Below are positions 1 to 64,000 of a stretch of DNA of 64,000 nucleotides, in pieces. This stretch comes from Lobosporangium transversale. Its lineage: Eukaryota. The stretch is from assembly GCF_002105155.1 (NCBI RefSeq), contig NW_019028992.1, positions 682,001 through 746,000 of the forward strand, given 5' to 3'. The position numbers were made by a program, and so were the translations under genes. Below the pieces are notes generated by a model, which saw only the letters and a list, made by a program, of their open reading frames with translations, made no database searches and was not told the origin of the DNA. Position 1 is the first letter of the stretch, and each line of letters begins with the position of its first letter.

Positions 1-267
1 CAAATGTCTAAGATACCTCTCATGGAATGGCCAGCAAACTCTCCTGACATCAACCCAATAGAAAACAAATGGGCATACATGAAGGTGCAGTTGGATCATT
101 ATCCAGACAAGCCAAAGAATATGGAGGATCTCTGGGAGAGAGTCCAAGACGTATGGACACATATCCCTCCTGAATTCTTACACAAACTATACTGCGGTAT
201 GCCGAAGAGGATGAGGGAGTTATATAAGGCTAAAGGAGGGAACATCGTTAGGGGAAAGGAGAAGTAA
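1..267 (+). mobile_element. Tc1/mariner DDE transposase, C-terminal part (5'-truncated by window edge)
   Basis: ORF 4..267 contains WPANSPDINPIENKW, matching the Tc1-family WPxxSPDLNPIExxW motif that carries the catalytic Glu, then the typical ..DLWERVQDVW..IP...L...MPKRM....KAKGG tail. Confidence 0.9.
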
Positions 268-313
268 CAGGAATAAATAAAAACAAGAAGTTGTTAATTG
301 CCATAATAGATGC

Positions 314-1603
314 AATGAGATGCTGAAAGCAAATTGCAATTAAATGCTAAATAGGCCACTGATGGCGATGACGATGAGACTCCATGGAGGTGAGACAAAT
401 GAGAATGAGAAACGGTGGTGGCAGGGAAGATCATAAAGAAGAAGAAGGAAAATGAGGAATGAATGTTGAAAAATGCAAATTAATGCATCAGTTTCGGATG
501 AACGAGAGGTGAAAACGTGGAGCAAATTAATCAAGCACACGCGATTTGTTTCCGAATCTGAAGTCATGAGCTCGAATATGGAAATGCCACGTAAGGCATT
601 AAGCTTGATCTTACCTAGGCCCATTGCCATTAGGTCTCGAGCCCCCTGGAGCTGAGCTGCAGTCACAGATGCCTGAGTGCTTGGGGTTTGGCGAGTCGAG
701 GCCTTGTTGCCGGGCTGGAAGCTGTAAACTCTGTCGTATTGCTCAGCTGCCTCGAAAAGCCGATATACGGTGAGTGTTTGGGTCACCTGGAGAGAACGCA
801 AGAGATGGTTCAAGGTTGGGGCACAGCCTTGTACGAAGCAAATAAATGCAAAATCTTCAATGACTTTTTGACCACCGACTGAAGCTTCGTCGGCTAGCAG
901 GGCAGTTAGGAGCTCGCGCGTTTCAGCGACGTAATCAACGACCGTGGAGACCATTGTCAGGGATGAGGGGCGGTACCGGATGAGCTGAGAGAAATCATTT
1001 GGGATGGATGCAGTGGAAAACTGAACTCAAGAGTTTTAAATGTGGCATCTTCAGCGATGACGGAGACATTCAGCCATTGGGCGACATCGGGACTGAGGAA
1101 GGCAATGGCTAAAACGGTCTGAGGCGCGTCGGGCACAGAAGCGCCCACAAAGAACCGGCGCATGGGGTGCAACCAGGTGGTGGCCATAAAACCATCGCGC
1201 TTGCCATCGAGTTTGTCGGGTTGTGAGTACTTAAAGGAGGAAGAAGTAGGGTGTCAGAGACAAGAGTCATGGTAGACAGAAGGAAAGAGAGTTGATCGAG
1301 GGAGAGCAGGGAACGGGAGAGTTTGCGAAGGTAGGGGATCAGGGCACATGGGGTAGAGGTCGAGGATCAAGGAAGCTTTGCTAACATGTGGAAGTAAAGA
1401 CAAAAAGGTAGTTTTATTACAAGTCAGACTAGAAACTGTGACAAATGAGACATGAATAAACAAATAATGATTATTTGCTAATTGTGTCGTTGGTGAGGAC
1501 ACCGATGACGGTTTATGGAGGTGAGACATATGAGAACGAGAAACCGCGATGGCAGGGAAGATCATTAGAAAAAAGAAAGGAGAATGAAGAATGAATATCA
1601 AAA
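314..1603 (-). mobile_element. Degenerate LTR-retrotransposon-like relic: gag-like remnant between two diverged ~160 bp direct repeats
   Basis: Minus-strand frame FKYSQPDKLDGKRDGFMATTWLHPMRRFF..QTVLAIAFLSPDVAQW (1233-1075) resembles Ty3/gypsy Retrotrans_gag. It continues after a frameshift as TVVDYVAETRELL..FAFICFVQG. Direct repeats at ~314-472 and ~1443-1603 (e.g. ATGGAGGTGAGACA-ATGAGAA-GAGAAAC..TGGCAGGGAAGATCAT..GAA in both). Confidence 0.65.
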
Positions 1604-1688
1604 CCCACAGATTATGTAGAAAATAAAACTCCACTTTTTGTACAATTTGGTTTATTGAATATCTTGATGTTGAGCATTAAGCGAAAAA

Positions 1689-4455
1689 TTACAGTGTTGA
1701 GAACAAGAGAGGACGATCGAAAGTGGATTCAAGCAACTGTTCATCAAGTTCGGTGAGGTTGGTTCCAATTTGAAGACTATTCCGTTTCTGTTCGTTCTCC
1801 AACTCCTTCTGTATCACCTCTAAGGCCTGCAACTTTTGAGCCATTGTATCTTGTAATTCTTTCTCAGCCATTACCCGAATCAATCCAACCTGTTGTTCGA
1901 CATGTTGCTTGATATCTACCAACTGCGTGAGGACTTCCTTGGTTTGACGATAAAAGATCTCGCGATTGTGAGCTGCATGTCGCTCAATCATGATCGTCTC
2001 TTGTTCTAGACGGTCTGCTTCAGTATCATTCTCACGCATCTCCTGTAACATGGCTTCAATCCGCTCCTGTCGACTTTTCACGTGTGCTTGATGGTTGTTT
2101 ATTTCCGTTCGAGCAAGCTATGATATTGCGGAGAATAAACCCAAAAGTAAGCGTTAGCCATAACGTAGTATATCAATAGCAAATTGACCTGTTTGCTTGA
2201 GCCATGAATCGTACCTCTTTCTCTTCTTGATACTTTTGTCTCAAAACTCCAAGTTGGTACTCTCGTTCCGCAAGCAGCCTTGAGCCTTCTTCAACTTGAT
2301 CCTTCAACTTCTCCAGTTCCTCCTCGAGTGTAAATCGTTCATTGCTAACCTCGTTCCTATCCTTTGCGATTTTCGTCCTGAGAGCACTCACGACCCTATC
2401 CACTTTGCCCTTAATATCGACTGAGAACAGCTTTCCAGTGTTGGATGTAGCATTATCGAGACTTAGTCTCAATTCATAGTCCTGGCCGCCAGCATACTTT
2501 GCAGAAATGGGCACAATCCCAATCTTGACCGCTAATGCATTGTATTCTTTTGCTAACCTCTCAGCTTCTATTTCCCCCTGTTGAAAACGGTTGTCGAGGC
2601 TACGTTGTTCATTCTCAAGATCATTTAGTTGTTGTTTTAATCCTTCTTCTCGTCGTTTCAAACGATCCCGTTCCTCTATTTTGGTTTGTAATTCTCCCCG
2701 ACTGATGGTTTGTGACCGTACTACTTCCTGAACCTCTACTTTGGCATGTTCTAGCTCTTCTAGCTTCCTCTGTTTGTTTTCAATCGTCTTCTTAGTCTCT
2801 TCATTAGCGCGACGAAGACTCTCAATCCGAGGTTCTGCATGTTCAATTGCCTTTTGAAATTGTTCAATGTCATCCTTGAGGGTTTGTTGCTCCTTTTCCA
2901 ATATTACAAGTGGTGACTAAAAAAAGAAAAAAAAAAAAGTATAACCGAATTTACAGGGGAAAAAAATATAGTAAAATATAATAAAATAAAAATAAAAAGT
3001 CGTTTTTAGAAAGATATTCATTTTTATTTGAAAGACTCTTTTTTTTATTCCACCATAATATTTTACCTCTTCTGTTTCAAAAGCCTGTAGTTCCTGTTTT
3101 AATGCATCGATGGCAGCAGTTCTGGAACGTAATTCCTCCTGTGCATATTCCATTCGTCTTTGTAAACTTAATTCTAACTTCGACTCCAGATCGGGATCCT
3201 GTAGGTTACCGGTCAACATCCATATCCTGTAAGTCCTTGTCAAATAATGATAGAGTGCCTTTTCAGCTGTCACCAGAGACATATCCATCTTGGGATCTAG
3301 ATCTCGTGCACGACTATATGAAAGACTATATTGCTGTTGCTGTTGTTGCTGCAGTAGTGCTTCTGTCAACTCTTTGAATCTCTCAAGAACCTATGAAGGG
3401 AAATAAATAGTAATAATAATAATAATAATAATAAAAGACGAAAAGCAATATGAGTGCTTCATCCCTTGTTACTCCATATATATTCTTGACCTGATCCTTA
3501 TCTTGCTGTTGTCGAAAATGGACCTACCATAATGACTTCTATCATCCAACCGAGTAAAGCAAGCATATTTGGCCAAGAATGAGGGGTTCCGACAGTATAG
3601 AGCGATGTTTTCGAAATTGTATCTGCTGCTGGATACCTAAATTATAGCAGAAAAATATTAGGCTTTTTTTTAATTAGAAAAGGTTTCTTTTTTTTTTTTT
3701 TTTTTTTTTCTTATCTTCCCACTTGAATCGTGCCTTCTCCTTCTTCTTATTGTTATTATGATTATTATCATACCTCATAGTCTTGAGTAACATCGGAACC
3801 TCATCTTCGAATTTCTTCTGAAATTCATATCCAGGCTCCAATCTTAGATATAAAAACTTGAAGATGTCTTGAAAATCCTTATTGGTCGGATGAGTCAAAT
3901 TCTTGGTGGTAATCGTCTGCGGAAATCCAGATTGAGTTAAATATCCCAAGATGGTGTGAATCAACGTCCTTTGAAAACTTTTATCCTTGACTGGTCTTGG
4001 ATCTCGGATATTGATTGAACTCGTCGATATCCCTGAAATGCCCGCAGCGCTGAGTGATCCCGGCATTCCTACCCCTCCACCGCCTCCCCCTGTACTACTA
4101 AATGACTGTCGAGGTGCGAAACTACTCATCCTTCTATTAATTCAAATTAAAAAAAACGTAAAAAAACGTAAAAAAAAATAATAATAAAATGATAAGTTTC
4201 TGATATAAAAATGCAAAATGTGTTAGCAGCATATGGAGAGAAAACAAAAAAAAAAAAAAAAAAAAGTGTATACCGGTTGTTGGGTGGTCCCATAAGGCTG
4301 CCAGTAAGCATTCCATAGTCATCGCCAGTGAGTGGGCCCATAGGTGAAGGTCGTTGTGAGAATTGACTTCCAATGATGGATTGGCGCAGACTAGAGGCCA
4401 TGCTCCATCGACTGCTTCCACTTCCAGGTCCACTGCCGGCCGAAAAAGGCTGCAT
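1689..4455 (-). CDS. NDC80: Kinetochore protein Ndc80/Hec1; exons ~4455-4274, 4133-3774, 3636-3528, 3390-3067, 2916-2215, 2117-1689
   Basis: HEC/Ndc80 CH domain IRDPRPVKDKSFQ..PTNKDFQDIFKFLY..FQKKFEDEVPMLLKTMRYP..ISKTSLYTVGTPHSWPNMLALLGW followed by long coiled coil. GT-AG joins keep the frame. Start could be 4455 or 4401. Confidence 0.93.
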
Positions 4456-4562
4456 GCTGTTTTTTGATGTTTCCTGGAATGAAGAATCAAAATCGAGTAA
4501 ACTCAAGGATAACTGTTTTTTTTTAAAAAAATAGGCCGTTGTAACTGTGCGGCCAAGAAATA

Positions 4563-4570
4563 GACGCGTT
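4563..4570. promoter_or_regulatory. MCB-like element (ACGCGT) upstream of NDC80
   Basis: GACGCGTT ~110 bp upstream of the NDC80 start. ACGCGT is the fungal MBF cell-cycle box, but the hexamer also occurs elsewhere in the window. Confidence 0.3.
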
Positions 4571-5134
4571 CCTGAAATATTGCTTTAGTGAACAATTGCA
4601 GTCACAAACTCTTCTGAGAGTCAACCAAGCAAAAGGCAAAAGGCAAATAAACAATCTTCCTAAGCTGCCGACAAGCTTTTTCCAAAAGATTCGCTGTCAG
4701 TATTGGTTGCTTGTTATTGAGATCTTTTTTTTTTTCCGACCAAATAGCACCACCACAAGAAGTCAATGAAATATGAAATTACAATGATAAATATATTTGA
4801 GTTGAGTTGTAAGTGCGACATAAAAAAAGGCAAAAAAAAAAAAAAAAAAATGAATCTATACAGTGACAGGTAATAAAATACAAAGTAATCAAAAAGATAA
4901 TGTTACAGTCCTTTTCAAAAGGGAAAAAGTTTCGACAAAAGCAAGCTGTGGTCTCAAAAAAAAAGAGTTCGTAATATGAGGGATGCAAATATCCATTCTG
5001 TGTTGGAGGGATAAGGACCAAAGTGGTAAAAAAAAAAAAAAATCCGAGTGATTGAGTGGTTGAACAAATAGATGTGAGAGTGGCCTATCCATTCGACTTT
5101 TTCCAACCAACTTGAAACGCTCCTATGCTCACAC

Positions 5135-8100
5135 TCAGGGCAACCATTTATCATCTTCTGTCCTCCTATGCAAGATCTCACTGAATATGGCGGCTTTGGA
5201 CAGTGGTGATGACTGATAACTGTAGCGATTCCGTGTAGTGAGATACTGTTCCAATCTTGTCAGCATTGCTTGTGCTGGACATCGTCTCTTGGCAAAAGAA
5301 ACCTCCTTGTTTACAATGATGTGAGTAAACTTATGACTGTGCAGCCTTTCGTGGGGACACAAAAAATATATACAGCCGACTCGCTTCCTAAAAGCTTTTC
5401 TTTTCTTTCTTTTCTTTTGTTTCCCCGCTTTGGCTGCTTGACATCATCGATAACCACCGGAGTCCCCTATGGCCTATCTTTTACTGATCCGCTTCTAATG
5501 TTATTGCTCGTCGTGGTCGTCGTCGTAGTACTCGCATCTTGTCGACCCGCTCTTCAAGCACTATAGCCTCTTCATTTTCAACTTCAACAGCCTCAGGGTA
5601 TTCACGTTGTTGTTCCTTTATATAATAGAGACCAATAACCGGAGCGCGTTTGCCAAAGCAATGATCAAATGTGTCATCCTCATCACACACATGATCTTCT
5701 TCTTCTTCCCTGCGGCACCGCTTCATTCGCTTGCCATTGTCGAAATGGTCATTTTCGAATGCATCTCGCTTCCTCTTCGGTGGCCGCACTACTTCCTTTG
5801 GACGACTCTTCTTTTCTCGGAACTCCTTCTGTAGCTGCTCTACTACAGTCGATGTTACATCCTGCTCTTGGCTGATTATTGTAGTTTGTCCGTTATCATC
5901 TTCATCACCGCTCTGATAGATGCTGCTTCCTGCATCATTATGATCAGGACTATGGCCACGACTACGGCCATGAATATGACTGGGAGACGGCTGAGCTTTA
6001 CTGCAGCTTACATTACTTGTAACGCTGTTACTGCTACTAGTGCCATTACCACTGATACTACCATTGTTGCTGCTGCTACTACTGCTACTGTTAAATTCAA
6101 ACACATTAGGACCTTCTGTCAACGTCTTGAACATATTGGGGTCAAAAGCAGTAGTTTTGAATTGTGGAACCGAGTGAGGGTATTGGAATGGCGTTGTGAA
6201 TTTCGCTGGCTTTGTTTGTTCCTGTGCAGATTTAGAAGACTGAGGAGGAGGTGATGGTGGCGGAGGTGATGGTAAAGGTGAAGGTGATCGGTCTCCATGA
6301 AGGGAAGGTGAGCCACGTGGTGAAGGTTGAGGGCGCGGGGATGGTGGGCGTGTACCCTGCAACGATCGTGTAGCCCATGGATTGGCTATTGGTTCAAGAA
6401 TGTTCGTTCCTAGTGCTGAAGGTGTGTCTGTGTTATGCTCTTCCTCTAATCCAGGGTATAATAATCCATTCGTCGGAGGGAATGGTACTGGAAATTCTGC
6501 ATGACGTTGCTGATACAAGAAGCTCTCTGATTGGAAATATTCTTCCTCTGTAATACTTGTGTCAGCCTCATTCTCATCATCATCCGACTGTAGTGATTGT
6601 CGCTTGGATGAATTTTTCTTTGGCTTTGACGGCCATAGCACACGAGGGAGGCGTGCTCCATAGGCAGCTGAGGGGGTGGCTTCTTCGTAGAGTTGAGGTT
6701 CAAAATAGAACTTGTTTCCACGGCTGAAGTAAAGTACATATGAAGAATACAAGGTGTTTTAGGGACATTAGACAGATTAAATATTGCACACCATTTCATT
6801 CACAAGGACAAAGAGATCAGACAGGGCAATAGAAAGCCAATGACAGCCTACAAGTACTGTAGATATGTGGTTGCATACTTACGCCATGTACGACAGATGA
6901 TGCCTGGCATAAATCCGTCGATTCTCTCTAATGGCTAATTCCTGCTCATATTGCTCTTTCGGGTCAATTCCTTGGCTATATCGCTCTGCTCGGTCATCCT
7001 GGAAAGGATTATGCGCTGGCTTTGACCGCACTGTTAATGACGAAGATGACCAATCTGAGTCGTAATACTCCTCTTCTTCCTGTTGCAGCTTATGTTGCTC
7101 TCGCTTTTCCTCTAGCCTTTGCTTTTGCCACTGACCGTTCGGCGTACAAGATTCCAGCTCATATTCTTGTTTCCGTCCCTCAGTCTCATGCATCACAGTA
7201 AAGACCATCTCTGAATGGTAACCACGATCAATGGGAGCAGGGGTCTTGGTAAAGAGGATCACATCCGTATCAAGGCCACCGCAGTCGGGGTGTGGCGGAG
7301 TACGCTGACCAGCAACGTATTCAATGCATGGGTTGCCTTGCAAAGGTGTAGCCGTTCCTGGGACAAAGTCAGGTTCGCCTGCAAACACTTCGTCCACGTA
7401 GCTCTGTTCCTCGGCCACGGAGGGTGAGAAATCCGCACCTGCTTCTTCATTGTAATCCTGCATCCACTGATACTTATTTTCGGTTCTTTTGTCCTCCTCC
7501 TCCTCCTCTTCGTCTTCTGCGAAACCACTGTCAGGCTCATGCAGCTTGGCCGAAGGTTGATGTGAAGGTCTATCGCTCCGCGGCAACCGAGATGGTTTGT
7601 GTGTGTGGTGCTCGATAGCCTGGCCCTCATCATCCTCTTCCTTCTTTTCCTCGATTTCTTCTGTAGCTTGATTCTCATAGTCCTGCCTTTGCTTTCGAGT
7701 CAACAAAGGACGTGAGCTAGATTCACATTCATTTCCTGTATACCGTTCCGGCAGGTATGATACATGCAAGTCTTTGCGGGCAAGTACAGGTGAGGATGAG
7801 GGTGAAAGAATAGATGATTGCAGAGGTGATTGATAGTCGTTGTGGAGAGAAGCCTTGCCCTTCAAGCCTGGTGCACTGTAATCTTCGGAGATAAAGTTAT
7901 CTGCTAACGGATTAGAGTCATGGTCCTGGCTCTGAAATGATGCGTTAGGATCATAAGGTGAGTGAGCTTCGTTAAGTGAGTCAAATTCATCTCGATCCTC
8001 AATACTCCTGAGTAAGGCGCGTGCTGCCTCACTAGGCTTCTGATCATCAAATGGTGGGATGTCATATTCATCTTCATTATTAAAATCTAAATCGTAAGTT

Positions 8101-8193
8101 TTTCTGGCATTGTTCGCCTCCTCCTCCTCCTCTTCCTCTTCACCAATGTCTGGCCACAGTGTCCGTGGTCTGATGTCATGTGTTTCCTCATCA
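5135..8193 (-). CDS. Large acidic/Ser-Pro-rich, probably disordered hypothetical protein (multi-exon, 5' end not resolved)
   Basis: Long open frames ~8193-6881 and ~6727-5485 and a terminal exon ~5387-5135, linked by GT-AG boundaries. Basic NLS-like segments RPPKRKR, KRMKRCRR. No recognisable domain. Confidence 0.6.
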
Positions 8194-9273
8194 CTATGAG
8201 TTGTACATGTCGCATGTGAAAAAGAGGAAAAGAGATAAAATATTAATAGAGGAAATTTGCATCATTATTATTGCTGTTGACGTAATTTCTCTTATTGTTG
8301 CTAATTCCAGTCTTTTTTCTTCTTATTGGTCAATCAAGTTGTCACAACAAGATGATGTTGTTGTTATTGTTGTTACAATTAAGGAAGAAGGACGCGTTAC
8401 AGGTAACAAATAGGCCGAGTGTATAAATACTGAGCGTATGGGTGTAGTTGAAGGAGCAAATGTTAAGGCTAAAAACAAAGAAGAGAATCGCACCTTGATA
8501 CCTCACGTTCCTCCTCAACGTGTTTTCCACGGAACACACATAGAAAGCGATAATGATTTGACGTGACAAACGGCATAAGCACAATGAATCGGATTGACAA
8601 TAGAGGAGATGTGCAATCAATCAATTCGGCAATGAATTAGAAAATTACTAAAATAAATATAATAATTTAAGAAAAAAAAGTAAAATTGATTAAAATAGAA
8701 AATAGTTGAAGAAAGGAGTCGTCGTGCCTTGTACGCGTTGTTTTCTGTTTTACTTTGCCCAAACATGTAATTCAAGCCACACTGAAGGAGATATGCGGAA
8801 TTTGTAATTTATTCAAAGGCTTGAACATGCACCACAATAAAATTACTCTTGTTATTTCTAAGGCAGCCTCCATTTGCCAAAATGATTAGAGTCTGGAGCA
8901 TGAAATATCTATCATAAAGGACTGTTTAATACCCAGCTCGCTTGCTTGATGACTTTTATTTTGTTTTCCTTCAAAGGAATTCAAGATCAATTTTAGGAGA
9001 GAAAACAAGAACGTGATGGAATTGCTAAGAGATCATAACATAATGATTAATACAAGCTGGTGCTATTGTTTCCCTGCCCTTGTATTTCAAATATTCCGAA
9101 TCTGATAGGAACGCCCTTTATAATCTGCGGAGTAAATTATGCATCTTTTTTTTTGGAAGTGGTATATATATCCATCTCTCTCACACACAGAAGAGCATAT
9201 TTTATTTTGTAATGTAATTATCATTGTTATTAAGGTTATTGTTGCCATCCTGCATTCATAACAACTTGACAAC

Positions 9274-9681
9274 TCAAAAGTCTGTCACTCGTCCTTTGAA
9301 AGACCAATCTCCGAAGCGGACTGGTTCTCGTTTAGGTCCCCCTACTTCTCCTGTTTGAGGATTGGTATCTCCTTCAAATTCCTCGGGCACGGGTGTCTTT
9401 GCGTCTGGATGATTTGTAGCCGGCCCAGATTCTGCTTGTTTAATCAGCTGCTCAAACTCAGCCTGGTCTTTGGCAGATCCTAAAGGGATAGGACCTGGTC
9501 CCTTTGGACGTAAACCCTTGTTGGTACTATACGATCGGTTGATGAAGTCACTTTTATATCTTACAGAAAGGATGGGCTGACGTTGTGTCCTCGGAAGAGT
9601 CACTGCGTCAAGGGAACGTAAAGTGCGGACATTTGAAGAGGCATTGCTCCGAAGAATGAATGAAGAGACTGAGGATGTCAT
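9274..9681 (-). CDS. SDH8: Succinate dehydrogenase assembly factor 4 (DUF1674), mitochondrial
   Basis: C-terminal signature NPQTGEVGGPKREPVRFGDWSFKGRVTDF and PGPIPLG..DQAEFEQL; Arg/Ser-rich presequence-like N-terminus; intronless. Confidence 0.95.
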   Translation of the reverse strand: MTSSVSSFILRSNASSNVRTLRSLDAVTLPRTQRQPILSVRYKSDFINRSYSTNKGLRPKGPGPIPLGSAKDQAEFEQLIKQAESGPATNHPDAKTPVPEEFEGDTNPQTGEVGGPKREPVRFGDWSFKGRVTDF

Positions 9682-9887
9682 GGTACCAATGAATGAGTAA
9701 ATGAATAAAGTGAGAAGAGATCAAGTGCGATGCGCACAGCAAAAGTAATTTTTGATCAAAAGTTAAAAAGACCCGCGTCGATCTAAATCGATAACATGAG
9801 GGCAATCTGCCCCATATGTCATTGGCATGAGGTGAATACAAAAAAGTGTTATCGAAATATGGCAAACTATCCCTACTCTCTCCCTTC

Positions 9888-9918
<31 letters not shown>

Positions 9919-9999
9919 TCTTGCCTTGGTTAATAAGTTTGCTTTCTCTCTTCTCGTTCTTACTTCATTCGTCCATTCTTCAACTTTATACAATTCCCC

Positions 10000-10531
10000 A
10001 TGCTCCTTTCCCTTAGAACCGTGGCTCCCGCCACCAAAGGTATGGAAAGATACAGATAGAGCGCGTCAAATTACAGGTCATATCATTGCCTTGTTCAATA
10101 AGTCACAACCTTCAATTCACCTTTGTGTTACTGGAATGCAAACCGGAGAAAAGACTGAAATGACAGGAGACACCATTGTCGTAATGTCATTCTGTTGAGA
10201 AATGAATGGCACCTGTCTCCACTCACCAGTGTTCCATTGTTCTCAATGTAATAAATGAAGAGAAAAAGTATATATATATATAAAGAAAGCGAGCTTAAAT
10301 CCCTGGCCTTTGACTATGAAGCAATAGTGAAAACTTCATGCGTTTGCCAACATGCTTCTTATGACATTTAAATGTCCTCTTAGTTGTAAAAAGAGCTGCA
10401 TTCGGAGCAATAAAGAAAAAAAGGATGGGATCGCCTCCCATTATTTTATTTTACATTTGTTCCACTGCCTACTTCTACTTTACCCACGCTCCTCCACCCT
10501 CGAACCTCGTGAGATGCGTCCTGAGCGCAGG

Positions 10532-10562
<31 letters not shown>

Positions 10563-12254
10563 GGGGGAGCAATGGACCCAAGGGAAAACTTGACTAAAAC
10601 ACCTTCGTACTGGATTTTTTTTTTTTTCTTTTCTGCATTAGTCGCTCAGCGTTTATTTAGCAGCTCATCCAAGGTTGCAGGCTATGACAAAACTATCAAG
10701 AACATGTTAATCAATAAGCAGACCAAAGTTGTCTGCCAAGGGTTCACTGGCAAGCAGGTAAGGATCTCTGCAATGATAAAAGTCTGTAACCAATCTGAAG
10801 TGAATCAGGACTCAATAAATGCCCATACAGAATATAAAAAAGCATATCAACCTTTTATTCTCATTGATCAAAAGAGGACATGACAATCATGCACAGTCTT
10901 GTTCATTTGTTGGTTTCATCCATTGTACCCAGAGGAAATCTCACATCTCAGGAGATCTTGACATGACAGTGCAATATGGAATATCGAAGCAATTTTTTAT
11001 GCTCAAACAGAGGAGTGGATATTTTCACGTATAGGATCTTAATTGACTTTGGTCTCGAATGCTCCGATGTATGCTTTTCAGTTCTTTGAATTGTATTCTT
11101 CAATTGAAAGAATGGGGAGGAGTAGTCTGGTTTAGGATCACAACTGGCGACAATTCAGCCGGAAATGGGCACTTTGACTAAATCTTTTTTGTTTCATCCT
11201 CTAATTGACAATTGACTATTGATTCGACTATTGATTCGGCTATTGACTATTGGTAATTGATCATCTATAGGGCACCTTCCACTCAAAACAAGCCATCGAG
11301 TATGGCACCAACATGGTCGGGGGCATCTCTCCAAAGAAAGGAGGTCAGACACATTTAGGACTCCCTGTTTTCAACACCGTTGCTGAAGCTACAAGGGAAC
11401 TCAAGCCCGATGCTAGTGTCATCTATGTCCCTCCTCCCATGGCTGCCGGAGCTATTATGGAGGCTATTGAAGCCGAGATCCCCCTCGTTGTTGCCATTAC
11501 TGAGGGAATCCCTCAACAGGATATGGTTCGCGTAAGTCTTTTAAACAATTGACCAAGTTGGACGATTCTCATTCAAGGAATCAAACCCCTGACTACTGAA
11601 TTAATTTTTCGTAAAAAAAAAAATAAAATAAAAAAAAATAAAAAAACGCGCAATTCATTTTATTCGAAGTAGGTCGTTAGAACATTAAAGTCACAGGACA
11701 AGACACGTTTGATTGGACCAAACTGCCCTGGAATCATTGCACCAGGTGCCTGCAAGATTGGTATTATGCCAGGCCATATCCACAAGCCCGGCAAGATTGG
11801 TATCGTTTCACGCTCTGGTACATTGACTTATGAGGCTGTCAATCAGACGACAGAGGTTGGTCTTGGTCAAACGTTGTGTGTTGGAATTGGAGGAGATCCT
11901 TTCAATGGGACCAACTTTATTGATTGCTTGACATTGTTCTTGGATGATCCTCATACGGAAGGGATTATCATGATTGGAGAGATTGGAGGTAGTGCCGAGG
12001 AAGAGGCCGCAGACTTCTTGAAGAAATACAATTCGACGCGCGAGAAGCCCAAGCCAGTGGTATCGTTCATTGCAGGACGCACTGCCCCACCTGGCCGTCG
12101 AATGGGTCATGCTGGGGCTATCATTGCGGGAGGCAAAGGTGGAGCAGATGACAAGATTAAGGCCCTTGAAAGTGCTGGGGTCGTTGTCTCGCAAAGCCCC
12201 GCAAAGCTGGGTGTGATGATGCGTGCGGAGATGGAGAAAGCAGGTTTGATTTAA
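10000..12254 (+). CDS. LSC1: Succinyl-CoA ligase alpha subunit; exons 10000-10039, 10642-10757, 11271-11531, 11673-12254
   Basis: Spliced protein [69 protein letters not shown] (phospho-His motif); all joins GT-AG and in frame. Confidence 0.97.
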
Positions 12255-13269
12255 ATAAAATAAAAAGGGAGAACTGTTGCTGTTTTTACTGGGGAACAAA
12301 AGGAAAATAAATGTCTTTGTTTTTTTTTTTTAGGAAAAAAAATAAAAAAAAAGAAAAACTATGCTTTTGCTATGCAAAACATTTGTTGTCTCCCGCGTGT
12401 TTGTTTGATAAAGCGACACGGACCTACAAATGATTACATTATCTGACGGTTTTTTTTCCCATGACAGACATGAAGGAAAAAAAACGGGCAGGCAACAAGA
12501 TCATTGGCGCTTTTTTTAAATAAAAAAGATGAATACAGATGAGCATAACATTTTTTATACACATGAGAGCGTGTGAAAGTGTTTTTAAGGATATTTGTGG
12601 AATGGAGGAGAAAGCGTGAAGATGAAAATTTGGTAATTACGAATAACCATGTTATCCAAAACATCTGCAGTTTATATATCATTTTAGCCCTTTGGCCACG
12701 CGCTGGCTGCGGGACCGATTGGATAATAAAAGAAAAAGAAAAAAAATAGACATGATCTCTAGATCAGATGCATGTAGTAAACTGGTCAAAATGTCATATC
12801 AATTGTACATGTATATTTTGCATGTTCATAAGAGACAGAGCATGCATTGCATTTATGCTCATCAAAGGAAATGATGATCAACACAAATATTCATCGTCTT
12901 ATGCCCTTCACATATTTTTATTCAAAGAAGAGAAAAAGCGAGTCTGTGTTTGTTTGTTTGTTTGTCTGCGCAACCACACCCTGTACATCTCTCATTCTCT
13001 TCACTCCACATTCATTCGTTTCATTCATTCATATTCGCTCACACTCTTTCATTCTCTCTTTTAATTAACAATTAACCAATCCCTGAACCCTTTTTTCTTT
13101 TCTTCCCAAGTCAATCCTTTACTGCTGCTCCAACTGTCTCCCCTTCCGTATCCCTCTCCCCCAAAAAAAAAAAAAAAAAAAAAAAAAACAAGAACGGTAT
13201 TGCTATTCATTCACACCCATTCATATCTCCAGCTCCTTATCAATAACAAATTAATCAGACTACGAAAGC

Positions 13270-25696: not shown

Positions 25697-28112
25697 ATTA
25701 TTAAGATGAAACTACTTGTGTATAATAGGTACTTGAGGCGAGGTGTAGTATTAAGAAGAGGCAATCTAGGGAGACAAGGAAATAGCAATGCCTCACAGAC
25801 GACAAGTGTACAAAGACTTTTTTTTTTTTTTTTTTTTTTTTTTCCCTGTATAAAAATTTGATGCTATAATACAACACCAGCAATTATATAGAAAGGGACG
25901 TAGAGATTACTGTTTGGGTCAATGTCAAAAAGCAAGGAAAGGAGGAAGAATGGAAAAGAAGAAAAGAAGAAAAGAACGAACAGACCACTTTATATGAATT
26001 ATGAATCTTTGAAAATGTCAATAAGAGCCAAGCGATAGAACTTTTCGACCGGGTAACAGTCGAGTATTGATTGTTGTAATTTGTAATGCTGTGATGAAGA
26101 AAGAGAAAAAAAAGCACAAAAGTAATGTCAACAAAGGGCGGGTATAGGTCTACCCGGATTGCAAAGCTGTATACTGTACAATTGACATGGTCCTTTATTG
26201 AGTAACAACAAATAACATGAACACCTTTTCCTTTGTTTGGCATTGAATAAGGATGAGATAGGCTACTGAATGGATAAATAATGTAAATAATGTAAATAAA
26301 GGAAAGCGAGAATGGAGTCCATGCGACCCAACTACAGCCCAATTCAAACAAAAATGTGGCGTGTAGAAGGAGGATGGACCTTAATCGCTTCTTTTTCTGC
26401 TTTTTTCTTAATCTAAAAAGCCTATCGGTTCCACAAAAAAAAAAAAAAAAAAAAAAAACAAAAAAAAGAGCTGAAAGTGATCGAAGGGTATTGAAGCGGC
26501 TCTACACCTCCATACAACGTTAATGTTAAAAAAAAGAGCTGAAATACTCCATCTAACCCTCATGCTTATTAGTCATTACTGTTGTTACCGTCTTTGAAAG
26601 TGCAATAACTCAGAGCACAACCAGCTTCTTTTTGTTTCTGATTTTTCTTTAGATAAATTGTTATTGTTGATATTGGTGTTGTGTTTGTGTAATCATTGAT
26701 TGCCATGGATATATGTTATACCGTGTACACGAGTTTATCCACTTCCTAAAGAGTCTAAAAACACTTTGATCTCTTCACACAACAAAACCTCCCTTTTCAA
26801 GGAGCAAGCATGCATTCTTCGCATCACCTTTCGCCTTTTAATTAGTTTTATTTTACTTTGAATATATCTATTCTACAGACATCGCACTCTGCCATTTGAG
26901 GACTAAAACCACAACTTCGATCTTAGAAACATTGGCCCACTAAATCTCTGTTGAAAATAAGGGGCCTCTCCGAGGACAAAGAGTGACAAATGTGAGCCAT
27001 AAGGAGGCAACAAAGAGATGCAGTGGAGAAAAGGTGAATGAGGGAAGTGGTCTTTGTACAGTCGAGCAAAGACAAGACGTAATGATTCTATCATTTGCGA
27101 CGAATTCACATCGCTTTTTAGCCAGTGTGTGATATTACAGCCATGATGTTGATGGCAAAATGAACCGAATGTCATTTTAAGGAAAGGAGTCCTTAGTGAC
27201 AAATAACGCCACTAATTTTATTGAGGAAACTACACGTGAAGTTTTCTAAAACTTTTTTTCCAATGCCCTGATCCCTCTCTTCATAACCACATTCGGTCTC
27301 TCGAACTCCGCTCATCCTAAACAAAGAAGGTGGCATTTCCTGAGATGAGTAAAGTAGCAACCAAGAAAATATGGTTGATAATCAAGAGCAGTCAGAAGCA
27401 AAGGAATGAATACATTTCTGAATTGGAACACCACCACAAAAGACTTCACCCCTGTCTGTTCAATGCAAGGTAACAAAGGTATGAATGCGAAAGGAAGCCG
27501 CGGCCATACTCGATATACAGCATGTACCATTAAGGAGTGAATCACAAATAAAATCAATTTTTCAATACACTCGTCAACCGATACACAGTAAAATCAGGTT
27601 CAGGTCCAAAGGTGATTTCTATGTGGCCCCCCCTCCCCTCAATCCAGGCCAATTAGAGCCCATATATTCCAAAAGTCTTCATGTTGCATCCATTTAACCC
27701 ACCAATATCACTTCTCGGACGTTTGACAGTAATTCCGCTGACTTGGTTACAGTGACCTCGATGATTCAGTTAGACATATCGAAATCAAAATCAGGATCAC
27801 GACGATATCATTGGTAATAGGGACAAAAAAAGATTAAATAAAGAGAAATGCAAAATGAAATGGGATAGATTAGTGAGCTTGATCTCCCTTTTTCTCTCTA
27901 TATCAAAATAATAGACAACTGAGTATCAAGGCCAAACATCACAAAGAAGCAAGTGGAGGCGTCAAAGAGGGGAGAAAATGAGGTTGATGTTCGATGGCTG
28001 TGTTAAATACCACGTGATACACAAAATTTTCGCGTTTGTTTACGTTTACGGGGCAGTGGTATAAAAAGCAATGAGGAATGATCATTGTTCCATCCTTTCA
28101 CAACTTGTTACA

Positions 28113-29539
28113 ATGGCTGCTCTCTACTCGGTCACCGTAAAGGACATCAACGCTCACGACTTCAACCGCGCCTACGCCGCTTACCTTAAGCGGTGAGTAG
28201 TTTTTTTTTATATTTTTTCTATTTGATTCTGGAGAGGCGAGACCAAAGATCCAAAAATCATGATCAAAGGATGAATAAAAAAGAGGCGAAATAGGATTTA
28301 TTTAGGATTGCGCTGCAGAGAGTTTTTTTTTTTATAATCGACGATTGATTTTGCAATCAGAACTTTCAGAACTCTAATCCTATTGCCGGCAATTTTTTTT
28401 TTTTATCCTTTAGCTCTGGCAAGCTCGAGATCCCCAAGTGGGTCGATCTCGTCAAGACCGGCACTAACAAGGAGTTGGCCCCCTATGACCCTGATTGGTT
28501 CTATATTCGTGCTGGTAATGACCCACTCCTCTCTTTCTTATGGACAAGCTCATTTTTAGACAGGGTTGCATCACAAATCAAAAAGAGTAGCAGGGATTTC
28601 AGGACTGCAACCATCTCATCTACATGACGAGGCATCTTTGACATCTTATTCAGCAAGCGGAGGCTTATCAAACACACATACAGAAAGATGAATCTGAATT
28701 TAAATCTTATATCTCCGACATGCTATGGAATACACGAAACGATGAGGCATCTCAAAAACTACAGCATCACAAATCTTACACTCCATCACTTTTGAAAAAA
28801 AAAAAAAAAAAAAAGGTCATGGATGCGGTGTATATTCATTTCTACAATTTCATACGGATATGGGCTTCTGACACTATATATTCATTCTCATCTGAAGATA
28901 TGAAGGAACTCCCAGACATATATGAATTTGGCCCAACATTAAGATATCGAAAATATATTTTACATTGGAGCAAAAAAAGAAAAACAAAACCAGCAACGAT
29001 AACAACAACAATAAAGACCGCCGTATACTTATTGATCGTGCAACACTACTCTTGATAATAACAAAAAAAAAAAAAAAAAAAAAAAAAGCAAAATTGCTAA
29101 CAGGACAACATTATTTTTATGGGTAATCTCTTTGACTGTCGGATTACAATAGCCAGCGTTGCCCGCCACATCTACCTTCGCCGTAGCGTTGGTGTTGGAG
29201 CTCTTAAGAAGCTTCACGGCGGTACGGTGAACCGCGGTTCCCGCCCTTCTCACCATGTCAACTCTTCCGGCTCAGTTGCCCGCAAGGTCCTTCAGGCCTT
29301 GGAGAAGATCAATGTCTTGGAGGCCGATGAGAACGGGTAAATGAAACGCTATTCTAATTTTTAGACTTTTGATTGCCTTCCTTTTTCTTTGAAGGATTTC
29401 TAATGTTAACTTTTTTTTTTTTTTTCTTTTCCTACTCATTCCTCCTTTTTTTACGAATGACAGTGGCCGCAAGATCACCGTTGATGGTCAGCGTGATTTG
29501 GATCGTATCGCTGCCTCTGTTTACCAAGCTCAGCAGTAA
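28113..29539 (+). CDS. RPS19: 40S ribosomal protein eS19; exons 28113-28192, 28414-28514, 29153-29336, 29464-29539
   Basis: [92 protein letters not shown]-like GTATAAAA at ~28059. Confidence 0.97.
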
Positions 29540-29825
29540 AATAACGATTTATCAAACAAAGAATAAATCCAGAATTACAAAAAAAAAAGAAAAGAAAAGA
29601 AAAGAAAAGGAGGACTCTATTAGTGTCTTGAAGTTTAGTAATGGACACAATGTTAATAGTTGGTGATGTACTACAGTCGTATTTTATGTAGTGTTAAATT
29701 AGCAACATCGGCTTTATTGTTTGCAGGGGTTCTACCAAAGGTAAATGAGCCTCACAAGGCAAAGCGCTAGACTGGTGCGACCGCCACTGGTCGTCCGTCT
29801 AGTCGTATATAAATTACACCCAGTC

Positions 29826-32358
29826 TCACTTTTTGCACATCAGGGAACACTGTAATTTCAATGCGGTCAAGGTTGTGTTTGTCTTGAGTGCCTTTGACAG
29901 CGCCAGAGCCCCCTCCACCCCAATTGAGTTGCTCTCCAAACTCAAGATGGTCAGACCTACGTTATCCTCGAGCGCCTCTGACAGCGCCAGCGCTCCTTCC
30001 TTGTCAATCCTGTTGATTTCCAAGTTCAAGGTGGCCAACGTTGTATTAATCTTGAGTGCTTCTGATAGATACAAAATTCCTCCATATAGAATTGAGTTGA
30101 AATCCAAGATCAATGTGGTCAACGCCGTGTTAGTTTTGAGTGCCTCTGACAGTGCTTTGACTGCCAGACCCCCAATTGAACTATACCTCAAGTTCAATGT
30201 GGTCAGGGTCGTGTTAGCCTTGAGTGCCTTTGACAGTGCCACAATCGCTTTATCCCCGATTATTTTGCAACTAAAGTCTAAAGAGTCAATGTCGTATTTG
30301 TCTTTGACAGTGCTAGAGCTCCTTCTCTTCCGAATGAGTCGTACTCCAAGTCCAAAGTAGATAAGGTCGTGTTAGTGTCGAGTGCCTTTGATAAGGCCAG
30401 GATCCCTTCTTTCCCAATTAGATTGCCCCTCAGGTTCAATGTGGTCAAGGTCTTGTTAGCCCCAAGTGCCTCCGATAATGCAAGAGCCCCTTCTTTTGAA
30501 ATCGAGTTGTGCTCCAAGTTCAAGGTGGACAAAGCCATATTAGTCCTAAGCGCCTCCGACAATGCCAGAGCTCCTTCATTCCCAACTGAGTTGCCCTTCA
30601 AGCTTAAGGTCGTTAAAACTGTGTCCGTCTTAAGTAAATTTACAAGTAATTGAAAATTACTAGCTCCAATCCTTTGAGGTTTCATCTCAATAGTTAACTT
30701 ATGAAGGTCTGATGACCTTTTGTGTTGTAAACTGGGGATCTTCATGAGATTGGGAGGTAGGACAATATGGATCGATCTTATCTTGCTAAGCTCTATGATA
30801 CGAACAAGTGCTTCATATCGCGAGGATGTTGAAAGTAGTTTCCACGATGCTTCTCGAAAACGTCCAAGCTCAAGTCGAAGAATCGATACACTTGACGTCA
30901 TTAAGGCGTTCACAAATGCTTCAAGGTCAGTCTTGGACCAGTCCCAGCTGAATAAGATATCCAACTCGTAAATACGTCTTGCATTGGCCAGCGCATTAAA
31001 GAATTCTCCAGCTCTGGTTCTGGACCTCAATGTGATAATTGCTCTACCAAGATATGAATCATATTTGCCACCATTCATCACCACTGCATTTTCAAATGCT
31101 TTCTGTTCCTTCTCCCTGTATGTCGAACGATAGTGCTCGAAACAAACCCATTTGACATGGCCTGTTTCGGTCGTGATCCTGTACAAGTTGCCAAGTTTCC
31201 TGTCCTCATCGTTGATTCGAAGAAATGTGCCCAGCCGTCGGAGATCAGCTCCTTCAAGTGCCTCATAGTCATCAATTTTATTCATGTTGTCCAAGATTGG
31301 ATACTCCTTAGAGAGCATTTCCATATAATTGATTGAATGATTTAGAGCGGCATCGAGATTTGGGATTGGTGTTAGAGAAGTAGCCAAGGGCATTCCCGCT
31401 TTAAGGAAATGTAAAAGGATGAGCATGTATTTCCCATACTTGCGAAAGAACTCTCTGTTATCTCGGACTTCATATCCCTCATGTTTTATGGATTTGGTTC
31501 TGGCTGCTCTTGCTTGTCTCTGCAGTGTGATCCCCACACTCACATAAGAAATGAAGACGGAACTTGTTCCCCAAAACATTCATTGGATCCCATTTGGTGC
31601 TGTCGACAGGCAGAATTATAAATAGTCGAGGAATTGGATACTCGTGTAGCTCAAAGTTCTGGACGAGGATAGCATCAGCATACTTTTGAAGGGTGGCAAG
31701 TCTATCGAGAGCCTGTTGTTGTAAACTAATTATCATTTCATCCTTCTCTTTAGCCTCCAATTGCGATTTAAGCATCTCGTCGCCCCTCCCTTTGACCTCC
31801 AGCAGCAACTCTTTAATTTGGTCAAGGCTTATCTCGTTATTACGAATAGTAAGAGATGAGTTGGATGATTGAGCCGAGTCTGATAATGATAAATTAGAGT
31901 CCTGAGAAACCGGATTTAGCGACTTTCTCGATATTGGTAAATGGATGACGGTGTCGCTGTTGTTGTTGCTGTTGTTGTTGCTGTTGTTGAGCTGCGGTTT
32001 TCTTGTAATGACGTCTAGAATCTTGTTAGGATAGAATGCAATGCGTGGAGGCTCGATTCTAACAAGATAAAAACATCTGTCAAATTGGCTGTCTCATTTT
32101 TCTTTCTAAAGCAATTGATAAGGCATGGCATGATAAATAATATACCTACCTGTTGCCATTAGAGTCTATAAGAAACGGGATGGGATGTCCATCCAATTTG
32201 AATCACAGTGCATCCGGAAACACGTCTCGAATGTCTTGCAAACTCACGTAGAATGACGAGTCGCCATTGCTTGTGGAGGTGGAAGCAGTTCTGACACAAA
32301 CTTCTTCAATGATGTTGTCGCCTGCCTCTCGGAATTGTTGGTATTGATGTTCTGTCAT
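29826..32358 (-). pseudogene. RNI-like (NLRC3-type) leucine-rich-repeat gene, pseudogenised
   Basis: ATG 32358 MTEHQYQQFRE..LQDIRDVFPDAL*FKLDGHPIPF has an in-frame TGA at 32203-32205; intron ~32150-32059; LVQNFELHEYPIPRLFIILP; frameshift near 31480 (NQIH../KHEGYEVR); 28-aa LRRs (TLTTLNLxxNSIGxEGALALSEALKTN) with another frameshift near 30290-30250. Confidence 0.85.
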
Positions 32359-33481
32359 TTCGGTGATAAATGGATGGAGGAGGAGGACAAGATGAAAGAT
32401 TTTCTCATTTCTCTATTTGTCCGAGGGAGAGGGCCGACAACTTCGCCATTCGGAGCACAATTGTCTTTCGCTTCGCTCCTCCAACTCGCATCCAATATGG
32501 TTGAGTGATCCTTTGTGACCTTCGGCTGAAGGCATAGTCTTTGTTGGGAACGTCAATGTCTTTGTACATGTAGGTCCTACTCGAACAATATTGACAACAG
32601 GATGACAGGTTCGACTTGACCAACATGCCCCTTTTTGAGGGTGAGCTGCAATATCTATTTGCAATATTGTAAATAGGACACCTTGCCAACCAATGATTGT
32701 TAGAGCTTATTGCGAAAAAAAAAAAAAAAAAAAAAAAAAACGGAAGCTGCTACCTTTGAAGAGAGTTTTCCAAGGCCATTGCCAATTATAATACAATTTT
32801 GTTGGATGCTTTCTACTTACCTCCATCGCTCATTCTCGAATAGGAGGAGTGTGTAAAGTATATATGATGGTCAAACGTTCAAAGAAGATTAAACACAATG
32901 GACATTTTTGCCCATTGATGTGTCCATAACCATCTTGAGGGCTTCGTTACGGGCCATCGTCTTACTGATCCGACCTCAGTGGGAGCGCGTTGATTGCATG
33001 GAGTAATGAAGAGCCCGAGTTGAACTGGAGATAGTAAACGTAGTCTTGTTCTAGCACGAGCACTTTAGCGTTTAAAAGAACATGCTTATTTTTTCCCTTT
33101 TGCGCAGTGGCAGAACAACACAACCAAGACGCCGCGCCGAGCTTTAAAATCTTAGTCACAATGCATGTGTTTAATTTTTGTTTGTTGGACCGCAGCATCT
33201 TTCAATGACGAGGTGAAATGTCATGGATGCCAAGAGTAGAAGGATGCCAAGCTAAAATCTGCGGTAAATGGTCTACCTAGCAATGGATTGTTAAGGATCC
33301 GGGTAGGTTTTTTATTTCGTCTTCGTATAAATACTTCAGCACTCTTTCACATTCTACTGATCATCATCCTAGAAAGCCAACTCAATAATTCATAGAATCT
33401 TCAGAGAAAAAAAAAAAAAAACACTTCATAATCGCTATCCTTACAACCATTATAACAAACCAGAACTTTTGCACCAAAACA

Positions 33482-33664
33482 ATGCCTCTCTTCAAGTCCA
33501 ACAAGAACAGGTCCAAGTCTGCGACTTCTACTCCGGTGCAGACTCCTCGCTCTTCCATGCAGGCACCACGCTTTAATCAGTCCAGCAAGATGACCCGTGA
33601 CGAAGCCCTCAAGGCCCTCATGACCAATTCGATGAGCAACCTCGCAAGCCCAGGTGTTATTTAG
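33482..33664 (+). CDS. Small protein (60 aa), M[P/S]LFKS family, copy 1
   Basis: TATAAATA at 33326, ACAATG start context, GC-richer coding island in AT-rich DNA; homologous to 38622..38834. Confidence 0.7.
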   Translation: MPLFKSNKNRSKSATSTPVQTPRSSMQAPRFNQSSKMTRDEALKALMTNSMSNLASPGVI

Positions 33665-36193
33665 AACATAAATTAGACCTCAAGTTCTTTTGCGTTTCGA
33701 TACCCGTTTCTCTCTCTCTTTTTCTCTCTCCATTTTTTTAATAGTATACTTGCAATTACATATTAGCATTAATACGATAATAATAAATTATATAATATGT
33801 AAAAGATGTCTTTCATTCATTAGTCTGTAAGCAAGCAGCGGCTGTAGTACCAATGATGAATGGTTTCAATTGAAATGCTCGACTGTACGTGGGAATGTGG
33901 ACCTGTGTCCCATAATTTTAAAGATTTAAAACCTTCTCAGAGCGTTGTTTTACATTTTTCGATTGCTGGCATGCACCTATTCTTTGTTCAATTTTTTTTT
34001 TTTTTTTTATTCTTCTCGTGGCACAGTGTATGGTAATACATTGCAAAACATGAGTTGGTGGGTGCGGAACGGCGGCCGATGTTCTTGAATTCATGTACTC
34101 TTATGAATGAAAGAAAGAAAAAAATTGCTCCGTTATGATCGTTCTTGTTCTTCACTAGCTTGTTCCATTTCCTCGGGTCGGATTCTTTTTTCTCTTCTTT
34201 TTCTTGTAACAAATCTAGGATTCATACTCAAGGCAAATCCTAAGAGCATAATTTTCTTCTGTACTGAAGAGGGAGAACAAGGGAAAGAAGAAAGGACTGT
34301 ACATGGGATAACAAAAGGGACAAGTATATATTAAGGAATGGTTCATTGTCCATATATCAAAGCATCTCAAGCATCAAGCGAATCACATGCCTCTATCTTT
34401 CAGTGCTTTCCTAGCGATGTCACGTCTTTTATGTCTACGAACCCAGCAAAGTTTACATCAAAATCCGCGCAAGTCCAGACTCCTGACAATTAATCAAACC
34501 ACCAAAGCTGTTGACATTACAGTCAAGATCATGGAAAAGTCCGAAGTTTCCGGTCTCATGTTGTTGAGTATCCGCCAATCTTGCTCATTGTGTAGGAATG
34601 GGCGCGCGCGCAGCAGTCCGCTGTTATCCAAGCTTAAATGTCCAGTATTTAAAAACAATTCAATATCACATCGCCCCTCCTGTATTCCCTTATTTATTCA
34701 TGTCTGCCAACATCTCAACAAACCGAGACATTTAAGTGTGTGTTCAAGCCTCTAGCTACTTTGTTTTCTTCCTTTTTGCCTACCTTTTTGGTTCACCGAT
34801 GAGCCAATTACTATAACATTTAGGATGGACATATTTGATAGCAACATTCACGCTGCCTACTTAAACTTTAGTAGACTCATATTCTCATTCCCAATGCTTA
34901 TCGTGTGTTAACGAAATAACGCCATATCGTAATCTGTTAGGATCAGAGCTGAATCTTGTATGTCCAGAACATATTAATTCATTGTTTACATTTCTTTCTA
35001 GTGTATTTATTCAGGAAACAAAAAAAAAAAAAAAAAAAGCCAATCAACCAATCAACAAAAGTTTATAGCTATGAACCAAGAATGCTGTCTCAGGGCTGGC
35101 AAATGTCTGTCTCAGAAGAGCATGCGCAAATGATCTTTGGCCTTACTCCTTGAAAAAAAGAAAAAAATAAAATTCAGGCACTCTTTAGCTTCTAAAGTAG
35201 GAATAGATCAAGGAACAAGATGGAATTTGTGTTTTTTATTTTATTCTATTTGAATATATCTATTCAATGCTGATACAGAAGGAACAAGAGTAAGTTTTTT
35301 TTTTTTTTTTTTTTTTACTTGATTATATCTGTTCAATATACATACACCAATGTTAAAAAAAATATGTACATGTACATGTAGTTAAACGGCGATCTAAGAG
35401 ATCCAGAACAGCCGATAATTTTTTCTTTAATTCTTTTTGTACAAAAACCACCTTGTACGCCTGTCACGTCTTATACATGTAACAATAGAGAGAGAGCACA
35501 TTCATGTACATAATCGTTCCTATTGTTCTATCTTACTATAAGGTCTTCTCGAGAGCATGAAAGCCACCTTAAAAAAGGCAGGTACATAGACTTACCACAG
35601 CCATCTCCGTGAAATGTGCGTAGACATCAGAAACCAATATGAACCATGGGCCTCAGTCCGAGACACAGCGCAAGGATCAATGCACGGCGATAATAAAATT
35701 CTAATCCTGTTTTCTAAAACCATCCATGCATCTGTGCATGCTCTCTTTTGCTTGTTTTGTGAAACAACAAGTGTCTGTGCACAAATCATTTTTGCCTGTT
35801 GAATAATCAGCCAATGTGTTACTCGTACGAGAGCCATGTAAAAAATAAAGTTTTCAGGGCGGACACTTTGGTTTTGGTGCGCACGTCCACCACTTTGTAG
35901 AACTTTTGGTTCCACACTCTGTACTCCCTACACACAATTTCTGTCGGCATGTTTCTCATGGGAGGCAGCACAAATCCTCCGTTGTAGAACATCTTGTTCC
36001 TTGTTCCCACTAGATTGGACCAAATGATCGGATTAGCAACAAAAAAAAATTCAGAAAATATGCGTGCGTCCAAGAAACATCCCGTTGCACAACAGCATGC
36101 AGTATGCACGGAGACACCCTCGTGGTAACCAAAGTAGATCTTCATTGAACTTGTGTTTCTGGCCTCCCCTTCCTCTCTTCCTTTAGGACCACT

Positions 36194-36200
36194 TATAAAA
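36194..36200 (+). promoter_or_regulatory. TATA box of the repeat-peptide precursor gene
   Basis: TATAAAA followed by a CT-rich leader, ~210 bp before ATG 36403. Confidence 0.6.
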
Positions 36201-36402
36201 AGGACACATTTCCCTCCCAAATTTTGTTCTTCACTCAAGCAGTCTTCTCCAATTCCCTCCAACTCCATCTCAAGCAAAAGAAAAAAAAAAAGCTTTCCAA
36301 GCTAACTTTGCTCTTCTCACTCTTACACATACTCCTTTTTTTTTATTCTTTATCCTCTCACTCTCACAACCACACTTGATACCTTTAATTATAAAAATAA
36401 AA

Positions 36403-37080
36403 ATGAAAATCCAAACTACTCTCCTTTTCTCCATCGCTGCTTCCATCGCCGCTGTTCAGGCTCTTCCTATTAAGCCTGAAGCTCAATATGCAGGTGGCCA
36501 ACGTTATCGCCCCGTGATGAACATTGAGCAGGAGGCTGCTGAGCCTGAAGCTCTGTACGCTGGCGGCAGTCGCTATCGCCCAGTCATGAATATTGAGCAG
36601 GAGGCTCAGTACGCTGGTGGCCAACGCTACCGCCCAGTCATGAACATTGAACAAGAGGCTACAGAACAAGAAGCCCAGTACGCAGGTGGTCAGCGTTACC
36701 GCCCCGTGATGAACATTGAACAGGAGGCTGCTGAGCCTGAAGCTCAGTACGCTGGTGGCCAACGCTACCGCCCAGTCATGAACATTGAACAAGAAGCTAC
36801 AGAACAAGAAGCTACAGAACAAGAAGCCCAGTATGCTGGTGGCCAACGCTACCGCCCAGTCATGAACATTGAACAAGAAGCTACAGAACAAGAAGCCCAG
36901 TACGCAGGTGGTCAGCGTTACCGCCCCGTGATGAACATTGAACAGGAGACTACTGAGCCTGAAGCCCAGTACGCTGGTGGTCAACGTTACCGTCCCGTCA
37001 TGAACATTGCGCAAGAAGCCACAGAACAAGAGGCTCAGTTCGCTGGCACAAGTCCCCCTCGCCCTGTCACAGCAGCATAA
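36403..37080 (+). CDS. Secreted multi-core repeat peptide precursor (225 aa; KEP/RiPP/pheromone-precursor-like)
   Basis: Signal-peptide-like MKIQTTLLFSIAASIAAVQA|LP; 8 near-identical cores [Q/L]YAGG[Q/S]RYRPVMNI[E/A]Q plus terminal variant QFAGTSPPRPVTAA; acidic spacers EA, EAAEPEA, EATEQEA; synonymous variation between repeats. Confidence 0.88.
   Translation: MKIQTTLLFSIAASIAAVQALPIKPEAQYAGGQRYRPVMNIEQEAAEPEALYAGGSRYRPVMNIEQEAQYAGGQRYRPVMNIEQEATEQEAQYAGGQRYRPVMNIEQEAAEPEAQYAGGQRYRPVMNIEQEATEQEATEQEAQYAGGQRYRPVMNIEQEATEQEAQYAGGQRYRPVMNIEQETTEPEAQYAGGQRYRPVMNIAQEATEQEAQFAGTSPPRPVTAA
36478..37077 (+). repeat. Coding tandem array, 9 units of ~54-84 bp
   Basis: Unit approximately GC(T/C)CAGTACGC(T/A)GGTGG(C/T)CA(A/G)CG(C/T)TACCGCCC(A/C)GT(C/G)ATGAACATTGAACA(A/G)GA(A/G) plus 0-2 15-bp spacer modules. 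Confidence 0.95.
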
Positions 37081-38621
37081 ATGAGAGTATCAACAGCAAC
37101 AACAACAGCAACAACAGCATCAGCAACATTAATTACGGCGACACCTATTACTCTTATTTATTGCAAAAAAACTTCTTAATAGAGGATGAATGGGGTCCTA
37201 TGAGAAGCTGGACCTTCTCGAATTCCCACTATACCACATCTGCCATAAACATAGTCCTACTTTTTCCAACATTAATAATATAGTCTTTTCATAATAAATA
37301 TGTTCTTCAAAAAAAAAAATTCTTATGTGTGTTTGTACAAGATAAGGGCTTGGTATCAAAGGCATAAAGACAGATAGTCAGGTAAATAGTTTAACAAGTG
37401 GAGAGAGAGAGAGACAAGGAAGAGTAAGGAAAAAAAAAAAAAAAAAAAAAAAAAAGTGTTGTCTGTGAGAGACTGTGTCAGAGATGGAACTGTGCACTGT
37501 GACACAGTCAATGCAATGATATTGACTTTTTTATTTTATTTTATTTTATTTCTTTCGTTTCCTCATATTTATTGCTGAAGGGGATGGGTGAGATGAATGA
37601 GTGTTGGAATGAAACATGCAAATTGAAAAGATTGCAATGACAAGGTGAATATCCTCATTCGCTCGACATGTGTTTGACACCACAGTCAACAAAAGACATA
37701 CCATCACAGCCATGTTGCCGCGTAAAATGTGGCGCCATGCCTGTTTATAATCAAGCTATATGCTGTTTATCGCCATGACTAATGCCGAGAAGTGGAAAGA
37801 GGAAGAGATCGAGTCAATATCCAGACTAGAATATCATGATCTTTAATCTGAGTCACAACTATTCTCTTGATGAGGTCTTCGCCGCAGTAAACATTGCCCG
37901 GATATTTCCTAGCAAAGAATAAGCGCTTATAACTGTCAAACTTTTCTGAGTACCGCCAAAAAAAAAAAAAAAAAAAAAAAAAAGCATCAAACAACGATGC
38001 AATACTTTTCAGTAAACCTGCAAACATCCATGGTCTTTGGCTTGGCATTACTTTTATCTTTGAACTGTATTCAACGCCACTAAAAAAGGACCTCTTTTTC
38101 AATGTCTATAGGAAAATAAGGCCGAACAAAGAGAAAGAAGTTCCGAAAGTAAGAAATCTCTTAGACTGTCTTGGCGTTTCTTGGCCTCTTAAAACAAAGT
38201 ACAGGGGCCCTTTGTTAGCTTTGTTTTCATACTTGGTTGAAAGGCCATCTAAAACAAAAGACAATTGGATGCAGTTTACTTTTTCTTGGTGGAGATGGTG
38301 AGATGGTGACAAGTCCGATTTTTGTGTAACTCGATACCCGCAGCAAAGAATGATACATATTGCAACACGCCGAGATCCATCCGGACTGACGTTGGTCTTG
38401 TTTGTTACTCTTGGTGTTTTGTCATTGTTAATTTTGAAGAAGAAAAACATAAAATAATAATGAGCTGACGGACATTTTTTATTTTTTTTTTTCTATAAAA
38501 GCAATCTTCTACCATTCAAAAAGCTATCCTTCAAAAGTCAGCTTCGCAAAAGAGAAACATCGCAGACAAAATCATACCTTGTCAATACAGCTCCCCACTC
38601 ACCTAACTCATATCAAGTACA

Positions 38622-38834
38622 ATGTCGCTCTTCAAGTCTGAAAAGAAAAAGTACATCCCTATCGAGTCAACCGAAGATCAGAAGCCTCGTGACCCAACGC
38701 AAGATTCCTCCCGAAGCACGGTTACGGCCCCTACTACAACACAAACTAATATCCCCATCAAGGACCAGAGTCTTCACTCGACTATCAAGCAAGCCATGAC
38801 CAGCAGTGTAAACAATGCTTTTAATTTGCGTTAA
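38622..38834 (+). CDS. Small protein (70 aa), M[P/S]LFKS family, copy 2
   Basis: TATAAAA at 38494, ACAATG start context; shares M.LFKS.K..ST..Q.PR...Q and a C-terminal [L/I]K..MT.S..N with 33482..33664. Confidence 0.65.
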   Translation: MSLFKSEKKKYIPIESTEDQKPRDPTQDSSRSTVTAPTTTQTNIPIKDQSLHSTIKQAMTSSVNNAFNLR

Positions 38835-39687
38835 GCTCCGCTCTATCCCCTAACATGCACACATGAACATACCCAAGTGGAGCCATTCCCTCTGTCATAC
38901 TAGTAACCGCGTCATGGCTTGATTAATAAACTAAATAAAAAAAAAAAAAATAAAAAAAATAAAAAAAAATCGGATCCTTGAACTGACTGCAACAAATTAC
39001 GTGTAGTCTTGCGTGTGCCTGAAGTGTATGTTATTTTCTATAGCGATGAATATTGCAGCAAAGTTTTCATTTTATTTTATTTGTTTATTTATTTCAGTTT
39101 CTTTTTATTCCTTCTAAACAGAGCTTGATCAGTGCTATTTCAGGCAACGATATGAGGCCTTGCTTACATGGGCGAAACAGTGATAGCAGCGCGTGTCGAA
39201 ATTTTAACAATTTAGTTTTTTTTCTTCGATCACGTTGATCTCCACACATGGTCAGAGATTCATCTTGAGCGACTATCATGCACAATATAATCATATAAGC
39301 ACAACGCAGCCAAGATTCTCAATCTTAATATCCTCTTCTCCTTCGCCTATGTATGGAAGTCAAGGTCAGATGCTTATTCGTTTATTCGAAGAAGGTTGCT
39401 GGGATACCCATTTTTTTTTTTTTTTTTTTTTTTGTTATTGTAAGCATAGACTCCTCCATAGTAGTATTTGCAAATTGTGAATTGAGAGAGTGAATTAAGA
39501 TCAGGACAAAGCAGATCCAATGAAAATATATCTGCAAATATAATGAGAACTCAATAATCATCAATAGCAAGTATTAATCATAGTGGTTCATCTTCTCAGG
39601 GGTTTTTTTTTTTTTTTTTTTTCGTATGCTTAATGTGATTGATTTCTAATCTATAAATTGTTTATGTTTTTGTAATTATTGTTGAAG

Positions 39688-41776
39688 TTATTCAGCTCCA
39701 ACACCGAGTACACTCTCGCCATCCTTGATCTTTCTCAACGCTTCCAAAACGGGGACGGAGGGGCATCCAGCGGGTGCAAAATGAATAACGAAATCGCCTT
39801 CCGCATAATACTTTGGGAATGTGTTCATGGTATGGTCGTCCTTGTCATAAAGATAGACCTAAACGATAAATAGATGCATATTAAATTAGTCACATAGCAC
39901 ATTGTTTCTTTGAATCTATACAGCCTTTCAAATAAATAAGCAAACAAAACAAAACAGAAACTTACTCCTGGTGCCCACCTAGGGTCAGTCATCACATCCC
40001 AAATGGCGGCCTGCTCATAGCTAGATTTACGGTACCAGCCTACTTTAGTCTGGACTTCATTGAAGAAGCGACGTGTCCAATCTGTGTTCTTGATCAGCAT
40101 GACTCCAGCATTCAACATCTTGTCCTTGACAGGTTTGGCAACGATCAAGCTGATTTCCTGACCACTCTGACTCTTTGTTTCTGCTTCTCGAATGATCTCA
40201 CGCACATCTTTCTCCATGTTTGCAATCACTGCATCCATATCCATCCAGAGCAGCCATTCATAATGAGGAAGTACTTTCTGGATGGCACCGATTTTACCCC
40301 ACACCAACCGACGTCCTCGGAATTCTTCTTGAATAAATTCGGCGGCACGGGCCACAAAGTCGAATCCATATTTGGCAGCATACATGCGTTTGTTCTCCGC
40401 AGATGGAAGTGATGCTTCCGCCATACACATGTCAAAATAGATATAGGAGGATGTCAAGACTGCAACATTTTTCTTTCTGTTGAGGTCAACAGCGCAAGCG
40501 GGGGTGGGCAGAACGCTCAATTTTTCAACAATAGGTATCCAGTCTTCTAACTGGTAGACCTGACCTACTGCCTGTGATGTCGCGTCGACTAACTCAATCT
40601 CATTAACCCACAGTTGTGCTGGACCTTTTATAGCCTTGACAGTCGCAGAAGTTGGGTTGCTGGCAAAATAGAGTGTAGCTGCAGTAAAAATATCGAGCAA
40701 ATGGTGATTTTCTTTGATGGCAACTCGGTTCTTGACAATCTGCTCTGCAATATCATAAGAAGCTATACCAGCAAAAGGTACAGCTGTTATTGATGTTGAT
40801 AAGTCTGCTGGTCTCGATGGCGTTGTAGGGACCACTGATTCACCACCCCAAGTTTGAACAAACCCTGTCATAGAAGCACTCATAGACGCTTTGACACTCT
40901 CCTCTATTTTTGGCAAATTTACAATTGTAGTTGAGTCGAAGATCAAAATTTTCTCGACCTTAATGTTTTGCTCTGGAATAAAAGTTTCCACCTAGATACA
41001 TTGATTAACATTGAAAAAAAAAAAAAAAAAAAAAAAAAATAGAGAGCATTAATAGGATGAATAGGGGTCAAATTAAATACGTATTCTTCAAGAGTGGCGA
41101 TCCATCATTGACGTAAACAAAGTAAAAATAAACTTACCGCCCAAGCCAAAGCATCCCCCCAGATGGCATGTCGATCCGTAACAGTCTTGTTGATGAAAAC
41201 ATGATCATTGTACTCCATAAATTCAGCATAGAGTTCACGGACTTGTCCTTGCATATACTCAGCCGAATGGATTCGAGTCTTGAGCCAGGAAGAAAGGCCA
41301 TGGATATAAAACTTGTAGATGATCTTGCCATCATATTTTTTACAGGGCGTCAAGTTGTTTTTGATCCCAAACACCGTCTGTCGCACCCATTGACGGTTCT
41401 GAATCTGAGTCCAGCTCGAGGGGATCAAAATCAGAGTGTCATACTTTCCAGATGTATTGGGTTCTGTTACTACAGTAGGCTCTGTCACAGTCTTGACCGA
41501 TGATGGTGCTGATGATGGCTGTGATGGAGTACTGGGTTTCTTAATATCATAATCACGGTCATTATCGTCATAGTTATGGCTTGTGTCGCCTTGACCGTCA
41601 CCTTGTTGCTGATGCTGTTGTTGTTGTTGTTGTTGTTGTTGTGGATATTTGTTGTTGTCTACTTCTTTGTTGCTGCCATATGAAGGGCTATTACTGGATT
41701 TATGATATGATAAGACAATGACCAGTATAAAAATAACCGCTGTTATCAAATACAGCTTCTTTGCTTGAACGGCCAT
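39688..41776 (-). CDS. Type II membrane glycosyltransferase: GT31-like N-terminal domain + GT34 (GMA12/MNN10) domain; exons ~41776-41138, 40991-39966, 39858-39688
   Basis: N-terminal TM anchor (KKLYLITAVIFILVIVLSY). C-terminal ENKRMYAAKYG..WGKIGAIQKVLPHYEWLLWMDMDAVI..LNAGVMLIKNTDW..YEQAAIW..GDFVIHFA matches GT34. Confidence 0.85.
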
Positions 41777-42856
41777 TGCCTTTAAGATGGTAATATGAGG
41801 GCAATATGAGGCTGCTAGAAAAGTGAGAAATAGCGAGATAGAAGAGGAGGGAAGGGGGGGGGGGGAAAAAAAGGGAGGAATGAAGCGGAAAAAAGATGAA
41901 TGAGTGCCCATCACCGGGATGTTTGATTTTAATTTAGAGCAAAGTATAAAATATACACTATATTTTATTCTCAAAGCAGTGGTTGCTATAAAACGGTAGT
42001 GAAAGGTTGACGACATCGCCTTTTCTCCTTTTTTTATTATTAAACGCAGACATGTAAAGGCAGAACAAGATAAATGAAGGCATTTCCTTGCTAGATATTA
42101 TCCAATGATGGTTGTGGGATAAAAGCCCATTCAGCCTATAATGGAAAAGGTTTCTTGATAACTCTTTTAAACCTTACACATTGTAAGAGCTATGTGGCTT
42201 AGACGAGTGAATTCTCGCAGTTAAGAGTTTCAAATTTGCGGATTGTTTGTTCGATCTTTTCAAATTTCAAAAGAGGTTAGAGACACTATTGTGTTGAGGC
42301 AAACGGGATTTTTAACAGATGTAAAAAAGCCAGTGAACATCAATCCATCTATCTACTTCGGCTCAATCAATCAATCAATCAAGCCTATCTTTACTACGGA
42401 CATGAGTATCAGCACGGTAGTCAATTGCACAACACCTTCTCGTAATATGTTGGTCATCAGGCTACATCAAAGTTGTTCTTTTATGAGGACTTGATCTAAC
42501 ATTAGGATACAATTCAAATCAGGTCAATTGACATTCAAAAGCTTCAATCTCACGGCTTCCTCACATTACAGTTTCAGTACATTCTTGTAATATACACAAA
42601 ACCTGCATCGACCAACATAATCTCATGGATCAACTTTAAATCTATTAGATTAGCTTTTCAACTAAAGTGGGAATCAATTGAAGGCTGCAAACAGACTTTA
42701 AAGCTTCAGTGAAATCGAAAGCATGCAGGGAATATAAGAAATAACATCCATAAAACGACTTACTATTAGTTGCAAGACCAATTGAACTCATCGCTTGATA
42801 TATCTTTGTCTATCTTTTTTTGTTGGCATTACAACAATCAATCGTTTAGACTAAAA

Positions 42857-43471
42857 ATGGGAGCCTACAAGTATCTCGAGGAGTTGGCCAAGAAGAAGCA
42901 GTCTGATGTTATGCGCTTCTTGCTCCGCGTTCGCTGCTGGGAGTACCGTCAGTTGAATGTCATCCACCGCGCCTCGCGCCCCTCGCGCCCTGACAAGGCT
43001 CGTCGCTTGGGATACAAGGCCAAGCAGGGATATGTCATCTACCGTATCCGTGTCCGCCGTGGTGGTCGCAAAAAGCCTGTTCCCAAGGGTGCTACCTATG
43101 GCAAGCCTGGTGGACATGGTGTGAATCAGCTCAAGTACCAGCGTTCGCTCCAGGCCACTGCTGAGGAGCGTGTTGGCCGCAAATGCGGTAACTTGCGTGT
43201 CCTCAACTCGTACTGGGTCAACCAGGATTCGACCTACAAGTACTTCGAAGTCATCTTGGTCGATCCCTCCCACAAGGCCATCCGTCGCGATCCCCGTATC
43301 AACTGGATTGTCAACCCTGTCCACAAGCGCCGTGAGGCTCGTGGTCTTACCTCAGCCACCAAGAAGAACCGTGGTCACGGCAAGGGCCATGGCTTCAACA
43401 AGACCATTGGCTCTGGTCGCCGCGCCAACTGGAAGAGACGCAACACCCTCTCTCTCCGTCGCTACCGCTAA
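42857..43471 (+). CDS. RPL15: 60S ribosomal protein eL15 (intronless CDS; probable 5'UTR intron ~42274-42849)
   Basis: [40 protein letters not shown]. Confidence 0.99.
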
Positions 43472-43723
43472 AGCGTCTTCTCCCTTTGCTATTTCCATTG
43501 GGAAGGCGTGCGCTCGTGGATATCTGGACTTGGGCATGTACTTGGTCGCTTTTTGGCTTACCATTTCGGCTGGGTGTTCATATCCTGAAATAAATTCAAA
43601 ATGTTACGACAATATTTAATTTTATATATATATATGGTTTAAGTTGACATTTTTATTCGCCAAATGCGCTTACAAGAGTAGAGCACAATCTAAGCAAAGA
43701 AGTTAGAGTACACGGGATTTTTT

Positions 43724-44683
43724 TTATTCATCATCAGACTCTGCTTTAGCCTGGCTTTTCTTTTTCTTTTTTGCCATCCTATTTGCACGCTCGTCCATGT
43801 ATGTTGAAAAGAAGTCAGTTGGTCGCTTCTTTGTTGAAGAAGAATGTGCCGAGACTTTGGGCATTGATTGTGAAGATTCAACATTATGTTCTGGTGGTGG
43901 TGCTCCATTTAAGACCGCAGGATGAACTGTAGCTTCGTATTTGATCTTTTGATCTTTATTCTTCTTCTTTCCCTGATGTGATGGCAGCGATGATGACAAT
44001 GCTTCTTGAGGTGGTTTAACAATATCATTCGGTGATATGGAAGTGTTTGTCTTATTTGATCCGCCACCGATATTTCGTGTCCTACTGTCCTCCTCATCCT
44101 CAGCTTTCTCCTGCAACTCTTTCCGACGAGCAGCCATCATTAATTTGTGCTCCATGTACTTGTCTGGCAAATCATTCTTTGCAGCGGCTTCTGCACGCTG
44201 AATGTCGGCCTGTACAGTGCCTCCTGTTAATTGACGCTTCAATTTTGATTCAAAAGCATTCATAGGAACGTGACGCATTTGATCTTTATGAGAGATGAAT
44301 TTAGCTCCAAGTCCGAGACTACAAATTATAGAAAAGATATGATCAGTAATTTTCGGTTGCATTTCCAATGAGTGCAAACCAATATCATTCTCCAAAACTA
44401 TAGGAAATGTTTTTCTTTTTTTTTTTATATACCCTGGCTGCCTTGGCTTAACGACAGTTGCAGCTGCAAACCCTCCCGAACCATTGTTATCATGCTCGTC
44501 ATCTGAAAATGCGTCTACGTTGAGCCAAGAGGAGACTTTGTTGCGCGCTAGTGAAACCGAGACGTCGAGTTGTGTTTGTAATGTACTTAAAGCCTCAAAT
44601 TTCTCTTTGCGTTGCTTCTTAGTGAGGTGGCCTCCTACAGATCCTGATGCTGTTGATGTAGATGCTATAGTCGATGTTGACAT
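43724..44683 (-). CDS. Basic hypothetical protein, DUF3245-like; one intron ~44431-44321
   Basis: VSVSLARNKVSSWL and (after splicing) PRQPG-LGLGAK resemble my recollection of fungal DUF3245 proteins; Lys-rich C-terminus. Confidence 0.6.
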   Translation of the reverse strand: MSTSTIASTSTASGSVGGHLTKKQRKEKFEALSTLQTQLDVSVSLARNKVSSWLNVDAFSDDEHDNNGSGGFAAATVVKPRQPGYIKKKRKTFPIVLENDIGLHSLEMQPKITDHIFSIICSLGLGAKFISHKDQMRHVPMNAFESKLKRQLTGGTVQADIQRAEAAAKNDLPDKYMEHKLMMAARRKELQEKAEDEEDSRTRNIGGGSNKTNTSISPNDIVKPPQEALSSSLPSHQGKKKNKDQKIKYEATVHPAVLNGAPPPEHNVESSQSMPKVSAHSSSTKKRPTDFFSTYMDERANRMAKKKKKSQAKAESDDE

Positions 44684-45045
44684 TGTTATTTATTCACGAT
44701 GTTCCTTTCCAGGAATGGTGTGCTTTTTTTTTTTGTGATAGACTGCTTTATTATGACATCACGTGAGCTCTATAAATCCTGAGCAGAACAGTCTATGGCT
44801 TGCATGCCATCATTTATATCTATCCGGCGCCAGGGTCAAAACTAGTGTCGGGACTTGTCTTTCGCATAACGCGTGAAAAGGCAAATCGTAAAGGTGTCGA
44901 ACTCTATACAACGACTTACCGATATAAGCTATTCTTAAGATACACTGTGCTGGTTCGCGTTCTATATAGAGCGGTGATTCCGTCAGTCTTGACGCGAACG
45001 TATGAGTTTTTTCTTATTCAACTACACAAAGTGACATGTATTCTT

Positions 45046-45079
<34 letters not shown>

Positions 45080-45369
45080 ATTACAGGTGTTTAAAGATCC
45101 TATACCAAAATTCGCGAACCCCGATGAATGGTACACTATCAAAGTGTGATGGGTATTCACATTTGTTGCCCTATTTTGTTAGCAATACTGTTTCTCCTTC
45201 TAATATCTTCATTGCATCTACTACATCTCCCCATTCTATCGCAGATAAAACAAGTCATCCATCATTTTGTGCAAGTTACTGTAGATCTTTCCATAAGTTC
45301 TGCGCGCAGATCAATCCCCAAAATGTATTCCTTGACATTCTTTAGTTCTCTCGTAGGTTTAAGATCCAA

Positions 45370-46630
45370 TATACAACCTATCTCAATCCCAAAGTTTGTT
45401 CCTTGAAGTCCTTAATCCGGCCTTGCAGAGCAACAAAAATAAATGCGACGTCATCAGAGGAGTCAATCCACTTCCTTTCTCGCGGTTTTCAAAAGTTCTT
45501 TGAAGGGTCTGCTTTTAATACCATGATTTTTGTCATTGTCCGTCGCAACTTGGAGTAGATTTCTCGACGCTAGAAACATATCCACACAGCCAAAGAGCTT
45601 GCTTCTTGGCAATCACGATCCTTGTATCTCGTCGTCCACGTAGCTCCCAGCAGTACTGAAGGACTCTGTCCTTGGCTTTGGTTTGATATCGATAATCATT
45701 TCAGTGTTGTCACCAAGGTTCCTGGCTTGAACGCAGCGGCTACTTGTCTTCAGCATGTGCCGTGTATAATGTTCGAACATTGATCCTTCAACGTCTCTAG
45801 TTGTGCCAGCCAATGTAATATCCTATTCCAAGTGTTGTCGTTCACCGCTTTGTATAGCTTTTCGATGATACGATCAGATGTCCATTTTAATACAAATCCC
45901 CTATGATTTCTATTGGAAAATGGTCTGAGAAGATAGTTCTGACTATCGTAAGCCTTGGTGTTGGTGAACTGTCGACTAGAAATCAAGTGCTAGATAGGTC
46001 CAGGAAGGGTCTGAAAGCCTCTATTTTCCATATCGAACAGTGGGTAGTCCACCAGAAGCATAACACATTGAATCTCCCTTTTGCTACATGATGATAATAA
46101 GTGGACCATCTACATCGCTAGTGGCAAGCGAAGTAAATGAGAAAGGTCGATTTTTCTATACCGGGTATCCTTATGACAATGATACTATCTTGACCAGACT
46201 TTCCAGCGAGTACTCTGTCTTCGTGTTTACAAAGCTTTTTGACGACTGTGTTGTAGAGTTCTTTGAAAGCTTGTCTTACATATAGGCTTGCATTCGATCA
46301 CAGATAGGTCTCTCTCATTGGGTATCACGTCCATATCTTGAAAAGATACGTTTTGAAGGGTAGTGTCGATTCGGGGTATTGAATAGTACAGGCCTTCCCC
46401 AGTTGTGATGCCTTCACTATCTTCAAGCACTAAAACCGGCACTTTACTCGTCACATTTTCGTCGAGGTTGTGTACATGTGGATACAAGAAGTTTACTGAT
46501 TTTTCCTCCTATCCTCCACATATACTCTCCTTTCTCCCAAGAGAATGATGCTTGATGGAAGAACCACGTGTCATTATCAATAACATATATCAACTCTACC
46601 CGAGAATGGACGTCTTTTATTATTGACAGT
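45370..46630 (-). pseudogene. Crinkler/RHS-like effector relic (fragmented)
   Basis: Overlapping short frames (46227-46487, 45750-45986, 45613-45813) with LKWTSDRIIEKL..EGSMFEHYTRHML..QARNL, the G.xFE..xH..L pattern of CRN/RHS-type C-termini; multiple frameshifts. Confidence 0.45.
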
Positions 46631-46692
46631 AATTTCTTTCATTTCATTCTTCACACTAATGCCCCATTTAGTGTTTGTTTGCCTTTACTTCT

Positions 46693-47554
46693 TTACTTAG
46701 CCTCCTCTGTCTTTGACAAGAGATTGTTCTCTTTCAAAAGAGCTTCAATCTCGGGTTGATTAAAGACTCGACGCACCACACGTCCATCTACCAATTCCAG
46801 CGTGGCAACCTCGACTATGTGTACAAATATAAAAACCTAGTGTTAGCTGCTATTCTACAAGTTCATATATCCGTTGTACTATTTGTTGACTATGTACAAT
46901 GACTGACTTACGTTTATCAGATCCCAATGATGTTGTGTCCATGGTCTTGCTGAGGACCTTAATTGCCAGATTTTTTGCTTCTTGCAAGGTCATGCCTTCT
47001 TCCTTATATTCCTGTCTCAAGATGCCTTGAGCACTAGCGGTGTTGGCTCCAATGCAGGTTGCCTTCCAGCCAGCATAATTTCCCGATGGATCCGAGTGAT
47101 ACAACTGAAATCCGTAGTGCTCATCCCATCCACCATAAATGAAAGACACGCCGAAGGGACGGAGACCTACGGTGCAAGATTTTAACATCAATTTAGCGAA
47201 TAATAATGAGGAAAAAAAAAATTAAAATAAAATAAAATAAAATAAAAAAGCTCACGGACTTGGATAACTCAACAGTCAAATGCAAAGATCAACTATAAGT
47301 TACCTCCGTATTGAGTGTATCCCTGCTTCAGGTCACAAAGCCTCTGAACAAGTTGCTCACATGGCATATCTTCATTGTATGTATAGAGGTACTGCTGTGC
47401 CGCTGTCTGGACATAGTTGATCAAAATATTGGCATCTGACGTGATACCGGCGACTCCACAGATCATATTGCTGAAATTTGACAACAAATCATAAAATAAA
47501 ACATATGATGAGAAAATATATTAAGAATGAGAAAGTGCTAATAAGATACCAAAC

Positions 47555-47612
<58 letters not shown>

Positions 47613-47972
47613 AAACATTGCAATTATTACTCGTTGATGATATAGATCTTCTCGCCTCCCTTGGTCTCATCCAGCAGTTTCGAAGCAACTTTCTTTTCTG
47701 CTGCAATCACAAGTCCATCCTTGGCTAAGATTCCAAGTGCTGTACTGGCATGGGAGATGGCTTCCATTGCATATTCTACCTGATACAAACGACCTATGTT
47801 ATTTTAAGTAATAGATAGATTTTGGCGTGCCAATAAAAAAAAATAAATAAAAAAAAAGACGTTAGTTTACGGTCGCGCACAAAAGAATCTATATTCATCT
47901 AGGTAAGCCATGCTATCTATCGATCAGACCAATTTTCTCAAATATGTAAAATGTAATAACATGATAACATGA

Positions 47973-48003
<31 letters not shown>

Positions 48004-48150
48004 GACAGTGCTTAGCATTCAATAGCCAAAAGCGACCTGAAAAAAAACGTTCATGAACAAATAATTGTCAGGAGAAATTTTCCGTTTTTGCATTCCATTT
48101 TTACCTTCTGGTGAGAAGATGGTTGTTCGGGCGTCATATCTGCGAGACAT
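46693..48150 (-). CDS. PRE9: 20S proteasome subunit alpha-3; exons ~48150-48105, 47793-47631, 47471-47304, 47167-46912, 46815-46693
   Basis: [76 protein letters not shown]. Confidence 0.97.
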
Positions 48151-49078
48151 GGTTGTTGAAAAATAAAAAAAGTTGTTTGTAAAGGATGAGGAAAAGAGAA
48201 TGTGGTTGTTTCGAAACTAAATTCTAATATTTTTTTTTTTTTTCCGATGATTTCTATGTCTCGGCCTGCAAGTTTTGAATTGGTTATGGGAAACAATTGA
48301 GAAAAGTGGAAGAGGCATGTGTGTGCGTGTATGGTTGCAGACGCGTCCCTGTGTAGCGTGTGTTCTGTGACTGTGTAGTATCTGTACAGCACAATCTTGG
48401 CCCTATTACGTCATTAGGCCAAGATTGTGCTGTACTGGAATATCTACTCCATGTCGTTGCAAGAAATTGTACACTTCAGCTTTTTATCGCCACTATTTTT
48501 GTTTTCCGTCTATTATTCTTTTCCGGCAAAGCAGGGGTGAACCAGCTTTCTGTGGTTTAGTCCTATCTCTGTACTTGCTTGGCGGCTAGTGGCGCAGCAA
48601 GATGTCACCCGATGCATTGCGGCCAGCGGCAAGTGCATCCAGGTATAGTATAAAGTCTTCAATTTCTGCGGCCAGTGACGAGATTTTGGAGCAATGGTTT
48701 GGTTGTTTGACTCTTTGTCTGATGAGTTTATCTGATATATAATACACATAACTGTATGTGTTTGCGTGTACTAATTACTTTCTCTTGTTCAAGTCCTAGT
48801 TCTTCTGACTAGTTTTTCAACTACACCAGCGGGAGACACAGATTAAGTTACGAGTCTAGACTAGGATACAGTTATCAGTATAGCACTGTCCATTACTCAG
48901 CTCATCCATTGAAGAGGTTACCTCTATTCCACTTAACCCAAGCAATATGCAATAGTTTTATTATTTTGCAATGTTTCTTATTTAAATAAACTACGCCATT
49001 GTTCTGGTTCCTATACTCAATTGCAATATCTCACTTAAACAGAGTCTATATCCAGAATAAAATACCTTGATATCCCTT

Positions 49079-49535
49079 TTACTCCTCCTTACCATCATTA
49101 GCTTCTCGCTTCCTTTTGCCATTCTTGGCTGGGGAGGATAAAGTAAGAGCGATTTGAGTTAGGTACTGCTGCATCAGCTGTCTCTTTCCTCCACCAAGTG
49201 CACCCCAGCCCTTCAAGTCCTTGCAATGCCGTTGAACCAATGCTGCAAATCCAAGTGAGGTGTTTAAGAGATAACAGAGTTCAGTATTCACCTCTTCATC
49301 TGATCCTGGTACCATTACTGAGCCAACCTCAAGCGCCCGAAAGCAGCCGGACAGATCCATCATCAGAAAGCTGACTTTCTGCTCATATGTCTGGATTCCA
49401 AAGATATGGAATGGTGTAGGGTCTCTTCTCTTTTCTAGACTCGTCCACAAGATGTGTGCCCATCCAATCCGCATATCTCGAATGAGCTTATACTTGTCTG
49501 CCTGTTTCTTGCCCCTCTTGGCTCCCTGCATCCTG
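49079..49535 (-). pseudogene. Isolated C-terminal fragment of an REase-like orphan family
   Basis: GAKRGKKQADKYKLIRDMR..FHIFGIQTY..MMDLSGCFRALEVGSVMVP; no intact upstream exons seen. Confidence 0.35.
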
Positions 49536-51486
49536 GAGGATTCAACTATTTTTTTATAATAGTTTATATCGAGGCTTGTCCTGCGACATATCGCCTCTAG
49601 ACTACTCTATCCATTGCTCCATATAGGTATTGATTATGTTTGCATAGCATGTGTTGAAAAGGCTGGTTCAATTCGAAGGAAATGTATGGCAATCTGATCC
49701 GCCAAAGGTAGCACTTTTTGCGGTTGGTTGCATTGAATGGGTCATCAAGTGAGAGTATAACCAGTTGCCTTACTGAGGCATCTGCTCATGTATTGCTCCC
49801 ATGGGCGCTGCATGTTGTGCTCCAACTTTGCGGACTCCATGAGTAACCTTATCGGTATGATGGACTGCCGTCTTCATAATCCCTTCCATGGATCTAAGTG
49901 CCAATTTATTAATTATTATTGCAACTACTGTGGCGTCGACATTTCTTCAGGCACATCTTCGTAACAACGTCCCCGAGGGTTGGCTCCTATCCTAGGTAAC
50001 AGAGACGCGTTTCTAGAGGGAGAGATAGTTATGGCGGTGAACTCCATGTGAACATGCAACCAAAGATGGTTAATACTATCAAATAATAAATCATCCCTTG
50101 ACCGCCTTGACTCATAAAAAAGTAAATTTTTTCAAGCAATGACCATGGTTATATCAAAGAAAGCGAAAAAAAAAAAAAAAAAAAAAAAAAAAAGTGAATG
50201 AATAACCTTATGAGGTACATCTTTTCTTTGCTGCTTTTATAACCTGCAATAAGGACATTAGCTCATTTTTTTCTTTGTAGGCGTACTTGCTTGGCTACTA
50301 GTCCTATGGACTCTATTGTAAAAATGGACGTATTATTTTCATGCGATGTAACAGCATATATATATATTTATGCGATATTATTCGTGATCATTTCTTCAGC
50401 CTGTGGTAGCGAAGGGACAATCTTCCTGGATACAACAAAGAATGCTAGCAGCGAGAAGCACAGGTACAAAGTCGAGCCAGGGTCAAAGCACAACACCGGA
50501 CTGCACCCAGAGCAGCAAGTAGCTAGTGATATCTTTGCTTCGTAATAAACCAGACGGTTCTCTGTGATGTAATTCAGGCATATGTTGTGCTATTCTTCAA
50601 TGTGTCGTTCTGTTTAAAACTATAAAACGGCGATTATGATGCACGTGCCATGTGAAGGCCCCAGTCTGGCCATCTTTTTTCTATCTCTCAAGTAGCTCTC
50701 AAAATGTTTTTCACCATTAGAGATGGTCGCTTTGATCCTAAAATGTTGAATTCACTCTGGACTCTGGTTGTGAGCGGGAAAGGGGGGGAGCAGAATTTTT
50801 CCTGACATTCTTTTTTGGAAAGGACATGCACATAGACGGATTAAATCTCGGTAACTTTCCAGTTTTTGTTGAAACCTTAATTGCAATAAAATCATTGCAT
50901 GGACATTCGTTCATTTTTTTCTGTGCTCATATTTTTAGGCTGCTGTCCATAGAAAGAGAGGAATGAGAGGCCAAAAAAACAAAGCATTTTTACATTCAGA
51001 CATGTGCAAAGGTGCAAAAGAGGCAAGCTGCACTATATTTTATGGCTATTAAGTAAAAAAGAGAATACCTGGGGCTCCATGGCTTGTGAAATCGGATTTT
51101 CTTATCGGTGAAATACATATTAATTAATTATTTTGTGCTCCATCAGCTCGAGTTGGGTTGCCAGAGTGATAAAAAGTGCTGTCTTATTGTGCGTGCCACT
51201 AAGTAAAGAAGATTACACAAACGATCTAAAGTCATTTTTCCGTAATACATTTACACGAATTACATGATTTACAAGTCGTTGATGATTTGATAATATATAT
51301 TTTTTTGTCTTTGCAAACGAGCTTTTCTTCAAGCCCTTATTTTATTACAGAAGGAGAGGATTCATGAACGGACCAACGAGTGAGGAAGAACACATGTACA
51401 TGTACATGTATATGTAGAATAACATAACCTCCTATTCCCGACAGGAAGAAGTGGCCAGCTGATGTTTTATTACATATTCATATCCA

Positions 51487-51677
51487 TATACTCCGTCCCA
51501 TTTGGTCAGTGATTCATATATTTTCTGAATAATCTTGATTGAATTGGGAGCCAATTATATTCATTGGCACCAGTTAGTCACGGAGGGTGAAATGTCAAAA
51601 TCAGCCACCAAATCAATTCAATCATCATTTTTTGAATAGAAAATATATGGATCACTGACCAAACGAGTTGGAGGATA
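51487..51677. mobile_element. MITE-like inverted-repeat element (~190 bp)
   Basis: TTTGGTCAGTGATTCATATATTTTCT (51501-51526) vs AGAAAATATATGGATCACTGACCAAA (51638-51663): 25/26 inverted match; inner TGATTGAATTG/CAATTCAATCA pair; outer TATACTCC../..GGAGGATA. Confidence 0.6.
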
Positions 51678-52205
51678 TTCATGTTATAACAAAAAGATGG
51701 ATTTTTTTTTTTTTATTGACGAGAGCCTGAGTGTGGAATGATAGGTCAATGACAAAAGTGAGTATTGTTTATTGAATGGCGGGATATCGAGAAAAAGAGA
51801 AACCATATTCTATTTTCGTTTTTCTGGTGTCATCAAGGGAACTTTTCTGCAACAATGGAATGGACTGAACGTTTGGCTAATCTAAACCTAAAAGCAGCAG
51901 TTATTTTTCGCCTCTCAACAGTCTCACAGGTACAACTAAGTGATGGCCATCGCGTGCATATCAAAACAAAGCAGTGAGCAGCAGAGCAGTGGAGCAAATC
52001 AAGACCGAGTAAGCGATTTTCTCTTCTAATCCAGGGAAGTTCCTGGTTGTTGGGTAATACTATAAAAGACACGGATATCCGCTTCAAAAACGACTTCCTT
52101 GAACAACTCTGACCCAACGTTTCCCACTCACATTTCTTGTTTACTTGTCCTCTTCCCCCTCTCTCTCTTTAACCTTTCACTCATCCAAACCTCATAATAC
52201 CAACC

Positions 52206-52850
52206 ATGAAGTCCATTGCTATCTTCGCTGCCGCCGCTCTCATCTCTGCTGTCGCTGCTCAGGACGAGGGCCGTCTCGCTTACTCCGAGCCCGTTCAGTC
52301 CACTGTCTGGACCGCTGGTCAGACTCACACTGTCACCTGGACCAACAACTGCCACGCCGATAACGATAAGGATTTGAACATTGCTCTCTACATCGGTACT
52401 GGTGGAAATAACGGTACTGAGCAGGTCCTTGTCCCAGGTATTGGTGCTATCGGTGTCTTGAACTGCGTTAAGAGCAAGTCCGCCAAGGTCACCCTTCCCG
52501 CTACCTTGACAACCAGCAACTTGTACAGCATCCACGTTGACACTTATCCTCTCCAGTCGTACGGCGGTCCTTTCACCATCAAAGGTGTCGATCCCGTGAC
52601 CCCTCCTGGCCCCTCAGGCGCCCCTGGCCCCTCAGGTGCCCCTGTCCCCTCTGGCGCCCCTGCCCCCTCAGGCGGTGTCTCTGGCGCTCCTGTCCCCACC
52701 TCTACCGTCACTACTACCACCGCTGCTACTACAGCTGGTGCCTCGCCTACGGCTAGCTCTGATAAGAAGGAGGGCGCTGCTGGCTCCCTCAAGACTCTTG
52801 GCGCCACTGCTGCTGTCCTTGCCGCCGCTGTTGGCGCCATGTTCTTGTAA
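52206..52850 (+). CDS. Secreted GPI-anchored Ser/Thr/Pro-rich cell-surface protein (Kre9/Knh1-like N-terminal domain)
   Basis: Signal peptide MKSIAIFAAAALISAVAA; P..STVWTAGQTHTVTW..YGGPFTIKG domain; GPSGAP repeats; small-residue omega region and hydrophobic tail; TATAAAA at 52061. Confidence 0.85.
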   Translation: MKSIAIFAAAALISAVAAQDEGRLAYSEPVQSTVWTAGQTHTVTWTNNCHADNDKDLNIALYIGTGGNNGTEQVLVPGIGAIGVLNCVKSKSAKVTLPATLTTSNLYSIHVDTYPLQSYGGPFTIKGVDPVTPPGPSGAPGPSGAPVPSGAPAPSGGVSGAPVPTSTVTTTTAATTAGASPTASSDKKEGAAGSLKTLGATAAVLAAAVGAMFL

Positions 52851-53421
52851 AAAAAAAAAAAGAAAGGATAATTAGACTTGTCGTGTATGCGACTCTTTCA
52901 GTTGCATACTTGCATAGATACCTACACATTACAAGAATAACTTAGCCACTCATCATTTCTCATTTTTCACCACACCGTAATATTAATAAACAGACATGTA
53001 AACATATAAAAACCTGGTTCCTTGATCTAGATACTCGTTTTTTTTTTTTTATTTTTTTTTATTTTTTATTACTAAAACATTAAACCAGCAATGCTAGACC
53101 GGATCCATCTCCAATAATGATTATCTCTCGAATGGAGCATCTCAGACATTTTCTCCAACAGAGTCCGCGAACTGAAATACGTAATATGATAGTATTAGTG
53201 GATACTCTGAGTAGACTGTAAAATTCAACAAGATTTGCTCCTCTGAAAGACAGTTCAACAGAATCATCTAGCAAAGAATGTAGGTTACACATAATTTATT
53301 GAACTCTTGGTTTTCACATTACACATTTATAATACCTAGGCTCACATGTTCGTTTTTGATTACAGATATATATTAACGTTGTTTTATTTTTTATTTTTTA
53401 TTTTTTTAACAAAGGCTCAAG

Positions 53422-53923
53422 ATGGAGATATCAGAAGAGAGCCATCAACATCTAGACCACAAGGCGTCGTCGCCGCTTTTCCTTGGATTTGATTTGTCGA
53501 CACAACAGCTGAAGGTCATCGCGTTACATTCTGTTCCACAGAAGAATAAGACGAATCAAGATGGAGTAACATCAGTGCTTGAGACACATTCCTCATTCGC
53601 TGTTCATTTCGACTCGGACTTGCCACAGTACAAGACTTGTGGAGGGGTCACCTCTTTTGAACATCTAAATGATAACAGGAACAGAGATGATGTTCGAACA
53701 ACGCCAGTGCTCCTGTGGATTGAAGCACTTCAATTGGTCTTGGATAAAATGAAGGATCAAGGATTCCCATTTGAACGCGTACAAGCAATCTCGGGAGCTG
53801 CCCAGGTATTGCATATTTATTTCCATTGTTTTTGTTATTATCATTCTTAATTGTTCTCATGCTTCTCAAATCACTCAGTATCAAATTAACAAACATTGAC
53901 AAATTAATAAAAACCACATCGTG

Positions 53924-53958
<35 letters not shown>

Positions 53959-54375
53959 TATCAACCATGTAGCAACACGGTAGCGTTTACTGGGCCAAGA
54001 AAGAGGCGCAAAACGCATTTCAGACCATGCAATCTATGAAATGCGACAACCAATCAATGTCTTCATCGTCGTACTCTCTTGTGGATATATTCAAAAACGC
54101 TTTTGCAGTGGCAGAGTCACCCATTTGGCAAGACACAAGTACCACTAGACAATGTGAAGAAATTGAAGAGTATCTAGGCAGTCTTGTTGCGCAGTCACAA
54201 GGAAAGAATTCTTATTCATCATCAACATCGCTTAGACGTCTCGGACAACAGCGCCTAGCAGAGCTGACGGGATCGCGTGCTTATGAGCGTTATACGGGGA
54301 ACCAGATATCCAAGGTATCATATGGGTATAAGAATGTCTACAGCACAAAGGGCATTTTAGTCCGCATGGTTCTAG

Positions 54376-54406
<31 letters not shown>

Positions 54407-55881
54407 TTCTTACTGGGATTTTTATGCCTTAGATTATTCAAAAGAAGCCCGACATCTACAATGCTACTGAAAGGATCTCGTTAGTAAGTTCCTTTCTGGC
54501 ATCGTTATTGATGGCACAGTATGCTATGATCGACATGGCTGATGGATCGGGTATGAATCTGCTCAACATCGAGACCAAGACATGGGATCCACTACTGACA
54601 AAGTTCGTCGGACGGGGTGGCCATAAAAACGGAGATGAGAAGGATAAAGCCCTTAGCTTGGTGGAGAAATTAGGAGAAGTGGATGCGACTGGTAGGAAGA
54701 TCCAAGGAACATTGAGCAAGTGGTACGTGGAACGATACGGATTTCGGAACGGTAAGTCAGGCCCCTCCAAATAGAAGACTTAGGATCTTTAGACTGGTGC
54801 AATAGGCTATAAAAGAAGCATTCTCTCCTAACTAGAAATGAAAAACTTTATTGCATTTCAAACGTGTTCAGACGTCAACATTGTAACCTTCACAGGAGAC
54901 AACCCTGCCACAGTTATGGCGATGCATGCAGAGCAAGGAGATGCAATCGTCAGTCTGGGAACTAGTGATACCCTCCTTCTTTACACAGATAGCCGTGGTG
55001 TCTCAACTCGATCGCTATCTTCCGATGATTCGGAGAGTCAGCAAGAGCAACAACGACAGCAACAGCAAGGGCGACGACAGGATCAGGAGATGGAAACAAA
55101 TCAGGCGGACGCTAGACTCTCTATTGGATATCTTTGTCATCCTGTAGATCCCAATGGATACTTAATGCTCTATTGTGCCAAGAACGGGTCCTTGGCAAGG
55201 GAGAAAGTAAGAGATATGTATGCAAACGGTGACTGGGACCAATTTAATCGATATTTAACAAAGCAAGAGGATCAGGAAGATACCAAGAGAAATATTGGAT
55301 TCTACTTCTTTGACAGAGAGATCTGGCCGCCAGTCCAAGGCTTGTACCGATTTCAAGAAGGAGTTCTTGTTCAGGAATTTGATTTTAAGAATAGTGATAG
55401 CAACACCAATCAGCAGCAGCAGCAACAAGCTAACGTGATGGCAATTTGTGAATCACAATTCTTGAGTATGAGGACCCGATCAAGCCAGATAGGCTCCTCA
55501 ACAATAAGAACATTGGCGCCGCCTGGAATCTCAAGGATCTTAGCCACAGGTGGAGCGTCCTCGAATCCAGCCATTCTTCAATTGCTCTCTAATGTCTTTG
55601 GTGTTCCGGTTATGAGAACAAACCAAAATGAGCAGAAGGGGGCTGGTTCTGCCGCTTGGGGAGCTGCTAGGAAAGCTTATCTCTATGGTCAGCGTTCAAG
55701 CTCCGCTATTTATGAGTCTGGTGATAAGAATATGCAAAATAACGGCAGCAGTGGAGTTGACATAGCGAATGAGAAGAGCACTATAGAACCGGATCTGGAT
55801 CAGACGAGAAAGTATGTGGAGCTTATTCCCGAGTTTATACGGCTTGAATGCACCCTCTTACAGCGATATTCTAAACAATAA
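53422..55881 (+). CDS. XKS1: Xylulokinase (FGGY family); exons 53422-53805, 53973-54314, 54433-54751, 54872-55881
   Basis: LFLGFDLSTQQLK, ISGAAQ-QHGSVYW, SPIWQDTST, TGSRAYERYTG, ISLVSSFLAS, DGSGMNL, FTGDNP, SLGTSDT, KNGSLARE, ATGGASSN. Confidence 0.95.
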
Positions 55882-55989
55882 ATATTTAATCATATGAAGA
55901 ATAAATGCATTTTCTCGGCTCTCTACATTATACGTCCGTACGTTACGTCCCTTCTGTGGTCATCTTGTGTGATTTTATCCATAGTCGAC

Positions 55990-56024
<35 letters not shown>

Positions 56025-56392
56025 AATGAATGTCTCGCTCGTAGAAGGGGAAAAAAAAAAGTTAGTTCTCCTTATCTTCAGAATGCAGGATAGCTACTAA
56101 GCCTTTAAAGTCCATTCTCTTGCATTTAATATCCCATGTGCCTTCTAAAATAACCAGAGCCATAGCTCCAGTCCTATATAGTACCCGTTTGCTCTCTGTG
56201 ATGATAAGGTATATAATGGCAAATTAATCAAACTCAAGTGCATTCAACAGTCGATTAAGGGTCATGCGACGCGCAATTAGGAACGCGCAACACGTCCTCC
56301 ACGCGGCCAAAGCCCACGCGGCAATAATAATTAAAGGAGAGCTTCTTTTTCTTTTTCTCTTTTTTATTAAACAGAAAATACACACAAACACA

Positions 56393-57352
56393 ATGGTAAA
56401 ATACACATGAAGTCATTCTACAGCTCATTCGACATTATATGGCAGGCATACGTGTCTGATCTAGAATTGGAATCGCATTTTGACTTTTTTTTAGGATTTC
56501 GAAGACGACCATCACAGGTACCAATCGAGTGACGAGGAAGACTTTCAGGAGTCCCTAGATAAGGCCGTAACTTTACCAAAGCCAATCTTCCTGTGGCGCG
56601 ATACAGCGGCCATAAAACCGGCTACTACTACTACTGGATCAACTTCAACATCTTCATCAATATCCAGCCCAAAATCATGTTCTACCTTGATCATTGGAAC
56701 AGCGTTTGGTGGTAGTGCGCTGTTGCATACGATCAAAGAAAAGACCTTATTGGGCTCCATTATCTTGCCAGGCATTGACTTGGTGCGTGATCCGACTGTT
56801 CATTTCTCTTTTTTTGTTTTTTAATGTTGTTTTATAATAACGCAACAATCTAATAATACTTATGAATATTTTTTATTCTTTTGGATGGGGTGGCAGAAAG
56901 AAAATAATGCTGATATTAATTCGCCAAGGAACGCTAATTGCAATATTTACGAGCTGAATTCAGATCCTACAGTGATCTTTATCCCATGCAACTACGAAGT
57001 CAAAGACAAGGATAGCCTTAATTTCGCAAGGGCTATCTTACAAAACATTCAAGCAACCAGGTAAGGAAAAAGCAAAAGTAAGAAGCAGAAGTGGAAGAAG
57101 AGAGAATGAAAAAAAGTTGTTATTAATCACGAATCATTGTTGTTGTTGCTTTTGTTACTTTTGATACCTTAGGATTATTATCCTCGACACGTTTTCACCA
57201 TCTTCATATTTTACAGGATCAGCGAATGTGGAGTATAATTACCCATGGCTGAGGTTGTTACAAACAACTGGCTCAACCATTGTTAATGAGATCCCTACAC
57301 TCGAAGTACCAAATTTGGTTCAAAACCTTAGTGCCGCGCTCATGTCATATGT

Positions 57353-57394
<42 letters not shown>

Positions 57395-57707
57395 TGAATA
57401 ATTGTGTTGTTTGCTAAAACGAACACGATGGCTAACCATTTCTTCTCATTATATAAACTTTATATGGCTTTATACATAGTGTGAGGTGCGAGGAATGACT
57501 AACACATATTTACTTCTCAGTCTTCAAGAGTTTATCTACGGAAAAGTGCTGACAACGTCTGGGACATTACGTGGCTTGAAAGAAGGGTTGGCTAATCTTG
57601 GATGTCCCGTGGTGGCGAACCAAGTTGATGTGGCTAGTGCTGTGCGATTGATCCAAGATAAGCGCGTAGGCTCGAATCGCATAAGAGATGATCGCCTTTA
57701 TGCGTAA
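56393..57707 (+). CDS. PSMG1: Proteasome assembly chaperone 1 (PAC1/PSMG1/Pba1-like); exons ~56393-56395 (ATG only), 56495-56782, 56897-57060, 57173-57350, 57480-57707
   Basis: Spliced product M-DFEDDHHRYQSSDEED..CSTLIIG..CNIYEL..IIILDT..LRLLQT..LEVPNLVQNLSAALMSY-CEVRG..DDRLYA. LE.PN.V..L.AA..SYC is PAC1-like and the C-terminus is an HbYX motif. Mostly missed by the ORF track. Confidence 0.8.
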
Positions 57708-58626
57708 TGCCAAAAAATAAAAATAAAAAAAGGAGGCAAATCCAACGCCCATCCATTATGATTAAGCACAAGTAGCCAGAGATAAATAAATAAATAAACA
57801 ATAATATCTACTCATAATAAGAAACAAGGACAAGTTCATCATGTTCGGAGAGAAAATAGAGTCCTATTACAAAAAGCTCTTTGCATTGGTACGAAACAAG
57901 CTGCATATTTGTTGTCGTCCATGTCTTTTGTTCTTGTATGATTGTCCAATCACACGCTGCGATCGTGGGCTGATAAGCGAAATTGAGTGCGAAGAGATAC
58001 GGGCTCGCGTATGTAGGAGTCGTTGAGGATACAGAGATATGAACACGCCAACTCAATTGTGGGGTGCGTAGTTGAGATGAGAAGGTAAATGACGATGTTA
58101 TTGTTAATGGCATCTTTTTATTTTTTGTTATCTTAATTCCTATTGCTTTTCTTAATCATTTTCTTCTGTTGACCGTGCATCTTCACTAAGTTCATGACAT
58201 GCACTGTTATCAGCTCATTTATAGCCTAAATTACTCGGGTGTGTTACATGTAAACATTCACTATCCCATCTTTCATGTATATGAATATATACGCTTTTAC
58301 CGATAGGAGTAGTCCGTTGGTTGAATTGAATCAACAGATCGCTCAGATACCTTTCTAAGAAAGAAAGAAAAAAAAAATTTCCCCCACCCCCTTGGATCAT
58401 CTTATCTTTTTCGTGCCTTAATTGATTGATTTGACTGGCTTTTTTTTTTTTTTTTTTTTTTTATATTTCTCTCTTCCTTTTTTCTTTCTCTTTTCTTCCT
58501 TCTTTTTATACCATTCTTCACTTCACATCCTCACGCTATCATTTACGTTGTTCTACTCCAACATATCAACATACCGTCATTAATCTCATTCTCATCCTTA
58601 TCCTCATCCTCGAACTATATTACATC

Positions 58627-60465
58627 ATGAGATTAGTTATTCGCAAAGACTATGACGCTGTTTCATACCATGTCGGTAAAGTGTTTTCCATAGTCCATAT
58701 TTGAACATCCCTTGGCATTGCCTTGTAATAGAGACAAGAAACGTTGTCTCTTAGATTTTTTAAATTATTTTCCAAATTATTTTGATATTCTTTTTTATTC
58801 ATTTCTCTTACTTTCCTTGCAATTATGATAGCCAAGTATGTACTGGAGCGCATCAAAGAGTTTGCTCCAACAGAGTCGAAACCATTTGTTCTTGGTCTCC
58901 CAACTGGGTCATCACCTATTGGTGTTTATCGCAATCTCGTTAAATTTCATCAGGCAGGAGAGCTTTCTTTCAGACACATTATCACCTTTAACATGGATGA
59001 ATACGTTGGATTACCCAGGTAAGGGAGAAAGGAGATTCGTGTTTTTTTTATTCCTTAGACCTGATGAGATAAGCAAAAACAAACAGACTATGAAAGGGAA
59101 GAATGGAGAGGGGCGTTTTTTGTGAATATTTCACAAGGTTAAGTAGGGTGGGAATAAAAATGTTTTCGGCTCAATCAACTAACCTTTTTTTTTTTTTTTT
59201 TCCTTTTTCCTTTTTAAAAGAGATCACCCCGAGTCATACCACACATTCATGTGGAACAACCTCTTCCGATATATCGACATCCCACCAGAAAATGTTAATA
59301 TCCTCGACGGCAACGCAGTAGATCTGGATCTTGAATGTCAACTCTATGAAGAAAAGATTGCAGCAGTGGGCGGAATTGAATTGTTTTTAGGCGGTATCGG
59401 CCCCGATGGTCACATCGCATTCAATGAACCAGGCTCATCGCTCAGCTCACGAACCCGTGTCAAGACTCTTGCGTACGAAACGATCGTTGCCAATGCTCGT
59501 TTTTTTGACAATGATATCACAAAGGTTCCAAACTTGGCATTGACTGTCGGTGTCGGGTAAAGTGTCTTTTATAACTTTTTTTTCATAAACAATAATTGTA
59601 TTTTCAGTTTAATTTTCCTCAACAGTCTGGACAGGGCATGGCAAGGCGCAAAGAAGGGATAAAAAAAAAAAACAGACATGGCTGAGGAACCCCGGAACAA
59701 TCAACTCTCAGATGTTTACCATTTTAAGGCACCAGGATTTCAGGCTAGCATGGTCTACAATGAGTTACATGTGTGACTTGACTTTGGCTCGGCAAAAAGA
59801 AACCCGACCGGCTTGCTTGCACTAGAAAAAAAACGACACTCTTTACTGCACCAATACCCCAGCTTCTATCCATTCCATCAACCTTCATGTTAACATGGTG
59901 GTACAATCCTTTGCAAAGCACAACCTTATTTCTTTTACCACCTTCTGATATTTTTCTTTTCACTAAATGTTTAACCATTTTCCATACCCTTGACCTGACT
60001 TTTTTTTTTTTTTTTTTTTTTTTTTTCCCTCTATTTTAGTACGATCATTGATGCCCGTGAGGTTTGTATCATAATCACTGGCGCACACAAAGCACTGGCA
60101 TTGGCCAAGTGTATTGAGGAAGGGATGAACCACATGTGGACTGTTTCCGCTATTCAGGTTCATCCACGGGGTATGATTGTATGTGATGAGGATGCAACAC
60201 TGGAACTCCACGTCAAAACTGTAAACTACTTCAAATCGATTGAAAAGGTTCATGAACAATTACTAGGCGCGCATAATGTAAGTTTCTTGCAAGAATATGG
60301 GTAATGAAGGAGGAAGAAAAGAAAAAAACGTCTATGTCCATATTCATATTTTTGTATTCGCCATATCCAGGAGGACAGGGGTTATATTTGTGGAGAGATA
60401 AGGAGTAAATATTGATATTCGCCATTTTTTTTTGGTTTTCATTCTAGATCGCAACACAAGAATAA
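58627..60465 (+). CDS. NAG1: Glucosamine-6-phosphate deaminase; exons ~58627-58675, 58832-59018, 59221-59556, 60039-60277, 60448-60465
   Basis: [85 protein letters not shown]. Confidence 0.97.
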
Positions 60466-61382
60466 AAAAAAAGTGTCTGTGTAGACATATCACGTGCAAT
60501 CCAAATAGTTTAAATTCAACTTTGCTTTGGGGGCAGCGTTTGCTCCCTCTCTAAAACTTGTTCAAAGGTGCGTCTGCGAACTGCGTATGGATTCCAGGAT
60601 TTATCTTCATCCATCCATCCTATTCATCTATCCTATTCATCTATCCATCCATCCATTCATCCGAACCCTTCTCAACTCTCAACAATTGTTCATCCAAGTG
60701 TTGAATAAACATCTCAATCATGGATATCAACTGCTTAAATGTCATTGACAATAAGGATGCTAAGGAGTTTTCTGATCTTGGAGATTTATTTTTTATAAAT
60801 TGATCTTTTGATCTTTTATAAAAAAATTCGACCCAACGATGGTCCTGCACCCTTTTTTGTTATAGACTTCACCGATCGTTTTATTTTGTTTGGCTAGCTT
60901 TGTCAATTCGCTATCCCTCTATCCCCTTCCATATTTTTCCTACTATGAGAAGGGGAGGCTATCAAAAACTTCCATGCCACTTTCGCTGCCCAACTTTGCA
61001 AACAGACCAGAACTGCTCTCATAATAAATCTTTCGAACTTCTTATCCTTTTTATTTATTTATTTATTTTTTTTTTGCCAAGAATAAATAAAATAAATAAA
61101 AAGGATGATGACAGCCACAAAGAGCTTATGATACATTGCAGAGCTCGGTCTTTGGGCCTTGACTGATATTTCTTTATGAATCGCTCCTGTATTAAAATCC
61201 AAGGAGATTGACACTCATATGAGAAAATCACGTTATTCACTTTTATTTATTTTTTTATTTTTTTTTTCTTTTCTTCTTCTTCTCTTCTACCTTTTGGTTT
61301 ATTATGTTATTTTTATTATTATTATTATTATTCTGGGGGATTTTTATTATATGTATTCAGAAGCAAAAAAAATTTGTCCAAA

Positions 61383-61856
61383 ATGGTCCGCATCTCCGTC
61401 TTGAACGACTGCCTCAACAACATCAACAATGCCGAGAAGCGCGGTAAGCGCCAGGTCTTGATCCGTCCTTCCTCCAAGGTCATTGTCAAGTTCTTGTCTT
61501 TGATGCAGAAGCATGGTACGTTTTAGTGTTTTTAATTCTTTTAATGTATTTTCCTTTTATTTTATATTTTTGATATCATTTGATTTGATTTTGTTTTTTA
61601 AGGCACCGGAGTATAACTGGATGTGTGGTGCTTGCAAAGATTATTGGTTTTTGCTTCTTTTTTCATCATGCATCTTTTAAGCCTTCGGGAGAACAACTAC
61701 ACTACTTACAAGCTGCGGGCATACAAATTTATTTATTATCTTTGTTTTCGTGGCCTGTAGCCTTTAAATAGTGGAGATATATATTTACATTACTTCTTTT
61801 AATGATTATTATTACTTTATTCATGAAAATGGATTGGAAATATTAATTTACAAATG

Positions 61857-61903
<47 letters not shown>

Positions 61904-62162
61904 TTACATTGGCGAGTTTGAGGAGATCGATGATCACCGTTCCAACAAGATTGTTGTCCAGCTCATCGGACGTATCAATAAGACTGGAGTGATCTCTCCT
62001 CGTTTCAACATCAAGTTGAACGAGATTGAGAAGTGGATCGCCCGTCTCTTGCCCTCGCGTCAGTTCGGTTATATCATCCTCACCACCTCTGCTGGCATCA
62101 TGGACCACGAGGAGGCTCGTCGTCGCCACACCGGAGGAAAGGTTTTGGGTTACTTCTATTAA
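61383..62162 (+). CDS. RPS22: 40S ribosomal protein uS8 (S22/S15A); exons 61383-61515, 61903-62162
   Basis: [91 protein letters not shown]. Confidence 0.98.
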
Positions 62163-62490
62163 AGAAAGAAAAAATAAACCAAGAAAAGAGAACCTAGTCT
62201 AGCGGTAACCAGTGGTACTCCCTCCCACCCTCTTTTTTTTTTGGATCCTATGAACATTATTAAAGAACAAAACTGAAGGCGGTTATACGCTTTACTAAAC
62301 AGTCATTTGCTATCATATAATTTTATTATTTCGGTTTGTTGTTGGTAGTAATAAGTTGAGAAGTAGGGCTACGGCGTTTATTTTTCGGATGTATCAAAAT
62401 TGAATGTTTGAGGTGTTTTTTTTTTTTTTTTTTTTTTTTTTTGCCCTGTTCGATCACAACCTTCTCCTTAGCCTTCACTGAGTCGCTTCT

Positions 62491-63958
62491 TTAGTCGGTA
62501 GTTCCTTCGACCTTCTGATTGATTTCAAAGAGACGAACTTGGTGCATAGATGGGAGTTTTGCAATCAGATTAATCACAGTGGCCACCAGATTAACAAAGA
62601 AAGCGAAGGGTGCATAGTGAGTGTAATGGGTGCTGAGCAAGAACCTTTTTTTAGATAAAAAAAAAAAAAAAAAAAAAAAAAAAGTGTCAAATGGCTTTTC
62701 CTTTGAGTTACAAGTAATAACATGGCAAGTTGGAAATCCTGCGGCAAAGAGTTGACTTTGCTCCTGAATGGCGTAGAGCCTCCACAACAAGATCAAGTGT
62801 GGGAATTGGTGCGCAATGCGCAACGTGCTATCTTGTTCTGCGATTGTCCAAATCTATGACTGCGCTCTTTTCTTTTTTTGACATACGGTTCCATTAGTTT
62901 CAGGTCTGCCTTGTCCTGCAAATGATAGCCGTCAGTATAAAAATAAAATTCTGGAATTGAGCAATCCTGTAACGCATCAAATCTCATAGCTCTTCCTGAT
63001 CCACTTATAGCTGACCCATGCATAGTTGATTTTCAAAAAGAGTCATGTCTCACTTACAAAACGATGGGCACCGTGGTTAAATACTTTCTCGTTGCCGTGA
63101 ACTGAACACCTCCATCGATCTGTTCCCACAGAGTAATTCCATCATATGCTCCTTGAGTGAAGATCTCGAATGGCACGCCTGTTACTGCATGGAACATAAT
63201 ATAGCTTCCCTATAAATGTAGCAATCAAATAAACAAAGAGGCAAAAAATGTTAGAAAAGGGTATAATACCACGCGATAGAACAAAGTCTAATAACAAGAT
63301 AAGAAAAAAAAAAAAAAAAAAAAAAGTCGATTCTGAGATAAACTAGGATGCCCTCTCTCGCCCCTTCTTCCCAAGGAGTAAAATGGTAAAAGTAGTTTGG
63401 AGATACTTTGATTTTTTTTTTTTCCCGACCAGTATCCACGGGGGCACATCTTCTCTGTTCACTCGGACAAATCCATATTCCATGATCGACCTGAACCCTT
63501 AGTCCTGTCCAATCTAGTCCAGATTTCGAATGTCTGGTACACAGCTTAATAACAGAGCCATTTTTTTTTTTTTTGTTGGTCAATTCCTTCCTTGCAATAT
63601 TCACGAAGTATATGACAATAAGCTGAAAAAAAAAAAAAAAAAAAAAAAGTCGGGGCTCCTGAATCGTATTACTCGATTTGGGCACCTGACCCATTAAATT
63701 TGCTCCCAGATAAAAATAATGTATCCAAGTTGGGATATAGAAAAGCGAGAGAAAAAAAAGCTCTCTCAATAAATGGAAAGCCAATAAAGAACGAACAACA
63801 AATAGGAAAAAAAATAAAAAAAAAAGTTGAATATGAAAAATTTACAATGTTGTAGGTGAGGTTGGTGAGGGTCCAGCTCAGTTCAGGTGAGATGCCTGGG
63901 ATGATGTTGAAGATGAACTTGAGAAAGACAATCAGGATAATGTTGGTTAACCAAGCAC
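62491..63958 (-). CDS. ORM1: ORMDL/Orm sphingolipid-synthesis regulator (5' end beyond window); exons 63958-63846, 63209-63058, 62644-62491
   Basis: GAWLTNIILI..SWTLTNLTYNI-GSYIMFHAVTGVPFE..QGAYDGITLWEQIDGGVQFTATRKYLTTVPIVL-FLLSTHYTHY..IAKLPSMHQVRLF. Confidence 0.95.
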
Positions 63959-64000
63959 CTATTAATTTTGAACACCATTCCAGTTAATGTCAGGATGCAA

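What the first reader, a model, noticed from the sequence alone, without database searches (positions are those of the whole stretch)
36403..37080. Secreted multi-core peptide precursor with acidic EA/EP spacers but no Kex2 sites: candidate new fungal RiPP/signalling-peptide system
Seen: a signal peptide, then 8 copies of [Q/L]YAGG[Q/S]RYRPVMNI[E/A]Q and one divergent core (QFAGTSPPRPVTAA). Every core is preceded by Glu-Ala, and spacers are built from EA/EP/TEQ modules. There is no KR/RR/KK anywhere. Known: ascomycete alpha-pheromone precursors, dikaritin precursors (UstA type) and KEPs share this signal + repeat layout but are released at dibasic sites by Kex2, with Ste13 trimming X-A/X-P dipeptides. 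Mucoralean mating is known to use trisporoids rather than such peptides. Inference: the cores are released by a different protease, for example after Glu, Asn or Pro, followed by dipeptidyl trimming. This would expose N-terminal Gln (possible pyroglutamate) and give a cationic, two-Tyr peptide QYAGGQRYRP(VMN) with possible Tyr crosslinking or cyclisation. It could be a pheromone-like, antimicrobial or host-directed peptide. No DUF3328/UstY or BURP enzyme is visible in the window.
Basis: partly seen in the sequence, partly recalled or inferred. Interest (0 to 1): 0.9.

Follow-up and report, generated by a model that had tools for sequence, protein, structure and literature searches.

The report
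Mortierellaceae multi-peptide precursor lacking Kex2 sites
This is a real, transcribed gene of what is likely a Mortierella-type fungus, encoding a likely secreted protein with eight near-identical short repeats that is probably cut into small peptides, although it lacks the paired basic residues that known fungal precursors of this kind are cut at; it has unstudied relatives in three genera.

Summary
The intronless 225-aa ORF has a signal-like N-terminus, eight QYAGGQRYRPVMN-type repeats plus one degenerate unit, Glu-Ala before all nine, and no dibasic site. The repeats are under strong purifying selection (dN/dS about 0.03). Spliced contigs of one run cover the gene and reveal expressed paralogs. 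Relatives occur in Lobosporangium, Dissophora and Mortierella.

They keep the leader and an R-x-x-P-V-M-N-[I/L]...E-A block. They do not keep the two Tyr (0 of 13 units) or the first Gln (2 of 13). Spacers are 5-residue modules of mixed parity, so an Asn cut plus Ste13 trimming cannot free all cores. The Dissophora relative has RR inside its unit, so monobasic Kex2 cutting is not excluded. No tailoring enzyme was found in the window.

Verdict: a likely multi-copy peptide precursor, a variant of the KEP/alpha-factor layout that both published KEP surveys miss by definition. Processing, product and function are untested.

The parts
36194..36200 (+). TATA-like TATAAAA about 210 bases upstream of the ATG (promoter role inferred)
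   Evidence: the heptamer occurs 20 times on the + strand of the window, so weak on its own
36353..37195 (+). Stretch covered by contigs of run X1 (minimum transcript span; contigs do not show strand or ends)
   Evidence: the two end pieces have 0 other letters; the same run skips introns of neighbouring genes and leaves 33704-35208 uncovered
36403..37080 (+). Intronless ORF, 225 aa, multi-core precursor
36403..36462 (+). Predicted signal peptide, residues 1-20, ending V-Q-A
   Evidence: hydropathy; helix 3-19; same layout in 3 of 3 relatives with an N-terminus
36463..36483 (+). Short pro-segment L-P-I-x-x-E-A, conserved in relatives
   Evidence: L21, P22, I23, E26 and A27 invariant in 4 of 4 sequences
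36484..36522 (+). Core 1 QYAGGQRYRPVMN (C-terminal boundary uncertain); 10-residue spacer follows to 36552
36553..36591 (+). Core 2 LYAGGSRYRPVMN; 5-residue spacer to 36606
36607..36645 (+). Core 3; 10-residue spacer to 36675
36676..36714 (+). Core 4; 10-residue spacer to 36744
36745..36783 (+). Core 5; 15-residue spacer to 36828
36829..36867 (+). Core 6; 10-residue spacer to 36897
36898..36936 (+). Core 7; 10-residue spacer to 36966
36967..37005 (+). Core 8; 10-residue spacer to 37035
37036..37077 (+). Degenerate terminal unit QFAGTSPPRPVTAA, without the conserved Arg and M-N-I block
36607..37035 (+). Higher-order duplication, 222-base period, 93% match (units 3-5 resemble 6-8)
37091..37128 (+). 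CAA/CAG-rich tract just after the stop; a similar tract follows the stop in relative L062
37293..37298 (+). AATAAA, candidate polyadenylation signal
   Evidence: inferred role

Best explanation
The gene is transcribed and encodes a likely secreted, predicted-disordered precursor that is probably cut, at sites other than paired basic residues, into about eight copies of a short linear peptide that would most likely act as an extracellular signal. Shown: the ORF, the repeats, purifying selection, transcript cover, paralogs and relatives in three Mortierellaceae genera. Inferred steps: (1) signal peptidase cuts after Ala20. (2) An unidentified endopeptidase of the late secretory pathway or the cell wall frees each core at or just before the Glu-Ala that ends every x-E-[Q/P]-E-A module; at most one Ste13-type step on E-A is needed. 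(3) The conserved P-V-M-N-[I/L] block belongs to the core upstream of it, either as the peptide's constant C-terminal part or as the recognition site for the C-terminal cut. The product would be QYAGGQRYRPVMN (13 aa, net +2) or the untrimmed 18-mer ending E-A (net 0). (4) Seven of nine units here could gain pyroglutamate, a local feature rather than a family one. The protease and the receptor or target are unknown.
For: Signal-like leader and L-P-I-x-x-E-A conserved in 4 of 4 sequences. Homology holds without the signal peptide: local scores 126, 106, 77 and 72 against shuffle maxima 46, 51, 61 and 41; 0 of 1000 shuffles reached them. Cores are exact while spacers grow in whole 5-residue modules. 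RR replaces EA before the first core in P0010. The last unit keeps M-N-[L/I] plus an acidic tail before the end in P0006, P0008 and L062, and in a paralog contig read by hand, while the final EA relaxes in two of them. AlphaFold gives no fold (mean pLDDT 42 and 48). No Pfam family above its cut-off and no PDB match. Precedent for maturation of a secreted fungal pro-peptide by a cell-wall serine protease: Qsp1/Pqp1 (PMC7537855).
Against: No peptide has been observed; every processing step is inferred. The Dissophora relative has four RR pairs inside the proposed core, where Kex2 would cut it in two. The window's own last unit lacks the M-N-I block. Units were anchored by a pattern on M-x-hydrophobic, so the conservation counts for those positions are partly circular. 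The family sample is small: 4 homologous genes plus one chimeric fragment. Transcript evidence is one run, contigs only, with RNA status guessed by the tool. Atlas models resemble beta-solenoids at low confidence.
Confidence: 0.55

Rival explanations
1. It is a cryptic KEP: Kex2 or a yapsin-type protease cuts after the conserved Arg (RR in Dissophora, single Arg here). The products would be in another register, either a short QYAGGQ-type piece after a second cut at E-A, or a peptide starting at Y-R-P-V-M-N.
For: Arg five before the Met in 17 of 21 units (9 of 13 in relatives). P0008 splits at four RR pairs into three like internal fragments and so fits the published KEP rule by my reading. The fragments start L-P, as does the signal-cleaved N-terminus. 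Products ending at single Arg were seen when KEPs were expressed in Pichia (PMC9769878).
Against: The second Arg is not kept even between repeats of one gene (L062: R-V and R-R). P0010 units lack the Arg. Kex2 favours acidic or small P1'/P2' residues and disfavours basic ones (PMC2515848), whereas here Y-R follows. An Arg-only cut would leave variable-length spacers in the middle of the product.
Confidence: 0.2
2. The protein is not cut but acts whole, as a secreted repeat protein that self-assembles (amyloid or beta-solenoid type) on the hyphal surface or in the matrix.
For: Atlas structure matches are mostly beta-solenoid or repeat proteins (model pLDDT 0.57 and 0.47). The protein is rich in Gln, Gly, Tyr and Asn. 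No canonical cut site exists.
Against: AlphaFold predicts disorder. All Atlas rows are under the tool's bar. Periods of 18, 23 and 28 residues are uneven, net charge is -14, and copy number varies from 4 to 9 among genes. RR can replace EA at a core start.
Confidence: 0.13
3. It is a RiPP precursor: P-V-M-N-[I/L]-x-x-E-A is a recognition sequence for a dedicated protease or macrocyclase, and the variable Gly- and aromatic-rich part becomes a cyclic or modified product.
For: Conserved flank with variable core across genes, and even within P0006 and P0008. The same logic describes sponge multi-core precursors (PMC10945851). The flank is kept after the last core in relatives.
Against: No DUF3328, BURP, oxidase or peptidase hit in 239 frames of the window; neighbours are housekeeping genes. 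Tyr is absent from 4 of 13 homolog units and Asn from 4 of 13. No whole genome was held, so unlinked enzymes could not be sought.
Confidence: 0.12

Closest known systems
Kex2-processed repeat proteins, KEPs (Le Marquer 2019 PMC6339444; Umemura 2020 PMC7329392; Vogt 2022 PMC9769878)
   Same: Signal peptide plus three or more near-identical short repeats, no folded domain; present in Mucoromycota; Gln-starting cores can be pyroglutamated.
   Different: No dibasic site in this protein, so both survey pipelines exclude it. Lobosporangium transversale, whose proteome holds relative P0006, scored 0 KEPs. One relative, Dissophora P0008, fits the rule by my reading.
Ascomycete alpha-pheromone precursor (MFalpha; Kex2, Kex1, Ste13)
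   Same: Glu-Ala directly before each core; 13-residue candidate core; linear product expected.
   Different: No KR before the EA; spacers are pentamers, not dipeptide runs; in relatives an acidic tail follows the last core. No MF_alpha Pfam hit; Atlas similarity to an MF_alpha cluster is only 0.79.
Dikaritin precursors (ustiloxin type)
   Same: Signal peptide, repeated Tyr-containing cores, acidic flanks.
   Different: No Kex2 sites; no DUF3328 gene found in the window, against an average distance of 3.09 genes in the survey; Tyr not conserved across relatives.
Cryptococcus Qsp1 pro-peptide matured by Pqp1 (PMC7537855)
   Same: Secreted fungal pro-peptide matured outside the cell by a cell-wall serine protease into a short linear signal.
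   Different: One 11-residue peptide; no sequence comparison was made; single-copy layout is recalled, not read.
Sponge PRMP multi-core precursors (PMC10945851)
   Same: Signal peptide, conserved recognition sequence and variable cores in tandem.
   Different: Animal; cores end in Pro and are cyclised; the recognition sequence contains Lys-Lys. No homology tested.

Membership tests
KEP | N-terminal signal peptide | tested here: met
   hydropathy, V-Q-A motif and predicted helix; SignalP not available
KEP | At least 3 tandem repeats of at least 8 residues | tested here: met
   8 repeats of 18-28 residues
KEP | Repeats separated by KR, RR, KK or RK | tested here: not met
   0 dibasic sites in the window protein; relative P0008 has 4 RR
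KEP | Actual cleavage by Kex2 (including monobasic) | not testable with these tools
   needs a kex2 mutant or in vitro digestion
Alpha-pheromone precursor | X-A/X-P dipeptide run from the endoprotease site to the core | tested here: not met
   only 1-3 dipeptides walkable; 0 of 8 internal spacers fully walkable from the Asn
Alpha-pheromone precursor | MF_alpha family match | tested here: not met
Alpha-pheromone precursor | Cognate Ste2-type receptor and mating role | not testable with these tools
   no genome held
Dikaritin RiPP | DUF3328/UstYa gene near the precursor | tested here: not met
   0 hits in 239 of 239 frames of 70 aa or more across the 64-kb window
Dikaritin RiPP | Conserved aromatic residue used for crosslinking | tested here: inconclusive
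   an aromatic residue lies near each core start, but Tyr occurs in 9 of 13 homolog units and two Tyr in 0 of 13
Asn-cleaved/cyclised precursor (AEP type) | Invariant Asn or Asp at the C-terminal cut | tested here: inconclusive
   Asn in 17 of 21 units; Lys, Asp or Ser elsewhere; presence of such an enzyme not tested

The most novel reading that the evidence does not exclude
Mortierellaceae have their own ribosomal peptide system: a dedicated non-Kex2 protease or macrocyclase reads the conserved P-V-M-N-[I/L]-x-x-E-A block and releases a species-specific library of short, possibly cyclised peptides. These would serve as pheromone-like or host-directed signals in a fungal lineage where such peptides are uncharted and where dibasic-site surveys cannot see them.
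Probability: 0.15. Interest if true: 0.85.

Novelty: new variant of a known kind. Interest (0 to 1): 0.55.

Why it matters
Both genome-wide surveys of fungal multi-copy peptide precursors require dibasic sites. This expressed, conserved, multi-gene family falls outside them, in a lineage where the role of such peptides is stated to be unresolved (PMC6339444). It gives exact candidate masses for peptidomics. It also offers a natural comparison, since one relative has RR in its unit and others do not, that would show whether fungi have a second route for releasing secreted peptides. If it is only monobasic Kex2 cutting, it is a modest extension of KEPs.

Tried and rejected
No whole genome is held, so protease, glutaminyl cyclase, DUF3328 and receptor genes and paralog loci could not be searched. 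The word-index search with the full protein found nothing at E<=10 among 7996 candidates. With alignment A1 it returned only 2 seeds. With A2 it returned 3 weak hits: P0015 was kept only for its first about 28 residues, because the rest matches an unrelated protein (P0018); P0016 and P0017 were set aside as unrelated repeats. Of 12 phmmer hits, 3 are relatives; 4 of the other 9 were read and rejected as long unrelated repeat proteins, and 5 were not read. The search for related loci found no relative in metagenomes (39 pattern matches) or prokaryotic genomes (15 matches). Its pattern needs two P-V-M-N motifs, so divergent members are missed. Atlas searches gave only scores under 0.9. No PDB sequence match. 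Pfam hits to the protein are below their cut-offs. The run search listed no holder on record as RNA; X1 was read as RNA from its skipped introns, and contig depth was not used to rank expression. An Asn cut plus pure Ste13 trimming was rejected on parity. I could not support a recalled claim that fungi lack legumain: the table in PMC4357240 does not mark family C13 absent in fungi. Bevan 1998 on Kex2 P2 specificity was not held. No complex prediction was run, since no binding is claimed. Look-ups of earlier findings by sequence or place showed nothing.

Full report
Observation. The window holds an intronless ORF at 36403-37080 (+) of 225 residues. After a 20-residue hydrophobic leader ending V-Q-A and a 7-residue segment L-P-I-K-P-E-A come eight units of [Q/L]YAGG[Q/S]RYRPVMNI[E/A]Q and one degenerate unit. 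All nine follow Glu-Ala, and no two basic residues are adjacent. The copies differ mostly at silent positions: 164 synonymous against 21 non-synonymous pairwise codon differences over 16 codons, dN/dS 0.028 over 18 codons, and no amino-acid change in Y-R-P-V-M-N-I. A 222-base higher-order duplication accounts for units 3-8. The copies are not independent, but a neutral DNA repeat would not show this pattern.

Expression and paralogs. One run (X1) holds the stretch. The tool only guesses it is RNA, but its contigs skip three CT..AC intervals in neighbouring minus-strand genes and leave 33704-35208 uncovered. Contigs with no differences cover 36353-36633 and 36919-37195. At 80% likeness, 8 of 15 laid contigs are under 95% alike. 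Their loose ends, translated by hand, read as at least one paralog, probably two or three: H-E-A before a QYAGGS core, an M-N-V-E-P-E-A spacer, and a stop after E-Q-D-A with another 3' UTR. Contigs do not give level or strand.

Relatives. phmmer over 1.84 billion representatives gave 12 hits. Three are true relatives: P0006 (Lobosporangium transversale), P0008 (Dissophora ornata) and P0010 (Mortierella sp. AM989), all named hypothetical. A metagenome pattern scan added one partial Dissophora-type gene, L062, from 123 loci read. Similarity survives removal of the signal peptide (0 of 1000 shuffles reach the score for each of four). No relative turned up in prokaryotic genomes. The window is therefore taken to be a Mortierellaceae fungus; that is inferred from these relatives and from intron-split eukaryotic neighbours, and the species was not determined. 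The protein itself is not in the 15-billion collection, though a neighbour is, so the family is probably under-annotated.

What is conserved. Over 21 complete units in five genes (three partial units and the P0015 fragment left out), Met is present in 20, I/L/M two residues later in 20, Pro two before in 18, Arg five before in 17 and Asn in 17. The Met, Asn and I/L/M counts are partly circular because units were anchored on that pattern. The first half of the core varies: among the 13 homolog units none has two Tyr, 9 have one and 2 begin with Gln. The leader L-P-I-x-x-E-A is invariant at five positions in 4 of 4 sequences. In P0010 an RR pair stands before the first Gln-starting core, where the others have E-A, which supports E-A as the core's start. 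P0006, P0008, L062 and the paralog contig end with M-N-[L/I] and an acidic tail after their last core. P0008 is labelled partial, so its stop is assumed. The block thus seems to belong to the core before it. The window's own last unit has lost it.

Processing. The spacers after Asn are 5, 10, 10, 10, 15, 10, 10 and 10 residues, built of x-E-[Q/P]-E-A pentamers, and only one to three X-A/X-P dipeptides can be walked back from any core. One fixed upstream cut followed only by Ste13-type trimming cannot give all cores the same start. A protease cutting at or just before E-A can. The C-terminal end is open: after Asn, after E-A, or after the conserved Arg. The last option is a real rival, because P0008 has RR at that place four times and products ending at single Arg were reported for KEPs in Pichia (PMC9769878). 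Against it, the second Arg varies within L062, and Kex2 prefers acidic or small residues after the cut (PMC2515848). AlphaFold finds no fold beyond the signal helix. Atlas models hint at beta-solenoids, but at low confidence and under the tool's bar.

Context. Pfam scans of all 239 frames of 70 aa or more found housekeeping genes (Ndc80, succinyl-CoA ligase, epimerase, ribosomal and proteasome subunits), an MFS transporter, an LRR protein and a GT34 glycosyltransferase. They found no DUF3328, BURP or secreted-peptidase family. There is no visible cluster, and unlinked enzymes could not be sought.

Comparison and literature. It works like a KEP or alpha-factor precursor in layout but fails the defining dibasic test. 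L. transversale scored 0 KEPs in the 2020 survey. PVMN occurs in none of the 3 supplementary files held for that paper nor the 4 held for the 2019 survey; those files may not hold all peptide sequences. Ten full-text searches showed no title or abstract start describing this family; subscription papers are not covered. Papers seen: PMC7329392 (abstract, passages, methods section 13, supplement search), PMC6339444 (passages, section 24, supplement search), and passages of PMC9769878, PMC7537855, PMC10945851, PMC2515848 and PMC4357240. The rest were seen as search listings only.

Verdict. This is a real, expressed, selected member of a small unstudied Mortierellaceae gene family, most likely a precursor of short secreted peptides released without dibasic sites (0.55). 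Monobasic Kex2 or yapsin cutting (0.20), an uncut self-assembling protein (0.13) and a modified or cyclic RiPP (0.12) remain. It is a new variant of a known kind. The claim is directly testable by peptidomics.

Noticed in passing
window 33482-33664 (+) and 38622-38834 (+): Two small ORFs (60 and 70 aa) with no Pfam family flank the precursor gene and start alike (M-[P/S]-L-F-K-S; 12 of 27 identical, E 4e-4). Both are covered by contigs of run X1, the first by a very deep one (depth cannot rank expression). The second is in public protein sets. No link to the precursor shown.
   Followed up: partly
window 37091-37128 and L062 just after 140: Both family genes have a CAA/CAG-rich tract within about 15 bases after the stop codon; shared ancestry or a general trait of these genomes.
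   Followed up: no
run X1 contigs laid on window 36502-36759: Expressed paralogs with Ser for Gln in the core, one with a Phe-Val variant near the core start, at three different contig depths.
   Followed up: partly
window 29829-32093 (-): LRR_6-repeat protein with a long N-terminal region, NLR-like in layout; not studied.
   Followed up: no
window 39722-42097 (-): GT34 galactosyltransferase gene with a Gln-rich N-terminal region; two introns skipped in a contig of X1.
   Followed up: no
window 52206-52847 (+): Secreted-looking Kre9/KNH-like protein with an 18-base Pro/Gly/Ser repeat and a hydrophobic tail, GPI-anchor-like (Pfam below cut-off).
   Followed up: no
window 35210-35346: Non-coding two-copy 69-base repeat upstream of the gene; a contig of X1 runs off it at 35250.
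   Followed up: no
L016 (several places): Regularly spaced identical DNA repeats with unique spacers, CRISPR-array-like; a chance match to my pattern.
   Followed up: no
protein P0015: The public Dissophora model joins about 28 residues of this family to an unrelated sequence shared with P0018, probably a gene-model or assembly chimera.
   Followed up: partly
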